A stretch of 62,326 nt of DNA, counting the filler. It is 9 parts of 9 records of this genome, joined end to end, with 100 filler letters (N's around TTAATTAATTAA, not from the genome) between each part and the next. Parts side by side here need not be neighbours in the genome. Positions count along the whole stretch, not along the records: positions 43,350 to 49,194 come from SRR31156797_73661; 8 more parts are not named here. The stretch is one strand, 5' to 3'. A program made the translations under genes and the position numbers. Below are positions 1 to 62,326 of the stretch, one piece after another (the stretch's first letter is position 1; the number at the start of each line of letters is the position of its first letter). The notes beneath the pieces were generated by a model. That model was not told where the DNA came from. It ran no database searches and saw only the letters and a list, made by a program, of their open reading frames with translations.

Positions 1-1286
1 TATCTTTTACCGGTTTTAATCGGCGCTTTCAGTCCGACCCCTTTCCCCGGAAGGAACTCGATGTAGCCGTGGGTTCCCACGGAAACCATAACGTCCGAGT
101 TTTCCTGTACCCATTTGTAAGTGGCCAGGCATTGGTGGGTGGGCGGAATGGTGGGTTCATGAAGGATTCTGCAGACCTTGCCGTCGCAGCGGGCCCCGTA
201 GCACCCCCTTTTCGGTTCCACCAGCACATTGACGTTTCCGAAACTGATCCCGGTGACAACGATGTTGCCGTCGTGAACCATCCCCTCCCCGGGGGGATCG
301 CCCCAGCCGTCGATCATCTTTTTCCGGGCGCCGGCCGGAAGTGGGGAAAACCACCCCTCGTATTTTTCGGGATCGATCAGGGCGATGGCGCCCCCTTTCC
401 GCACGATCTCATCCACGGTGGTCCATCGAAACTCGCTGATGGCCTTTTTCCCCATGATCAGATCGATGAGGGCTTTTCCGTCCGCCGGGCATCCGGAAAC
501 ATTGTACCCTTCCGCCGCCATCCGTCGCATCATTTCGACGGTGCTCTCCAGGGTATCCAGGCCGGCCCCTCCCGCAACGGACGCCTCCACCCCGGCACAG
601 GGGCTCTTATGGAGAAGGAAGGTCACCCGCCGCTCGCAAAGGGGAAGTCTGCCCAGATGAAGCCAGGCCATAACCCTCTCCAGCAGGAAATCGACCCTCT
701 CGGGAATCGGTTTCCGGAGGCCGTAGGCGTCTTCATCCTCCGACTCCCGGGCGCTCACCACCACCGGTTCAACGGTTCCGTTGAATTCCGGTTGCGCCAC
801 CCAGTAGATCTGATTGGAAGGGTGCAGCCCCTGGGGGTCTTCCTCCCATTGCGCCCTTGTCCTTGAGCTGGAATGCACCGCCTGAATCACGGGCACATTG
901 AGGGTTTCCAGGATGGTGGGGGGTCTTTCTTCTCCCTGGGACAACGGTAGGAGAAAAGAGGCCTCGCAGTTGATGATCAGGTCCACCCCCTTGAGGAGCG
1001 CCAGATTTTCCTCCGGACCGGGGCAATCGGCCCCCCCGTACTCCTGTTTCTGTGCAAAAACCGCAACGGGAAAAACATCCCGTTTTTCAAGACCCTTCAT
1101 GAGCTGGTTGACCAAATCCAGGTCTTTCCTTACGAGAAGGCTTCTGGGGAAATAAATACCCACCCTTTGTGAAGCGCCGTAATCCATCGATGGGTACCTC
1201 GCCCCGTACCATTTAAGATATGCTCCCCGCCTTTCAAACAGGCCCCGCGCTTCATGGTGATAGAATCCGCTCCATGGAATTTCCAT
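1..1286 (-). CDS. CobN/BchH-family chelatase-like protein, Cys-rich subfamily; 3' end truncated by the window edge
   Basis: Missing from the ORF track because it has no stop. Manual translation from ATG 1286 gives MEIPWSGFYH...AQPEFNGTVEP...PCAGVEASVAGGAGLDTLES...KAISEFRWTTV...EPKRGCYGARCDGKVCRILHEPTIPPTHQCLATYKW...VGTHGYIEFLPGKGVGL, which contains CobN motifs. Confidence 0.88.
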   Translation of the reverse strand, partial: MEIPWSGFYHHEARGLFERRGAYLKWYGARYPSMDYGASQRVGIYFPRSLLVRKDLDLVNQLMKGLEKRDVFPVAVFAQKQEYGGADCPGPEENLALLKGVDLIINCEASFLLPLSQGEERPPTILETLNVPVIQAVHSSSRTRAQWEEDPQGLHPSNQIYWVAQPEFNGTVEPVVVSARESEDEDAYGLRKPIPERVDFLLERVMAWLHLGRLPLCERRVTFLLHKSPCAGVEASVAGGAGLDTLESTVEMMRRMAAEGYNVSGCPADGKALIDLIMGKKAISEFRWTTVDEIVRKGGAIALIDPEKYEGWFSPLPAGARKKMIDGWGDPPGEGMVHDGNIVVTGISFGNVNVLVEPKRGCYGARCDGKVCRILHEPTIPPTHQCLATYKWVQENSDVMVSVGTHGYIEFLPGKGVGLKAPIKTGKR

Positions 1287-1326
1287 TTTTTTCCTCTCTC
1301 CGGGGTTGTTTTTCCCTTTTTCCACC

Positions 1327-2106
1327 TTACGGCCCCTTTCCGTTTACCGGTCCGATGGGCAGAATGTAGGGACGGCCGTTGTTCCGGTTGATTTCCGTTT
1401 CCACCCCGTAGACCGTTGCGATGTTTTCAGGGGTCATGACCTGATCCGGCGAACCCGTGCAAAACATTTTCCCCCTGCTCAACATCAATATGGTATCCGC
1501 GAATCGGCACGTGAGGTTCAGATCGTGCATGGCCAGGATGGCAGCGGCCCCTTTTTTTTTGGCTGTGCTGGAAATCATCTCCATGACCTCCATCTGATGC
1601 CTTAAATCCAGGTTGCTGGTGGGTTCATCCAGCAGCAGGCAGTCGGTTTCCTGGGCAAACGCCCTGGCCAGAAGGACCTTCTGCTGCTGCCCTCCGCTCA
1701 GTTGATCAAAGGACCTTAAGGCGATATCCGAAAGGTTCATATTCCCGAGAAGGCCGGATACGATCTTCAGATCATCCTCCGTAGGCCGCCATGAAATATA
1801 GGGTCTTCTCCCCATGAGAACGGTCTCGAAAACCGTCACGGGAAATTTGGCGGGCGTTGCCTGGGGCACGTATCCGATCCGTTTTGCAAGGTCGTTTCCA
1901 CTCATGCGGAAGACATCCTTGCCGTCGATCCGGATGCTCCCCTTTTCCGGCCTGGTAATCCCCGCGATACAGCGTAAAAGGGTGGATTTTCCCGCACCGT
2001 TGGATCCCACAATACCCAGGATCTCCCCTTTACGGAGTTTCAGGCCGATGTCCGCCAGAACTTCTGTTTTTTTGTATTTGAAAAAAAGCCCGCTGATCTT
2101 CAGCAT
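1327..2106 (-). CDS. Fe-siderophore/cobalamin ABC transporter ATPase
   Basis: GSNGAGKS, LSGGQQQ, LLLDEPT, MHDLN; start MLKISG overlaps the permease stop (TAATG). Confidence 0.95.
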   Translation of the reverse strand: MLKISGLFFKYKKTEVLADIGLKLRKGEILGIVGSNGAGKSTLLRCIAGITRPEKGSIRIDGKDVFRMSGNDLAKRIGYVPQATPAKFPVTVFETVLMGRRPYISWRPTEDDLKIVSGLLGNMNLSDIALRSFDQLSGGQQQKVLLARAFAQETDCLLLDEPTSNLDLRHQMEVMEMISSTAKKKGAAAILAMHDLNLTCRFADTILMLSRGKMFCTGSPDQVMTPENIATVYGVETEINRNNGRPYILPIGPVNGKGP

Positions 2107-3140
2107 TACCAGTAGTCCCGCTCCCTTTTCACCAGTAAGTAGAGGAAAAAGGGGACGCCGATAAAGGATGTGACGATCCCGATGGGGATCACCTGGGGCG
2201 ACCAAAGGGTTCTGCCGGCGGTATCCGCCACCAATACGAGGATGGCGCCCATGAGCATGGATGCGGGAAGCAGAAACCGGTGATCACTCCCGATGAGCAT
2301 GCGGCTCATATGGGGAGAGACCAGCCCCACGAACCCGATAACCCCCGTAAAGCATATGGCCCCTGCCGTCACCAGCGAAGCCAGAATAATCCCGCACCTT
2401 CTGATCCTCGTCACGTTCACCCCCAGGGAAATTGCGGAATCATCCCCGCCCGCCAGAAGGTTGAAATCCCATGACCATTTGAGGAGGATGGGCGCAGGCA
2501 AAAGGATCATGGCACCCGCCATGCCGATCTCGCGCCATCCCACCTTGCTAAGGCTTCCGAAAAACCAGAATACGATCTCCTGAACCTGCTCCATGGTTCC
2601 CATGTACTGGAGGAGGGAACTGAGGGAGGAGAACAGGAACATGACGGCGATCCCCGCCAGGATCATGGTCTCCGGGGTAAAACCCTTCAACCGGGCGATT
2701 CCCAGGATAAAAAAGGAGGAAATCAGGGCAAAAAGAAACGCGCTTGCCGCAATATGATACTCCGTACAGAAATCCGCGCCCAATACAATGGCCATCACCG
2801 CCCCGAATCCCGCACCGGAGGCCGTCCCCAGGGTAAAGGGGGATGCAAGGGGATTTTTCAACAGGGCCTGGAACACGGTTCCGGCCAGGGCCAATCCGGC
2901 CCCCGCCAAAACGGCCATCACCATGCGGGGAAGCCGCAACTTCCAGATAATGGCGTGGCCGGCGTGGGAGTGGTCGAACAGGGCTTCAAGGGAGCCTTTA
3001 AACCCCATGGCGGAGGGGCCTTGTGAAAGGGCCATTAAGGCCGCGCAAAAAAGAATCATGGAGAATAAAAACAGCAACAAAACCTTTCTTCCGGAAAGGC
3101 GTTTAAATTGCTCGGATAGGTCTTCCGCTAAAACGGGCAT
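2106..3140 (-). CDS. FecCD/BtuC-family ABC permease
   Basis: LRLPR, NPLASPFTLG, GVIGFVGLVSPH motifs; hydrophobic; likely start MPVLAED. Confidence 0.95.
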   Translation of the reverse strand: MPVLAEDLSEQFKRLSGRKVLLLFLFSMILFCAALMALSQGPSAMGFKGSLEALFDHSHAGHAIIWKLRLPRMVMAVLAGAGLALAGTVFQALLKNPLASPFTLGTASGAGFGAVMAIVLGADFCTEYHIAASAFLFALISSFFILGIARLKGFTPETMILAGIAVMFLFSSLSSLLQYMGTMEQVQEIVFWFFGSLSKVGWREIGMAGAMILLPAPILLKWSWDFNLLAGGDDSAISLGVNVTRIRRCGIILASLVTAGAICFTGVIGFVGLVSPHMSRMLIGSDHRFLLPASMLMGAILVLVADTAGRTLWSPQVIPIGIVTSFIGVPFFLYLLVKRERDYW

Positions 3141-3163
3141 CTGAAATATAACTTCCCCATTGA

Positions 3164-4201
3164 TCAATCCGCAAAGACGCCCCGGCATTGGATGCCCTGA
3201 AACCCTTTGAGATATGCTTCATGAATTTTTTTCGGATCCACATCCTTGAACAAACCGGGATAAAACCGTTTCGCCATATACATAACACCGATAACGGCCC
3301 TCGGACCTGTCCAGATGCTGCTTTCAAGCACATACACCTTTCCCTCCCGAACCGCCCGGATATTCTCCCAGGCGGGCCGGGCCATAATCTCTGCTTGAAT
3401 GGTTTTCAGACGCTCCGATTCAGCCGTGCCGCAGGCCTTGCCGAATGCGGCCGCCTTGATGATCACCCGGGGGTTCTTTACCAGCACCCATTCGGGCGTC
3501 ACCTCCGGATAAGGAATGGAGAAATCCTCCGCCACGTTCCGGCCCCCCGCCATCAGGCACATCTCATTGCCGCCGGATCCGGGCCCCGCAGCATGGTACT
3601 TGGCGTAACCCTCGACATACACTTGAGGCCGACGGTCCGCCCGTTTCAGCCTTTTTTGGACGAGATCCCTTCCTCCCCGATACCATTTTATGAGCCGCTC
3701 CGCCTCCTTTTCCCGGTTCAGGATCCGCCCCAGGGTTCTCACCTCCCCTTCAAAGGTGTTCAATTTGTAAAAGTCAAGGCGCACCACCTGTATGCCGAGG
3801 GAACCCAGCTTCCTTTCCATGGCCGGACCGGGACGCCGGGCATAGGCGATGACCAGGTCGGGATCAAGCTGGGCAATGAGTTCAAAATTGGGATTCCGCC
3901 AGCTGCCGATGCTCGGCCGGTCCTTCAGTTGGGGCCAGAAACGGGGATCATCCGAGATACCGCTGTTGACGCCTTTCACAAACCCTTGAGCATCAACGGC
4001 GCGGATCACCTCCAGGGCGTCGGACGTCAGGACCACGATTTTTTTTACCGGAAGCCTCACCTCCATGGACCGCCCGTTTGCGTCCACGATGCTGATTTTT
4101 TCGCCCGCTGTTTTCCGGGTATTGTTTTGCAGGGCGTGGGCGTTGGAGAGACACCCCAAAAAAGCGGCACAAACCAGAAGAAGCCGGATATGGGGAACCA
4201 C
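3164..4201 (-). CDS. Periplasmic binding protein (BtuF/FecB class)
   Basis: Signal peptide; PNFELIAQLDPDLVI, AWENIRAVREGKVY, GPRAVIG; GTG start after GGAGG. Confidence 0.92.
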   Translation of the reverse strand: MVPHIRLLLVCAAFLGCLSNAHALQNNTRKTAGEKISIVDANGRSMEVRLPVKKIVVLTSDALEVIRAVDAQGFVKGVNSGISDDPRFWPQLKDRPSIGSWRNPNFELIAQLDPDLVIAYARRPGPAMERKLGSLGIQVVRLDFYKLNTFEGEVRTLGRILNREKEAERLIKWYRGGRDLVQKRLKRADRRPQVYVEGYAKYHAAGPGSGGNEMCLMAGGRNVAEDFSIPYPEVTPEWVLVKNPRVIIKAAAFGKACGTAESERLKTIQAEIMARPAWENIRAVREGKVYVLESSIWTGPRAVIGVMYMAKRFYPGLFKDVDPKKIHEAYLKGFQGIQCRGVFAD

Positions 4202-4224
4202 AAGACCTCCCTTGTATCTTCCCT

Positions 4225-6411
4225 TTAATATCTGAAGGTTAATTCGCACAGAAAGGTCCTTCCGTTCTGCTTGTAATATTCGTAATACTCCGTACCAAAA
4301 ACATTATCTACGCAAAGGGAGACATCCCCCCATTTAAACGGGGTGAAGGTCACCTTTGCATCCACCAAAAAGGCCGGTTCGTAGGTGCCGTAGACCCCTT
4401 CCGCCGTGTCCCGATTGTCCGAGTTGTTGTATATCTTGCTGAAGTACCTTCCGATGATGCTCCCCCTGAACCACCGCTGCTCCGCCTCCAGGGCGATATT
4501 GTACATATACCGGGGAATACCGGGCACCATTTTGTCCTCGGAATCCGGATCCGCGGGGTTGTGGGTAATCTTGGCATCGGTGTAGGAAAAATTCCCCCAT
4601 GCCCTGAGCCAGCTTAAAATCTGCTGGTGTACGCCGAATTCCACGCCGATGGTCCGTGCCCTGCCCGCGTTCATGCGCGTCTTGGTCTTTGCGGAACTAT
4701 CGTATTGATAGTAAATCAGATCATCGATATCATTGTAATAACCCGTAAGGGAAAGCCGGGTCCGGCCATCAAAAAAAGTCTGATCCGCGCCCAGTTCGTA
4801 GGCCCACAGGGTCTCGGGCTTCAGATGGGGATTGCTCCGGTAGGTGGTCCCGTATGAGGTCCAGGTTCGATAGAGCTCATAAAGGGTGGGGGCGCGAAAG
4901 GCGTGTCCCACGGAACCTTTTATGGTCGTGTTTTCAAGCACATTCCAGACACCGGCCACCTTGGGGCTCACCTGGCTTTCGCTGTTGCCGCCGTAGGCGT
5001 TAACGGCGCCGGTGGCGCCGGATGCCCCGTCATACACTTTCCACGAATCAAAACGACACCCCAGATAGAGGGTAAAAGGATCAATGATCCGCCATTCATC
5101 CTGGGCGAACAGGGCCCAGGTCCTGTCCTTTCCGCCCGAATAGAAGGTGCTGGCGCTTTTGTTGTCGTAGATTCGATAGTAGGGCACGTCATAATCGTTG
5201 GTGTCCGAACTGTCGCTTCTGTAGGCCCCCCCCACGGTCAGAAGATGCGCATCCCCGAGGGACGTACTCCCCCTGATCTCCCCGAACCAGGCCCGGCTCT
5301 CGGTCTCCTTGAGTGTTCCCGGAGAATCATAGTAGGTTTTTTTGGAGCCGCCGGATTCCTGGGTATAGGCGTCGTCCACCCTTACGGTACCGCCCTGGGC
5401 TTCCATCTGAATTCCGCCGAACACCTCCTTGAAAGCAAGGGTATACACGTCGGTATCGTTCTTCCCCTTTCCCGTATAGGTGATGAAATTATTGGGCGAA
5501 AAGGTGGCTTTTTTTTGGGAACCCGCCATGGCGGAACCTGAAAAGGTGCCCATATAGGTGTGGGGGGGGCCGTACTCATATTTGTGCCGGCCGCACACGG
5601 CGGTAAAGGCAAGGGAGCCGGTTTCGGAAAAATCAAACACGGCCTTCACGTTCAGATCGCTCTTCTCCGCGCCGTTGTCCCCCTTGTCGCCCACCACCCA
5701 TCGGGTGGGATTTCCGTATTTATCATCCATGGGATATCCCCCCGTATCCGTTCCCGTGCCTTTCTTGATGCTTCTGACCACCGGAGTGGCGGCGTACCCG
5801 TCCGTGGATTCGCTCTCATATCCCACCCGCAGGCTCAATTTATCCAGGAACCGGTCCCCCACGCTCATGCGGTAGCGTCTGGTATTATCGGTGCCGTATC
5901 CCCCGGTGATGCCGGCTTCCAACTTTTCCGGGGTCTTGGTGATGATGTGGATCACGCCGCCCATGGCGTTTCCGCCGTAAAGGGCCGATGCGGCCCCCTG
6001 TATCACTTCTATGCGATCGATGTTTTCCACCGGCAGGGTAGACCAGTCCACCCCCCCGGTATAGGCATCATTTAAGGGTTGCCCGTCCAGAAGGACCAGG
6101 GTGTACTGGTCGCCGCTGAATCCCCGCATCCTCACGGAGGTGGTGGCATCCATCAGCCCCTTGCTCCTTTTGACGAAAGTGCCGGAGATGTATTTAAGGG
6201 CATCGTCAAGGGTATCCATGTTCCGCAACGCCATCTCCTCATCCGTAATGACCGTAACGGTGCCTGGAGCATCGGCAATGTTCTTTTCGGTCTTGGTTGC
6301 CGTCACCACCATGGTATCCAATCTGTGAGCTTCTTTTTCTTCGGCCCGGCCGCTTCCGGCCAAAGATAAGGCCGCAATTATCATCGGAACAAACACCTTC
6401 ATAGGTTCCAT
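4225..6411 (-). CDS. TonB-dependent outer membrane receptor
   Basis: TonB box DTMVVTAT; plug motif IDRIEVIQGAASALYGGNAMGGVI; RAPTLYELY, NPHLKPE; C-terminal aromatic residue. Confidence 0.96.
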   Translation of the reverse strand: MEPMKVFVPMIIAALSLAGSGRAEEKEAHRLDTMVVTATKTEKNIADAPGTVTVITDEEMALRNMDTLDDALKYISGTFVKRSKGLMDATTSVRMRGFSGDQYTLVLLDGQPLNDAYTGGVDWSTLPVENIDRIEVIQGAASALYGGNAMGGVIHIITKTPEKLEAGITGGYGTDNTRRYRMSVGDRFLDKLSLRVGYESESTDGYAATPVVRSIKKGTGTDTGGYPMDDKYGNPTRWVVGDKGDNGAEKSDLNVKAVFDFSETGSLAFTAVCGRHKYEYGPPHTYMGTFSGSAMAGSQKKATFSPNNFITYTGKGKNDTDVYTLAFKEVFGGIQMEAQGGTVRVDDAYTQESGGSKKTYYDSPGTLKETESRAWFGEIRGSTSLGDAHLLTVGGAYRSDSSDTNDYDVPYYRIYDNKSASTFYSGGKDRTWALFAQDEWRIIDPFTLYLGCRFDSWKVYDGASGATGAVNAYGGNSESQVSPKVAGVWNVLENTTIKGSVGHAFRAPTLYELYRTWTSYGTTYRSNPHLKPETLWAYELGADQTFFDGRTRLSLTGYYNDIDDLIYYQYDSSAKTKTRMNAGRARTIGVEFGVHQQILSWLRAWGNFSYTDAKITHNPADPDSEDKMVPGIPRYMYNIALEAEQRWFRGSIIGRYFSKIYNNSDNRDTAEGVYGTYEPAFLVDAKVTFTPFKWGDVSLCVDNVFGTEYYEYYKQNGRTFLCELTFRY

Positions 6412-6611
6412 CTTATACCCTCCGTGAAATGGTTACCCCCATGTTGACGCACCGACGCTCCGGTGGTATAAAGATGAAGCGAAGCATCCGTCCATAGGTT
6501 GCTTTACGGGGAGGGCGGCCGGAATATCCTTGCCGGGAATCGGCTGCCTTCCTTACGTTCCATGGATTTATGGAATTCTTACCGTTTTCGGTTGCCTGTT
6601 AAGCCCTCCCC

Positions 6612-6671
6612 AAAAAAAAAAGCCAAGAAGGCGATTACGGGGTTTCAACCCGATGGCGCCTTCTTGGCTTT
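6612..6671 (-). terminator. Strong intrinsic terminator in the leader of the TonB operon
   Basis: Perfect 15-bp arms AAAGCCAAGAAGGCG / CGCCTTCTTGGCTTT ending in a 10-U run on the minus strand. Confidence 0.8.
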
Positions 6672-6742
6672 AACGTTTATTTATTAGGGGTACTGAAGTT
6701 TTTCCTGCTTATGCGCAACTTCCTGTTGCGCAGTTTTCGGTA

Positions 6743-6771
6743 TGTTTAGATGAAGGGCGGCGGTTTGTCAA
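6743..6771 (-). promoter_or_regulatory. sigma70-like promoter for the TonB operon leader
   Basis: TTGACA-17 nt-TAAACA on the minus strand. Confidence 0.55.
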
Positions 6772-6908
6772 GCCAAATCGAAACAGCTTTCGAACCTGAA
6801 GTGGATGTTCATCCAGGAGGTGATTTCATTGAACAAGGCGCTGCCGTCAAGGGACCGGGCGATCTTTTGGAGAGAACTTCGGGATCGTCAATATCCACAA
6901 AGGCATTT

Positions 6909-7463
6909 TCAGGAGACCGGATCTTTTTCCAGGCAATGGAGCCGTTCCTTGAATTCACAGGAGAATTCTTCGGACTGGGCAATGCACTTTTCAGGGGTCC
7001 ACCGGTCGCGACGATATTCCGCAAAATGTTCGAGCCAGTTATCCCCAACCCTGGGGCATACCTGCATAAACGCCATAAAGTCGGTGAGACTGTCCAAGGT
7101 CTCGGCGCTCAAAGAATGCTCCATCTTACAAGCCTCGCCATCGGCCGTTTTGGCATCAATTTTCAGGATCCCGGTCAAAAAACTGCGCAGAATCACATGC
7201 CTTCGGCGCATTTCACGACCCACGTCGGCACCCTTTTCGGTCGGTTCCACGTACTCGTATTTTTCGTAATGAACAAGCCCCCGCTTGCTCAGGGTCTTGA
7301 GCATGCTGGTCACCGTCGGCATTTTGACGCCCAACCGCTTGGCGATATCTTTCACCCGAACCACTTTCTTTTCTTTATCCAGATCGAAAATTGCTTCCAG
7401 ATAATCTTCCATAACGGGGGTCAGGGGCTTTTCCGCCGAGATGTCTGTATTCGCTTTATCCAT
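6909..7463 (-). CDS. DtxR/MntR-family metal-dependent repressor
   Basis: MEDYLEAIF, HTH VKDIAKRLGVKMPTVTSML, RRHVILRSFL, EACKMEH metal site. Confidence 0.95.
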   Translation of the reverse strand: MDKANTDISAEKPLTPVMEDYLEAIFDLDKEKKVVRVKDIAKRLGVKMPTVTSMLKTLSKRGLVHYEKYEYVEPTEKGADVGREMRRRHVILRSFLTGILKIDAKTADGEACKMEHSLSAETLDSLTDFMAFMQVCPRVGDNWLEHFAEYRRDRWTPEKCIAQSEEFSCEFKERLHCLEKDPVS

Positions 7464-7477
7464 GGAGTCCTACTTTA

Positions 7478-7533
7478 GTTAGAAGTTGCTAACATATTTC
7501 TGAAAACTTACACTCAAAAGATCCGGGTGTCAA
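7478..7533 (-). promoter_or_regulatory. sigma70 promoter with downstream palindromic operator (putative autoregulation)
   Basis: TTGACA-17-TAAGTT (7533-7505); GTTAG-N6-CTAAC palindrome at 7478-7493 just before the RBS. Confidence 0.6.
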
Positions 7534-7614
7534 GTCTTTTTTTCGACCACAACAATTCTCCCTACGGATATGTCCGTGTTTCCCCAGTAAACTTGCAACT
7601 TATCTGTAAGCCGC

Positions 7615-8062
7615 TAAACAAACATCGATATCAAGAAAAATGACGAAACTGATGGTTGCTGCCATTCCCAGGGAGATGACAACGGCCGACAACAATCCCA
7701 GCATGAACGCATCCATGGACAGACAGAAAAGGAGCACCATAACCACCCCGGGACACGGAACCAGACCCACCGCCAGGGCCCAGGGGACAAAACTTTTTTG
7801 ACCCGTCTTTAAGGGGGGTGTCTTTCACTCCCAAAACACAAAGGATCCCTGAAAAACCGTGGAAAAGTGCAATGAGTGCGCTGAACAACAAACCGCCGCC
7901 GAGGGTGGCATTTCGGGAGAGCATGAACGACATGGCCACGGCCTTGCCGTGTCCGGGCCCGGCCGCATGCAGCGCCCCGTAACCGAAGGCCATCAGAAGT
8001 ACAACCATCAGGGGCATGATGCGTTTTTCGGTCTTCGCCTGTCGGATCAAGGCGGCAATTTT
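7615..8062 (-). pseudogene. Ni/Co transporter (RcnA/NiCoT-like), fragmented
   Basis: YGALHAAGPGHGK motif in one frame and WALAVGLVPCPGVVMVLLF in another; N-terminus and middle part missing. Confidence 0.8.
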
Positions 8063-8679
8063 CCGTTTTTCAATCTGAACCTCACGGTGGCCTCATCTGG
8101 ATAGATCTGGTCAAAAAAATAAGCCTCGGCCTTGTTTTTTTGGATCCGGTTGCGAACTTCAAAAGCGCCGTGGTTCTTCAGGACGATCGGATCTTTCCCC
8201 ATAAAAATACTGGTGTAGAACTCCCTATCGTAAACGGATATATTGACCTCTTTCCATGTGCGCGTAGCACGCACATGGCAGGGAACGAAAAAGCGATAAA
8301 TCAGGATATGGTTTTCGATCTGGGCGGAAAAATTCTTCACGTATTTCACCTGAAACGGTTTTTGGCCTATTTTGATATGGGTGAAATAGTCAAACTCCCG
8401 CAGGTTGGAAAAGGCGCCTTCCTTAACCGCTTTGACTTCAGAGGGTTCAAACCGTCCGTTCCGGTTATCGTCAAAATCCAGAATAATCATACTGCTGAAC
8501 ATCTCGTCAAAGGCCCATCTGATCTCAAACCCCGAAAGGCCTTTTTGATCAAAGACCACCGTAATCCCATTGGACATGAACACATGGGGATGGGCCCGGG
8601 ACAGGGGGACCGACAGGGGCAGAAAAAGCGTGAAACTCACAAAAAACAAAAAAATTCGATGCAACATCATTTCGGCCAT
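8047..8679 (-). CDS. DUF1007-family periplasmic protein (HPHVF motif)
   Basis: Signal peptide then AHPHVF, WAFDEMFS, YDREFY; usual partner of RcnA-like transporters. Confidence 0.85.
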   Translation of the reverse strand: MAEMMLHRIFLFFVSFTLFLPLSVPLSRAHPHVFMSNGITVVFDQKGLSGFEIRWAFDEMFSSMIILDFDDNRNGRFEPSEVKAVKEGAFSNLREFDYFTHIKIGQKPFQVKYVKNFSAQIENHILIYRFFVPCHVRATRTWKEVNISVYDREFYTSIFMGKDPIVLKNHGAFEVRNRIQKNKAEAYFFDQIYPDEATVRFRLKNGKLPP

Positions 8680-8828
8680 CCGAGTTTCCGCTCCGCAGAC
8701 GACAGCGGGAGGATTTATCACCATGAACGGCTCGAAATGTATTTCAGGTGTAAGCGGTTGTCAAGATGCGACGTTTTTTTAACGGGCCATGGGCAAAGCG
8801 CTTTCAGGGGTTTCCGGCGATCCCGCCG

Positions 8829-9190
8829 CTATTTCCGCGCAATATCCATATCCAACGGGCCCATGGGCGTTTCCATGGTAAAGGTCCGCTTTCTTTCAAT
8901 GGGCCCATCCAGAATTTCACGTACACTTTCAGAAAGTTCCGCGATGGTAAAAGGCTTCTGAATGAACGTGCGGCACCCGCTGCACATAATTTTATTCGCC
9001 TGTTCGCCGATGGCATGGCCTGCCATGCGTTGATCAACAGATTCAGCAGCACCTGTTCCATCTGACTGCGGTCAGCATCCACCACCACGGCCCCTTTGTC
9101 CAAATCCATGTGAATCCGAAGACCTTTTTTGGTTCTTCCGAAATGGCTTCGCGGGCACTTTGAAAAAAATATGGTGTTCCCGTTCACTTT
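8829..9190 (-). pseudogene. Hybrid histidine kinase remnant
   Basis: HATPase start (ADRSQMEQVLLNLLINAWQAMP) joined out of frame to a receiver C-terminus (FIQKPFTIAELSESVREILD). Confidence 0.75.
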
Positions 9191-11181
9191 CAGCAGCTTG
9201 AAGGGATAACACCGGAGCCCATGACTCCGGACGGGCCCGTCTTAAGCAAAGGACGTCTCCGCCATTCCCTTGTCCCCGTGACATGCCGATTACGTCCTTC
9301 ATTGGCATCGCCGGCCACCAGCGCCAACAGGTCGCGCACGGTGTGCCGCATCTGTTCGGCCTGCCCGGACATTTCTTCGGCCACGCTTGCCGATTCCTCC
9401 GCACCGGCCGCATTTTCCTGGACCACCCTATCCGCCTCCGCCAAAGCATGGTTGACCTGCCTGATGCCCTCTGACTGTTCATTTGAAGAAACGGCGATCT
9501 CTCCAACCAGCCGGCTGACCTTTTCAGCACTGCCGGCCACCCGGATGGATGCCTCCTGGGTTGCGGAAGCCAGGTCAGAGCCATTCTTCACTTTTTCCAC
9601 CGTCCCCTCAATGAGATTCGCCGAAGTTTTTGCCGCATCGGTAGCCCGTAGGGCCAATTTCCGCACTTCATCCGCAACAACCGCAAATCCCGCTCCGGCC
9701 TCACCGGCCCTGGCCGCTTCAACCGCGGCATTCAAGGCCAGCAGATTGGTCTGAAAAGCGATGTCATCAATGGTTTTGATAATCCTGGAGGTCTCATCAC
9801 CGGCCTTTGAAATCTCCGCCATGGACTTGATCAATTCCGCCATGGCGGTATTGGCATCGGTCACCATTTGCTTCGTCTCAGCCATAAACCGATCGGCTTC
9901 ATGGGCGTTATGAGCGTTTTGCCGGGTCATTGACGCCATCTCCTCCAGTGATGAAGAAATCTGTTCAATTCCAGCCGCCTGCTCGGCGGCGCCCTCGGCA
10001 AGAGATTGGCTGGAAGCGGAGAGCTGCCCGGATGCCGAGGCAACCTGCTCGGAGCCCTTATCCAGGACATCGGTACTCTTCCCGATGGGCCTTGTAATGC
10101 TTCGGGCCAGAAGAAACGCGGACCCACCGCCCAAAAGGAGAAGCAACAGGGCGCAAACCGATACCACAAACAACAATGATCGGAAGCCCTGACGCACCGA
10201 CCGGGCCGCCGCCGCAATCTCATCCTCATAGGCGCCGGCACAGATCACCCAATCCCAGGGGGCATAATAGGAACATTTTGCCACCTTCATGCGGGCTTCA
10301 CTTTCACCCTTGTTTTGCCATGGATACTGTTTTGAAATGGTGTCGCCCGGCATTGCGGCAACGGCGTTTTTGATTATGGATTGAATGAACGGCTCGCCTT
10401 CGGCGTCTCTTACATCCAGGATGTTTTCGCCGTCCCGCTTCCCCTTACGGGAAATAATATAGCGACCCTTGTCATCGCCCTTGCCCCCCAGAACAAAGAC
10501 ATAGCCGCTCTCCCCGATCCGTTTGGACAGGATCATCCGCCTGATGTCTTCTTCGATCTGCGCTTTCACCATCCGGTCAAATTCAGTCTTGTAGGAAGAT
10601 GCCGAAATGATCCATCCCCAGGGTTCAAAGGTTTCCTGGGCCAGACATTTGGTCCTCTCATGGGACTCTCCGGGATTTTTCCACTCATATTCAACGTAGC
10701 CCGCACCGCCCATGGCAAGCTGCTTTCGAACAAAATCATACTTTCGCACATCTTTTCCGAGCATGGCCTTGTTGGGATGAACCAGCAGGGTTCCATCGGG
10801 ACTCAGCACATAAATGTAACCCGTTTCTCCGATTTTTTGGGATTGCAGATAGGAAGAGGTCTTTTCCTTGGCCTCGGCTTCGGTCATGCGGCCCGATTGA
10901 TATTGATCATAAAAATACCGGGCCATCTGTTCGCCGTTTTCGGCAATGCTCGCGCAGGTCGATATGATGGCGGCCCTGGATGCCTGGGCGATGTTCTCCC
11001 CAATGGTTTTGGTCATGTCCTCCAACTGCGCCATGGTCGCCTGTTTCATTTTATCATCCACCCATCGACCCAAGGCATTGCTCTTCAGATAAACTACCGT
11101 AAGGATGACGAGGGTCGGTAAAATGACGCACACAAGGGCAAGGGCAACGATTTTCGTTTTCAGATTCAATTTATTCAGCAT
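9190..11181 (-). CDS. Methyl-accepting chemotaxis protein with two Cache domains
   Basis: Two TM helices, repeated Cache motifs ([16 protein letters not shown] / [16 protein letters not shown]), [42 protein letters not shown] before MLNKL. Confidence 0.95.
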
Positions 11182-11470
11182 GGAAATTCCTCCTTTCAGG
11201 TTCTTTGATACGGCATAACATGCCGCCACATTGTTGAAAAAAGAGATGTGGGGTTTGTTTCTCAAATACACATAAAAATTGTTAAAGCGACAATATGTTT
11301 TAGACTTCTAATTCTTTTGAATAGTTTTGTCAATCATATTTTATTAGATTTATAAAACATATTGCCGCTCCAGTTTATTTCATTGACCGGAAAGGAGCAA
11401 TTCACCCATAATTAATTAAAAGGATGATAAACGTCCTCATTTTGGCGAAATGCAACGACATTAATGGCGA

Positions 11471-11999
11471 TTATATTCGCACCTCGCATTTTCGAACCCA
11501 TTTTCCGGCGATAATGCGAAATCGGTGCAGTTCTTCTTCCGGGTAAAGGCCTTTTCCATTTTCATCAAAAAAATCCGGCTGAAGAATTTCTCCCGGCACA
11601 AAGGGTTGAAGTATATACAGCCGGGCGTTTTCAATGAGACGTCCGATTTTTTCAACCACTTTTCCGGTTACCATGGGCTTTGCGCAGGTGGTTCTGAATT
11701 CATGGGGTTTTCCGGATGCCATGATCAACGAAATGCTTTCCAGAAGCTGGCGAAAATCAAATCCTTTTTGGATATAAACCGGATAGTTTTCGGGAAGGGT
11801 CTTGATGTCCATGGCGATATAATCCACCAGATTTTTGCCGATCAGGGTCGCCAGCACCTTCGGCCGGCTTCCGTTGGTATCCAGCTTGATGGGATAACCC
11901 ATTTGTTTAATCCGGCAACAGAACCGAATCAGATCGCCGTGAAGGGTCGGCTCTCCGCCGGATATGACCACGCCGCTCAAAAGACCTTTTCTCCGTTGG
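11471..11999 (-). CDS. nrdG: Anaerobic ribonucleotide reductase activating radical SAM protein; 5' partial
   Basis: GVVISGGEPTL, KLDTNGSRP, VDYIAMDIK, HEFRTT, YILQPF. Confidence 0.85.
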
Positions 12000-12099
12000 N
12001 NNNNNNNNNNNNNNNNNNNNNNNNNNNNNNNNNNNNNNNNNNNTTAATTAATTAANNNNNNNNNNNNNNNNNNNNNNNNNNNNNNNNNNNNNNNNNNNN
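12000..12099. other. Artificial contig spacer (N44-TTAATTAATTAA-N44)
   Basis: The same spacer occurs at 18827-18926, 26799-26898, 32320-32419, 37628-37727, 43250-43349, 49195-49294 and 56228-56327. Confidence 0.99.
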
Positions 12100-12412
12100 T
12101 GCCCGAGGTCAGGGCAATGGCGAACCAGGTGAAAAAGGACATCTCCGGTTCGGCGTCCGGGCCTCCCAGCCGGATATTGCCGTAGGCGCTCAGGCCCGCC
12201 CACATTACGAAAAGGAACAGGGCGCACACGCCCAGGGCATAAAACCAGCTGAAATACTTGATGCAGAAGGTGAATGCGCCATTGGCCGCCACCCCGAGCT
12301 GGTCCGGAAAAAATGCTCCGTAGAGAACCACCGCGGCCAGCAATATGGCCGGCGGATAAAAAACCTGTTTGTTTACCAGGCCGGTCAATCCTCTTGATCT
12401 CTTCTGTCTCAT
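12100..12412 (-). CDS. BCCT-family transporter; 3' partial
   Basis: YFSWFY, YGNIRLGGPDAEPEMSFFTWF. Confidence 0.9.
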
Positions 12413-12478
12413 GTCGTCTTCCCTTTGTTTGTTGGTGATCTTGCTTACATCCGTGTTACGCCTTCCCCGGTGTGTCCA

Positions 12479-13903
12479 TCAGGCCTCGCTCTTACGCCGG
12501 GCCACATACTGGTCAAGGGCTTCCGCGACCTGCGGATCCATCTCCGGCTTTTCATAGGCCCCCAGGCGCTGTTCCAGTTTTTCCGTGGCCGCCTCAGCAA
12601 TGGTTTTGCCGCCGTCCTTGTTCCAGCGGTTATTGTCCATTTTGCTGAACAGGTCGGTCTGGTAGAAGGCGTTCCGGCATTTGGCAAAGGTGGTGGGATG
12701 GGTCAGGTAGTTGCCGCCGATGCCCACGGATTTGATCACCTCCACGTCGATGCTGTCCGGGCTGATTTCAATGGGGGTAAGCATCTGGCGCACCATGCCG
12801 CACAGCTCCTCGTCAATGAGCCATTTTTCCATGTTGGTGCCGATATAGGTGCCCACCATGCCGCAGGCGTGGAGAATGAAATTGGCGCCGTTTCTCACGG
12901 AGGTGCTCAGGGTCAGGGCGCCTTCGGCCATGGCCTGGGCGTCGGGGACATGGGCATCGGTGAGGCCGCCGCCGGTGCGGCAGGGGACATTGTAGCGCCG
13001 TGCCAGCTGGGTGGTGGCGGAGTTGATGATATAGGTTTCCGGGGCGCCGATGGTGGCAGCCCCGGTTTGCATGTTCATGGGGCAGGAGGTGGTGCCGTAG
13101 ATCACCGGTGTGCCGGGGCCCGCCAGCTGGGCCAGGGTGATGCCCGCCAGGATCTCGGCGTTCATCAGGGCGATGAGCCCGGGCAGTCCCACCGGACCCG
13201 AGGTGCCGGCCATGATCATGTTGATGATGGCCATGGGCTGGCGGTGTTTCGCATAGGCCAGGATGGAGCCCGCCATCTCTTCCGCAAACTGGAGGGGGGA
13301 GAGGACGTTGATCAGGCCCACCATCACCGGCATGTCAATCAGTTTCTCCTTGCCGCCGAAGAGGATGCCGCACATCTCGATGGAATCCTTGGCCGCTTCC
13401 ACCGTATCGGTGCTGCCCATGAAGGGTTTGTCGCTGAGGGTCATGTTGGAATGGAGCATGTCAAGATAGGCGGTGCCGGTGGCCACGTCCGAGGGTTCCA
13501 CATTCTTGAAACCGTTCATGTCGATATGTTTGGAGGTGTGGACCAGCTTGCAGATGTTATCGTAGTCCTCCATGGTGCCCGGCCGCTGCTGACCATCCCG
13601 GGTCATCATGAAAGGGGAACCGTAGGTGGGCAGGAAAATGAAATCGTCTTCGCCGACATAGACGCTCTTTTCCGGGTCCCTTGCCGTGATCTTGAATCGG
13701 GACGGGGCGGTTTCCAGTGCCTTCAGCACTTGAGCCTCCGTGAAAAAGACGGTCTTTCCATCGATCTTGAAACCGTTCTGTTTGAAAAGTTCAAGGGCCC
13801 CTGCTTCATTAAACGCAACACCGGTGTTTTCGAGAATATCCATGGAGGCATGGTGGATGTGGTCCAACTCTTCACTGGTAAGGGTTTGCATTCGATCATA
13901 CAT
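12479..13903 (-). CDS. MttB-superfamily (non-pyrrolysine) quaternary amine:corrinoid methyltransferase, copy 2
   Basis: IHHASMDILENTGV, NAEILAG, PGTPVIYG, RTGGGLTD..PDAQA, ILHACG, IDEELCG, GIGGNYL. Confidence 0.93.
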   Translation of the reverse strand: MYDRMQTLTSEELDHIHHASMDILENTGVAFNEAGALELFKQNGFKIDGKTVFFTEAQVLKALETAPSRFKITARDPEKSVYVGEDDFIFLPTYGSPFMMTRDGQQRPGTMEDYDNICKLVHTSKHIDMNGFKNVEPSDVATGTAYLDMLHSNMTLSDKPFMGSTDTVEAAKDSIEMCGILFGGKEKLIDMPVMVGLINVLSPLQFAEEMAGSILAYAKHRQPMAIINMIMAGTSGPVGLPGLIALMNAEILAGITLAQLAGPGTPVIYGTTSCPMNMQTGAATIGAPETYIINSATTQLARRYNVPCRTGGGLTDAHVPDAQAMAEGALTLSTSVRNGANFILHACGMVGTYIGTNMEKWLIDEELCGMVRQMLTPIEISPDSIDVEVIKSVGIGGNYLTHPTTFAKCRNAFYQTDLFSKMDNNRWNKDGGKTIAEAATEKLEQRLGAYEKPEMDPQVAEALDQYVARRKSEA

Positions 13904-13986
13904 GGTGATTATCCTTTACTTATCTTCATTGTGATTCAATCTGCCCGGGTTCCCCCAGGGGCGGTCATTAACTGTCGATAGGGTAG

Positions 13987-14002
13987 TGCAATCGGTATGC
14001 CA
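13987..14002 (-). promoter_or_regulatory. sigma54 (-24/-12) promoter
   Basis: TGGCAT-ACCGA-TTGCA upstream of mttB copy 2. Confidence 0.85.
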
Positions 14003-14163
14003 TTTGCCGGCTTCGGGGTGATTTTACCCTGAAAATCCCCATTGGCAGGCTTCTTGGGCCATGGGGCCGGAATAAAAAAAATAAAAAACAGGTTTAAAAA
14101 GAACAAAAAATATAAAAAAACTAAAAATTATCAAAATGCAAAAAACTCAGAAAATTGATCGGG

Positions 14164-15765
14164 CTATTCCGGCCGGGGATTCACCCGGTCATATTCCTTT
14201 AAATTGCCCATGGCCTTGATATACCCGACGACCATCAGGATCTGGAGTACCAGAATGGGCAGGCCGCAGACAATGACGGAGGTCTGGAGGGCGCTGGCCC
14301 CGCCGCTGACCAGAAGCACCCAGGAGAAGCATCCCATGACCACCCCCCAGAAGATTTTCATTGCCGCCGGCGGCTCCTTGTCCTCCGGGGAGGTGCCGAA
14401 ATCCCGGGTGGTCATGGCGGCAATGGTGGAGGTCATTGAATCGGCCAGGGTGATGAAGGAGATGGCCACGGCCAGGATGCCCAGGACCATGGTCAGTCCC
14501 GGCAGGGGGAAATTCCGGAGCAGGGCGAACAGGGAGATCTCCTTGCCGTGCTCCGCAATGGCCTGGGCGATGCCGGCCCCGGTGAAATGATCCAGATAGA
14601 TGCTGGTGCTGCCGAAAATGCCGAACCAGACCATGCCGAAAACAGCGGGGCCGATGAGGTTCACCAGAACAAACTGGCGGATGGTCCGGCCGTATCCCAG
14701 GCGCACCAGGAAGAGTCCGACCACGGGGGCAAAGGCGATCCACCAGGCCCAGTAGAAATTGCTCCACTGGCCGGGCCAGCCGCTTTTGCCCATGGGGTCA
14801 AGATAGAAGGACATGGGAACCAGGTGGCCCAGGAAGTCTCCCACTGCGGTCACCGTGCTTTCGATCACGTGGATGGTGGGGCCGCAAAACAGGACAAAGG
14901 CCATGAGCAGGAAGTACAGCCGGATGTTGTTTTCACTCAATATCCGGATGCCCTTTTGAAGGCCGGTGTAACTGGAGACGGTGTAGCACAGGGTCAGGGC
15001 GACGATGATGAGCAGCCAGACAATCTGGTTGGGCTCGATGCCCCAGAGGAATTTCAGGCCCCCGCCGATCTGCATGGTCCCGAATCCCAGGGAGGTGCCC
15101 ACGCCGCCGACAATGGCGAAAATGGACAGGCCGTCCACCAGGTATCCCCAGTTGCCCTTGATCCGGTCGCCGATGAGGGGGTAGAGGCTGGAGCTGACCT
15201 TGAAGGGCTGGCCGGAATTGTAAAAGGCAAACCCGATGCAAAGGGCGGCGCTGACATAGATGCCGTAGGTGTGAAAGGTCCAGTGAAAAAAGGCATACCG
15301 CATGGCATGCTCTCCGGCGGCCAGGGAGCCGGGCTCATACCCCAGGAACGGCGGCGGGTTGGTGTAATGGGCCATGGGTTCGGCCACCCCGAAGAACACA
15401 ATGCCGATGGCCATGCCGGCGCAGATGGAGATGGCCCACCAGTTGAACAGGGATATTTCGGGCCGGGCGTCCGGCCCGCCCAGTTTGATGCTGCCGTACC
15501 GGCTGAACCCCGCCCAAAGGCAAAATCCCAGCAAAAAGGCGGAGCCCAGGGTGTAAAACCAGCCGAAATAGTTCAGGGTGAAGGAAAGGGCCGCGGACGC
15601 CCCTTTCCCAAAGGCTTCAGGGCTGATGATCCCGGTGATCACCGCAATGAGCAGAATCAGGGCCGGCGGGACGAAGATCTTTTTGTTGATGGCGGCGGCC
15701 AGGCCTTTTTTTTCGTTGTCTTTTCTTTCCCTCCTGTCATGTTGGATCGTGACGCTTGCTTCCAT
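14164..15765 (-). CDS. BCCT-family (betaine/carnitine/choline) transporter
   Basis: IKLGGPDARPE, GIVFFGVAEP, FFHW, KGIRILS, FYWAWWIAFAP, GRTIRQF. Confidence 0.95.
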   Translation of the reverse strand: MEASVTIQHDRRERKDNEKKGLAAAINKKIFVPPALILLIAVITGIISPEAFGKGASAALSFTLNYFGWFYTLGSAFLLGFCLWAGFSRYGSIKLGGPDARPEISLFNWWAISICAGMAIGIVFFGVAEPMAHYTNPPPFLGYEPGSLAAGEHAMRYAFFHWTFHTYGIYVSAALCIGFAFYNSGQPFKVSSSLYPLIGDRIKGNWGYLVDGLSIFAIVGGVGTSLGFGTMQIGGGLKFLWGIEPNQIVWLLIIVALTLCYTVSSYTGLQKGIRILSENNIRLYFLLMAFVLFCGPTIHVIESTVTAVGDFLGHLVPMSFYLDPMGKSGWPGQWSNFYWAWWIAFAPVVGLFLVRLGYGRTIRQFVLVNLIGPAVFGMVWFGIFGSTSIYLDHFTGAGIAQAIAEHGKEISLFALLRNFPLPGLTMVLGILAVAISFITLADSMTSTIAAMTTRDFGTSPEDKEPPAAMKIFWGVVMGCFSWVLLVSGGASALQTSVIVCGLPILVLQILMVVGYIKAMGNLKEYDRVNPRPE

Positions 15766-15868
15766 CTGTTTCTCCCTTGGGTCTGATCAGTTGAGCCGTC
15801 CTGTTTTTGACTTCCCCGGCCGGGTGGGCATTACATCCATGGCGCCTCCGGGCGGTCGGACAGGCGTT

Positions 15869-17317
15869 CTATTCCTTGGTGCCGCCGGTCGCCAGGAGCT
15901 CGTCCTTGCGGCGGCAGACATAGTCGAAAAGCGCGTTTTCAATATCCGGGTCGATCTCCGGTTTTTCATAGGATGCCAGCCGCTGGACCAGCCGGTCGTC
16001 CGCCACCTGGTCAACGGTTTTGCCGCCGTTGGTTTTCCATTTGGCCTGGTTGCCCTTATTGAAAATATCGGCCTGGAAAAAAGCCGTGCGGCAGTGTTTC
16101 AGGGTGGCCGGGTCCATGAGGTAATTACCGCCGATGCCCATGTCGTGAATGGCCTGGAGATCGATGGCCTCCCCGCTGAAATCCATGGGTTTCATCATCT
16201 CCCGGACCATGCCGCAGAGTTCCTCGTCAATCAGCCATTTTTCCAGGCTGTTGCCGATATAGGAGCCCATGGTACCGCAGGCGTGGAGTATAAAATGGGC
16301 GCCGTTGCGCACGGAGGTCAAAAGGGACAGGGCCCCCTCGGCCAGGGCCTGGGCATCCGGGACAAGGGAATCGGTCAGGGACCCCCCGGTCCGGCAGGGC
16401 AGTCCGTAATACCGGGCCAGCTGGGTGGTGGCGGAATTGATGATATGGGTCTCGGGGGCGCCGATGCTGGCCCCGCCGGTCTGCATATTGGTGGGGCAGG
16501 AGGAGGTGCCGTAGATCACCGGGGTGCCCGGTCCGGCCAGCTGGCTGAGCACCAGGCCCGCCAGGATCTCCGCATTCATCAATGCCAGAAGCCCCGGCAG
16601 CTGGATGGGACCGGAGGTGCCTGCCATGATCATGTTCACGATGATCAGCGGTTGCCGGTACCGGGCGAATTCAAGGATGGAACCGGCCATCTCCTCGGTA
16701 TACCGGAGGGGCGAAAAGGGGTTGATCAACCCGGCCATCACCGGCATCTCCTTGAGTTTCTCCTTTCCCCCGAAGACAAGCCCGGCCATTTCAACGCTGT
16801 CCCGTGCGGCCTCCCGGGTGTCGGTGCTGCCCATGAAGGGTTTGTCGCAAAGTACGATATTGGAAAAGAGCATGTACAGGTAAGCGGTGATGGGAGCGAT
16901 GTCGCTGGGCGCCACATGCTTGAACCCGTTCATGTCAATGTGTCTGGACGTCTGGACCAGTTTGCAGATTTTATCATAATCCTCCATGGCGCCCAGCCGC
17001 TGTTCCCCGCTTGGGTCACAAAGATAGGGGGCGCCGTAGGTGGGGGCGAATATCCAGTCATCCCCGCCGATGAAAACGCTTTTTTCCGGGTCCCTGGCAA
17101 AAAGTTTAAACCGGGACGGGGTGGTCCTCAGTGCGGCAGCGACCTGTTCTTCAGTGATAAAAACGGTGCCGTCGTCCGTTTTGAAGCCGTTCCGGGTGAA
17201 CAGGTCAATGGCGTCGGAGTCGTTAAAGGCGACCCCGGTCCGGTTCAGGATTTGAATGGATGCCTTGTGAATCCGTATCATTTCATCATGGGTCAAGGTC
17301 TGCATTCTGTCATACAT
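15869..17317 (-). CDS. MttB-superfamily (non-pyrrolysine) methyltransferase, copy 1
   Basis: Close paralog of 12479-13903; true start MYDRMQTL at 17317, downstream of the sigma54 promoter. Confidence 0.93.
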   Translation of the reverse strand: MYDRMQTLTHDEMIRIHKASIQILNRTGVAFNDSDAIDLFTRNGFKTDDGTVFITEEQVAAALRTTPSRFKLFARDPEKSVFIGGDDWIFAPTYGAPYLCDPSGEQRLGAMEDYDKICKLVQTSRHIDMNGFKHVAPSDIAPITAYLYMLFSNIVLCDKPFMGSTDTREAARDSVEMAGLVFGGKEKLKEMPVMAGLINPFSPLRYTEEMAGSILEFARYRQPLIIVNMIMAGTSGPIQLPGLLALMNAEILAGLVLSQLAGPGTPVIYGTSSCPTNMQTGGASIGAPETHIINSATTQLARYYGLPCRTGGSLTDSLVPDAQALAEGALSLLTSVRNGAHFILHACGTMGSYIGNSLEKWLIDEELCGMVREMMKPMDFSGEAIDLQAIHDMGIGGNYLMDPATLKHCRTAFFQADIFNKGNQAKWKTNGGKTVDQVADDRLVQRLASYEKPEIDPDIENALFDYVCRRKDELLATGGTKE

Positions 17318-17367
17318 AAAGTGAACTCCTCTGGCGTTGATTTTGCAAAATACGGAATATTTATAAG

Positions 17368-17383
17368 TGCAACGGGTGTGCCA
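17368..17383 (-). promoter_or_regulatory. sigma54 (-24/-12) promoter
   Basis: TGGCAC-ACCCG-TTGCA. Confidence 0.88.
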
Positions 17384-17568
17384 GCCTGGGGAGTGCACCC
17401 CATATCAATGGAAAGGCCCGGCGGACCGGGATCCGGCCAGGATAACGGAAGCAGAGAAAATAAAAAATATTTTATTTTTTTTACGGGATAGTTTTATAAA
17501 TTTTATGATTTTTATCTTTTGGGCACCTTGCCCCCAAGGCCATTCCCAGCCGCCCTTCGGGAAAACGC

Positions 17569-18826
17569 CTATTCCATGGAGATCATGGGTTTGAACGCTT
17601 TGGCATCGATCCGGTACTTTTTAAGCTTGTAATGGAGGAGCTGGGGGGACATCTTCAGGCGTCTGGCTGCCTGGGCCGCATTGCCCCGGGAGCTTTTCAG
17701 GGCTTGCCTGATCACCGTGATTTCATGGGATTCCCGGCTCCCGCTCAGGCTGTCGTTCAGGCCTTCGGCCGGTGCCGGGGCTGGGGGCGATGTCGGGGGG
17801 ACGGGGGCGGACGGGGTGTCCATGGCGGTTTCGGCCGGATGGTCCGTGAGCCGCCTGGCCGGGAAAGAAGCCGGGGCACCGGTCGGCAGCTCGCCGATAT
17901 GGACGGCCAGGTGTTCGGTCCGGATCACCGTGACGTCTTTGACCAGGTTCATTGCCCCTTCGATGATATGCTCCAGTTCCCGGACATTGCCCGGCCAGTC
18001 ATAGGAACTGAACAGGGCCATGACATCGGGTGAGATGGCCGTCACCTTTTTGTTCAGGCGCCGGTTGTATTTTTCAAGAAAGTGCCGGATCAGAATGCCC
18101 AGGTCCCCTTTGCGCTCTTTCAGGGAGGGAATCCGGATGAAGACCACGGCCAGGCGATAGAGCAGATCCGCCCGGAAGGTTCCCCGTCCGATGGCCTGGT
18201 GGGGGTCTTCATTGACCGAGCTGATGATTTTCAGGTCCAGGGAGATCTCCTTGAGGGAGCCGATCCGCCGGACCTTGCGTTCCTGCAACGTCCGGAGCAG
18301 CTTTGCCTGGAGGCCCACGGACATGGAGTTGATTTCATCCAGGAACAGGGTGCCGCCGCTGGCCTTTTCAAACAGCCCGGCTTTTTCCATGGCACCGGTA
18401 AACGCCCCCTTTGAGGTGCCGAACAGGATGCCTTCCAGCAGATTTTCAGGAATCGCGGCGCAATTGATGGCCACATAGTTTTGATTCCGCCGGCTGCTGT
18501 GATTGTGAATGGACTGCGCCAGGAGCTCCTTGCCCGTGCCGGTACTGCCGGACAGCATGACCGGGGAAGGGGAGTCGGAGGCCAGGCGGGCGGCTTCAAT
18601 GGCCTTCAGGAATTCCGGTTCCGTGCCAATGATATCATCAAAGGTGAAGCGGGTGCCGTTGGTCAACTGCTTTTTGGGGGCAGGCCCGGTCACGGCCACG
18701 GTGCCGGTTGCACCGGTATTACGCGTATCTTCCGGGGGTAAAAAGGATTCCAGGCTTTGCTCAGTGATATTATAGGCCCGAATAAAACAGATGGTGCCGA
18801 TTAGTTTGCCCGAGGCATGGAGGGGG
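17569..18826 (-). CDS. sigma54-dependent activator (RocR-like: PAS-AAA-Fis); 5' partial
   Basis: GSTGTGKE, GAFTGA, LFLDEI, WPGNVREL, C-terminal HTH; reading frame open to the contig edge. Confidence 0.93.
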
Positions 18827-18926
18827 NNNNNNNNNNNNNNNNNNNNNNNNNNNNNNNNNNNNNNNNNNNNTTAATTAATTAANNNNNNNNNNNNNNNNNN
18901 NNNNNNNNNNNNNNNNNNNNNNNNNN

Positions 18927-19454
18927 GACTTTGGGTTGATTACGTACTTTAAAAGTCTGGTAACTTTGTAACTTACTTCGTAATTGTTGTATTTTAGCGG
19001 TACGTTCTTTGTCATTTTTTGAGTTTTTTATACTGCCCAGCTGCTGGGATACGCTGTCGATCTGGGTGCCTATTGATGATTCCAGCCCGCTAAAATGTGA
19101 CTTACCCAATTCTTGCTGGACTAGTTCCAGTTCCTCAATTTTGCTTTCAAGCTGTGAATGGGCAGCTGCTTGAGTTTGGCCTAGCTTTTTTGATTTAGTT
19201 CTACTTTCCTGTTCAAGCGATGTAAGCAGTTGCTGGGTTTCGGTGATGTGTCTTCCCAGTGTTGCTTTGAGCTGTTTAAACTGCTGATGATTATCCCTAT
19301 ATTGAAAAAATTCAGCAACCGAAGGGTTTACCTGTTGAGCTTCATGAGGAGCAGCATTTAGAAAGTTGAAAGACTGCAGGAAAGATAGCGTGATAAAAGC
19401 TGTGAAAAAAAAGTAAATCGGTGATACTTGCTTCTTATGAAAAGTAGTACGCAT
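18927..19454 (-). CDS. Exported coiled-coil hypothetical protein; 3' partial
   Basis: Hydrophobic N-terminal segment followed by a Q/K/E-rich helical region. Confidence 0.55.
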
Positions 19455-20446
19455 TTCTGCTGTCCAGGGTGTCATATAAAGTATAGGAGAAGGAAATCTG
19501 ATTAAAAACGTTTTTTAACAGGTGACAGCTAGCACAACATTAACACTTTGTAAACATTGAATTTCTTTAACTTTTCGGACTGCAATGGGGAAAGAAGCGG
19601 GGAAGGCACAACTTGCATTGTCATTGCAATGACTCTAGGACAATTAATGCAAGACTATGAATCGATCATAATTTTCTAACGATTTAATATGGACAATGCT
19701 TGCGTAAGGGAAGGTGAAGATCATGTACCAGCTTCTGGCAAAATGCACAATCCGTTAGTAAGAAAGCGTATTCATATAAATTGTATTAGTTCCTGTAATC
19801 TGTTTCGGCATTCTCTACCTTGTGGATTATCCACCTATATTTCTTCATTGGCATCTAAACAACAGGTCGCCATATTCCAAACCAAAGTCAAAATAAAGTT
19901 CACATCACCTTTACACAGACCACCCTTCGGGCTGCATAGAACACTAATTCAAAAATTTCTTAGAATTTTACCCCTATGTGAGGGTAGCAAAACACAGTTA
20001 TGATGAGTATAAAACACTGTCTTAGCGACTCTGCTTTTCTATAATAAATATCGGGCACCCAAGACCCTGTTCTCTACATCTGACCCAACCTAAACTAATC
20101 AACTTTTCCCTCAATTTTGACGTTTGGCTTTGTCTCCTTGATTGAAACATAGTTGCGAATGGTTTCCTTAGTCGCTTCCGAATCTTCTATCCCAGGGCGT
20201 GACCGGACTCCATAAACTTTTTAAATTCCGATGTAGCTTTAAACGTTTTATTTTTTTATGAAAAACCGATCATGGGTGGCCCTTTTAGGGCGGTCAATGA
20301 CAGCACACAGCAACTGGCCATCGCTTTAGGGCTGGGGGAAGAAATAGCAGATGAGGAGCGAAAAAGGCGTATACGGCTCCAAGATGTTGAGCATTTCGTA
20401 AAGAAAACAACGATTCCGCTTGGTACGAGAAGGATTGAAAGGGAAA

Positions 20447-20482
20447 CTGTGGCTATCCAACCCTAAAAGGGTGGTAGCCACA
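20447..20482. terminator. Hairpin downstream of the SLC13 gene
   Basis: TGTGGCTA..ACCCT-AAA-AGGGT..TAGCCACA. Confidence 0.5.
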
Positions 20483-20493
20483 AATAAGGAATC

Positions 20494-22446
20494 TTAATAA
20501 AAAGTAACAAGCATGACTGTAAGGACCAGTAGAAAAACAATTGTCATCCCAGCTCCTGCTTTAATATAGTCAATGGTCTGGTAACCACCTGGTCTCATAA
20601 CTAAAGCGTTTACTTGATGTGTAGGCAAGACGAAAGTGTTAGATGCTGCTATTGCAACTACCATAGCGGCTAACCTAGGGTCACACCCTACTTCTATGGC
20701 CATAGACAATGCAAGCGGTACAAGTAGTACTGTTGCACCCACATTAGAAACTACTAATGTGAAAAAAGATGTCAGAACCCCAATGATAAGCAAAAATATA
20801 GAATTAGGCACGGTACCAATGAGTCCCATAATGACAGTCGCCATCCACTCTGCCGCCCCTGTTTTTTGAAATGCAAGCCCTAGAGGTATCAACCCACCAA
20901 GCAAAAAAACAGTCATCCAATCTATTGAGCTATATGCCTCGTCTATTGTTAGTACATTAGTTACAATCATGCCTAAAGCACCTGAAAGCAAACAAACAGA
21001 CAAAGAAATATCAAGTGGCACGTTTAAAAATGTTGTTAAAGGTTTAAGCCACAATATCATCGCTATGGTAAAAACTAACCACCCAAAAGCAACTTTCGCT
21101 TTTTCCTCTCTAGCAATTTCACCTTTTATTTTATTGGTAAATGCAAAACAATCTTTTTGGGCTAGCTCTAAGAATTTTTCCCAGCGCCCAAACATGAGTA
21201 ATGCATCACCGGGTTTTATAATTTCTATGGTTATTTGGTTAAATTGGCAGGCCCCATCTCGACAGAGTACCACTGGTACGATACCGTTCCTTTTTCTAAA
21301 TCTACGTTCTCTCATATTCTTCCCAACTAATTCAGAGCGGGGCGTAACAATACCCTCAACAATTCCTGCATTATTTGGAGAGAAATCCTCTGAAAAAACC
21401 TCTAGGTCACCCTTGAACTTCCATCCCAAGTCTTCAGCGCACTTCCTAGCATGAACTTCGTTTCCTACAAGCACAAGAGTCTCATTAGCGTGGATCAGTT
21501 CGTATCTGGTAGGAGCATAATTTTTAAATTTCTTTTCAGGAGAATATACACCCGCAATGGTAACATGGTATTTATCTCGAACATGAAGTTCCTCTAAGGT
21601 AAACGAACCAAAATCATGTGGAATCTCGACTTCAAATACGCCGGCTATTTCTTGATATGTATCAGCTAGCGATGAAGGCATTATTCTATTTTCATTACCA
21701 TCTTCCTTTTTGTCAGGAATGATAAATCTCCCAAATATAACAAAATAGAGAATTGCTGATATCACAAGAGCTATACCAATAGGTGTTTGAGTGAAAAGCC
21801 CCAAAGGCTGGATGTTTTCCTCAAACATACCAAGCTGATTCGCTTGATGGATTAAATCATTTAATAATATGGTAGGACTTGCACCAACTAAGGTAATTGT
21901 TCCTCCGATTATTGCGCAATATGCCATCGGCATTAATATCTTGGATGGAGGGATACCTGTTTGGCGTCCTATTCTGCGCACTGCTGGCAAGAAAAGTGCG
22001 GCTGCCCCGATATTTTGCATAAAGCTTGAAATGAAAGCAACGGTAATAGAGACAAAAATAACAATTTTACTCTCTGACTTACCAGCTCTTCGTAAAATTT
22101 GACGAGCAAGTATATTCATGCAGCCTGTTTTATCGAGTCCTGCCCCTATTATAATTACACCTATAATTGCAACGACAGCGTTACTAGACAGACCGCTGAC
22201 AGCTTCCTGAGGCGTGACAAGATTCAGAAAAGGTAAAAGGACCATCATTAGAATCCCTACTACATCGACCCTTACCCACTCAAATATAAAAAGAAGAATA
22301 ACAAGTCCTAATACTGAAAAAACAAGCCCCATTTCAAAAGTAAATGCATTCTGACTAGACTGTCCAAATTCAGCTGCAAAGGCATTAGAATAAAAGAGTA
22401 ATGAGAGTAATAAAATTACAAAATGAGTGAATCTAATATTCTTCAT
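20494..22446 (-). CDS. SLC13/DASS-family permease with TrkA-C domains
   Basis: SSFMQNIGAAALFLP, GGTITLVGASPTI, central soluble RCK_C region, LPTHQVNALVMRPGGY. Confidence 0.92.
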   Translation of the reverse strand: MKNIRFTHFVILLLSLLFYSNAFAAEFGQSSQNAFTFEMGLVFSVLGLVILLFIFEWVRVDVVGILMMVLLPFLNLVTPQEAVSGLSSNAVVAIIGVIIIGAGLDKTGCMNILARQILRRAGKSESKIVIFVSITVAFISSFMQNIGAAALFLPAVRRIGRQTGIPPSKILMPMAYCAIIGGTITLVGASPTILLNDLIHQANQLGMFEENIQPLGLFTQTPIGIALVISAILYFVIFGRFIIPDKKEDGNENRIMPSSLADTYQEIAGVFEVEIPHDFGSFTLEELHVRDKYHVTIAGVYSPEKKFKNYAPTRYELIHANETLVLVGNEVHARKCAEDLGWKFKGDLEVFSEDFSPNNAGIVEGIVTPRSELVGKNMRERRFRKRNGIVPVVLCRDGACQFNQITIEIIKPGDALLMFGRWEKFLELAQKDCFAFTNKIKGEIAREEKAKVAFGWLVFTIAMILWLKPLTTFLNVPLDISLSVCLLSGALGMIVTNVLTIDEAYSSIDWMTVFLLGGLIPLGLAFQKTGAAEWMATVIMGLIGTVPNSIFLLIIGVLTSFFTLVVSNVGATVLLVPLALSMAIEVGCDPRLAAMVVAIAASNTFVLPTHQVNALVMRPGGYQTIDYIKAGAGMTIVFLLVLTVMLVTFY

Positions 22447-22495
22447 GACGTCCCTTGGTGTTTGGGTATCCAATTGAAAGCTATTTAGCTAAATT

Positions 22496-22670
22496 TTAAT
22501 TAATTAGGGAATGCATTCCAACCCCGGCGATATACCCTAAAGCGATTATAGGTGACCAGCATAAATGGCTTGTAAAAGTGTACTGACCTTTTGATGAATC
22601 CATTAGCGCAATGCCTGCTGCTGACCCAATAGATAATAGGCGACCACCTACCACACGTCAGAGTAACTAA
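22496..22670 (-). pseudogene. NhaD Na+/H+ antiporter C-terminal fragment
   Basis: Manual translation LVTLTCG(fs)GG-LLSIGSAAGIALMDSSKGQYTFTSHLCWSPIIALGY resembles the NhaD C-terminus. Confidence 0.7.
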
Positions 22671-22742
22671 TATCAAGGCATGCTGTTCCCAAAAGAATGA
22701 TATTTTATATACCCAATGTGCGTCACATGAATATGAGGGTTA

Positions 22743-23576
22743 CTACATATTGTGAAAAGGGTTGATATGAATAGGTGCTCCTGACTTCTTGTCTAAAAAT
22801 TCCACAGACTCAATCCCTTCGATACCTATTATTAATTCCTGCACCTTTGCCTGAACCACATCGTCATTTCTCATAATATCTCCAGCGTTTGAGATATATG
22901 CAGTTTTTTCTTTTACTTTGACCTCAACCAAAAACGAGTAGTCTAGCATTATAGATTGAATTTTAGTGGCGATTGCAAGGTTGGATACTTTTTTTCGTGC
23001 ATAGTCACTTGTCTTAAAAGAATCATTTTTTAGTGCTTCACACAATATATTGACAGCGTCATCAACGCTAATCTTGTGGATATTAAGCACTATGTCGTAT
23101 AGTCTGCTATCCCACGGATCAATACCGTACATTTGTAGTGCCCATTTCCTCCTCTCTCTGTCATCCTTTTTTATAATGTTTAAGGCCTTGTTTTCAGAAA
23201 CCTTGTCTCTTTTGACTACCTCCCTGATCCTGTCTTCCATGTTTGCAAGAATTTTTACTTTCAATACATTATCAAGCTCTTTCAAAAAATACTGTCCAGC
23301 CAGACCATGATAAACTAAATTGTCCTTACAAGCATGTTTCAGCAAAGAATATCTATAATAAGTAATGAGTTTCATCTTGTCATGACTGAACCTTTCCATG
23401 ACAGTATTTGAGTCATGTACTGCTTTAGTAAGTATACCTTCTGATATGTTGAATTCCTCTGAAGCCTCCAATAAAATTTCTTTGGAAACACATTCATAAC
23501 CAATTTTCAGAGAGAGCTGCTCAGCTACTTCTTTTCCTCTACTAAAAGAACCTCTTGAAATCGTTACAATAGACAT
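22743..23576 (-). CDS. Cytidylate kinase-like family protein with C-terminal extension
   Basis: IVTISRGSFSRGKEVAE, VYHGLAGQ, DPWDSRLYDIVLN. Confidence 0.85.
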   Translation of the reverse strand: MSIVTISRGSFSRGKEVAEQLSLKIGYECVSKEILLEASEEFNISEGILTKAVHDSNTVMERFSHDKMKLITYYRYSLLKHACKDNLVYHGLAGQYFLKELDNVLKVKILANMEDRIREVVKRDKVSENKALNIIKKDDRERRKWALQMYGIDPWDSRLYDIVLNIHKISVDDAVNILCEALKNDSFKTSDYARKKVSNLAIATKIQSIMLDYSFLVEVKVKEKTAYISNAGDIMRNDDVVQAKVQELIIGIEGIESVEFLDKKSGAPIHINPFHNM

Positions 23577-24421
23577 TTCTCGACCTCCGGTAATTAATAA
23601 TTAAAACAAATGCTATTCAACACTCTAGATAACATCGATAAATGAACCATATCACAACAGATAGACTGGATGATTACTAAGTTCACCCAAGTGAATTCTC
23701 GCTTTTACTAGGTAATTATTTATGCTAATAGAGAAAAGAAGCTCGAAGGGGATACGGAAGTATCAGATTGAGCGAAGAAAAGAGATTCTCATTTTCTTCT
23801 TGGAGAGTTTGTATATTTAACCGTATAGCTGTTGAATAGAAAATTCAAACTGATTTTACTCTAGATACTTGAAAAATAATGATTCTTAATATCATTATTT
23901 TTTATCCTCACAACCTTATAGCATTCAAACCAATACGTGATTACCACTAATCTTCAGCCACACTTACCCCTCCATGTCTAAACACCTGATATAAAAACAT
24001 AAGAAGAGAGAGGCGTGTTCCTCGGCATCAGGAAATATTTTTACCAGGTGTAGCGAAGGAAGTGTTATCCCCAAGGGGATTAACATTACAGCATGTTACA
24101 AGCTAACTTGTAAGTTTGGCTGAATTACATTGGTAACCACAAACCAACATGCGATTACCAACGAACTTTCAGCCAACCTTAAAAGGTGCTGTGGCATTGG
24201 CGTTACTGTTGCTCACCATATGGAGGCAGTAGAAAACATGATGCTTAAGAGCTTCTTGCAAAATGATCAATGTAAGTGCTAACGACAGACGGGATGTATT
24301 GACTTTTAGCCAATCGTATTGGTCATGTCGCCTCAATACTACATTTTTTGGTTAAATTATGGCCCCATAGGCACACTTACTTTGCAACGATGAAACAATT
24401 TTGGTGTTCTTTAATACTCTG

Positions 24422-25205
24422 TCAAAGCTGGCGCATGAGCTGATCGGCGAACAGGACTATCACTCCGAACATTAGATGTTGAGTTACTTTGCAGTGCCCT
24501 TTTACCATCACATTGCTGGCGCCAAAATCTTCTTTCAAACGACCATTAGCCCATTCTACAGACGATCTGGTTTTGTACCGTTCTGCTTCATGAGGTGCCA
24601 TCGGAACGACTTCTTTGCCCCCGAGCATTCTTATCAATGATTGGGACATGGTCAAATTTCCTGCTTATTTCATTGATCCGTTTGGTATCGTATGCAGCAT
24701 CCATTAGATCATAAAGATAAATAACTTTACTGCTGGTTTGCTTGATCAATGGAATAGCAACCTGGCTGCCATGCAATTGGCGTAGAGGCAACAAGGGCAC
24801 TGATAAGTAAGCCCATATCGTTAATATCCAGATGTAATTTGTAGCCACTCCAAAATGTTTTGTATCCCTTTGCATTCTTTTTGGCGCCTCGGTCGCAAAG
24901 GGTTGGCAGTTCCAAGACTGCCTCTTCCGCAGACAAAGCAATCTGCCGATCAAGTCGTTTTAATGGAGCTGGTTCCCTTTTTTCGCCCTTCGCAGGCCGT
25001 CCTCTCTTACGAAGCTTTTTGGACATTTTTACCTTTTTGGCAGGCTTCTCCCTGCCAACGATAGCTGTGGAATCGCGGCTGACATGTCCGAGAAGTTCAT
25101 CGTCCAAGTATTCCTGCACCAGGGCATTATGCGCCTGTGTACCAAGCTCACTGACAGCAAATTCTGCGAATGCACGGGAAAAGGTGGATTCTGATGGGAT
25201 GCTAC
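24422..25205 (-). mobile_element. Degenerate DDE transposase (IS family uncertain), frameshifted and 5'-truncated
   Basis: PSESTFSRAFAEFA, GHVSRDSTAI, GYKLHLD, DLMDAAYD, RYKTRSSVEWANGRLK spread across three frames. Confidence 0.85.
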
Positions 25206-26272
25206 CTGTTACCCGTAGCCGAACAGATGAAATCAGGGCAGAAGAACGCCAGCGTTGCGAGACAATACGCGGTAATTGCGAAATGGCCGGTCTTGATAGC
25301 CATTTTGCTCACGACCTGGTTGAACGCGGCCTTTCGCCAGACGATGCCGGTACAGAAATACTCAGAGAAATGGTAATAGCCAAAACGCCTACAGGTGTAA
25401 GAACTTCCAGCCCTTACGGGTAGGCAGATGTTGGCACCCATGAGACTGAAAAAAGAATGTCTGCCCAAGTTGACGGCCTTTTGACACGGTCCGGCGCAAG
25501 GCTTGAAAAGCCAGCCCTAGGGGCAAATCATTACCGAGATAGGGATATCTTGAGCCATGGCCGAGAGTGTCTGAAACGTGCCGGAATTGATACCAGGGGC
25601 ATGAGTCGTAACCGTGTAGCCGGTATACTTTGCAGTGAGCGTGCTAGCTCTAGTGACTTTCCGCTGCTTCTTTCCGGGTATGCTGGAAAACAGCTCCAGG
25701 ACGTTTACGACGAAACACCCAGCACATGGAGACCTTTTGTAAAAATTCGAACTGCGAACGATTTTAAAGCGCTTTTTCACGCAGATCACAAAAACCTTGC
25801 CGCTGACGACGAAAAGGGCGTGTGCAATACCGATACCCTGAAGCTAGGCAAAATAGCAATGAGATTGCAGACAGGCATGAGCGGTGCCCTACTTGACCTG
25901 CAACCAAGGGTTGTTCTGTCGCCAGTTGAGCAAGAGGTCGATATTGACACCTTGATACACAATGCTGGAACTACAAATATCAGCCTCCCTGGCGCAACCC
26001 ACGACCTATCGGTGAACAGTTCTGATAAATACAACCCTCACAACAACCTTCAGCTTATAGCTGAACCACGGCTCGACCTTGTAAATCAAACAGCTTGGTA
26101 TCTCATCAGCAACAACAGTGGCATTGAGGCGGCATATCTTGACGGGCAAGAGCAGCCGTATATTGAAGAGCAATCAATGTTCGAGCGTGAAGCAATCGGC
26201 GCCAAGTACCGTCATGATTTCGGAGCGGGTATTGTGGATCACGTTGGAATTAGGAAGAATCCAGGCCAATAA
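25206..26272 (+). pseudogene. Phage major capsid relic (Mu gpT-like / protease-capsid fusion type)
   Basis: SSSDFPLLL, ALFHADHKNL, IAEPRLD, AWYL, IEAAYLDGQEQPYIE, RHDFGAG; in-frame TAG at 25421-25423 and an apparent internal deletion after NDFK. Confidence 0.8.
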
Positions 26273-26898
26273 TTTTAAAATAGACAGATAGCAGGCCGCT
26301 GGGGCCACTCCTTGAAAGCTACCTGCCTTTTGCCCAGGCTGGTCATTTTTCATTTGCAGAGCAATTTTATCATAATAAAAAGCAATAACTCACCAGTGTT
26401 ACCTTCTTATCCAAGGTAAAATAATTAGTTCAATTTGTCTTTTACCCTGGTTGGTTTTCTCCTTTCTTGAGGCTGTCCACCTTAAGTGCCAACTAGGGTA
26501 TTTTTATTTCCAACCTTTTCCAGACCTACAGCACTCTGCAACGCTTCCCACCTGGAAACCAGACTTGACCAAGCACCTAATTTTTCATTATTTTCACCTT
26601 AACTGCACTTCATTTTCGGGTGTATGGTTTTCCTTATTCACTAACCCAAACAAGAGAAATACCAAATGCTTAACGCTTCACAAACAATTGCATACACATC
26701 ACCACACACCACCTGGAGCAAAGAAGAAAGAGAAGTGGTAAAGAAATTACGGCTCTCCCTCAAAGAAGGGGGATCAATTTATGGAAAGATTATTAACCNN
26801 NNNNNNNNNNNNNNNNNNNNNNNNNNNNNNNNNNNNNNNNNNTTAATTAATTAANNNNNNNNNNNNNNNNNNNNNNNNNNNNNNNNNNNNNNNNNNNN

Positions 26899-27815
26899 TT
26901 TCCAACGGCTGGCTGGGGAAAAAACAGGTGGTCCGTGATTTGACTTTTCAGATCCGGGACAATGAAGTGTTTGGCTATCTCGGGGGCAACGGAGCTGGCA
27001 AAACCACGACATTCAAGCTGATGCTGGGCCTGATCCGTCCGGACAAAGGGGATATCTCTTTTTGGGGGTTCTCGGCAAAGGATCGAATCAGTCGGGCCAT
27101 GATCGGATATTTGCCGGAACAACCCTATTTTTACGCCTATCTTACTGGTGCCGAGGCCCTTGATTTTTATGCCAGCCTGTTTGATATGACGGGTGCTGAG
27201 CGCAAAAAAAGGGTCAGCTATTTGCTGGAGCTTGTGGGACTGGTTCATGCCAGGGATACCCAGTTGCGCAAATTTTCCCGGGGCATGCTCCAACGTATCG
27301 GTATTGCCCAAGCGCTGGTGAATGATCCAAAACTGCTGATTTTAGATGAACCCATGTCGGGCCTGGACCCCATGGGTCGCAAAGCCATGCGCGACATTAT
27401 TCTTTCCTGCCGGGACCAGGGGAAAACCATTATTTTTTCCTCCCATATCATTTCGGATGTGGAGATGATCTGTGATCGGGCCGGCATCCTTGCCGACGGG
27501 GAACTTAAAAGTATTATCACCATGGATGATGCCGTATCATCCAATGATACGATTTGGGAAATCAGCTGTCAGGGCGGTGAGCTGGATCTGTCGGGCATTG
27601 AAGACCAAAATGGCATTAAGCAGGTGATCCGGGGAAACCGGCATATTGTATCAACCGGCGATAAAGATAAGGCCGACAGGATTATGGAAGAGATTAAAAA
27701 TCAAGGACTGGCGCTTGTCTCCTTTTCAACGGCACGCAAAAGCATAGAAGATATTTATATAAAAAGTGCGGGGCAAGACACCCTTCCTGCAAGCAGTCAA
27801 CAGGATGAATATTGA
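26899..27815 (+). CDS. ABC exporter ATPase (type IV pilus-associated type); 5' partial
   Basis: GGNGAGKTT, FSRGMLQR, ILDEPMSGLDP. Confidence 0.92.
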
Positions 27816-28582
27816 TGAAAAAAGTACTGGCCATCGGCCTTAATACATTTAAAGAGTCTATCCGGGATAAGATTTTCTACAGTCTTCTATTTTTTGCCGT
27901 AATTTTAATCTTATTTTCCACTGTTTTAGGCAAGCTGACCCTTGGCGACCCCGTGAAGATCATCAAGGATTTTGGGCTTGGGTCCATATCCATTGGCGGC
28001 ACACTGATCGCCATTTTTGTGGGCATTGGTATGGTGTACAAGGAGATGGAAAAACGCACCATTTACGTTATTCTTTCCAAGCCGTTGGCCCGGTGGCAGT
28101 TTCTCATGGGCAAATATTTAGGGCTCAGCCTGACCATCCTGGTGGAAGTTGCGGTAATGACTGTATTGCTGTTTGCCCTTTGTTTCGTATATGAAAAAAC
28201 AGTGCCATGGCTTTTGTTAACAGCCATTGTGCCCATTTATATCGAAATATCGGTAATCCTGGCCTTTGCCCTTTTTTTCTCCGCCTTTTCAAGTCCGTTT
28301 TTAAGCGGCATGTTTACCCTGGCCATTTTTATCATCGGGCATTTTACACAGGATTTAAGATTGCTTGCCAAAGCGTCCGAAGACACTGTGTTTAAGGCCC
28401 TGGCAGACGGGGCGTATTATATCCTGCCCAATCTTGAACGCCTAAACTACAAGACCCGGGTGGTCCATGATCTGGCCATCCCGGGCCAGGAACTTGGGTT
28501 GAGCGTTGTTTATGCGATCAGTTACATTGCCGTTGTTCTGATTGCCGCAGTATTTATTTTTGAGAATAAAGATATAGCTTAA
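27815..28582 (+). CDS. ABC-2 type permease
   Basis: NTFKESIRDK, KEMEKRTIYVILSKP, GKYLG; about six TM segments. Confidence 0.9.
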   Translation: MKKVLAIGLNTFKESIRDKIFYSLLFFAVILILFSTVLGKLTLGDPVKIIKDFGLGSISIGGTLIAIFVGIGMVYKEMEKRTIYVILSKPLARWQFLMGKYLGLSLTILVEVAVMTVLLFALCFVYEKTVPWLLLTAIVPIYIEISVILAFALFFSAFSSPFLSGMFTLAIFIIGHFTQDLRLLAKASEDTVFKALADGAYYILPNLERLNYKTRVVHDLAIPGQELGLSVVYAISYIAVVLIAAVFIFENKDIA

Positions 28583-28711
28583 ACTTTACCAACGTCTTGT
28601 CCTGAATGAATAGGGATAGTTGTAATCCTTCCGTCCTGATGTCGAAGCCGGACATGGCTTCCTTTTTGGCGTACGGTTTGAAAACCTTTATTTTTAAAGC
28701 ATCAATGTCAG

Positions 28712-28787
28712 GGGGTCAAACCTTGATTAGTGATTAGCGGATACCACATAATCGCATTGTAAAAATCACAAATCAAGGTTTGACCCC
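28712..28787. repeat. 24-bp inverted repeat (REP-like)
   Basis: GGGGTCAAACCTTGATTAGTGATT ... AATCACAAATCAAGGTTTGACCCC, one mismatch. Confidence 0.85.
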
Positions 28788-28795
28788 TGCCCTTC

Positions 28796-29027
28796 TTAAA
28801 TATAATCCTCCCAGATGTCTGTTACCGGCTTGATAACTTCGTCCGGCGGAACAAGCAGTTTGGGTTTCTCAGAAAGCTGGTTGCGCCAGTCCTGTTTTTT
28901 GATGGGGTTTAAATACGCCACTTTTTTTTGTTATGGGTCACCACGATCTTGTCACCGGATTCAACCCGTTTTAATATTTCAAAAAGTTTCCCCCCAGGCG
29001 GGTTGCTGAAATATTAATCATAGTCAT
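28796..29027 (-). pseudogene. Phd/YefM-type antitoxin with two frameshifts
   Basis: MINISATR / GKLFEILKRVESGDKIVVTHNKK / VAYLNPIKK...DIWEDYI* lie in three frames. Confidence 0.65.
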
Positions 29028-29039
29028 CTCCCTCTTTTT

Positions 29040-29290
29040 TTATATCCAGAAGGTTTTCACATCATACTGATTTATGGTTTCATCCTTCGTCACAAGTAGG
29101 CAATTCCTGTTTAACGCCTGTGCGATCAACAGCCGGTCAAAGGGATCTTTATGCAGATCTGGAAGATTAACGGATTCAATCATTTCCCCGGCTCCGGGAG
29201 CCATCAATTTTATGTTGGAACAATCCATCACATTTGACTGCCATTTAGTGACATCTCCCAATTGAATACGACCTTTTTTAAAAGCTCTCT
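29040..29290 (-). pseudogene. VapC/PIN toxin, N-terminally truncated
   Basis: HKDPFDRLLIAQA...LVTKD present; the N-terminal xLDT motif is absent. Confidence 0.75.
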
Positions 29291-29323
29291 CTCCTTGGTT
29301 TAAACCCCTTTCACCGGTAATCG

Positions 29324-32319
29324 TCACCACTGCTTCCAGTATAAAATAGTCCCAAGCATTGATCCTGACGGGAAAGTGGGTAAGCCACCCTGTTCTGAGG
29401 GGACCCCTTCCTCCCAGGAGGTTGTTCTATCGTCGTTTTGATCGAACTCGTCTTCCCCGTATTGCTGGATGTCACCACCCGATCGCTGGATCAGGTATGT
29501 AAATTGAATTTCTTCGTCGACCACATACTTGTCTGAGCCAGTACAGATTTCGTCGGTTATGGCCATTCCGCTGGCGCAGTTTACCACCCAGGAACGGGCC
29601 TGGCCGCCGCATTCGCAGACCACGTCCGTGGGACGGGCCGTATCAAAGAAAACAATATTGTACTCTGTTACGGACGGATCTGAGTAACATCTCTCCCTCA
29701 GGTAATTTCCTCCAGCCTCCTCTAGGGGGATATGCCAGGCTGCCTGAAGGGGGTTTGTGTTGATCTTATCAAGGGTATCGCATGTCAGGGCGCTTGCGTT
29801 GTTGCTGCTGTTGATACTGCTGCCGCCTTTGATGGGCGTATTATCAGCGCCGTAATTAAAGGGAACCCCATATAGATAATTGACATCGCCGTTTGTGTCC
29901 TGGGTTTCATCGTCTGAGACAAAGTATCGTCCTGTGCCAAAGTATAAAAATGGAAATGAAAGCTGGTCCGGAAAACAATCCATCACTTTTATGGGTGCGG
30001 TAATCGGGCTAGAATTAAATCCCAGGTATGTTTTATCATAATCCCAGTTCTCGGGTTCGTCGGACCCTGTCCAGATTTTAATGACCCCACCTTTCATCTT
30101 ACTGTATGCACCGTCGGCGTTTTCTGTCAAACCTAAAAATACAAAATCGGTCTGACCGTCTTCGTTGACATCAAGGCCATTGGTAAAGAGCCGCCCGCCA
30201 AAAGCATTTTTTATCCCAAGCTCGGAAGGAATGTCTCCAAATACATCCTGTTCTTTGCCTGTAAACAGATCCACGGTGAAAATTCGTAGATCCTGGGTGG
30301 ACCGGCCCTCATATGTGGTCGGACCCGAAGCGAACATGATAAAATAGTGCCAGTTCCCGTCGGCATCCTGGCGTTTGACGTAGGCCGGCCCGGAATAGGA
30401 AAATCCCATGCCGTCAGGTGCATACCGCCACAGGTATTTGGGATTTAAAGGATCTGTGATATCCAGCGCATAATAGGCTGATCGTCCAACAGTTTCCGGG
30501 CCAACAGTTCCCGTGTCCGAGGGCGGATTTATAGCATCTGCGTCTCCAGCGTCAGTGGCGCCGCCCAATCGCATCCCGCCAATTAGAATGATCCTGGATC
30601 CTATATTCACAATATACGGTTTAAGATCCACGGCATAGATATGGTCATAGTCGGGGTTTGCCATGTACCTCAGATAAGGCATGGCATCTTTGGGCACAAA
30701 GGCCCAGACCTCTTTTCCGATGCTTGTATGGGTACATGTGGATGCTGAGCTGTCATCACATAGCTTGGCCGGATTCAGGGTTTTGCCAATATTTTTTATG
30801 AATCCAACATGGAAAGCATGAATCATGCCGTTGTTACTTCCGGTATAAACCAATGCGTAATTGTCATATTCCACGATGGTCGGGGAGGAGTAGATAATGT
30901 CGCCGATTTTCCATACGTTTTCATCCGTGGTTGAGTTGTTTGTCGCCCTGGCCCTGCAATTGGTTACGGGTTCTCCCCTCGTATATTTGATCAGATTTTC
31001 GTAATTGGGTGACCCTGAAGTTAAAAGGCAGTCCGGGTACTCAACAGCCGAGCTTCCTAAAAGAGTATCAAATTCATCTTTATTGGCTGCCGTGAATTCT
31101 GTAAGATTATCTTTTTCATCAACGCCGTATATGGTTCTGTCATCGGGCTCCCGGGTTCGAAGCTGTTCGCCGCAGTCAAAGAGATTATTCATTTCCTCTA
31201 TGGAATCATATACTTTATCAATCGTGGTATCTTTTTTGGTGCCGTATTCATTTGAATCATAGGCATTGATGGTCAAATCTTTATTGTTGATGATATACTC
31301 TATAATCCGGTCGTCTTCGACTTGCAGGGAGTAGTCGTTGTTTGTGTCTTCCCTGATATTTTGAACCAGCTTGTCATCACCGTTCACATCAGGGATATAA
31401 CCGTTGAGATACCACTCACCGAAAACATCACCGACCCAGGTTACTCTTTTGCCGTCATCAAATTCCTTATCCGGAAAGAAAGCGGCCTGGGCAACCACAT
31501 TTCCTGTTGAGACCCTTGAGGTAAGAGCGGTTACCGCACTACCGGAAGCGGTTCCCTGACGAATGGATTCAAATATGTCCGTCAGGGCATCGGACATGGC
31601 CTGGCCGTCGCTGGCGTAATAAAATCCATCGGGATCGCCGTTTTTGTCTGAGTCCCATTCTTCACAGGCGTCGTTGTAGGTGCCGGAAGGATTGCAATTG
31701 GTGCGGGGAAAGGAATTGTCTTCGCTGTCGGTTGTTTCTGAAAAAGTATAGGGCGTCCCGTCCGTGCCGCCGCTTATGTCTTCATAATTTCCAAAAGCAG
31801 CCACCGTTTTCATGGACTCTTGTCCGTTGATATCGTTGGAGAAAGCAAACAGGGAATACACACTGGCATTTTGGTCCTCAGGGAATTTGTCTTTTTTGCC
31901 TCCGCCGTCGGTTTCCCGCAGGTCGTCTATATGCAGTTTTTGGGCCCAGGTATCCGGATCAATACTGCCGTTATATTCTCCGTCGGATATTAAAACTACA
32001 TAACTTTTTTTGCACCAGGCCGGTTCAAGGGTGCCATCTGTTCGTTTTTCATAATATGGGTCCTTTTCGGTGCCTTCCGATATATAACCGGTGTTATATG
32101 ACTTGGCACTTGAACTTTGGGTGAGATAATAATATGCTTCCCTCAACGCCTCTCCCGTGTGGGTTCCACTATAGGGGATGGTGCTTTCTATGGCTGATAT
32201 CAGCGCGTCCATATCGTTTTTATGGGCGCCGTATTTTATCAAACCCTCTTCAGCAGTGTCATTGTTTGTGTCGGCATAGGCGATAAATCCGAATCTCACC
32301 TTGGAAAAATTTTCCTGGA
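29324..32319 (-). CDS. pilY1: PilY1/PilC type IV pilus adhesin; 5' partial
   Basis: vWA remnant (VLISDGE), IGDIIYSSP, NNGMIHAF, GKEVWAFVP, YYALDITDP, Ca-binding DVNEDGQTD, YFGTGRY. Confidence 0.9.
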
Positions 32320-32419
32320 NNNNNNNNNNNNNNNNNNNNNNNNNNNNNNNNNNNNNNNNNNNNTTAATTAATTAANNNNNNNNNNNNNNNNNNNNNNNNN
32401 NNNNNNNNNNNNNNNNNNN

Positions 32420-32682
32420 TTTACCAGTTCGGCACAACCCAGGTCATCGAGCTTGCCCTTATACAGGAGCCGCTTGCCCTCAAAGCTCGCATCCATGCCG
32501 GAATACTCACTGTCCTCCACCATCAGGATGGGAAGCCCCCCTGTGTTCTGGTCGTTGGAAAATCCGCTTTCCACTGCAATCGTTCCATCGTAGTTGTCAT
32601 CCACGTACAGCAGAGGCGTATGGGCCCAGCAGAAGGCCGCAGTTGTCAAAAGAAACATCAGAATCATTACGTTTTTACCCAT
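32420..32682 (-). CDS. Small periplasmic protein (FpvJ-like); 3' partial
   Basis: Signal peptide then HTPLLYVDDNYDGTIAVESGFSND. Confidence 0.55.
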
Positions 32683-32701
32683 CGAATTCTCTCTCCTCGT
32701 C

Positions 32702-33658
32702 TTAATTTTCACTGAAGTAGTCGATCCATTTTTCCAGTATGGATGGATACTCTGCGATATCCGAACCGACGTAGTAGGGCAGATCCGTTGCGATCCTCCC
32801 GTTGCTGATGGCGGGGATGGCGGCGAAGGCTTCGTCACCGGCGGCCATTTCCAGGATCTTCTCCTTAAGCTCTTCCTTCCCAGGACCGTAAAGGACGATG
32901 GCGTCGGGATCGGCTTCGGCCAGAAGCTTGAGATTCATAACGGGGAAATAGCCCTTGGTCAGTTCGTTGCCGGCGTCATTCAGCAGGTCCCCCACGTTTT
33001 CACAGCCGAAGGGCCCGAGGAATTCTTTGTCCAGATAGAAGCCCCTGGATTCGGCAGAGACGAAGAGGCGTCCCGTCTTTTTTTTCACCACTCCCCTGAG
33101 GGCGACGACCTTCTGGCCGGGAACAACATCCGCCATCCCCGCCTGAGCGCTTTCCAGGTCCCTTGCGTACTGCCTGTACAGCGCTCTGCCTTCCTTTTCT
33201 TTCCCGAAGAGAGCGGCGGTTTCCATGATGCCCGTCTCAAGGCTGTCGGAGAAATCCACCAGGTCAACTCTGACGTCAACATCCTTGAGGATGTCAGCCA
33301 TCTTTTCGGGTTTCGCCTTTTCCATCAGCATACAGAAGCTGCTGTTCTTCTCGACGATGACCCATTCGATGCCGTTCTTCTCTATGTACTGGGGAAGAAG
33401 CTCGGGCAGCTTGATCGTTGTTTTGACAGGGCAGCCCAGAATCTCGACGGGGAGACTGTGGGGTTTGGCCCACTGGGAGGCCCTGACGGACACGGCTTTG
33501 GGCATATAGCCCAGGGAGAGAACCGTATCGAAGGCCCTGTCCCCGACGATAACGGCATTAATGGTTTCGGCCTCGGCACTGGCGGGGGCGGAGCTCTTCG
33601 TTCCCGCACAGCCGGCCAGAATAAATCCGGTTAGGAAAATTAAAATCAACTTTCTCAT
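32702..33658 (-). CDS. Lipoprotein, helical-backbone metal-binding protein
   Basis: Lipobox LAGC; LAEADPDAIVL, AIPAISNGRI. Confidence 0.75.
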   Translation of the reverse strand: MRKLILIFLTGFILAGCAGTKSSAPASAEAETINAVIVGDRAFDTVLSLGYMPKAVSVRASQWAKPHSLPVEILGCPVKTTIKLPELLPQYIEKNGIEWVIVEKNSSFCMLMEKAKPEKMADILKDVDVRVDLVDFSDSLETGIMETAALFGKEKEGRALYRQYARDLESAQAGMADVVPGQKVVALRGVVKKKTGRLFVSAESRGFYLDKEFLGPFGCENVGDLLNDAGNELTKGYFPVMNLKLLAEADPDAIVLYGPGKEELKEKILEMAAGDEAFAAIPAISNGRIATDLPYYVGSDIAEYPSILEKWIDYFSEN

Positions 33659-33813
33659 ATTAGTATTTAGAACCTCTAATAAAAATAGTAATAGCTAATT
33701 AAGGGTACTGTAATGCAGAAAAACTTACAAGCGATTAATTATGTATTAGTATTTTCCTCGTATATAGTTAAGCGGAAATCCCGTGCCGGGAGGCCCGGCT
33801 CTCCGCTTCTGTT

Positions 33814-34833
33814 TCAGGGGAGGCCGTCGAAGGCGTCGACGATTTTCTGCAGATTCTCCCTCATGGCTGCCAGATAGATTTCTTCGGGGGGCAGATCGCT
33901 GCCCATGGCGTCCATGGTCTCCAGCACGACGCCCACAGCTCCGGCCTCTTCCAGGACGGGTTTCAGCTTGGGGCTGATCCTGCGGCTGCTGATAAGCACC
34001 CGTGTGTCCATGTCCTCGATGCTCCGGCTGAGATAATCCAGGTCTTCTTCGCTCCAGAAGTAGGCGTCCTTGAGCAGATAGTCGACCACATCCACATTGA
34101 AGTCGTCTGTAAGGTAAACAAACTCAGGGGTCAGGGCGATGACGGACCAGGCGTCCGCTTCCACCAGAGCCATCTCGTACTCCGCCTTCAGCTTGATCAG
34201 CTTCTGCTTGAACAGGCGCAGGTTCTCATCGATGATATCCGCATTCTCAGGATCCATGCGCTTGAAGTCCCGGGCGATGAGCTCCGCCATCTTGGCCCCG
34301 TTGGAGAGGCTCAGCCAGACATAGGGAGAGCTGCCCGCTTCGCTGCCCCGCTTGCCCCGGTCCGAGGGAAAGCTGCTCTCCGGTATTTTCAGGGTTCCGA
34401 CTCCGGCGAACCGGGGATCCGCCGGTTCGGCCGCATCGGTGCGGACGGCATAGATGTTGTAGCGTCTCGTGTAGGCGTAAAGGGGATCGTTTTCCCATAC
34501 GCTCTTCAGGGATATGACTCCCCTCGCTTCCTCGGCCAGGGGAGCGAAGGCAGCGCTGTTCTCTTTGAACCAGCGGCCCTGGTCATCCATCCTGACCGCT
34601 TCTTCCATAGCCCTTTCCACCTGAATGTCCGTGCCCGAGGCCATGGCTGCCGCGATGGAAAGGCAGGCGTCCTGGGAACTGAGGATCACAGGATTCCCGG
34701 AGAGGGGGGGCGGCATGCTGGCTCCCGAGATATCGTCGGCAGGCTGTGGCTTATGACCCTTCAGCCGGTTGAGAACGAGCAGAAGGGTGAGGAGGATCAG
34801 CATGATAAGGGATAAGGCTATCAGTTTTTTCAT
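33814..34833 (-). CDS. Second metal ABC substrate-binding protein (FpvF-like)
   Basis: SPYVWLS, DPENADIIDENL, YLTDDF (ZnuA-like fold with the His ligand replaced). Confidence 0.8.
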   Translation of the reverse strand: MKKLIALSLIMLILLTLLLVLNRLKGHKPQPADDISGASMPPPLSGNPVILSSQDACLSIAAAMASGTDIQVERAMEEAVRMDDQGRWFKENSAAFAPLAEEARGVISLKSVWENDPLYAYTRRYNIYAVRTDAAEPADPRFAGVGTLKIPESSFPSDRGKRGSEAGSSPYVWLSLSNGAKMAELIARDFKRMDPENADIIDENLRLFKQKLIKLKAEYEMALVEADAWSVIALTPEFVYLTDDFNVDVVDYLLKDAYFWSEEDLDYLSRSIEDMDTRVLISSRRISPKLKPVLEEAGAVGVVLETMDAMGSDLPPEEIYLAAMRENLQKIVDAFDGLP

Positions 34834-34860
34834 TTCTTCATTTGTCCTTTTTTGAGAGTG

Positions 34861-35763
34861 TCAGGCGGCGCTGCGGAACTGTTTTCCCGTAATCCGGATG
34901 ATGGAACTTCCCAGGAAGATCAGCGAAGCGCAGAGGATGATGGCGCTTCCCGAGGGAACGGGAACGGCAAACATAACCGGCAGTAAGACGCCTGCCAGGC
35001 AGCTGGTCAGCGAGAAGACCATGCTGTAGAAAAAGAATCCCTTGATCGACTGGCTCAGGTTACGCGCCGAAGCGGCGGGGATCAGAAGGAGGGCCTCCAC
35101 CAGGATGGCTCCGATGATCTTGACCGAAGCGACGGTGATCAGGGTGACCATCAGGATAAACAGGTAGTTCAGAAGCTTCACCCGGACCCCTCTGACCGCT
35201 GCCAGGCTGGGGTTGAAGCTGGCCAGGAGCATCCTGTTGTAGTAAAGGATGCCCGCGCCCGTGCATATGATAGCGATGACCAGAAGGATATTGATGTCCA
35301 GGTCGTTGACCGTCAGGATGGAACCGAAAAGGATGCTGTCCAGGATGTGGACGTTCACCTTGGCCGTTACGAAAAGGAGGATGGCCGAGCCTCCTGCCAG
35401 GGACATGGAGAGAAAGACCCCTATCAGGGTATCCGTCCCCATCTTTGTCCGGTTCTTCGTGTAGTTCATTAACAGCCCGAAGAGGATGCAGAAGCCGAAC
35501 AGAGATACATAGGGCGCCGTAAAGGGTTCTCCCAGAAGGATGCCGATGGCCACGCCGGTCATGGCGGCCTGTCCGATGGCCTGGGAGAAGAAGGCCATTT
35601 TCTTGGTGACCACCATGGTGCCTATGGTTCCCAGAACGGGGCCGACGATCAGGGCGCAGATCAGGGCGTTGACCACGAAGGAGTACTCGAATATGTCGGG
35701 AAGCAGCCCTTTTTCGGCCTGGGCGGCCAGGAAGGTTCTGATGAAGGCGTATATCTGATTCAT
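34861..35763 (-). CDS. Metal ABC permease (ZnuB/FpvE-like)
   Basis: MAFFSQAIGQAAMTG, DTLIGVF, LFGSIL, GAILVEALLLIPAASA. Confidence 0.92.
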   Translation of the reverse strand: MNQIYAFIRTFLAAQAEKGLLPDIFEYSFVVNALICALIVGPVLGTIGTMVVTKKMAFFSQAIGQAAMTGVAIGILLGEPFTAPYVSLFGFCILFGLLMNYTKNRTKMGTDTLIGVFLSMSLAGGSAILLFVTAKVNVHILDSILFGSILTVNDLDINILLVIAIICTGAGILYYNRMLLASFNPSLAAVRGVRVKLLNYLFILMVTLITVASVKIIGAILVEALLLIPAASARNLSQSIKGFFFYSMVFSLTSCLAGVLLPVMFAVPVPSGSAIILCASLIFLGSSIIRITGKQFRSAA

Positions 35764-35769
35764 GTTTAT

Positions 35770-36519
35770 CTATCCTTGCTGAGAAAAAAGATCCAGTACG
35801 GTTTCCGAGTTGATGTACTCCGAGGGCGGGCCTGAGAAGAGCATCTTCCTGTTGACGCATGTCACCCCGTCGGCCAGGCGCATCACCTGCTTCAGGTCAT
35901 GGCTGATCCAGATGATGGTGACTCCGAGATCTTTCAGGTACGCCACGATCTCTTCGAACACGGGCGTGAAGCTGTCGTCCACTCCGGCCATGGGCTCGTC
36001 CAGCACCAGAAGCCCCGGGATGGGGTAGAGGGACTGGGCCAGGAGGACGCGCTGCTTTTCGCCACCCGAGAGCTGGCCGAAGATCCTGTCCTTTTTTTCG
36101 CTCATCCCCACCGCTCTCAGGGTGGTGCGCATGGCCTCCCTGTGCTTGGGGGACAGGCCGAAGAAGGCCGGGCGGACCTGGCAGATCATGGCCATGAAGT
36201 CCATGACCGTGACGGGGAGGGTGCGGTCGAAATCCAGGATCTGGGGCATGTAGCCGACGACCCTTTTGCCGGGCCAGTCGACGGCGATGGTGCCCTCATG
36301 GGGCATCTGACCCAGAAGGGAACGCATGAGAGAGGTTTTCCCGCCGCCGTTGGGGCCGATGATGCAGTGGACAGAACCCGGTGCCACAGTGAAGCTCAGG
36401 CCGTGAAGGATCTGGTTGCTGCTCAGGGTGAGCCCTACGTTTTCGAAGCGGACGGCGGGGCCACCTTCCTCTCTGTTGAAACTCCCCGACAGCTGGTCGA
36501 GGGCGTTGATGATTGACAA
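35770..36519 (-). CDS. Metal ABC ATPase
   Basis: GPNGGGKT, LSGGEKQR, LDEP. Confidence 0.95.
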   Translation of the reverse strand: MSIINALDQLSGSFNREEGGPAVRFENVGLTLSSNQILHGLSFTVAPGSVHCIIGPNGGGKTSLMRSLLGQMPHEGTIAVDWPGKRVVGYMPQILDFDRTLPVTVMDFMAMICQVRPAFFGLSPKHREAMRTTLRAVGMSEKKDRIFGQLSGGEKQRVLLAQSLYPIPGLLVLDEPMAGVDDSFTPVFEEIVAYLKDLGVTIIWISHDLKQVMRLADGVTCVNRKMLFSGPPSEYINSETVLDLFSQQG

Positions 36520-36529
36520 GCGGGGCCTC

Positions 36530-37441
36530 CTAGCGCTTTCGGGCGACGGTTCTCAAAAGGGTGTCCGTCAGGCTGTCCAGATTCTTCCTGATCCCGATCT
36601 CGAAATTCTCGGCCGAGTAGGGGCCGGAGCTGAGATGGGAGAGATGGGCGATGGAGACGCCCGTTTCCCCTTCGATGGTTTCCACGTACTGATCCTCAAA
36701 GGCCATCTCCGTAAACAAGACGTCCACGTTCAGAGCGTTGATCTTGTCTATGGTTTCTTTCAGCTGGCTGGCGCTGGGCTGGGCGCCGTGGCTGGGTTCC
36801 ACAACCGCCGTGACCTGGAGGCCGAACTCTTGGAGCAGGTAGTCATAGCCTCCGTGAATGGTGGCGCAGCTGAAGTCCATATTCTCGATGCCGGCGATCT
36901 TCCCCATATACTCGGCTTTTATTTTTCGCAGCTTCTTCGTGTAAGCCCTGGTGTTCCGTTTGTACTCATCCGCATTGACCGGATCCAGTTCCTGCAGGGC
37001 CTTGCTTATATTGTAGATCTGCTGGATGGAAGCGGTGATGGAGATAAAGCTGTGGGGGTTGACGATGCGCTGAACCGAATCGTAACCGGACACGGGGATC
37101 AGGGACACCCCGTCATTGGCGTAGATAACGGGCAGCCTCTCTCCCATCTGGGCCGCCTCCATGATCTCGAAGGCGAACTCGTCATGGCCGATGCCGTTGA
37201 CGACGATACAGTCCATGGTCATCACCCTTTTGGTATCTTCGGGTTGGGGATTGTAGGCATGGGAGTCGGCGTCGGCGCTGATCAGGGGGACCAGCTCCGC
37301 CGCGTCGCCGACGATGTTTTTGACAAAGCTGTAATAGGGATGAAGGGTGATGCCCACCCGCATCTTTTCCGCCCAGGTCTGCTGTACCGCGACGGACAGA
37401 CAGAACAGGATGACAATGGCCCTTGTTATTCGTCTTTTCAA
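36530..37441 (-). CDS. Metal ABC substrate-binding protein (FpvC/ZnuA-like)
   Basis: GITLHPYYS, DSHAYNP, NGIGHD, NPHSF, HGGYDY. Confidence 0.92.
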   Translation of the reverse strand: MKRRITRAIVILFCLSVAVQQTWAEKMRVGITLHPYYSFVKNIVGDAAELVPLISADADSHAYNPQPEDTKRVMTMDCIVVNGIGHDEFAFEIMEAAQMGERLPVIYANDGVSLIPVSGYDSVQRIVNPHSFISITASIQQIYNISKALQELDPVNADEYKRNTRAYTKKLRKIKAEYMGKIAGIENMDFSCATIHGGYDYLLQEFGLQVTAVVEPSHGAQPSASQLKETIDKINALNVDVLFTEMAFEDQYVETIEGETGVSIAHLSHLSSGPYSAENFEIGIRKNLDSLTDTLLRTVARKR

Positions 37442-37450
37442 TGTGCTCTC

Positions 37451-37627
37451 CTAGCCTTTCAGTCTCTTCAATTCTTCTTCACCCGTGTAGGGAACGGCCT
37501 CGAACCAGCCGTTGATCACCAGGCTGCTCAGCTTGAAGCTTTCGGGAAAATCGGTTTCCCCCGCGGGGCTGTACCATATAGCATGGCCCTCTTCGTGGTC
37601 GCTGTAGAGCAGGAGCAGGAAGGCTCC
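37451..37627 (-). CDS. Accessory protein C-terminus (FpvK/DUF6162-like); 5' partial
   Basis: GAFLLL..HAIWY..LVINGWFEAVPYTGEEELKRLKG*, immediately upstream of the binding protein. Confidence 0.5.
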   Translation of the reverse strand, partial: GAFLLLLYSDHEEGHAIWYSPAGETDFPESFKLSSLVINGWFEAVPYTGEEELKRLKG

Positions 37628-37727
37628 NNNNNNNNNNNNNNNNNNNNNNNNNNNNNNNNNNNNNNNNNNNNTTAATTAATTAANNNNNNNNNNNNNNNNN
37701 NNNNNNNNNNNNNNNNNNNNNNNNNNN

Positions 37728-37999
37728 TTTTCATCGATTTCGCCCCCCAGAGCACCATGCCCGTATCCGGCACCCTCTCCTTTGACCAGGTCACCCTCAA
37801 CGTCATGGCCCCCCCCACCGGAACCGCCGCCACCACCGGAGCCGTCACCAACACAGGGTTTAACGCCGCCATCGAGGGCGCCGTGCAAAGCCGTGTCAAC
37901 GGCGCCTTTTACGGCCCGTCCGCAGAGGGCATCGGCGGCAATTTCAATGCGGACATGGGAGATATGAAGTTCCACGGCATTTTTGCCGGAGACAGATAA
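37728..37999 (+). CDS. C-terminal beta-barrel (transferrin-binding-like) protein; 5' partial
   Basis: VNGAFYGPSAEGIGGNF...GIFAGDR*. Confidence 0.6.
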
Positions 38000-38038
38000 A
38001 CAAAAAAGAAACCCACGGATATCCGTGCCGGAGATCAG

Positions 38039-40303
38039 ATGAGCAGACAAAGCCCCCGGCTGACCCTCACCCCTTTCAAGGCAGGGGTTGCCATGATCTT
38101 TATTGCCTGCCTGCTCTTCTACTCCTTTGGCGGCACCAAACCCGATTTCCTCCTGGCCATGGACAACCGAATCCTGGACACCATGTTCAAATGGCGGGGC
38201 GCCCGGCCCACAACCGGAGCGGTGATCATCGTCGACATCGATGAGAAAAGCCTGCAAACCATCGGCCAGTGGCCCTGGCCCAGGAACATCCTGGCGACCC
38301 TTACGGACAATATCCACAAGGCCGGTGCAAAGGCCCTGGGATTTGACATGGTCTTTCCGGAACCGGACAGGAGTTCCCCCAGCCGCGTTCTACATGAGAT
38401 CGAAAAGGCCCTGCCCCAGGCCCTGCCCCCCCTCCTCCATGACCTCAAGGGCCTTGACCACGACCGGATCTTCGCCAATGCCCTGTCCCGGGGCAACACG
38501 GTCCTGGGCTATGTGTTCCAGACCCGGGACGACGGGCTGAAAGCCCCGGGAGACCTGCCCTTTCCATCGGCCAGAATTGTTATCAGTCCCCTGGATTATC
38601 GTTTCAGGGATCTTGCCCTGATCCCGGCCTACCGAGCCATCCTCAACATCCCCTCCATTGCCATGGCACGGACAGAAGGGTTCTTCAACGTGTTCGCAGA
38701 TATTGAAGGCACCCTGCACCGGGTGCCCCTGATCATGGCCATGGATGGCCTGCCCTATCCCTCCATGGCACTGGAGACATTCCGGCTGGGCATGGAGATT
38801 TCCACCATCACCCTCCACGCCGCCACCCGGATAAAAGACGACGCCATACCGATCCTGGGCATCAGCCTGGACCAGCGCTTCATCCCCACCGACGGAAACG
38901 GGCAGATCGCCGTCAACTTCCGGGGCCCGCCCAACAGCTTCCCCTATGTGCCGGCCGTGGAGGTGATCCAGGGCAAGCATTTCCACCGGCTGAAGAACAA
39001 ATTTGTCCTGATCGGCACCACCGCGGCCGGACTCTTTGATTTCAGGGCCACCCCCTTCTCCCCCACCTGCCCGGGGGTGGAGGTGAACGCCACCATCATC
39101 GACAACCTCATGGCACAGGATCCCCTGCTCTATGACATTCATACGGAGATCGGCCTCACCTACACCCTTGTGATTGCGGGCGGTCTTCTGCTCACCCTGC
39201 TCCTGGTCCATGCCCCGCCCCTGACCGGCGCCATCGGGGGCCTTGTGATCATGGCGGGCATCCTGGTGGGCAACCACACCTTTTTATTCCTGAACAACCA
39301 ACAGGCCGGGGTCACCTTTCCCCTGATCTCGCTGCTTGCCATCTTTATCATTGTCACGACCCAGAACTTCTTCAGGGAAGGCAAGGACAGGCGCTACATC
39401 CAGCGGGCCTTCGGCCACTATGTCTCCCCCCGGGTGGTGGACCAGCTCATGGCCGACCCCACCTCCCTCTCCCTTACCGGGGAACAGCGGGAACTCACCA
39501 TCATGTTCAGCGACATCCGGGACTTCACCACCATATCGGAATCCATGGACTCCCGGGATCTGGGCACGTTCATGAACGAATACCTGACCATCATGAGCGA
39601 CATCGTGATGAAGCACAAGGGCACCGTGGACAAGTTCATCGGGGATGCCATCATGGCATTCTGGGGCGCCCCGGCCCATGATCCCAGACATGCAATCAAC
39701 GCGGTCAAAACGGCCCTGGCCATGCTCGAGAAACTCAGGGAAATGCAGGGGAAATGGATACACCGCAACCTGCCCTTCATCGACATGGGGGTGGGCATCA
39801 ACACGGGCCTTGTGAGTGTGGGCAACTTCGGCAGCAGGAACAGGTTCGACTACACGGTCATGGGGGACGCCGTCAACCTGGCCTCCCGCCTGGAAGGCGC
39901 CAACAAGAACTACGGCAGCAACATCATCATCTCCGAGTTCACAAGGGAAGCCGTTGGAAAGTCGTTCTTCTGCCGATACGTCGACCGGGTCCGGGTCAAG
40001 GGAAAAGAGACGGCCGTGGAAATCTATGAACCCCTTGTCACCGGCACGCCCCCCAGGGCCATGGCGGACGAGGTCCAGGCCTTTGAAAACGCTGTCGGTG
40101 CCTATCGCAAGCAACGGTTCCGGGAGGCCCTGGCGGCAATAGAAGAACTGAACCGGACCAGCCCCCAGCCCCTCTATGAAGCCTATATCCATCGGATACA
40201 CACCTATATGGAACATCCGCCCCCGCCTGAGTGGGACGGGGTGGAGCGGCGGGTCAATCCGCCCTTGCCCCAGGCTCCTCCGGCGTCCAAGGCCAAACCA
40301 TGA
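38039..40303 (+). CDS. CHASE2-domain class III adenylate cyclase
   Basis: IVDIDEKSL..GQWPWPR, PGVEVNA, FSDIRDFT, DKFIGDAIMAFWGAP, DYTVMGDAVNLASRLEG. Confidence 0.95.
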   Translation: MSRQSPRLTLTPFKAGVAMIFIACLLFYSFGGTKPDFLLAMDNRILDTMFKWRGARPTTGAVIIVDIDEKSLQTIGQWPWPRNILATLTDNIHKAGAKALGFDMVFPEPDRSSPSRVLHEIEKALPQALPPLLHDLKGLDHDRIFANALSRGNTVLGYVFQTRDDGLKAPGDLPFPSARIVISPLDYRFRDLALIPAYRAILNIPSIAMARTEGFFNVFADIEGTLHRVPLIMAMDGLPYPSMALETFRLGMEISTITLHAATRIKDDAIPILGISLDQRFIPTDGNGQIAVNFRGPPNSFPYVPAVEVIQGKHFHRLKNKFVLIGTTAAGLFDFRATPFSPTCPGVEVNATIIDNLMAQDPLLYDIHTEIGLTYTLVIAGGLLLTLLLVHAPPLTGAIGGLVIMAGILVGNHTFLFLNNQQAGVTFPLISLLAIFIIVTTQNFFREGKDRRYIQRAFGHYVSPRVVDQLMADPTSLSLTGEQRELTIMFSDIRDFTTISESMDSRDLGTFMNEYLTIMSDIVMKHKGTVDKFIGDAIMAFWGAPAHDPRHAINAVKTALAMLEKLREMQGKWIHRNLPFIDMGVGINTGLVSVGNFGSRNRFDYTVMGDAVNLASRLEGANKNYGSNIIISEFTREAVGKSFFCRYVDRVRVKGKETAVEIYEPLVTGTPPRAMADEVQAFENAVGAYRKQRFREALAAIEELNRTSPQPLYEAYIHRIHTYMEHPPPPEWDGVERRVNPPLPQAPPASKAKP

Positions 40304-40327
40304 TCCAACCCAGGGAAGAACTTTGTT

Positions 40328-40912
40328 ATGGAAAACAGTATAGGGATTTCAAAAAAAGCAGCGGTACTGATTATCGATATGCAGCGTGATTTCATTGATA
40401 AGGGCGCTCCCATCGAATGTCCGGGAGGAAGAAAACTGATCCCTCCCATCCAGCGTTTATTGTCCGTTGCCCGCCAAAATAAATTGCCGGTGATTTACAC
40501 CCAGGAAGCCCATCGGGCCCAGGGGGTGGATTTCGGCCGTGAACTGGACGGAGAAGAACCGGTACACTGCGTGGAAGGAACCCCCGGCATTGAAATCGTG
40601 CCGGACCTGGCCAGGCAGCAGGGCGATTTTTTGATTGTGAAAAGACGGTATAGCGCTTTTTTCGCTACGGATCTCGATCTGCTGCTCCGGGGGCTGAACA
40701 TTGACACGCTGATCCTTACCGGTGTGGCAACCGACGTGTGTGTGAGGGCCACGGCCCAGGATGCCCAGCAGTTGAATTACCGGGTCATCGTACCTGAAGA
40801 GTGCGTCGCCGGGACCTCGGTTGAGCAGCATCGCGCGGCCCTTAAGAACATCTCCTATATTCTTGGCAAGGTATTGTCCCTGGAGGATGTCATATCAAAT
40901 CTCAAACAATAA
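40328..40912 (+). CDS. Isochorismatase-family cysteine hydrolase
   Basis: IIDMQ, KRRYSAF, TDVCV (D-K-C triad). Confidence 0.93.
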   Translation: MENSIGISKKAAVLIIDMQRDFIDKGAPIECPGGRKLIPPIQRLLSVARQNKLPVIYTQEAHRAQGVDFGRELDGEEPVHCVEGTPGIEIVPDLARQQGDFLIVKRRYSAFFATDLDLLLRGLNIDTLILTGVATDVCVRATAQDAQQLNYRVIVPEECVAGTSVEQHRAALKNISYILGKVLSLEDVISNLKQ

Positions 40913-40925
40913 AAAATATGACGGA

Positions 40926-40960
40926 AGGCAAAGCGGGAAGAATCGGCTTTCGCCTTTTTC
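40926..40960 (+). terminator. Putative intrinsic terminator
   Basis: AAGGCAAAGC...GCTTTCGCCTT followed by a T run. Confidence 0.5.
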
Positions 40961-41034
40961 AGTCTGGTTTATCCATCTGAAAAATGGTATCTGACAATAT
41001 CAAGATACCATTAAGAAAGGCGAACCAACGACAT

Positions 41035-41742
41035 ATGAAACTCGAATCAATAATCAAACAACTGCTGGATGAACTCGATCCCCTGGAATTCAACGCTCCG
41101 GTAACCCACGTATACAACCCCCTGGAATATGCCCATGCCCCCCACATGGACTACCTGAATAAATACGGCGCCACCCCCAAGGAGGTCGTTATGGTGGGGA
41201 TGAATCCCGGCCCCTTCGGTATGGCCCAGACAGGCGTACCGTTTGGGGAAATTGAGATGGTTACCGGATGGCTTGGCATCCAGGGGGAAGTCGGGGAACC
41301 GAAAACCGTACACCCCAAGCGTCCCATCCAGGGATTCGACTGCAAACGGAGCGAGGTCAGCGGCAAGCGGCTGTGGGGATGGGCAAAGAAAAAATTTGAA
41401 ACCCCCGAACGGTTCTTTGACCGTTTCTTTGTGGCCAACTATTGCCCCCTGGTTTTCATGGAAGAGAGCGGACGCAACCGGACCCCCAACAACCTTCCCG
41501 TTGCTGAGCGCAGACCGCTCTTTGAAGTCTGTGACAAGGCGCTGAGGCAGACGGTGGAATATTTTTCTCCCAAGCTTGTGGTGGGAATCGGAAAATTCGC
41601 GGCAGACCGGTCCAAGGCGGCCCTGTCCGGTCTTGATATCACCGTTGGGCAGATTACCCATCCAAGTCCCGCCAATCCCAAGGCGAATCAGGGATGGGAA
41701 AAACATATCGAAGCAGAACTTAAGGCACTGGGGATTACGTAA
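41035..41742 (+). CDS. SMUG1-family (UDG family 3) uracil-DNA glycosylase
   Basis: YNPLEYA, GMNPGPFGMAQTGVPFG, SEVSGKRLW, NYCPL, HPSPANP. Confidence 0.93.
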   Translation: MKLESIIKQLLDELDPLEFNAPVTHVYNPLEYAHAPHMDYLNKYGATPKEVVMVGMNPGPFGMAQTGVPFGEIEMVTGWLGIQGEVGEPKTVHPKRPIQGFDCKRSEVSGKRLWGWAKKKFETPERFFDRFFVANYCPLVFMEESGRNRTPNNLPVAERRPLFEVCDKALRQTVEYFSPKLVVGIGKFAADRSKAALSGLDITVGQITHPSPANPKANQGWEKHIEAELKALGIT

Positions 41743-42480
41743 TTGGCAAAAGCGCCGAATAAAACGCCAAATCCGGCTGTTCTGCTTGCGGCCGGATTTG
41801 GAAAGCGCCTTTTTCCCCATACCCGTCATACGCCCAAACCATTGCTGACCGCCGACAACAAGCCGATTATAGACTATGTTTTCAACGCCTTAAAAGCAGC
41901 CAACCTCCGTAATATCCTCATGGTCACCAACTACCATGGGGATCAAATCATATCCCACACCAAAAAACGGTTTGGGAAATCATTCCAAATAACCTTTTGC
42001 CATCAGCCGCGGTTAGACGGAACGGCCGGTGCATTACGGTGTGCCGTCGAATGGATCAGGAATGGAACATCCGACGATTTTTTAATCACCGCAACCGATT
42101 ATCAGATGCCGGTTCACTATTTAAAAACGTTTATCCAGTTTCATTCAAACGGCAGCCAGGATGTGTCGGTTGCCCTGAGAAAAATAGCGGCATCCAAGGT
42201 AAAAGAGAGCAATATCACCCGTATCGATCAACACAACAGTATTATATCCATCTCCGAAAAGCCCCGGACTCGTTTGACAGATGGATACTTTACGGCCTCA
42301 TATCTGTTATATCTCCTGCCCCGTCAGAGTCTGGACTATTTGAACCGGGTTCAGCCATCAAAGAGGGGGGAATACGAATTACCGGAATTAATCAACCGGA
42401 TGATAAAAGCCGGATTTAAAGCAAAAGGCTATTTTGACGCTGCATTTCCGGAATGGGAAAAGAAATATGTGGCTGAATGA
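41743..42480 (+). CDS. Sugar-phosphate nucleotidyltransferase
   Basis: LAAGFGKRL.P.T..PKPLL, GTAGAL, EKP, SKRGEYEL. Confidence 0.85.
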   Translation: MAKAPNKTPNPAVLLAAGFGKRLFPHTRHTPKPLLTADNKPIIDYVFNALKAANLRNILMVTNYHGDQIISHTKKRFGKSFQITFCHQPRLDGTAGALRCAVEWIRNGTSDDFLITATDYQMPVHYLKTFIQFHSNGSQDVSVALRKIAASKVKESNITRIDQHNSIISISEKPRTRLTDGYFTASYLLYLLPRQSLDYLNRVQPSKRGEYELPELINRMIKAGFKAKGYFDAAFPEWEKKYVAE

Positions 42481-42700
42481 AAACAGCCCGGGACTGAAAC
42501 GCCCCTTGCATTATCCGGGTGGAGCCTGAAGTCGGATAATACCCGCCAAGTCAGCTTGACAACAGGGGACACACCAGTTCCCGCTCCATCGTTATCATCA
42601 ATAGAAATACGTTTCTGTTGGAAGAAGGGTGTTTACGTTGTAAACTATATTGGCGGCTGGTATAAAGAACAAAGCCATTGATAACAAACAGGAGACGATT

Positions 42701-43249
42701 TTGAGAAAGATAAAAACCGCATTCAACATATTATTTTTCTTATTAGCCTTGTCAGTCCCAGCCTATGGCCAGTCAATACAAATCGTTACAGAGCAATACC
42801 CGCCATACAGTTTCAAAGGGAACAATGAAATAAAAGGTGTCGCGACGGAGGTCGTTAGAGCTGTTTTAAATGAAGTCAAGCTGAAGGGAGACTTTAAAAT
42901 ATACCCTTGGGCCAGAGCGTATAAAATGGCTTTAAAAGAAAAGGACATATTGATTTATTGTATCAGTCGATTCCCAAAGAGAGAAAAACTTTTTAAATGG
43001 GTTGGGGTGATATCTCCCATCGATTTTTATATATTTGCATTAAAAGACAGAGACGATATCAATATTGTGGATTTGGAAGATGCAAAAAAGTATCAAGCGG
43101 GCACAATAAGAGAAGATGCACTCGAGCAATATTTGATTAACCAGGGTTTTGAGAACATACAGAGAAACAATTCAAATGAAGCAAATATGAAAAAATTGCT
43201 TTCAGGAAGAATTGATTTATGGCCCATTTCTGAGATGGCAGCCTATCAC
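42701..43249 (+). CDS. SBP family 3 substrate-binding protein; 3' partial
   Basis: Signal peptide; TEQYPPY, YPWARA, REKLFKWVG, GRIDL. Confidence 0.85.
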
Positions 43250-43349
43250 NNNNNNNNNNNNNNNNNNNNNNNNNNNNNNNNNNNNNNNNNNNNTTAATTA
43301 ATTAANNNNNNNNNNNNNNNNNNNNNNNNNNNNNNNNNNNNNNNNNNNN

Positions 43350-43631
43350 TGGCCCGGCAATGTGAGGGAGCTGAAGAACACGGTCCAGTACGCCGCGGCC
43401 CTCTCTGAGCGCCGGACCATCCTTCCCGAGGACCTGCCCGGCAGCTTGGCCGCCCGGGCAGGTCGGGACGGGGCCTTCGAAGGCAATGTCAGAGAGAGGG
43501 CCGAAAAGGATGTGATCCTCCAGACCCTGAGGAAAAACGGCTACAACAAGTCCAGAGCGGCGGCGGAACTGAATATGAGCCGCAAGACCCTCTATATAAA
43601 GATAGACAAGTATGGAATCGACTGCGGCTAG
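43350..43631 (+). CDS. sigma54-dependent activator C-terminus; 5' partial
   Basis: WPGNVREL, Fis HTH NKSRAAAELNMSRKTLY. Confidence 0.9.
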   Translation, partial: WPGNVRELKNTVQYAAALSERRTILPEDLPGSLAARAGRDGAFEGNVRERAEKDVILQTLRKNGYNKSRAAAELNMSRKTLYIKIDKYGIDCG

Positions 43632-45468
43632 ACGGATTTCCAGTCCCGAAGATGTGATCACCCTGGAGCACATCAGTCTGAAGAACCGCAGCCACTATGT
43701 TCTCAGGGATGTCAATCTTTCTCTCCGCTCCGGAGAGATCCATGCCCTTCTGGGGGGCAAGGGGAGCGGCAAATCTCCCATCGGCAATATCATCAACGGC
43801 TCCGCCAGGGCCGACGGCGGCCGCATCCTCTACTTCGGCGCGGACAGCAGGGAGTTCGGAAAAAAGGATCTGAAGCCGGTGATCGGCATGATCCATCAGA
43901 ACCGGACGGCCAATCCCCATTTCACGGTGTGGGAGCATCTCTACCATGACAACGGAAGCGCGTACAGGGGAGTCCTCCTTTCCAGGCGGAAGCTGATGCG
44001 GCGGGCCGCCTCCGTGCTCAGAGACTTCGGTCTCGAATTAGACGTCCATCAGAAGATCGAGGAGCTGGCGGAGCCGGATTACCTGATCCTGGAGCTGATC
44101 CGCCACTCCCTGAGGAATCCTGACGTACTGATCATCGACGAGGCCTTCTCTCAGCTCTCCCATCCCCATATCGACATCTTTACCCGCATCATCACGGGAC
44201 ACAAGGCAGAGGGGGTGGCCATCCTCTTCATCACCCACAATATCGAGCTGCTCTACGACTTCGCCGACAGGATCACCATCATACAGAACGGGAAAAACCT
44301 TTTTACCGGGCTCACCGGTTCCATCGACAAGATCAATATGATCCGCCTCACCTATACGGACAATACCCGGAGGGGCAGCGAGGACAGCGAGGAGGAGAAT
44401 TTTCACAGCTTCCTCCGCTACAACAAGGCCATACTGGAGGACCTTCCGGTGAGCCTTCTGGTTCTGGATGTGAACAATACGGTGATCATGGCCAACGAGT
44501 ACTTCGAGCATCAGATGCAGCTGGGGCCCAGGGAGTACAGGAACAGGCATATCCGCACTTTCTTCAACTGGCAGAGCGAGAGGATCATGAAGGCCCTGGG
44601 GGAGAGCCTGAAAAACCGCAAGCTCAAGACCCTCTACAACGTCCCCATTCAGATCCATGAGACCCAGACCATCAATACCATGAAGATCCTGCCCATCCAC
44701 GACGGCCTGAGGGCCCTGGGGCAGATCATCCTGATCGAGGATGTGACCGACTACTTCAAGTTCCAGAAGAAGATGATGCTCTCGGGCAATATGGAATCCA
44801 TCGGGATACTGGCCGCGGGGGTGGCCCATGAGATCAACAACTCCCTGGAGGTCGCCTTCAATTACATCCGCTACCTGAGCCAGGAGTTCAATTCCCCCGA
44901 TGCGGCGGAGCCCTTCAACGAGCTCCGTCAGGAGATGATCACCGTCAAGCAGGTGGTCTCCAAGCTGGCCAACTTCTCCGAAACCAATCTGCCCCAGGTC
45001 AGGAGTACGGACCTGAACACCCTGGTGGGGAATTTCGTCCGCCTCATTGAGAATACCATGGAGGAGGGGAAGGTGATTATCCACAGCCTCCTTTCAGACG
45101 AAGCTGTGATGACCATGATCAATCCCAATGAATTCCGGGAGATCCTGACCAATCTCGTGAAGAACAGCCGGGAGGTCCTGCCCAGGGGCGGGAACATCCG
45201 GATCCGGACGAAACTGCGCTACGGCGAGAGCGGGGTGAAGGCGGTTCTGTCGGTGGAAGACGACGGCCCCGGCATCGCGACCGACATGATGGAAACCGTC
45301 TTCCTGCCCTTCTACTCCACCAAGAAGAAAGATTCCGAGAACGTGGGGCTCGGGCTTTCGCTCTGTTACTCCATCGTGGACCGCTGCGGCGGGAGCATCT
45401 ATGCGGAGAATATCAAGCCCCGGGGCTGCCGCTTCACCATCGAACTTCCCGTGGCGTCAGACTCCTGA
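43612..45468 (+). CDS. Fusion of sugar-ABC ATPase domain + PAS + histidine kinase
   Basis: GEIHALLGGKGSGKS, LIIDEA, ITHN; PAS-like LPVSLLVLD..AN; H-box AGVAHEINN; NLVKNS, DDGPGI, PFYSTK, GLGLS. Confidence 0.88.
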   Translation: MESTAARRISSPEDVITLEHISLKNRSHYVLRDVNLSLRSGEIHALLGGKGSGKSPIGNIINGSARADGGRILYFGADSREFGKKDLKPVIGMIHQNRTANPHFTVWEHLYHDNGSAYRGVLLSRRKLMRRAASVLRDFGLELDVHQKIEELAEPDYLILELIRHSLRNPDVLIIDEAFSQLSHPHIDIFTRIITGHKAEGVAILFITHNIELLYDFADRITIIQNGKNLFTGLTGSIDKINMIRLTYTDNTRRGSEDSEEENFHSFLRYNKAILEDLPVSLLVLDVNNTVIMANEYFEHQMQLGPREYRNRHIRTFFNWQSERIMKALGESLKNRKLKTLYNVPIQIHETQTINTMKILPIHDGLRALGQIILIEDVTDYFKFQKKMMLSGNMESIGILAAGVAHEINNSLEVAFNYIRYLSQEFNSPDAAEPFNELRQEMITVKQVVSKLANFSETNLPQVRSTDLNTLVGNFVRLIENTMEEGKVIIHSLLSDEAVMTMINPNEFREILTNLVKNSREVLPRGGNIRIRTKLRYGESGVKAVLSVEDDGPGIATDMMETVFLPFYSTKKKDSENVGLGLSLCYSIVDRCGGSIYAENIKPRGCRFTIELPVASDS

Positions 45469-45611
45469 GGACCTGTTACCTTTTTTACCATTCCTCTGTA
45501 GAACTGTTACCTTAGGAAACAGTTTCTATAAGCCGCTGGGTAACGCTTTTCTTATGATGAAATAAATAAGATCTTTTAATGCAAGTGTTTAAATTGATTC
45601 CTTTTCTTTGT

Positions 45612-45627
45612 TGGCACGGCAATTGCA
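45612..45627 (+). promoter_or_regulatory. sigma54 (-24/-12) promoter
   Basis: TGGCAC-GGCAA-TTGCA, ending 45 nt before the ATG at 45673. Confidence 0.88.
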
Positions 45628-45672
45628 ATATGGGGAGGCATAAAGGCAAAGAAAAAACAGGAGTTGTTTTAA

Positions 45673-46974
45673 ATGGATAAAAGAGTCGAATCCTATATCG
45701 AAGAGATCAAAGCCAGGGGCGTTGAGCTGGAAGGCGCAGGCCGTTCCATGGTCTTCAAAGGCCCCGCCGGCGGCTGTATCAAGAAGACCGGTCCCCTGGC
45801 GGGCAAGCGGATAGGATGTCTGGTGGCCAGTGAGTTCAGCGACTTCCAGGCCTACTACATCGCCGCCTATATCGGTGAGTTCGGCGGCAAGCTGGATTTC
45901 ATCCTTGTGGACGAGATGACCTGGCACTGGACCCGGCCCAACAATACCAGGAAGGGCGTTCAGGGAATGTGGGGACTCAGCGTGGATCCCATTCCCGTGG
46001 GCGGCGGAGAGAAGGCCGATACGGCGCTCAGGGCCGATGACGCCAGGGCCTCCGACTATGACGCCCTGATCATCCTGGGCGGTCCCTCCGGAGACATCAT
46101 GTCCACCGTGGATTCGGTCAAGAATCTGCTGAAGGACGTGTATGACGCGGGCGGTCTGGTCGGCGGTATCGGAGGCGGAATCATTCCCCTTCTCACCATC
46201 GGACTGACAAACGGCAAGAAGTGCACCGGCAACGAGCAGGTCGACTTTATTCTGAGAAACACCGCTGATTTCACCGACTCTCCCTGTGAGATAGATCAGA
46301 GAGTGTTGACCGCTAAGAACACTATCGACACACCCGAGTTCGTCTCCTCCCTCTGCCGTTACTTCGATCCGGGGTGGAAGGATACCCGCAAGGGCATGCT
46401 GGCGGGTAAGACCATGATGCTCATCGCCGGATGGGACTTCGAGGATTTCGAGATCGCCGTCCCCTTCCTGGAGTTCTACCACCGCGGCGCCTCCCTGATG
46501 ATCGGTACCTTCACCGGATGCATGAGGAACCGTCCCGCCCTGCTGGGCATGGATGTGGTGCAGGGCAACTTCGGCATGACCGTTCCCCTTCAGGAGGTCC
46601 CGGGGGATCTCTATACCGTCAAGGATCTGAAGGATATCAGCCAGAGAGAGATCGACGGGCTAATGATTCCCGGCGCCTTCTGCCCCTGGAATATGATCGA
46701 AGCGAAATACCCTCTCCAGTTCCTGCGGGATGCGGACAGGGCAAAGAATATGGTGGCCTTTATGTGCCACGGCCCCATAGCCGTTGCGGCTTCGGGCATC
46801 GCCGAGGGCCGGAAGTCCACGGGCTGGATCTCCTGCAAGCCCTCCTTCGATGCGGTGGGCGGTGAGTTCAGCAACCAGTGGTTCTCCACCATCGACGACC
46901 ATATCGTCTCCGGAAAAACAACCCCCGAACTGCCCGAGTTCATCGATGCCATGACCCTGGGGCTTCTGCTGTGA
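45673..46974 (+). CDS. Tandem DJ-1/PfpI-domain protein
   Basis: Two repeats: EFSDFQ..YDALIILGG..TPEF and DFEDFE..DGLMIPG..MCHGP..LPEF. Confidence 0.85.
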   Translation: MDKRVESYIEEIKARGVELEGAGRSMVFKGPAGGCIKKTGPLAGKRIGCLVASEFSDFQAYYIAAYIGEFGGKLDFILVDEMTWHWTRPNNTRKGVQGMWGLSVDPIPVGGGEKADTALRADDARASDYDALIILGGPSGDIMSTVDSVKNLLKDVYDAGGLVGGIGGGIIPLLTIGLTNGKKCTGNEQVDFILRNTADFTDSPCEIDQRVLTAKNTIDTPEFVSSLCRYFDPGWKDTRKGMLAGKTMMLIAGWDFEDFEIAVPFLEFYHRGASLMIGTFTGCMRNRPALLGMDVVQGNFGMTVPLQEVPGDLYTVKDLKDISQREIDGLMIPGAFCPWNMIEAKYPLQFLRDADRAKNMVAFMCHGPIAVAASGIAEGRKSTGWISCKPSFDAVGGEFSNQWFSTIDDHIVSGKTTPELPEFIDAMTLGLLL

Positions 46975-47978
46975 GCGACAAGATGAAGGCCGTGGTGATC
47001 GACCGGCCCGGCAGCGTAAAGGTCGTCCGGAAGGATGTCCCCGTACCGGCCCCCGACGAGGTGCTGATCCGGGTGCAGTACGCCGGGATCTGTTCCACCG
47101 ACTCCATGATCCTGGCCGGAATATACAGCAAAGAGTGCCTGCCCATGGTTCCGGGACATGAGTTTATCGGCCGTATCGCCGAAACCGGCAGCGCCGTCAG
47201 GGGATGGAAGGCGGGCGACTATGTGACCGCGGATATCAACATCGGCTGCGGCACCTGCCGCTACTGCCTGAGGAACCAGCCCCTTGCCTGCGCGGACATC
47301 AGGCAGCTGGGGATACACAGGGACGGCGGATTCGCAGAGTATCTGACCGTACCGGCGGGCAAGCTGATCCGCCTGGGCGGAACGGCCGATCCGAAGGAGT
47401 ACGCCCTGGCGGAGCCCCTTTCCAATGTGGTCCGCTCCCTGGAGCGCTGCGGCTCCCTTCTGGGACGCTCGGCGGCGGTGCTGGGAAACAACTTCCTGAG
47501 CCTGCTGCACGTACAGATGCTGCGGCTGGCCGGGGCCTGGCCGGTGGTCATGGTGAGCGATGACGAGGAGGCCGGAAGGCTGGGGAAGGAGCTGGGAGCC
47601 GACAGGGTGCTGCCCTATGAGAGCGAGTCGGGAGAGTACGACTTCGTTTTCGAGACCGAGGGAAGCGCCGCTTCCTACAATACGGCCCATACCCTGACCG
47701 CTCCCGGCGGACATGTGATGGCCTTCGGGATTCCCCCTGCGGGGATAATGGCCGCCTACGAACCCTTTGCCATGGTGCTGAAGGAACAGGGCGTCCTCTC
47801 CTCGGTGGCGGGTGCCGGTCCGGATGTTCTGGACGCCGTCTCCCTGATCGAGTCGGGCCGTCTGGATCTCTCGCCCTGGACGAAAACCGTCCTTCCCCTG
47901 GAGGAGGCGGGACGGGGCATGGACCTGATGGAAATGGATAAGAACGTGTTCAAGGTACTTTTAGAGGTGAATGTATGA
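46971..47978 (+). CDS. Zn-dependent (sugar/polyol) dehydrogenase, MDR family
   Basis: GICSTD, GHE, CGTCRYC..C, DGGFAEY, EP. Confidence 0.92.
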   Translation: MSDKMKAVVIDRPGSVKVVRKDVPVPAPDEVLIRVQYAGICSTDSMILAGIYSKECLPMVPGHEFIGRIAETGSAVRGWKAGDYVTADINIGCGTCRYCLRNQPLACADIRQLGIHRDGGFAEYLTVPAGKLIRLGGTADPKEYALAEPLSNVVRSLERCGSLLGRSAAVLGNNFLSLLHVQMLRLAGAWPVVMVSDDEEAGRLGKELGADRVLPYESESGEYDFVFETEGSAASYNTAHTLTAPGGHVMAFGIPPAGIMAAYEPFAMVLKEQGVLSSVAGAGPDVLDAVSLIESGRLDLSPWTKTVLPLEEAGRGMDLMEMDKNVFKVLLEVNV

Positions 47979-49194
47979 GGGAAGACAATATTCTGGAAAT
48001 GAAGGGAATCGTCAAGACCTTTCCCGGTGTGAAGGCCTTGAACGGCGTTTCCTTCTCCTGCAGGAAGGCCGAGGTCCACGCCCTTCTGGGCGAGAACGGC
48101 GCGGGCAAGTCCACGCTGATCAAGGTCCTCAGCTCGGCCTACCAGCCCGACGGCGGGGAGATCGTATTCAAGGGCAGACCCTACAGGCATCAGGATCCCA
48201 TATCCGCCCAGAGGGCGGGGATAGGGGTGATCTACCAGGAGTTCAACCTGGTTCCCCATCTGACGGTGGCGGAGAACATCTTCCTGGGACGGGAACCGCA
48301 AAAGGCCTCCGGCCTGATCGACAGGGCCTTTATGAGGAGCAAGTCCGCCGAGGTTCTCACCTCCCTGGGGCTGAAGATATCCGTTGATGTTCCGGCCCTG
48401 AGGCTGAGCGTCGCCGAGCAGCAGATGGTGGAGATCGCCAAGGCCCTCTCCATGAATGCGGAGCTGATCGTTATGGACGAGCCCACGGCCACCCTGACGG
48501 ACAGGGAGATCGACTTCCTGTTCCAGATCATCCGCAAGCTGAAAGAGCAGGGGAAGACGGTGATCTACATCTCCCACAGGCTGGAGGAGATCTTTGAGAT
48601 CTGCGACCGGGTGACGGTCCTCAAGGACGGCAGCTACGTGGGTTCCCGGGACGTGGCGGAGATGGACAAGGACGGACTGATCAGCATGATGGTCGGCCGG
48701 ACCCTTGAGGACTACTTCCCCGAGAAGCAGTCCCTTAAGGGAAAAAAGGTCCTGGAGGTGAGAAAGCTCAATCAGAAGGGTGTGCTTCACGACATCTCCT
48801 TTGATGTTTGCGAGGGCGAGATCCTGGGGCTTTCGGGCTTGGTGGGCGCCGGACGGACCGAGCTGGCCCGCGCCATATTCGGGGCCGATTCCTTTGACTC
48901 GGGAGAGATCCTGATAGACGGCGAGGCCGTTACCATAAGGAATCCCAGCGACGCCATTGAAAAGAAGATCGGTTTCGCCACGGAAGACAGGAAACGGCAG
49001 GGCCTTATCCTGGGGCTTTCCATCCAGAAGAATATGACCCTTTCCATCCTGGACAAGCTCAGGAAGTGGGGATTCCTCAAGCTGAAAGAGGAGGCGGGGC
49101 TGGTGGACTCCTTTATCGGGCAGCTGAAGATCGCCGCCCGGGACCAGGAGGTCAAGGTGAAGACCCTCAGCGGGGGGAATCAGCAGAAGGTCGT
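47975..49194 (+). CDS. Monosaccharide ABC ATPase (RbsA/MglA type); 3' partial
   Basis: GENGAGKSTL, MDEPT, GLVGAGRTE, EDRK, LSGGNQQKV. Confidence 0.95.
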
Positions 49195-49351
49195 NNNNNN
49201 NNNNNNNNNNNNNNNNNNNNNNNNNNNNNNNNNNNNNNTTAATTAATTAANNNNNNNNNNNNNNNNNNNNNNNNNNNNNNNNNNNNNNNNNNNNAGATTG
49301 GGAAAAATAACCATTTATGGACGAGCATTAAAAATTTGGGAGGATTGAAAT

Positions 49352-50422
49352 ATGAAGGTTTGGAAGCGTTTTCTTATGGTGTTATTCGCGGTCGTCCTGG
49401 TCTTTTCTCTACAGGCGGCGCCGGCCAAGGCCAAGGAATTCAAAATGACTATCGTAGCCGGGCATCCGCCCATATTCCTGTGGGTGTCCATGGCCAAGGA
49501 CTTCTACATTCCGGAAGTCAACAAGAGGCTTGCGGCTGAAGGCAAGCACACGATCAAGTGGAACCAGGCATACGGCGGAACAGTGGCCAAAATTGGAGGC
49601 GTGTTGGAAGCCCTTGAAGAAGGCATCGCCGACATGGGTTTTGTCAGTTCTCTTTTTGAAGCCCCGAAAATGCCTCTTCATAATGTCAGCTACATGACTC
49701 CTTTCGGCACAAGCAACATATTCACGGTCGTTGACACCATTTCCTCCCTTCAAGCCAAAATCCCGGCCCTGAGCCAGGAATGGGAAAAACACAACATCGT
49801 TTACCTGGGCGGAGCAGCCCTGGATACGTACGGCATTCTGACCAACTTCCCCGTTAAAACGGTTGACGACCTCAAGGGGCACAAGATAGCCGCTCCCGGC
49901 CCGGCTGCCAACTGGATCAAGGGCACGGGCGCCGTGGCCGTGGCCGGTAACCTGAACACCTACTACAACGACATCAAAACAGGCGTGTATGAAGGCACCC
50001 TGACTTTCATGACCGCTGCCGCCGCCGGCAAGCTGCATGAAGTCGCCCCGTACGTCTGCATGGTCAATTTCGGCGCCCAATACGCCGGAGGGCTTGGAGT
50101 AAACAAGGATGTCTGGGAATCCCTGCCGCCTGAAGTCCAGAAGGTGCTTAAGGATGTCGGCCAGGAATATATGAAAAAACTGGCCCAGGCCCAGGCCGAC
50201 CGCGCGGCCGGAGCTATGAAAATGATGGAAAAAGGCGGCGCCAAGATAGTTTACCTGTCGGACGCAGAACGTAAACGCTGGGCCGACATGCTGCCTAACG
50301 TCCCCATGAACTGGGCCGCGGCCATGGAAAAGAAAGGCCTGCCCGGCAAGGAAATGGTTAAAGGCTACCTGGACGGCATTCGCGCCGGCGGCGAAACTTT
50401 GGCCAGGGATTGGGATAAATAA
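49352..50422 (+). CDS. dctP: TRAP transporter substrate-binding protein
   Basis: Signal peptide; GIADMG, DDLKGHKI, NKDVWESLPPEVQ. Confidence 0.9.
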   Translation: MKVWKRFLMVLFAVVLVFSLQAAPAKAKEFKMTIVAGHPPIFLWVSMAKDFYIPEVNKRLAAEGKHTIKWNQAYGGTVAKIGGVLEALEEGIADMGFVSSLFEAPKMPLHNVSYMTPFGTSNIFTVVDTISSLQAKIPALSQEWEKHNIVYLGGAALDTYGILTNFPVKTVDDLKGHKIAAPGPAANWIKGTGAVAVAGNLNTYYNDIKTGVYEGTLTFMTAAAAGKLHEVAPYVCMVNFGAQYAGGLGVNKDVWESLPPEVQKVLKDVGQEYMKKLAQAQADRAAGAMKMMEKGGAKIVYLSDAERKRWADMLPNVPMNWAAAMEKKGLPGKEMVKGYLDGIRAGGETLARDWDK

Positions 50423-50424
50423 GA

Positions 50425-50994
50425 ATGTCTGACAACATCGGAGCGGCGCCGGATAAAACCCGGCGCCGCCGGTTCTCTTACGAGTCCATAACTTCGGTTA
50501 TGGACACCATAGGAACCGCCTGGGTTTTTGTTCTTCTGGTAATTATCAACATGGACATCATCGGCCGGGCCGTATTCAATCACCCCATAAGAGGCGTTCC
50601 CGAAATCGTGTCCATGTCCATTGTGGCCCTGGTTTTCCTCCAGATAGCCCACACACTCAGCGTCGGCCGCCTGACCAGGTCCGAAGTTCTTCTCAATGTA
50701 CTCTTTAAAAGAAAACCCGGCCTGGGCTACTTTTTACAGGGAATTTACCATTTAACCGGCGCGGCCCTCTTTATCATCCTCTTCTGGGCCAGCCTGCCCA
50801 TGTTCACCAAAGCCTGGAAAATAAACGAATACGTAGGGGCTGAAGGCGACTTCATGGCCCCGGTCTGGCCGGTTAAATTGATCATTCTGATAGGCTGCGC
50901 CGCGGCCTGCATACAGTTTCTACTAATGGCCGGCAAGGATTTCCGGAACATAAAATCAGGCTCCGGCTCGTCTGCTGCGGATGGAGGCCGGTAA
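50425..50994 (+). CDS. dctQ: TRAP small permease
   Basis: DIIGRAVFNHPIRGVPEI; four TM segments. Confidence 0.9.
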   Translation: MSDNIGAAPDKTRRRRFSYESITSVMDTIGTAWVFVLLVIINMDIIGRAVFNHPIRGVPEIVSMSIVALVFLQIAHTLSVGRLTRSEVLLNVLFKRKPGLGYFLQGIYHLTGAALFIILFWASLPMFTKAWKINEYVGAEGDFMAPVWPVKLIILIGCAAACIQFLLMAGKDFRNIKSGSGSSAADGGR

Positions 50995-52313
50995 TGACGG
51001 ATCTTCAAATTGGATTGTTATCAATTCTCGGAATCTTGTTCCTGATATACGCGGGCATGCACGTCAGCATCGCCTTGGGGCTTCTTTCATTCCTGGGCGT
51101 GTACCTGATCAGGGATAACTTTACTATTGCCAGTAAACTGTTGGCCCTGGCCGCGGCGGACAGTATTTCCAAATATGAATTCGGGGTGGTGCCTCTTTTC
51201 GTTCTCATGGGCATGTTCATATCAGTGTCTGAAATAGGCAAGGACACATTTGACGTGGCCAACCGGCTTTTTAGAGGCATCCGCGGCGGCCTGGGCATTG
51301 CCACGGTAGCCGCCAACGCCGTCTTTGCCGCGGTCACAGGCATCTCCATTGCCTCGGCCGCAGTCTTCACCAAGGTGGCCGTCCCTGAAATGACCAGGCT
51401 GGGATACAATCCTCGTTTCGCCGTGGGCGTTGTCACAGGATCCTCGGTCCTGGGAATGCTTATTCCGCCCAGCCTCTTGCTCATCCTTTTCGGCGTATTG
51501 ACCGAAACCTCGGTCGGGGACCTGTTCAAAGCCGGCATTTTACCGGGCATTCTATTATCAGTAGCTTTTTCAGCCTTAATCCTGGTCATGGCTTACCGCT
51601 GGCCGAATTCAGTCGGCGGCGATCCCGAGGCCCTCAAAGCCGATAAATCTGCTCAAATGACCGCCCTGGCCGCTATCTGGAAAATCATCCCTATTGTCGC
51701 ACTGGTCGCGCTTGTTTTGGGCGGCATCTACGCCGGGTGGTTCACGCCCACTGAATCCGGCGCAGTAGGCGCCCTGGGCGCTCTTATTCTGGCCATTGGT
51801 AAAAGACGCATGACCCTGCCCAGACTCTGGCAAGTCCTGGTTGAAACCGGTCATGTAACCGTCTCAATCCTGTTTCTGATTATTTCCGCAAATATGTACG
51901 GACGCATGCTCGCCCTTTCCGGAATCACCAATTTCATCGCCACCTGGATAACTGAATCCGGACTCGGGCTTTATCCGTTTGTTACCATTTATATTTTAAT
52001 CGTTCTTATGATGGGCACCATCCTGGACTCAACGTCAATTATGATGATCGTGGTCCCGCTGGTCTATCCCATACTTGAACCCATGCAGATAAACTACGTC
52101 TGGTTCGGTTTGGTCACTGTCGTGGCCATCGAAGTCGGACTGCTTACTCCTCCGCTGGGCATTGCTGCATATGTGGTTAAAAGCACCCTGGACGACCAGC
52201 GGATCACCTTGAATGACGTCTTTGCAGGAGCGTTTCCATTTGTCCTGATAATGGTGCTGGTGCTGGCCCTGATCGTGATCTTCCCGCAGATAAGCCTGTT
52301 TTTGGTTGGTTAA
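50994..52313 (+). CDS. dctM: TRAP large permease
   Basis: VPLFVLMG, LGMLIPPS, FTPTE, GLLTPPLG. Confidence 0.95.
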   Translation: MTDLQIGLLSILGILFLIYAGMHVSIALGLLSFLGVYLIRDNFTIASKLLALAAADSISKYEFGVVPLFVLMGMFISVSEIGKDTFDVANRLFRGIRGGLGIATVAANAVFAAVTGISIASAAVFTKVAVPEMTRLGYNPRFAVGVVTGSSVLGMLIPPSLLLILFGVLTETSVGDLFKAGILPGILLSVAFSALILVMAYRWPNSVGGDPEALKADKSAQMTALAAIWKIIPIVALVALVLGGIYAGWFTPTESGAVGALGALILAIGKRRMTLPRLWQVLVETGHVTVSILFLIISANMYGRMLALSGITNFIATWITESGLGLYPFVTIYILIVLMMGTILDSTSIMMIVVPLVYPILEPMQINYVWFGLVTVVAIEVGLLTPPLGIAAYVVKSTLDDQRITLNDVFAGAFPFVLIMVLVLALIVIFPQISLFLVG

Positions 52314-52368
52314 TCCGGAGTTGATTATTCAGATAATTCCTTTGTAACCTGATAACGAAACGCACACA

Positions 52369-52396
52369 GGCGCCCCGCGTTTAAACGCGGGGCGCC
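52369..52396. repeat. Perfect 28-bp palindrome
   Basis: GGCGCCCCGCGTTT-AAACGCGGGGCGCC. Confidence 0.85.
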
Positions 52397-52467
52397 AAAC
52401 CCAATCTCCGTCCGTACGCATCCAAAATGAATCCGCCTGGACGGTAGCCTATTTACAGGAGGAACCC

Positions 52468-53484
52468 ATGTCCGATAATCCAATAATCGGTTTTAAAGTA
52501 GATCCCTCGGAAATAAAATATATCGGCGAAGACCTGCAGAGACCTGAATGCATTCTGGCCGAACCCGACGGCTCACTGTGGGCGGCCGACGCCAGGGGAG
52601 GCGTGGTCAAAATTTCCCCGGACGGCTCCCAGGAAATTATAACCCAATCGTTCGGAAAAGCTTTTTCAGACGCTGCCGATGACGCCAGCCGCTTCACCCA
52701 GGGCACTCTGCCCAACGGCCTGGCCTTTGCCGAAAACGGCGACATCCTCATATCCAACTTCGGCACGGACGTGCTTGAAGTTATGACCCGCGACGGTAAG
52801 ACCACATTAATGTATGACTCAATTGACGGGCAGCCTATCGGCAAAGTCAATTTTGTTCTTAGGGACAGCAAAAACCGGATCTGGCTGACTGTTTCCACCA
52901 GGATAAAAAACTGGATGGACGCCGCCGCCAGCCCCGATCTGGATGACGGGTACGTAGCCCTGGCGGATGAAAATGGCCTGAGAATAGTTGCCGACGGTTT
53001 CAGATTTACCAATGAGATCAGGCTGGACGCCAAGGAAGAATATCTTTACATAGTGGAAACCACGGGCTTGTGCATTTCCAGAATGAAAGTAGCCCCGGAC
53101 GGTTCACTGTCGGACCGGGAAGTATTCGGGCCAAGCAGCCTTGGAGCATTTCCAGACGGCATCGCCTTTGATTCTTATGGAAATCTCTGGGGGACCCTGG
53201 TCATGGCCGATAAAATATTCGTCCTGACCCCTGAAGGAGACATGCATATAATCTTGGATGATGAAGAACCGGAATCCGCAAAGGCCCTTATGGATGCTTT
53301 TCACCAGGGCAAGGCCGACCCGGAACTGATGCTGGCCGCGGGCGGAACCATCGCCCCGTGGTTTGCCAGCGTCACTTTCGGCGGAACGGATCTTAAGACC
53401 GTTTACATCGGCAGCCTCAGGGGAACCCGCATCCCTTACTTCCGATCGCCTGTAGCCGGACAGCCAATGGTTCATTGGAAGTAA
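52468..53484 (+). CDS. SMP-30/gluconolactonase-family beta-propeller
   Basis: RPEC, PNGLAF, FTNEI, FPDGIAFD, SVTFGG.DLKTVYIGSL. Confidence 0.9.
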   Translation: MSDNPIIGFKVDPSEIKYIGEDLQRPECILAEPDGSLWAADARGGVVKISPDGSQEIITQSFGKAFSDAADDASRFTQGTLPNGLAFAENGDILISNFGTDVLEVMTRDGKTTLMYDSIDGQPIGKVNFVLRDSKNRIWLTVSTRIKNWMDAAASPDLDDGYVALADENGLRIVADGFRFTNEIRLDAKEEYLYIVETTGLCISRMKVAPDGSLSDREVFGPSSLGAFPDGIAFDSYGNLWGTLVMADKIFVLTPEGDMHIILDDEEPESAKALMDAFHQGKADPELMLAAGGTIAPWFASVTFGGTDLKTVYIGSLRGTRIPYFRSPVAGQPMVHWK

Positions 53485-53511
53485 AAAAAGCCTCTGTAGA
53501 TTCCGTTTTTC

Positions 53512-53536
53512 AAGCGGGGCCGCGGCCCCGCTTTTT
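53512..53536. terminator. GC-rich hairpin between convergent genes
   Basis: AAGCGGGGCCG-CGGCCCCGCTT followed by a T run. Confidence 0.7.
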
Positions 53537-53538
53537 CA

Positions 53539-55446
53539 TTATTTGTTTTTTGTTATTTCCAGATACCACCCGCTCGACCTGTCCAGAATCCCCTGAATAC
53601 GTCCCACCAGGGCATGCGGGTCCTTCAGGTAACCCTCCAATAACAGCGAAGACTCAAAAAGCTGTTCCACGGCCGTGCTAAGATAATCGTCCTGCGGATT
53701 AGCCTTGTAGATCGAGAACAGGTTCCTGATCAACTTGTGGTCTTTATTGACCTCAAGTATTTTCTGCGGGATGGAATCATCCTTGCCCGCGATCTGCAAT
53801 ATTTTCTGCATTGTCGAAGTCAAGCCGCCGTCCGGATTGATCAGGCAACATGGGCTGCCTGAAAGCCTGGCCGACACTTTCACTTCCGTAATCCTGTCCC
53901 CCAGTATATCCCGAATCCTGTCCAGGAATTTGTCGAACTCCTTTTCATCGTCCGCATCCAAAGGATCGGCTTTTTCCTCTTCTTCCCTGGATTCATACTT
54001 ATCCAGGTTTGACGGATCCACGTGCTCCACGGATTTAACTTCAAAATCCTTGTAAGTCCTGACGGATTCCATGGCGAATTCATCCAGGGGGTCATACAGG
54101 AACAGGACTTCAAGCCCTTTGGACTTGAATATTTCCATGTGGGGATTTAAAGCCACCGCCTCACGGCTGTGACCGAAAACATAATAAATTTCTTTCTGAT
54201 CGGGCTGCGCCTTTTCTATATATTCATCAAATGAAATGAGCCCGTTGGAATCTTCGCAACGAGAAGAATTGAACCTTAATAAGGAAGCGTATTTTTCCCT
54301 GTTGGCAAAGTCGCCGTAACCTATTTTGAACAGCCGGCCGTGCTCCTTCCAGAACTCCTCATATTTTTCCCTGTCATCATCAGCCGTTTTCTGCAGGTGG
54401 GTGAGCACCTGCTTGGTCATATTGGCCGCGATTTTTCCAAGTATCAGGTTTTCCTGCAAAGTTTCCCTGGATATATTGAGGGGGATGTCTTCCGAGTCCA
54501 CGACGCCCCTGACAAACCCAAGATATTCCGGCAGTATTTCATTGTTGCCGCGCTGGATCAGCACCCTGCGGACGTAAAGGTCCAATCCGGGCGCCTCCCG
54601 GGTCATACCGGGGAAATCAAAGCTTTTTTGAGGAATAAACAAAAGACTGTTGTATTGAACCGGGGCGTCCACTGAAGTGTGGATCGTTACCAGGGGCGCT
54701 TCCGAATCAAAAGTCAGGAACTTGTAAAACTCGTTGTATTGCTCTTCCTTTATGTTGAATTTGGGCTCACGCCAGATGGCTTCTACCGTATTGACCCTGT
54801 CGTCCTCGATATATATGGGAAAGGAAATAAAATTAGAGTGCCTTTCGATTATACCCTTGAGACGTTCCTTGTCTGCATATTCATCAGCTTCGTCTATCAA
54901 ATGGACTTCTATGGTTGTGCCCCGGCTTATGCTTTCAGCGGATTCTGTTATCTGGTAGGAACCGAGTCCGTCCGACCGCCATTCCACCGGCGGCTCATCT
55001 CTCAGATACGACTTGGTCGTCAACACAACTTCCTTGGCGACCATAAAGACCGAATAGAAGCCGACGCCAAACTGTCCGATAATGTTTTCAAGGCCGCCCT
55101 TTTCTTCCGCGGCCTTTTTAAAGAACTCCGCGGATCCCGACCTGGCGATTGTACCGATATTGGAAACAACTTCCTCCCTGGTCATGCCTATCCCGGTATC
55201 GGATATCCTGATCAGCTTGTTGTCCTTGTCAAAATCAATTCTGATTTCCAGGGGCAAGCCGCTGTCCGCCAGTTCCGCCCCGCGATTGGATTCAAAACGA
55301 AGCTTATCCAGGGCGTCCGAGGCATTGGATACCAATTCCCTGAGAAATATTTCCTTGTTGGTATAAAGACTGTGAACCAGAATATCGAGAAGCTGTTTCA
55401 CTTCGGCTTTAAATTTGTATTTGGATACTTTTGGCTTGTCCGTCAT
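53539..55446 (-). CDS. htpG: Chaperone HtpG (Hsp90)
   Basis: [46 protein letters not shown]. Confidence 0.98.
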
Positions 55447-55617
55447 AGCGCGCGATTTACCTCACAATGTAAATTGTTTATATATTTCACACGCTAATAT
55501 AAGTTCGCTTTGTAAGATGTCAAGAGGCTGGCACAGGTTTATAATCACAGATGTTTCAAAAAACCTACCGCAATACTTCAATATTTCATCCTTCCGTAAA
55601 AAACAGGCGGGAAGCAA

Positions 55618-55670
55618 TTGACAAAAGTTACTTTATGATCTATTGTATACGATATTAGTATATATATACA
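55618..55670 (+). promoter_or_regulatory. sigma70 promoter with palindromic operator for tetR
   Basis: TTGACA-17-TATTGT overlapping TATAC-N7-GTATA. Confidence 0.55.
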
Positions 55671-55701
55671 GTTATCGTAAATTTATTAGGATTTGGTCCT
55701 T

Positions 55702-56227
55702 ATGCCGGGAAAAAGAAAAAAAACAAGTAAAAAAGACATGATAGTACAAACAGCCGAACGTCTCTTCAAAAGGCATGGATTCAAGCGAATCAGCGTGGAA
55801 GAAATCTGCCGCGAAGCCGGGGCCAGCAAGATGACCTTCTACAAATATTTTTCCAACAAAACCGACCTGGTCCTGCGAATCAAGGAAGCATGGATGGAGG
55901 AAGGCTTTTCCAAGTTTGATGAAATCAAGGCGATGGACATTGCTTTTCCGGAAAAAATCAAGTTGATGACCCAGTGGAAAATAGAGTTTTCCGCCAAAAT
56001 AAGCGCACAATTCCTACAAGACGCCGTATCTCTGGAAGAAGACCTGGCTGAATTCAAAAGGCGTTACCTGGCCAACATTGCCGAAGCCCAGAAAAACGGA
56101 GAAATCAGGCCGGATATCAACCTGGAATTTCTTTGGATGGTGCTGGACAAAATCCATGAACTGGTCAGGGAAGGCAGGTACACGGATGTCCTGCCCGACT
56201 ACAACGAATTCCAGTATCAACTTAGAA
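55702..56227 (+). CDS. TetR/AcrR regulator; 3' partial
   Basis: LFKRHGFKRISVEEICREAGASKMTFYKYFSNK. Confidence 0.93.
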
Positions 56228-56626
56228 NNNNNNNNNNNNNNNNNNNNNNNNNNNNNNNNNNNNNNNNNNNNTTAATTAATTAANNNNNNNNNNNNNNNNN
56301 NNNNNNNNNNNNNNNNNNNNNNNNNNNTCTGAACACTCATTTTTATCTTCGTTCATTACATTCCTTTCAAATTTTAAAGCCCGTAATATAACCACGATTT
56401 CAGGAAAAAAACAAAGAATTAAAAAGTGTGTGTAACGGGGTGGCTGTAATCTGTTTCTGGGTGTGTAATGGGTGTCATCGGGATTTACATGAATGATGTA
56501 ACAGGGGTTGTGGTTTTATTTATTGTTTCAATAGGTTATCAAAAATAAGCTGCCCTTGGTGGCAGCGTACAAGCTGTCCTTTAGGTGGGGTCGTTTTTAT
56601 CATTCAAAAAGCGAATCAATTCACCT

Positions 56627-58429
56627 TTAGGTGATTAAATCATCAACAAATTCGGACACTGGGTTAATGCCGGTAACCAACAAATGATCCCTGGCCCTGG
56701 TGCATGCCACATAAAGAAGATGCCGTTCCGTGTTATATACCTCATCCAGATCCGCATCATCTCCTACGGCTTCAATTCTTTGTAAAGAAGGGATAACATC
56801 CTCAATTTGCGGTACAGGGCCGTTGAAAACGGAAATGGTGTCACTTCTTTTTTCCTGGTTGCCGTCAACATCAGCAATTTCCGGGTCCAGTAATAAATCG
56901 GCCTGTTTTCGGATCTGATGTGAAGTGCGATAGTTGATCCGAAGTGTCCGGGATCGTCCAAGGATGTTGATTCCAAGCGCTTTCCAGGAAAATGGCTGTT
57001 GGAAAATCCGCTGACCCAGATCGCCTGCGAAAAAAAGCCCGTTTTCAGGTTTACCGCCCATGGCGGCCAGCAACTGCAGCTGGGCAACGCTGACATCCTG
57101 TGCTTCATCAACAACAATGTAGTCAAAAGGAGAATGGCCTTTTTCTTGAATTTTTTCGGCAACAGTATTAAACATTTCAGATGTTGTGGTCAGCTGGTGT
57201 TCCTGAAGCAGAGAACGAACTTTTGAAAAGATTTCCCACAGCTTTTGCCTTTGTTGCTCCGGCAGACGGGTTTTTCTTCCCAGGCGGCGAACATCTCGAT
57301 ATGCTTCCCAGGTCTGCAATTGCCATGCATCAACCACATCTTGCCATTCACTGAACAGGAAGCGCTGTGAAAATGTGTGATCTGATACACTTTGTGCCGC
57401 ATTTTCGATAAAGGCTTTTATCTGTGATATGGAGGCAAGATTCAGCTTCAGGCCTTGGGCCTGGTAGAGCCGTCTGCCAATGGTTTCCATGTCCGCCACT
57501 TCCAGGCGTTCAGCAAGCTTGGGCATATTGCTGATCAAAAGTTTTAATTTTCCTTGCAGTGCATTGGCAAGGGGCTGGGAAAATGTGGTCAATAAAATAC
57601 GGGATTCAGAATTCATCCGAGCCAGGTGGACAGCCCGATGCAGGGCAACAACCGTTTTGCCTGTACCTGCAGATCCTGATACCCGGGCCGGGCCGCTGAA
57701 GTTTTTTTGCACCAGTTTCCGCTGATCCGGATGAAGAAAGATGGTCCATTTTTCCCAGGGGGCATCCAGTGCCCGTTCCAATTCATCTCTGTTCGTCATT
57801 AAACGGAAACGGCGTTTGGCATCAGGATGGTCAAACGGATTGCCGGTGTTCGTTGAAATAAAACCCAATGTTCCGGGTGTTCCGCCGGTGGCAATTTCCA
57901 GCAGGGCTTCCGATGCTTCAGCAGGAAGATGGTCTGCCAGATCCAGCAGCGTATCTTCATTTACTTTATGGACATCTTCAAGCCATTCTTCGGGCACACC
58001 GTAGCCGAGAAGGTCTTCATCAGTTCCGTTTTTAAATAACAAAGGCTTGTCAGGATCAACCTGATTTTCAACATAGACGGGGAGTATAACTTCTTTGATC
58101 CGTTCCCGGATTTCAATAATCTGGGCGGCCCCGGTTTTAGGATGTACTTCAAGTTTGCGTTTTTCGGCCCATGCATAGGCTTGTTCATGATGATCGACAT
58201 AACAAAGAAGAAAATTGGCATCTGTCTTCTGGACAATGATCCGGATATCATTATTTACCCGGACAGACCAGAAATTGGGATCTTTCACCCGGTCCAGCCG
58301 ATGGAATTGAAGCCCTGGATGCGCGGGATTCATTTGCAGGTCAAAGGCAGTCGTTTTAATGATTTTTTGCTCCTGGGCATTCATCTTTGCAAGACTGGCC
58401 GTAAATGTATCTGCAATACGAAAATTCAT
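56627..58429 (-). CDS. UvrD-like SF1 helicase with N-terminal RelE/ParE-like domain (apparent internal deletion near the C-terminus)
   Basis: N-terminal PGLQFHRL..FWSVRVNNDIRIIV; GSAGTGKT, VDEAQD, GDLGQRI, NYRT, LYVACTRAR; no motif V (AKGLEF-like). Confidence 0.85.
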   Translation of the reverse strand: MNFRIADTFTASLAKMNAQEQKIIKTTAFDLQMNPAHPGLQFHRLDRVKDPNFWSVRVNNDIRIIVQKTDANFLLCYVDHHEQAYAWAEKRKLEVHPKTGAAQIIEIRERIKEVILPVYVENQVDPDKPLLFKNGTDEDLLGYGVPEEWLEDVHKVNEDTLLDLADHLPAEASEALLEIATGGTPGTLGFISTNTGNPFDHPDAKRRFRLMTNRDELERALDAPWEKWTIFLHPDQRKLVQKNFSGPARVSGSAGTGKTVVALHRAVHLARMNSESRILLTTFSQPLANALQGKLKLLISNMPKLAERLEVADMETIGRRLYQAQGLKLNLASISQIKAFIENAAQSVSDHTFSQRFLFSEWQDVVDAWQLQTWEAYRDVRRLGRKTRLPEQQRQKLWEIFSKVRSLLQEHQLTTTSEMFNTVAEKIQEKGHSPFDYIVVDEAQDVSVAQLQLLAAMGGKPENGLFFAGDLGQRIFQQPFSWKALGINILGRSRTLRINYRTSHQIRKQADLLLDPEIADVDGNQEKRSDTISVFNGPVPQIEDVIPSLQRIEAVGDDADLDEVYNTERHLLYVACTRARDHLLVTGINPVSEFVDDLIT

Positions 58430-60939
58430 AGACCTGTTCCAATCGTAACGGGTGTGGAAATCTGATTTTTAACGGCTGCATAAAGATCGATGTTTGTTTC
58501 GGGGGCATGGATGGAGATGATCAAGGCATACCGCGCCTTTTTATTGTATCTTGCAAGGGCGGTTCTGGTTTTCCACCAGCCAAGGGTGGGGAAAACAGCC
58601 AACACGCCCCGGCTGGCAAGGTCGGCTGCTGTTCCTTGCCATATATCAGAATGCAATGATCCTTTATGGCGATTCTGCGGACCGATGAGCCATCCTTTAT
58701 CATCTCCTGAACTTTTGTTTATATTATCTTCATTGATGGCCAGGGAATTGATCCTTCCTCGAAAGTCATTTTCTGATTCAGGGGGCCTTTTCACATCAAA
58801 GCGAAGCCCGTGGGATTCATAGCGGTATCTGGAACGAACACCCCGAGAGGAAGGGTTAGGTTCGATGAAGTAGGACAACGTGATTCTCATCTCCACCTCT
58901 GTTTCCCCTAAACTTTCAAGCTCATCAAGGGGCCATGGAAGTTGATGAAGATTCATGTCCCGCAAAGCAGGTGCCTTAGCCCCTTCTTTTTTGAATGGAT
59001 ACAGCTCGCTTTCAATCACCATGGTCAACGAATTGGAAAGGCTCCATACAGCCCGATTTATATCCGGCACACCAAAGCCGCAGTGGCGGACTAACCACAG
59101 ATAATCTGCCTTATTCGGTTTTTTTCCTGCCGGAAGATAAGCCTGTAACATGGCATCGGTCCATCTTGCAGAATGAACCATCAACGCCCGTATGGTTTCA
59201 GGCCAAAGTTCAGGGTACTCGGCCATTAATCGTGCAGCCATTCGACATGCAAGGGCTGTGGCTGCGCTGGTGGCATTTATGGTGGTCAGTAAACGGTTGA
59301 ACGGGCTATGATTGGTGGTCAAAAGGCTTAAGCTTGGCAGCGATATGGGACTGATTTCATCATTTGCCGCGTTCCCGCCTTCAAAAACGACCTCCGGCTT
59401 TAAGGGCCAGGCCTTTTGCCAGGTGGCAGATGTGGTGCTGAAAGGACTTAAGCCGCCAGCCGGAGCAATCGGCCTGTAACTGGTCGCATCATCATCTGTG
59501 ATGTTAATAAGATCCGTATACGCGCCGACAGTTAATGCATTCCATGCCTGACCAGGATCATGAATACCGTCGCTGGTGTTTGATTCCGGATATTCACCCC
59601 AGGCATTGAGATCTTCAATATTCCCGGCACAAAGCACCATCAACCGGGGTTGATAATTTTCCCCTTCTGCATCCACGGCCAGACTATCCACGGTTGCTGA
59701 CCAGGCTGACGGACGCCCCCGGTCCCGATCATCACAGGCTGCAATAGCCATTCCAAATACACGTTTGCGAAAAGCATCGGTGACAATAACACGATTTACC
59801 GCTTCCTGGGTCAAGAAGCCGTGCAATTCTGCATCTCCTTTGTTGCCCCCTTGATATGGCAAAAGCTTTACGGATTCAATCCTGTGCTGAATATGGATAG
59901 GCAAAGATGAGGCCAGGGCATCCGTTAGATTTCCGAACAAAGCCACACCTGCCATGGTCGAGCCATGCCCTTCCTGATCATCTAAGCCCCAGCCAGGCTC
60001 CACCGTATGCAGATCCTTACCGTCCAGAGCAGGAGAAATAAGCGGATGCATATGGTTGATACCGGTATCCAGAAGACAGATATGAGGAACGGCATCATTT
60101 TGAGGTGTATATTGACAGCGGTTCAGCAACTCATTGACCCATTCCGGCTGCTCTTCAGGGGGCAAGGCGTCGAAAAATTCGGCTGTCTCCTTGGCTCGGC
60201 GTAATTCTGCAATGGAGTTCAGCATCATCATGGACTGCTGCATTTGACGTTTTGACGCATGTACCTGCAGCACGGTTCGTTCGGGGAATTCAAGAAAGGA
60301 CCGGGAAATGTCCATGCCTTGTACTTCTGCCAGGGATCGGAACGCGTTGACTTCTTTTTCTCGGTCTTTTCTTCGCGGTAACCATACCTCCCACCAGAAC
60401 GATTCATCATCCTGTTGCGGGAAAAGTGACTCGTCATCTGTCCAAAGCGCTTGGAGACTGGCCTCATGAATCTCTTTGATGGTATTAATAAGCTTGTGAT
60501 TGTCGCGCAATGCCCCGTTCTTATCTCTCTTCTCATTGAGATAATCCGTAATCAGATTTTCAAAATGAACCAATTTGCCGTCCGGAACAAAAACTGTGGC
60601 ACAGGTCTGTTCTTTGTCCTGTCGGATATTGAACAGCTCAATACCGGAGCGTTCCCGGGCCAGACTTTCAAAGGCAAGTTCGAGATCATCAAAGGACTCA
60701 AATTCAAGGCGCAGGCCGATCCCTTCGGCCTCAAGCCCAACTGATTCCTGAATCTGCCGGGCCTCATCCATCACCGGTTTTAATTGTTGAATTTGTCCAA
60801 GCAGGTGGTTTCCGTGCTGTTGACGCTCCCTTGAAGGCGGATTTGCAGAATTGCCGCCACCCTTGGGTCGGAACGGCTCAGGCCGGGCCAGGTTGCCCAG
60901 TAAGAAATGAGATTTTTTCTGTTCGTTTCTTTCGGTCAT
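58426..60939 (-). CDS. S8 subtilase (IetS/Y4bN-like)
   Basis: LLDTG, GHGSTMAG, AGN, TVGA, KPEVV, ATSAATA, WPETIRALMVHSA. Confidence 0.9.
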   Translation of the reverse strand: MTERNEQKKSHFLLGNLARPEPFRPKGGGNSANPPSRERQQHGNHLLGQIQQLKPVMDEARQIQESVGLEAEGIGLRLEFESFDDLELAFESLARERSGIELFNIRQDKEQTCATVFVPDGKLVHFENLITDYLNEKRDKNGALRDNHKLINTIKEIHEASLQALWTDDESLFPQQDDESFWWEVWLPRRKDREKEVNAFRSLAEVQGMDISRSFLEFPERTVLQVHASKRQMQQSMMMLNSIAELRRAKETAEFFDALPPEEQPEWVNELLNRCQYTPQNDAVPHICLLDTGINHMHPLISPALDGKDLHTVEPGWGLDDQEGHGSTMAGVALFGNLTDALASSLPIHIQHRIESVKLLPYQGGNKGDAELHGFLTQEAVNRVIVTDAFRKRVFGMAIAACDDRDRGRPSAWSATVDSLAVDAEGENYQPRLMVLCAGNIEDLNAWGEYPESNTSDGIHDPGQAWNALTVGAYTDLINITDDDATSYRPIAPAGGLSPFSTTSATWQKAWPLKPEVVFEGGNAANDEISPISLPSLSLLTTNHSPFNRLLTTINATSAATALACRMAARLMAEYPELWPETIRALMVHSARWTDAMLQAYLPAGKKPNKADYLWLVRHCGFGVPDINRAVWSLSNSLTMVIESELYPFKKEGAKAPALRDMNLHQLPWPLDELESLGETEVEMRITLSYFIEPNPSSRGVRSRYRYESHGLRFDVKRPPESENDFRGRINSLAINEDNINKSSGDDKGWLIGPQNRHKGSLHSDIWQGTAADLASRGVLAVFPTLGWWKTRTALARYNKKARYALIISIHAPETNIDLYAAVKNQISTPVTIGTGL

Positions 60940-61925
60940 TATCCTTGCATCAGGCGACCTCTTAGGTTTTTGCGTTCAGCAATTATTTTTTCGATCGTAG
61001 TTTCAGTGACCTTGGATTCCTTGTTGATGAGCATATATTTCAATGCCTCCTGGACACCCCGGTTGATTTCGGCGTGACTTAAGCCTTGTGCCAGGTCGGC
61101 CAGGCGATTCCAGGACATATCGTCCGCCAGATGGGACAATTTTGCTTTCAAAAGCATGGCTGCAAGAGACTGGTCCGGCAGATTGTACTGCAGCACATCA
61201 TCAAACCGCCTGAAAAGTGCATGATCCAGAATGCCGGGGTGATTGGTGGCGGCAATAATCAGGCTGTGGGAATCGTCCTGCTCGATCATGATCAGAAAGC
61301 TGTTCAAAATCCGCCGGATTTCCCCCACATCATTGATCATACCCCGGTTGGAGCCAATGGCGTCAAACTCATCAAAAAAATAGACCCCCCGGGTCTGGAT
61401 TGCCGCATCAAAAATCTGCCTGAGTTTGGCGGCGGTCTCTCCCATATATTTTGTGAGCAATCCGTCCAGGCGAATCTGGAACAATGGATACCCAAGTTCT
61501 CCGGCAAGCACGGAGGCTGACATGGTTTTACCGGTACCTGGAGGCCCGACCAGGAGCAGTTTTCTGGCCGGAGACAACCCGTGGGCGAGTAGTTGCGTCC
61601 CATGGCGCTGTTCCCGAATGACCTTTTTTATCTGCAGGGCCAAGGTTTCTTCCAGGACCATATCAGAAAGCCGCTGTTTGGGATAGGTGACGGTCAGAAG
61701 ATCCGAAAGTTCACCACGTGGGCGGCCAATGGGAATCGGGGCCGCTTGCCGGGTGGCTCTGCGCTTTTTAGCTTCGTCAATAAGTGCGCGCAGTTCTTGG
61801 GCCAGCTTCCCATGACCCTGTTTGGCTTCGTGGGCTGCCACCTGCATGGCCACAGAGTAGAAGCGCTGGTCGTCTCCCTGGCTGTGTGACTGCAGCAATG
61901 CTTTAATGTGGTCTGCCCTGGCCAT
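60939..61925 (-). CDS. AAA+ ATPase (IetA-like)
   Basis: GPPGTGKT, FFDEFD, AATN, DHALFRRFD; coupled to the S8 gene by a TAATG overlap. Confidence 0.92.
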   Translation of the reverse strand: MARADHIKALLQSHSQGDDQRFYSVAMQVAAHEAKQGHGKLAQELRALIDEAKKRRATRQAAPIPIGRPRGELSDLLTVTYPKQRLSDMVLEETLALQIKKVIREQRHGTQLLAHGLSPARKLLLVGPPGTGKTMSASVLAGELGYPLFQIRLDGLLTKYMGETAAKLRQIFDAAIQTRGVYFFDEFDAIGSNRGMINDVGEIRRILNSFLIMIEQDDSHSLIIAATNHPGILDHALFRRFDDVLQYNLPDQSLAAMLLKAKLSHLADDMSWNRLADLAQGLSHAEINRGVQEALKYMLINKESKVTETTIEKIIAERKNLRGRLMQG

Positions 61926-61985
61926 GTTTTTTGCTCCTGAAAAAATCCGGTTACACTTTATATCGGCTCTTTACGGCATTATAGC

Positions 61986-62326
61986 TTATATTTGATAAAC
62001 TTTCATCACTTCATCTCCCAGGTGATTAATCACCTTAACGGCAATACGGCCGGATGCCGGGCGGTCAAAAGGCCGGGAAAGGTCACTGTTCAGGCTCTTC
62101 CAGGCCGCTTTGTCGATTTCCGCTTTAAGGGTGGTTTTCAATGCTTTGTACGGATCATTGGCCCCGAGGAAATAGGCATGGCGGACAAAGAAACTCTCCT
62201 CGTTGTAATCCGTATCAATGAACCAGCAGGCAATGCCGTCGGCATTATCGCTTTTCACCTCACCGGTATTGGGATGAAACACGTCCACGCCGTTGATTTT
62301 AACCCATCTTTTTGGGTGAGAGTTGA
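61986..62326 (-). CDS. C-terminus of a site-specific DNA methyltransferase (type III Mod-like); 5' partial
   Basis: GVDVFHPNTGEV..IACWFIDTDYNEESFFVRHAYF..RIAVKVINHLGDEVMKV, a tail typical of such MTases; catalytic motifs lie outside the window. Confidence 0.75.
   Translation of the reverse strand, partial: NSHPKRWVKINGVDVFHPNTGEVKSDNADGIACWFIDTDYNEESFFVRHAYFLGANDPYKALKTTLKAEIDKAAWKSLNSDLSRPFDRPASGRIAVKVINHLGDEVMKVYQI

Follow-up and report, generated by a model that had tools for sequence, protein, structure and literature searches.

We analysed a piece of DNA (positions 43350-49194) that is exactly one complete short contig of 5.8 kb. It is one of the nine contigs, separated by 100-nt N/TTAATTAATTAA spacers, that make up the 62-kb window, the whole stretch of DNA under consideration. 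Read from left to right, the contig starts in a sigma54 activator gene, of which only the 3' end is present, and continues with a kinase fusion gene, a promoter, a tandem DJ-1/PfpI gene that is the first gene of the predicted sigma54 operon, a gene for a Zn-dehydrogenase, and an RbsA-type ATPase gene that is truncated (Table 1). Pfam models AAA_lid_14 (3.3e-11) and HTH_8 (2.3e-14) match the C-terminus of the activator (43350-43631). The activator frame stops 20 nt into the kinase ORF, so the two genes overlap as a sequence-only reading of this DNA had described. The dehydrogenase ORF opens at a GTG at 46878, and its translation and the end of the preceding gene point to the ATG at 46983 as the likely start. 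The ATPase matches ABC_tran in two stretches (6.9e-49), and its best NCBIfam model is RbsA at 470.6 bits, followed by AraG at 462 bits; the contig end cuts the gene short, which keeps the RbsA score under the 745-bit cut-off, and a run of N begins directly past this end at 49195. No permease or binding-protein genes are present on the 43350-49194 contig.

Table 1. Genes, protein domains and regulatory elements on the contig at positions 43350-49194 of the window.
Feature	Positions	Strand	Length or residues	Remarks
NtrC-type sigma54 activator (bEBP), 3' end	43350..43631	+		5' part cut by contig start
Soluble sensor histidine kinase	43612..45468	+	618 aa	CUT2-NBD1-like ABC ATPase domain, linker, PAS, DHp (HisKA), CA (HATPase_c)
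ABC nucleotide-binding domain (NBD) and conserved former inter-NBD linker helix	43651..44355	+	residues 14-248	
Acidic connector	44356..44394	+	residues 249-261	low confidence
PAS domain	44395..44742	+	residues 262-377	PAS_4 match, predicted secondary structure, Foldseek
DHp helical hairpin	44746..44979	+	residues 379-456	helices 379-425 and 429-456 (model)
CA, catalytic ATP-binding domain of kinase	45013..45453	+	residues 468-614	
Candidate enhancer (UAS)	45465..45524	+		18-nt direct repeat 31 nt apart and 11-nt palindrome
Sigma54-type -24/-12 promoter TGGCACGGCAATTGCA	45612..45627	+		exact TGGCAC-N5-TTGCA
Tandem DJ-1/PfpI-domain protein	45673..46974	+	433 aa	PF01965 9.4e-34, two stretches
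Zn-dependent alcohol/sugar dehydrogenase	46983..47978	+		ADH_N 1.4e-28, ADH_zinc_N 5.9e-13
RbsA-type (CUT2) tandem-NBD sugar ABC ATPase	47975..49194	+		ends at residue 406 (contig end)

The kinase gene encodes one 618-aa protein in which, as the sequence-only reading had proposed, an ABC ATPase domain precedes PAS, HisKA and HATPase domains. In Pfam searches, ABC_tran (residues 31-179, 71.7 bits, cut-off 25) and HATPase_c (residues 505-615, 76.3 bits, 3.2e-21, cut-off 26.4) score above their cut-offs, and PAS_4 (275-379, 19.4 bits) and HisKA (400-456, 16.7 bits) score below theirs, with PAS_4/PAS and HisKA exceeding 30 bits in relatives. No transmembrane segment was found in the 618 residues, for which the highest 19-aa Kyte-Doolittle mean is 1.27; this agrees with the earlier description of the kinase. 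The peptides quoted in that description from the kinase (GEIHALLGGKGSGKS, SIDKINMIRLTY, AHEINN and LAEPDYL) and from the neighbouring ATPase (AEVHALLGENGAGKS, LSVAEQQ and EMDKDGLISMMV) are all present in the translations. The AF2 model of the kinase has a pLDDT of 84-93 over residues 14-248 and below 50 over connector residues 250-261. Foldseek matches the NBD model to LptB (6mbn, TMt 0.83) and the PAS region to a LOV/PAS-kinase (4gcz, 3e-23). The NBD motifs lie at G48-S55 (Walker A), Q96, L152 (signature, LAEPDYL), D176-E177 (Walker B) and H209, and the linker motif runs from D239 to Y248. The predicted phospho-acceptor is His406 in AHEINN (codon 44827-44829); H406, E407, I408, N409 and N410 are unchanged in all 29 aligned kinase sequences, and the same alignment shows N514, N518, D550, G552, G554, F567, G579 and G581 of the CA domain to be invariant. 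The ORF encodes a true sensor histidine kinase that is cytoplasmic and belongs to a conserved family.

That the ABC ATPase gene and the kinase gene were joined by an assembly chimera or a frameshift might be suspected from the shortness of the contig (5.8 kb) and its origin in a metagenome-assembled genome. Full-length homologues, a lack of which had been named beforehand as a possible refutation of the fusion, are nevertheless plentiful: at least 120 are listed with PF00005 and histidine-kinase domains, 118 of the 120 span 560-720 aa, and some sit on contigs of 4.0, 5.4 and 10 Mb. A profile built from the junction only retrieves 214 cluster representatives at E<=1e-10. Among the best 150 of these 214 matches, 105 are 585-660 aa long, with Walker A within the first 90 residues in 100 of the 105. 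The junction sequence is conserved among homologues, and the segment singled out earlier for checking (44340-44420) is bridged by record 18 of the independent run X3, a contig that crosses 44189-44568 with zero differences; a contig from X1, which may be the source run, crosses the junction too. The full-length homologues, the junction profile and the X3 contig refute an artefactual joining, the probability of which we regard as negligible. The NBD-kinase fusion family is widespread; we found no description of it in the literature, and it is apparently unstudied.

The N-terminal part of the kinase parallels the first NBD of the neighbouring ATPase and its linker, as the sequence-only reading had noted. 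Against RbsA-type neighbours, the kinase NBD scores 112 bits with NBD1 (29.6% identity) and 48.9 bits with NBD2; all 119 homologue NBDs favour CUT2 NBD1 over NBD2 (mean best 142 versus 70 bits), and the top NCBIfam ABC models for the domain are all CUT2 (YtfR/AraG/AlsA), matched over positions ~1-240 of ~500. Judged by these sequence comparisons, the input module of the kinase is the NBD1 and inter-NBD linker of a CUT2 (RbsA/YtfR/AraG-type) sugar ABC ATPase, and this module has been grafted onto an AtoS-like PAS-DHp-CA core. Although the 119 homologues are only ~35% identical overall, G48, G53, K54 and D176 are kept in all 119, and Q96 (116), E177 (111), H209 (104), D239 (109) and Y248 (117) in nearly all; E108 and N109, which follow the Q-loop, are kept at 83% and 78%. 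Walker A, the Q-loop, Walker B and the H-loop are retained and the signature segment is divergent, in keeping with the motif pattern first reported for this kinase; the D-loop and the glutamine of the signature have been lost. In comparison with 13 neighbour NBD1s, the motifs of NBD-NBD contact are missing: the second signature Gln is found in 4% of kinase NBDs; of the residues following Walker B, the Pro is found in 1% and the Thr in 0%; and the Lys of the N-terminal KxFPG is found in 0%. The helical subdomain of the NBD is the most divergent part of the protein (mean pairwise identity 26.8%), which fits partner-specific divergence or relaxed constraint alike, and PAS is the second most divergent domain (30.1%).

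The surroundings of the kinase gene, for which a check of synteny had been proposed earlier, are also strongly conserved. All 12 related loci have a gene encoding REC, Sigma54_activat and HTH_8 domains directly upstream and in the same orientation, a binding protein and a tandem-NBD (CUT2) ATPase are adjacent in 11 of 12, and a BPD_transp_2 permease was recognised in eight. Genomes with several paralogues (three each in G001 and G005, two in G003) carry each of them beside a different transporter. The perfect -24/-12 promoter previously described ahead of the PfpI/dehydrogenase/sugar-ABC operon is present, 61 nt before the DJ-1/PfpI start. It is one of two exact matches to the pattern in the 62-kb window, where four matches with at most one mismatch compare with 1.42 expected from shuffles. 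In eight related loci the first transporter gene is preceded, at a distance of ~50-215 nt, by a -24/-12 element, and three more loci have near matches; 11 matches were seen against an estimated ~2.3 by chance in the 200,855 nt scanned on both strands, assuming equal base frequencies. The direct repeat of the candidate UAS, located about 90-150 nt upstream of the promoter, ends in CTGTTACCTT, and CTGTTAC/GTAACAG half-sites occur at similar distances in loci L001, L004, L114 and L115. The kinase and the NtrC-type activator encoded upstream form a two-component system, which adjoins a sigma54 promoter heading the neighbouring sugar-uptake/catabolism operon. We are highly confident in the family, the circuit and the origin of the domain as described here.

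Since the kinase family lies beside sugar transporters, it may read transporter state directly. Under the mechanism put forward by the sequence-only reading, the NBD would dock on the permease and report the state of the cognate CUT2 transporter. Because the kinase would act as a dimer, it would present two NBD1-like domains, and these would dock at the cytoplasmic coupling sites of an RbsC-type permease dimer. Either the transport cycle itself or the engagement of binding protein loaded with sugar would drive ATP-dependent closing and opening of the NBDs, and this movement would travel through the conserved linker (IDKxNLIxLxYT) and PAS to the DHp helices, where it would set autophosphorylation of His406. 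We place the probability of this reading somewhat short of even. Docking is plausible in light of the synteny and the retention of the Q-loop region, and an ESMFold2 complex prediction lends it weak support. This prediction used the relative at L004 because the contig in the window carries no permease; with kinase NBD residues 1-240 and two copies of the neighbouring permease it scored 0.50, the best of three controls scoring 0.00, with at least 81% of contacts agreeing between runs and a partner pLDDT of at least 78. In calibration, 116 of 157 solved complexes pass the mark, as do 2 of 215 mismatched pairs, but only 18 of the 157, together with both of the mismatches that passed, reach it with scores of 0.60 or less. 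As NBD-permease complexes have already been solved, the pass may reflect likeness only, and the prediction was run with no RbsA positive control. The adjacent transporters that were examined each come with a complete tandem-NBD ATPase of their own, so no vacant NBD docking site is evident. Likewise, the similarity of each kinase NBD to its own neighbour's NBD1 ranks 3, 3, 7, 1, 1, 9, 4, 7, 4, 1 and 4 of 11, a scatter that does not clearly point to a match with the local transporter; this and the loss of the NBD-NBD contact motifs count against docking.

These same observations would suit a kinase that senses ATP or energy state and makes no contact with a transporter. In such a protein, ATP would close the dimer's two NBDs and hydrolysis or ADP would open them, as happens in ABC proteins with no role in transport, the sugar operon would be induced only at a suitable nucleotide status, and the CUT2 link would reflect only the regulated target and the source from which the domain was recruited. 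The protein is soluble, its ATP-binding and catalytic residues are conserved, and divergence of the signature and D-loop is common in regulatory ABC sites. On the other hand, a generic energy sensor would need no separate paralogue for each transporter, and each site of its homodimer would combine a consensus P-loop with a degenerate signature, a poor basis for efficient closure driven by ATP. The near-complete retention of the Q-loop glutamine, whose usual role is coupling to the membrane domain, also speaks against it, and we consider an energy sensor somewhat unlikely. Alternatively, PAS rather than the NBD could be the true ligand sensor, responding to a cytoplasmic sugar or metabolite, with the NBD an accessory (for dimerisation, localisation or ATP-dependent tuning) or the slowly decaying remnant of a fusion. 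In AtoS/NtrB-like kinases the classic input is ligand binding by PAS, the kinase core matches AtoS from PAS onward (residues 269-616), and the low identity among PAS domains would be expected if paralogues bind different ligands. Strong purifying selection on the NBD catalytic motifs across such divergent sequences indicates that the NBD is not a remnant, however, and the near-invariant linker residues between NBD and PAS suggest that a signal passes through the linker; we regard a PAS-centred sensor as distinctly unlikely.

A further arrangement would pair the kinase NBD not with the permease but with one half of the RbsA-type ATPase, its NBD2, borrowing the canonical LSGGNQQK signature of NBD2 to complete an ATP site and so sensing engagement of the ATPase. 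Among the 13 neighbouring ATPases, a degenerate signature accompanies consensus Walker A, Walker B and H-loop motifs in NBD1, whereas NBD2 has a canonical signature but reads GAGRTE where the Walker A lysine would be and lacks the H-loop histidine; the kinase NBD would therefore be the exact half-site that NBD2 complements. Yet RbsA carries NBD1 and NBD2 on a single chain, and the kinase would need to push aside a partner that is tethered; no NBD2-only gene occurs among the loci examined, and we regard this pairing as very improbable. Taken as a whole, the sequence-only reading is partly supported: its descriptive part holds, and docking and the reading of transport would be consistent with the synteny and the Q-loop, with weak support from the complex prediction and with the transporters' own ATPases weighing on the other side. 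If docking on the permease is true, a soluble kinase reads a sugar transporter directly through an input domain that is half of a transporter motor protein.

In the bacitracin module of Bacillus subtilis, BceS-BceAB, a kinase bound to an ABC transporter reportedly senses flux. The present proposal resembles it in that a histidine kinase lacking a dedicated ligand-binding sensor domain would follow the activity of an ABC transporter and induce the genes of that transporter; flux sensing in the Bce sense, raised as a possibility by the sequence-only reading, is only hypothetical for the kinase fusion. BceS, however, is a separate membrane kinase with two transmembrane segments that contacts the permease in the membrane, whereas here the kinase is soluble and has the NBD in the same chain; the Bce system comprises a BceAB-type exporter-like transporter, an OmpR-type regulator and sigma70 promoters, in contrast to a CUT2 sugar importer and a sigma54 activator. 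In PstSCAB-PhoU-PhoR, the state of an ABC importer NBD (PstB) is relayed to the PAS of a kinase, a likeness to the present proposal, but through a separate adaptor, PhoU, to a membrane-anchored kinase, while here the NBD is covalently joined to PAS by a conserved linker. In the E. coli maltose system an importer ATPase subunit, MalK, similarly conveys the idleness or activity of the transporter to MalT, which activates transcription of the regulon that includes the transporter; MalK sequesters MalT via an extra C-terminal regulatory domain, with neither the kinase nor the fusion found here.

Kinase residues ~14-250 align to positions ~1-240 of CUT2 ATPase models (RbsA, YtfR, AraG, AlsA, MglA, XylG, LsrA), covering NBD1 and the inter-NBD linker and sharing Walker A, the Q-loop, Walker B and the H-loop. 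Unlike these ATPases, the kinase lacks NBD2, scores 113 against the YtfR NCBIfam cut-off of 850, and has the KxFPG, signature QQ, DEPT and MMVGR motifs replaced. With AtoS/NtrB/ZraS-type kinases it shares a PAS-DHp-CA core that aligns to positions 268-610 of the AtoS model, the HEINN H-box and a REC-AAA+-HTH_8 activator partner, but not the transmembrane and HAMP input segments of AtoS; with 182 bits against a cut-off of 646, it is not an AtoS orthologue. In Ks-Amt5 of 'Candidatus Kuenenia stuttgartiensis' a histidine kinase is joined to an ammonium-transporter domain, likewise a transporter-derived module fused to a kinase as its sensor (PMC5764959). The module of Ks-Amt5 is the membrane-integral substrate-binding domain itself, whereas the module here is a motor domain in the cytoplasm; it has no view of the substrate and has to rely on a partner or on nucleotide.

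The protein encoded at 43612-45468 combines, in a single chain, the nucleotide-binding domain (NBD) of an ABC ATPase with the domains of a histidine kinase. Pfam recognizes ABC_tran at residues 31-179 (71.7 bits against a cut-off of 25) and HATPase_c at residues 505-615 (76.3 bits against 26.4), and confirms the ABC_tran-PAS-HisKA-HATPase_c order proposed from the sequence alone, with PAS_4 (275-379) and HisKA (400-456) below cut-off in the divergent window copy and clearly above it only in relatives (HisKA, 16.7 bits versus 30-60 bits). The H-box of the HisKA hairpin (DHp) reads AHEINN, with H406 as phospho-acceptor, and H406, E407, I408, N409 and N410 are invariant in 29 of 29 sequences. The N, G1, F and G2 boxes of the HATPase_c domain (CA) are invariant at N514/N518, D550-G552-G554, F567 and G579-G581. 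With its H-box, its CA domain and a response regulator gene alongside, the protein has the features that define a two-component histidine kinase.

An AlphaFold2 model of the fusion kinase, built from a 29-sequence alignment, has a mean pLDDT of 78 and a pTM of 0.43 and resolves the segments listed in the table. Foldseek matches the C-terminal two thirds of the model to PAS/LOV-kinases such as 4gcz (3e-23), ThkA and ZraS, and the N-terminal third to isolated NBDs such as LptB (6mbn, target TM-score 0.83). A PDB sequence search with the NBD and a Foldseek search with the whole model returned generic ABC NBDs and PAS-kinases, no chain having both, and no CUT2 (RbsA/YtfR/AraG-type sugar importer) complex that would define the residues of a coupling groove. 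The 19-residue Kyte-Doolittle mean of the fusion kinase never exceeds 1.27, which indicates that the protein is soluble and agrees with the earlier remark that it has no transmembrane segment; the mean exceeds 1.6 in 18 of 119 homologues, nearly all at PAS strands near residues 340-358.

Features of the kinase contig, segments of the modelled kinase and spacers of the window
Feature	Position	Strand	Remarks
Sigma54 activator, last 93 codons	5' end of contig	+	AAA_lid_14 3e-11, HTH_8 2e-14
Fusion kinase, 618 codons	43612-45468	+	ATG 20 nt before the activator stop
Spacer, 204 nt, with repeats and exact TGGCACGGCAATTGCA	TGGCACGGCAATTGCA at 45612-45627	+	
Tandem DJ-1/PfpI gene	45673-46974	+	
Zinc dehydrogenase gene	likely ATG 46983, end 47978	+	
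RbsA-type tandem-NBD ATPase gene	47975 onward	+	truncated by the contig end at codon 406
NBD (AlphaFold2)	residues 11-248		block mean pLDDT mostly 84-93
Acidic connector, disordered (AlphaFold2)	residues 250-261		pLDDT <50
PAS fold (AlphaFold2)	residues 262-377		
Two-helix DHp (AlphaFold2)	residues 379-456		
CA domain (AlphaFold2)	residues 468-614		
Spacers between contigs	12000-12099, 18827-18926, 26799-26898, 32320-32419		N/TTAATTAATTAA
Spacers between contigs (rest)	37628-37727, 43250-43349, 49195-49294, 56228-56327		N/TTAATTAATTAA

The region 43350-49194 is exactly one 5,845-nt contig, and all of the peptide strings that the sequence-only reading quoted are present in the translations. The window itself is nine contigs joined by 100-nt spacers, runs of N around TTAATTAATTAA, and its G+C content differs widely among the contigs (0.36-0.61 in 2-kb bins); as it is a pseudo-molecule, gene neighbourhood across spacers is meaningless. 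On the next contig, distinct from that of the kinase, three consecutive ORFs at 49352-52313 have by eye the look of a TRAP-type transporter, in the order binding protein, small membrane subunit, large membrane subunit.

A fused gene on a short metagenomic contig could be an assembly artefact. Among 5.8 billion clustered proteins, however, 120 homologues were listed, each with PF00005 alongside histidine-kinase domains; identities range from 94% down to 25%, and 118 of the 120 are 560-720 aa long. Some of those listed lie on contigs of 4.0, 5.4 and 10 Mb. Where source names are given, they are mostly Spirochaetia, Spirochaetales, Treponema and Oceanispirochaeta, with candidate division KSB3 and Spartobacteria in addition. 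We also ran a profile of the junction (88 columns from 12 sequences, running from the final strands of the NBD through the linker into the beginning of PAS) against 1.84 billion representatives of 50%-identity clusters, and obtained 964 matches at E<=1e-3 and 214 at E<=1e-10. Among the best 150 matches, 105 are 585-660 aa long, 41 are shorter, probably as fragments, and 4 are longer; of the 105, 100 have a Walker A motif within the first 90 residues and 96 have an H-box. A word search of the junction region (75 candidates, 12 matches) was too insensitive to size the family. Full-length matches (E<=1e-45) occur in at least 14 of 401 sampled genomes from the phylum of G001, one of the genomes with a related locus, a lower bound as three candidates were scored per genome. 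In the ESM Atlas the kinase is placed (score 0.99) in a 62-member cluster annotated with ABC_tran in 100%, HisKA in 98% and HATPase_c in 98%.

At the level of individual sequencing runs, a Logan contig record from run X3 spans 44189-44568 with zero differences, and a record from run X1, possibly the source run, spans 43350-44786. Two records of run X2, which belongs to a different study, meet at 44342-44371, where they overlap by 30 nt, and runs X4, X5 and X7-X12 hold a small or zero share of the stretch. The sequence-only reading had named a lack of sequence across the junction and a lack of full-length homologues as what would count against the fusion; the X3 contig bridges the junction and full-length homologues are plentiful, so neither objection applies. 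Together with the Mb-sized contigs and the junction profile, these data rule out an assembly artefact, whose probability we regard as negligible.

Most of the stretch is found in runs whose labels are coded or read coral metagenome. Run X6, which is metatranscriptomic, has identical contigs over 44584-44747, part of the PAS-coding region, and a further contig at 45465-45692 that is identical over the spacer, the promoter and the first DJ-1/PfpI codons. As DNA can occur in RNA libraries, these contigs may stem from carry-over rather than from transcripts. The ESM Atlas also holds two Actinomycetota clusters with ABC_tran, HisKA and GAF_2 (852 aa, 166 members; 826 aa, 64 members) and a 515-aa Spirochaetota cluster with ABC_tran and HisKA (136 members). 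We treat these clusters as leads only, since all of them score 0.83; NBD-kinase fusions may have arisen more than once.

To place the input domain, we aligned 13 neighbouring RbsA-type ATPases from the surveyed loci (L001-L116) and the window (47975-49194). In their first domain (NBD1), these proteins have GENGAGKST, DEPT and SH motifs and a non-canonical signature, LS[VI][AG]xxQ, with an MMVGR linker next. In their second (NBD2), the signature is the canonical LSGGNQQK, the H-loop His is absent, and the Walker A lysine is replaced by Arg or Gln (GAGRTE) in 13 of 13. This motif pattern indicates that, of the two ATP sites in each neighbouring CUT2 ATPase, one is consensus and the other degenerate. 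The parallel drawn earlier between the N-terminal part of the kinase and NBD1 of its neighbour extends to the family: for each of the 119 kinase NBDs, NBD1 is a better match than NBD2 (mean best score, 142 versus 70 bits), the scores of the window copy being 112 bits (29.6% identity) versus 48.9 bits. Among NCBIfam ABC models, those that fit best all belong to CUT2 (YtfR, AraG, AlsA, LsrA, MglA, XylG and GguA) and are matched over positions ~1-240 of ~500 and below equivalog level (YtfR, 113 bits against a cut-off of 850; AraG, 108 against 689). The kinase contains NBD1 and its linker only, and not the tandem NBDs of a CUT2 ATPase; its remainder aligns to AtoS positions 268-610, likewise below the AtoS cut-off. 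A recent, local origin of the kinase NBD by duplication from NBD1 of the adjacent rbsA was rejected by ranking each kinase NBD's match to its own neighbour's NBD1 among 11 (3, 3, 7, 1, 1, 9, 4, 7, 4, 1 and 4). Since the kinase NBD is not consistently closest to its own neighbour, the fusion looks old rather than a recurrent local copy.

The residues expected of an ABC ATPase have been retained selectively. Walker A reads GGKGSGKS in the window copy, and G48, G53, K54 and S/T55 are each present in 119 of 119 homologues, as is Walker B D176; the counts are 116 for Q-loop Q96, 111 for Walker B E177, 104 for H-loop H209, 109 for linker D239 and 117 for Y248. Together with the Pfam score, the Walker A, Q-loop, Walker B and H-loop identify the domain as an ABC ATPase. 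The canonical LSGGQ is absent: the signature position reads LAEPDYL in the window copy, with L152 kept in 115 of 119 and followed by Ser in 42 of 119. These counts agree with the sequence-only reading, which had described the Walker motifs and the H-loop as kept and the signature as divergent. After Walker B the sequence is [AVI][LSF][ES]K-L and not PT..L, and a SALD-type D-loop is absent. Relative to the 13 NBD1s, the kinases keep the post-Q-loop E108 (83%) and N109 (78%), and the losses comprise KxFPG at the N terminus (K 0%, P 0%), the Glu of the Q-loop (12%), the second Gln of the signature (4%) and the Pro-Thr after Walker B (1%, 0%); L[TA]YTQ replaces the MMVGR of the NBD1 linker. These kept and lost positions indicate that ATP-binding and catalytic residues are constrained and that motifs contacting a partner NBD are altered. 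Mean pairwise identity is 26.8% in the helical subdomain, 30.1% in PAS, 38-41% in the RecA-like parts, 47% in DHp and 38% in CA.

The gene context of the kinase was surveyed at 12 full-length fusion genes from six genomes (loci L001, L002, L003, L004, L014 and L111-L116). ORFs were taken from a simple ORF caller and scanned with Pfam, the strand of the L113 kinase and activator being set by hand; of 80 loci found with the H-box pattern GV[AG]HEINN, 6 were full-length fusions and the 74 with ordinary kinases were excluded. A REC-Sigma54_activat-HTH_8 gene, encoding an NtrC-type sigma54 activator, lies directly upstream on the same strand at 12 of 12 loci and often overlaps the kinase start, as the C-terminal end of the activator gene does in the window, where this overlap had been reported from the sequence. 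A CUT2 set, consisting of a Peripla_BP_1/4 binding protein and a ~500-aa tandem-NBD ATPase, adjoins the pair at 11 of the 12 loci, so that the synteny check proposed earlier gave a positive result on both counts; the exception, L002, ends 44 nt past the kinase. A BPD_transp_2 permease was recognized at 8 loci, and the supposed permease ORFs of L113 and L116b, without a Pfam match at 1e-8, were dropped from the permease alignment. Every transporter in the surveyed loci has its own ATPase, catabolic genes (FGGY kinases, dehydrogenases, an aldolase and glycosidases) lie alongside, and a genome may carry up to three paralogues, each next to a different transporter.

Other genes near these kinases deserve mention. 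In the KSB3 locus, an 879-aa protein with MCP signalling and Peripla_BP_4 domains, by its domains a predicted chemoreceptor with a CUT2-type binding domain, is encoded two genes downstream of the kinase (L001:13702-16338, -). An ORF with an Ntox23 toxin domain (L113:4616-5482, +; 1e-15) and an Hcp protein with collagen repeats (L116:3925-4986, -; T6SS_HCP 1e-29) each lie a few kb from a fusion kinase, a closeness that is probably coincidental.

The perfect -24/-12 promoter predicted earlier for the PfpI/dehydrogenase/sugar-ABC operon is borne out at the sequence level: an exact TGGCAC-N5-TTGCA lies 61 nt before the first operon gene, and this putative sigma54 promoter has the -24 GG, the -12 GC, their spacing and an activator gene nearby. 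The pattern TGGC[AC][CT]N5T[TC]GC[ATC] has 11 matches in the 200,855 nt scanned, against our estimate of ~2.3 by chance under equal base frequencies, and 8 of these matches precede, by 48-215 nt, the first gene of the transporter operon beside a kinase; three loci with no strict match have one-off variants at the same place. The window spacer also contains, 90-150 nt upstream of the promoter, an 18-nt direct repeat, its copies 31 nt apart, as well as a palindrome of 11 nt based on CTGTTACC. CTGTTAC/GTAACAG half-sites occur at similar distances in L001, L004, L114 and L115; in all, 5 of 12 promoters, from different phyla, have them 60-160 nt upstream of the -24/-12 (45465-45524 in the window). 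Other loci have different palindromes, such as GGGGAATTTTTCCCC in L014. These repeats and half-sites are plausible candidates for activator-binding sites. A second exact TGGCAC-N5-TTGCA lies on another contig (17368-17383, -), with near matches at 13987 and 28192, and the organism probably has a wider sigma54 regulon.

These data show a soluble, AtoS-like kinase with a constrained input domain derived from CUT2 NBD1, paired with an NtrC-type activator and encoded beside the predicted sigma54 promoter of a CUT2 operon. The sequence-only reading thus stands in its description of the fusion, its origin and its circuit, and its further claim, that the kinase docks on the permease and reads transport, stays a proposal. 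We give that proposal, in which the NBD senses the transporter, somewhat less than an even chance. A kinase dimer would offer two NBD1-like domains for docking on a permease dimer, binding-protein engagement or the transport cycle would alter the ATP-dependent closure of these NBDs, and the conserved linker would relay the change to PAS and DHp. Arguing for it are the strict linkage of one kinase to one transporter, the descent of the input domain from the native ATPase partner of this permease family, the retained Q-loop region, and the argument that a kinase with no membrane segment would otherwise be blind to external sugar. Arguing against it, no transporter needs the kinase to be complete, the motifs for contact between NBDs have degenerated, the rankings give no sign that the kinase NBD is matched to its local NBD1, and PAS could be the ligand sensor. 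In an ESMFold2 complex prediction, the L004 kinase NBD (residues 1-240) and two copies of the neighbouring permease, each given as an alignment, gave weak support for contact (0.50 versus 0.00 for the best control, with the RbsA positive control absent). The runs had at least 81% contact agreement and a partner pLDDT of at least 78. Of 157 solved complexes, 116 reached the mark, as did 2 of 215 mismatches, and scores of <=0.60 account for only 18 of the solved complexes and for both mismatches that passed; the prediction may show likeness only, because NBD-permease complexes are solved.

The constrained ATP-binding and catalytic residues and the altered contact motifs would also suit an ATP switch or energy sensor that makes no permease contact; this we consider unlikely. 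Metabolite sensing by PAS, with the NBD as an accessory, is in our estimate quite unlikely; the divergence of PAS, second to that of the helical subdomain, would suit it, and the constraint on the catalytic motifs of the NBD speaks against the NBD being a remnant. The motif pattern of the 13 neighbouring ATPases suggests yet another arrangement, in which the kinase NBD would pair with RbsA NBD2, whose canonical signature would complete its site; we judge it highly improbable. Returning to the transporter-reading proposal, an extension of it is rather doubtful: the kinase may replace RbsA on some permeases, in a complex devoted to sensing through which a kinase with no membrane segment would be informed of external sugar. 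If so, binding protein, permease and NBD-kinase would make up a possibly non-transporting "sensor transporter" in which the kinase borrows the conformational coupling of an ABC importer, and RbsA synthesised afterwards would displace the kinase by competition, so that the system would have its own feedback. On this view, the ABC_tran-GAF-HisKA clusters of Actinomycetota would have arrived at the principle independently.

Histidine kinases with an NBD as input, wired to CUT2 operons that depend on sigma54, form a family that is real, conserved and apparently uncharacterised. Public databases give its members automatic names only, such as 'ATP-binding cassette domain-containing protein', and a search of full-text literature, with subscription journals largely outside it, found the architecture undescribed; an earlier description is possible. 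An ABC NBD would join the list of histidine-kinase input domains. A natural fusion of ABC motor, PAS and kinase would be a compact, soluble and genetically tractable model that could show how nucleotide-driven NBD movement is converted into kinase output. With kinase, NtrC-type activator, sigma54 promoter and CUT2 operon wired in a fixed way, a simple reporter read-out is available, and members in sequences source-named Oceanispirochaeta crateris, one of which has two paralogues (P0062 and P0074), may permit experiments in an isolate.

Transporter-coupled sensing is an active topic, with Bce, Pst-PhoU-PhoR, MalK-MalT and DctA-DcuS as examples. To our knowledge, sensor and transporter are separate proteins in the known cases and their contact is hard to capture. 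The Bce module pairs an intramembrane-sensing kinase with two TM segments with a BceAB-type transporter that has a large extracellular loop, whereas the fusion kinase has no TM segment and the transporter of its relatives is a CUT2 importer with a periplasmic binding protein and a BPD_transp_2 permease. Nor is the protein an AtoS orthologue (NCBIfam NF008468; 182 bits against a cut-off of 646, over the PAS-DHp-CA part only) or, with one NBD and scores below cut-off, a CUT2 ATPase. PMC2853384 tabulates Pfam counts. Ks-Amt5 is reported to have a membrane transporter domain fused to a kinase (PMC5764959), whereas the fused part here is the cytoplasmic motor. The fusion kinase would work like the Bce, Pst-PhoU-PhoR and MalK-MalT sensors while being a member of none of these systems.
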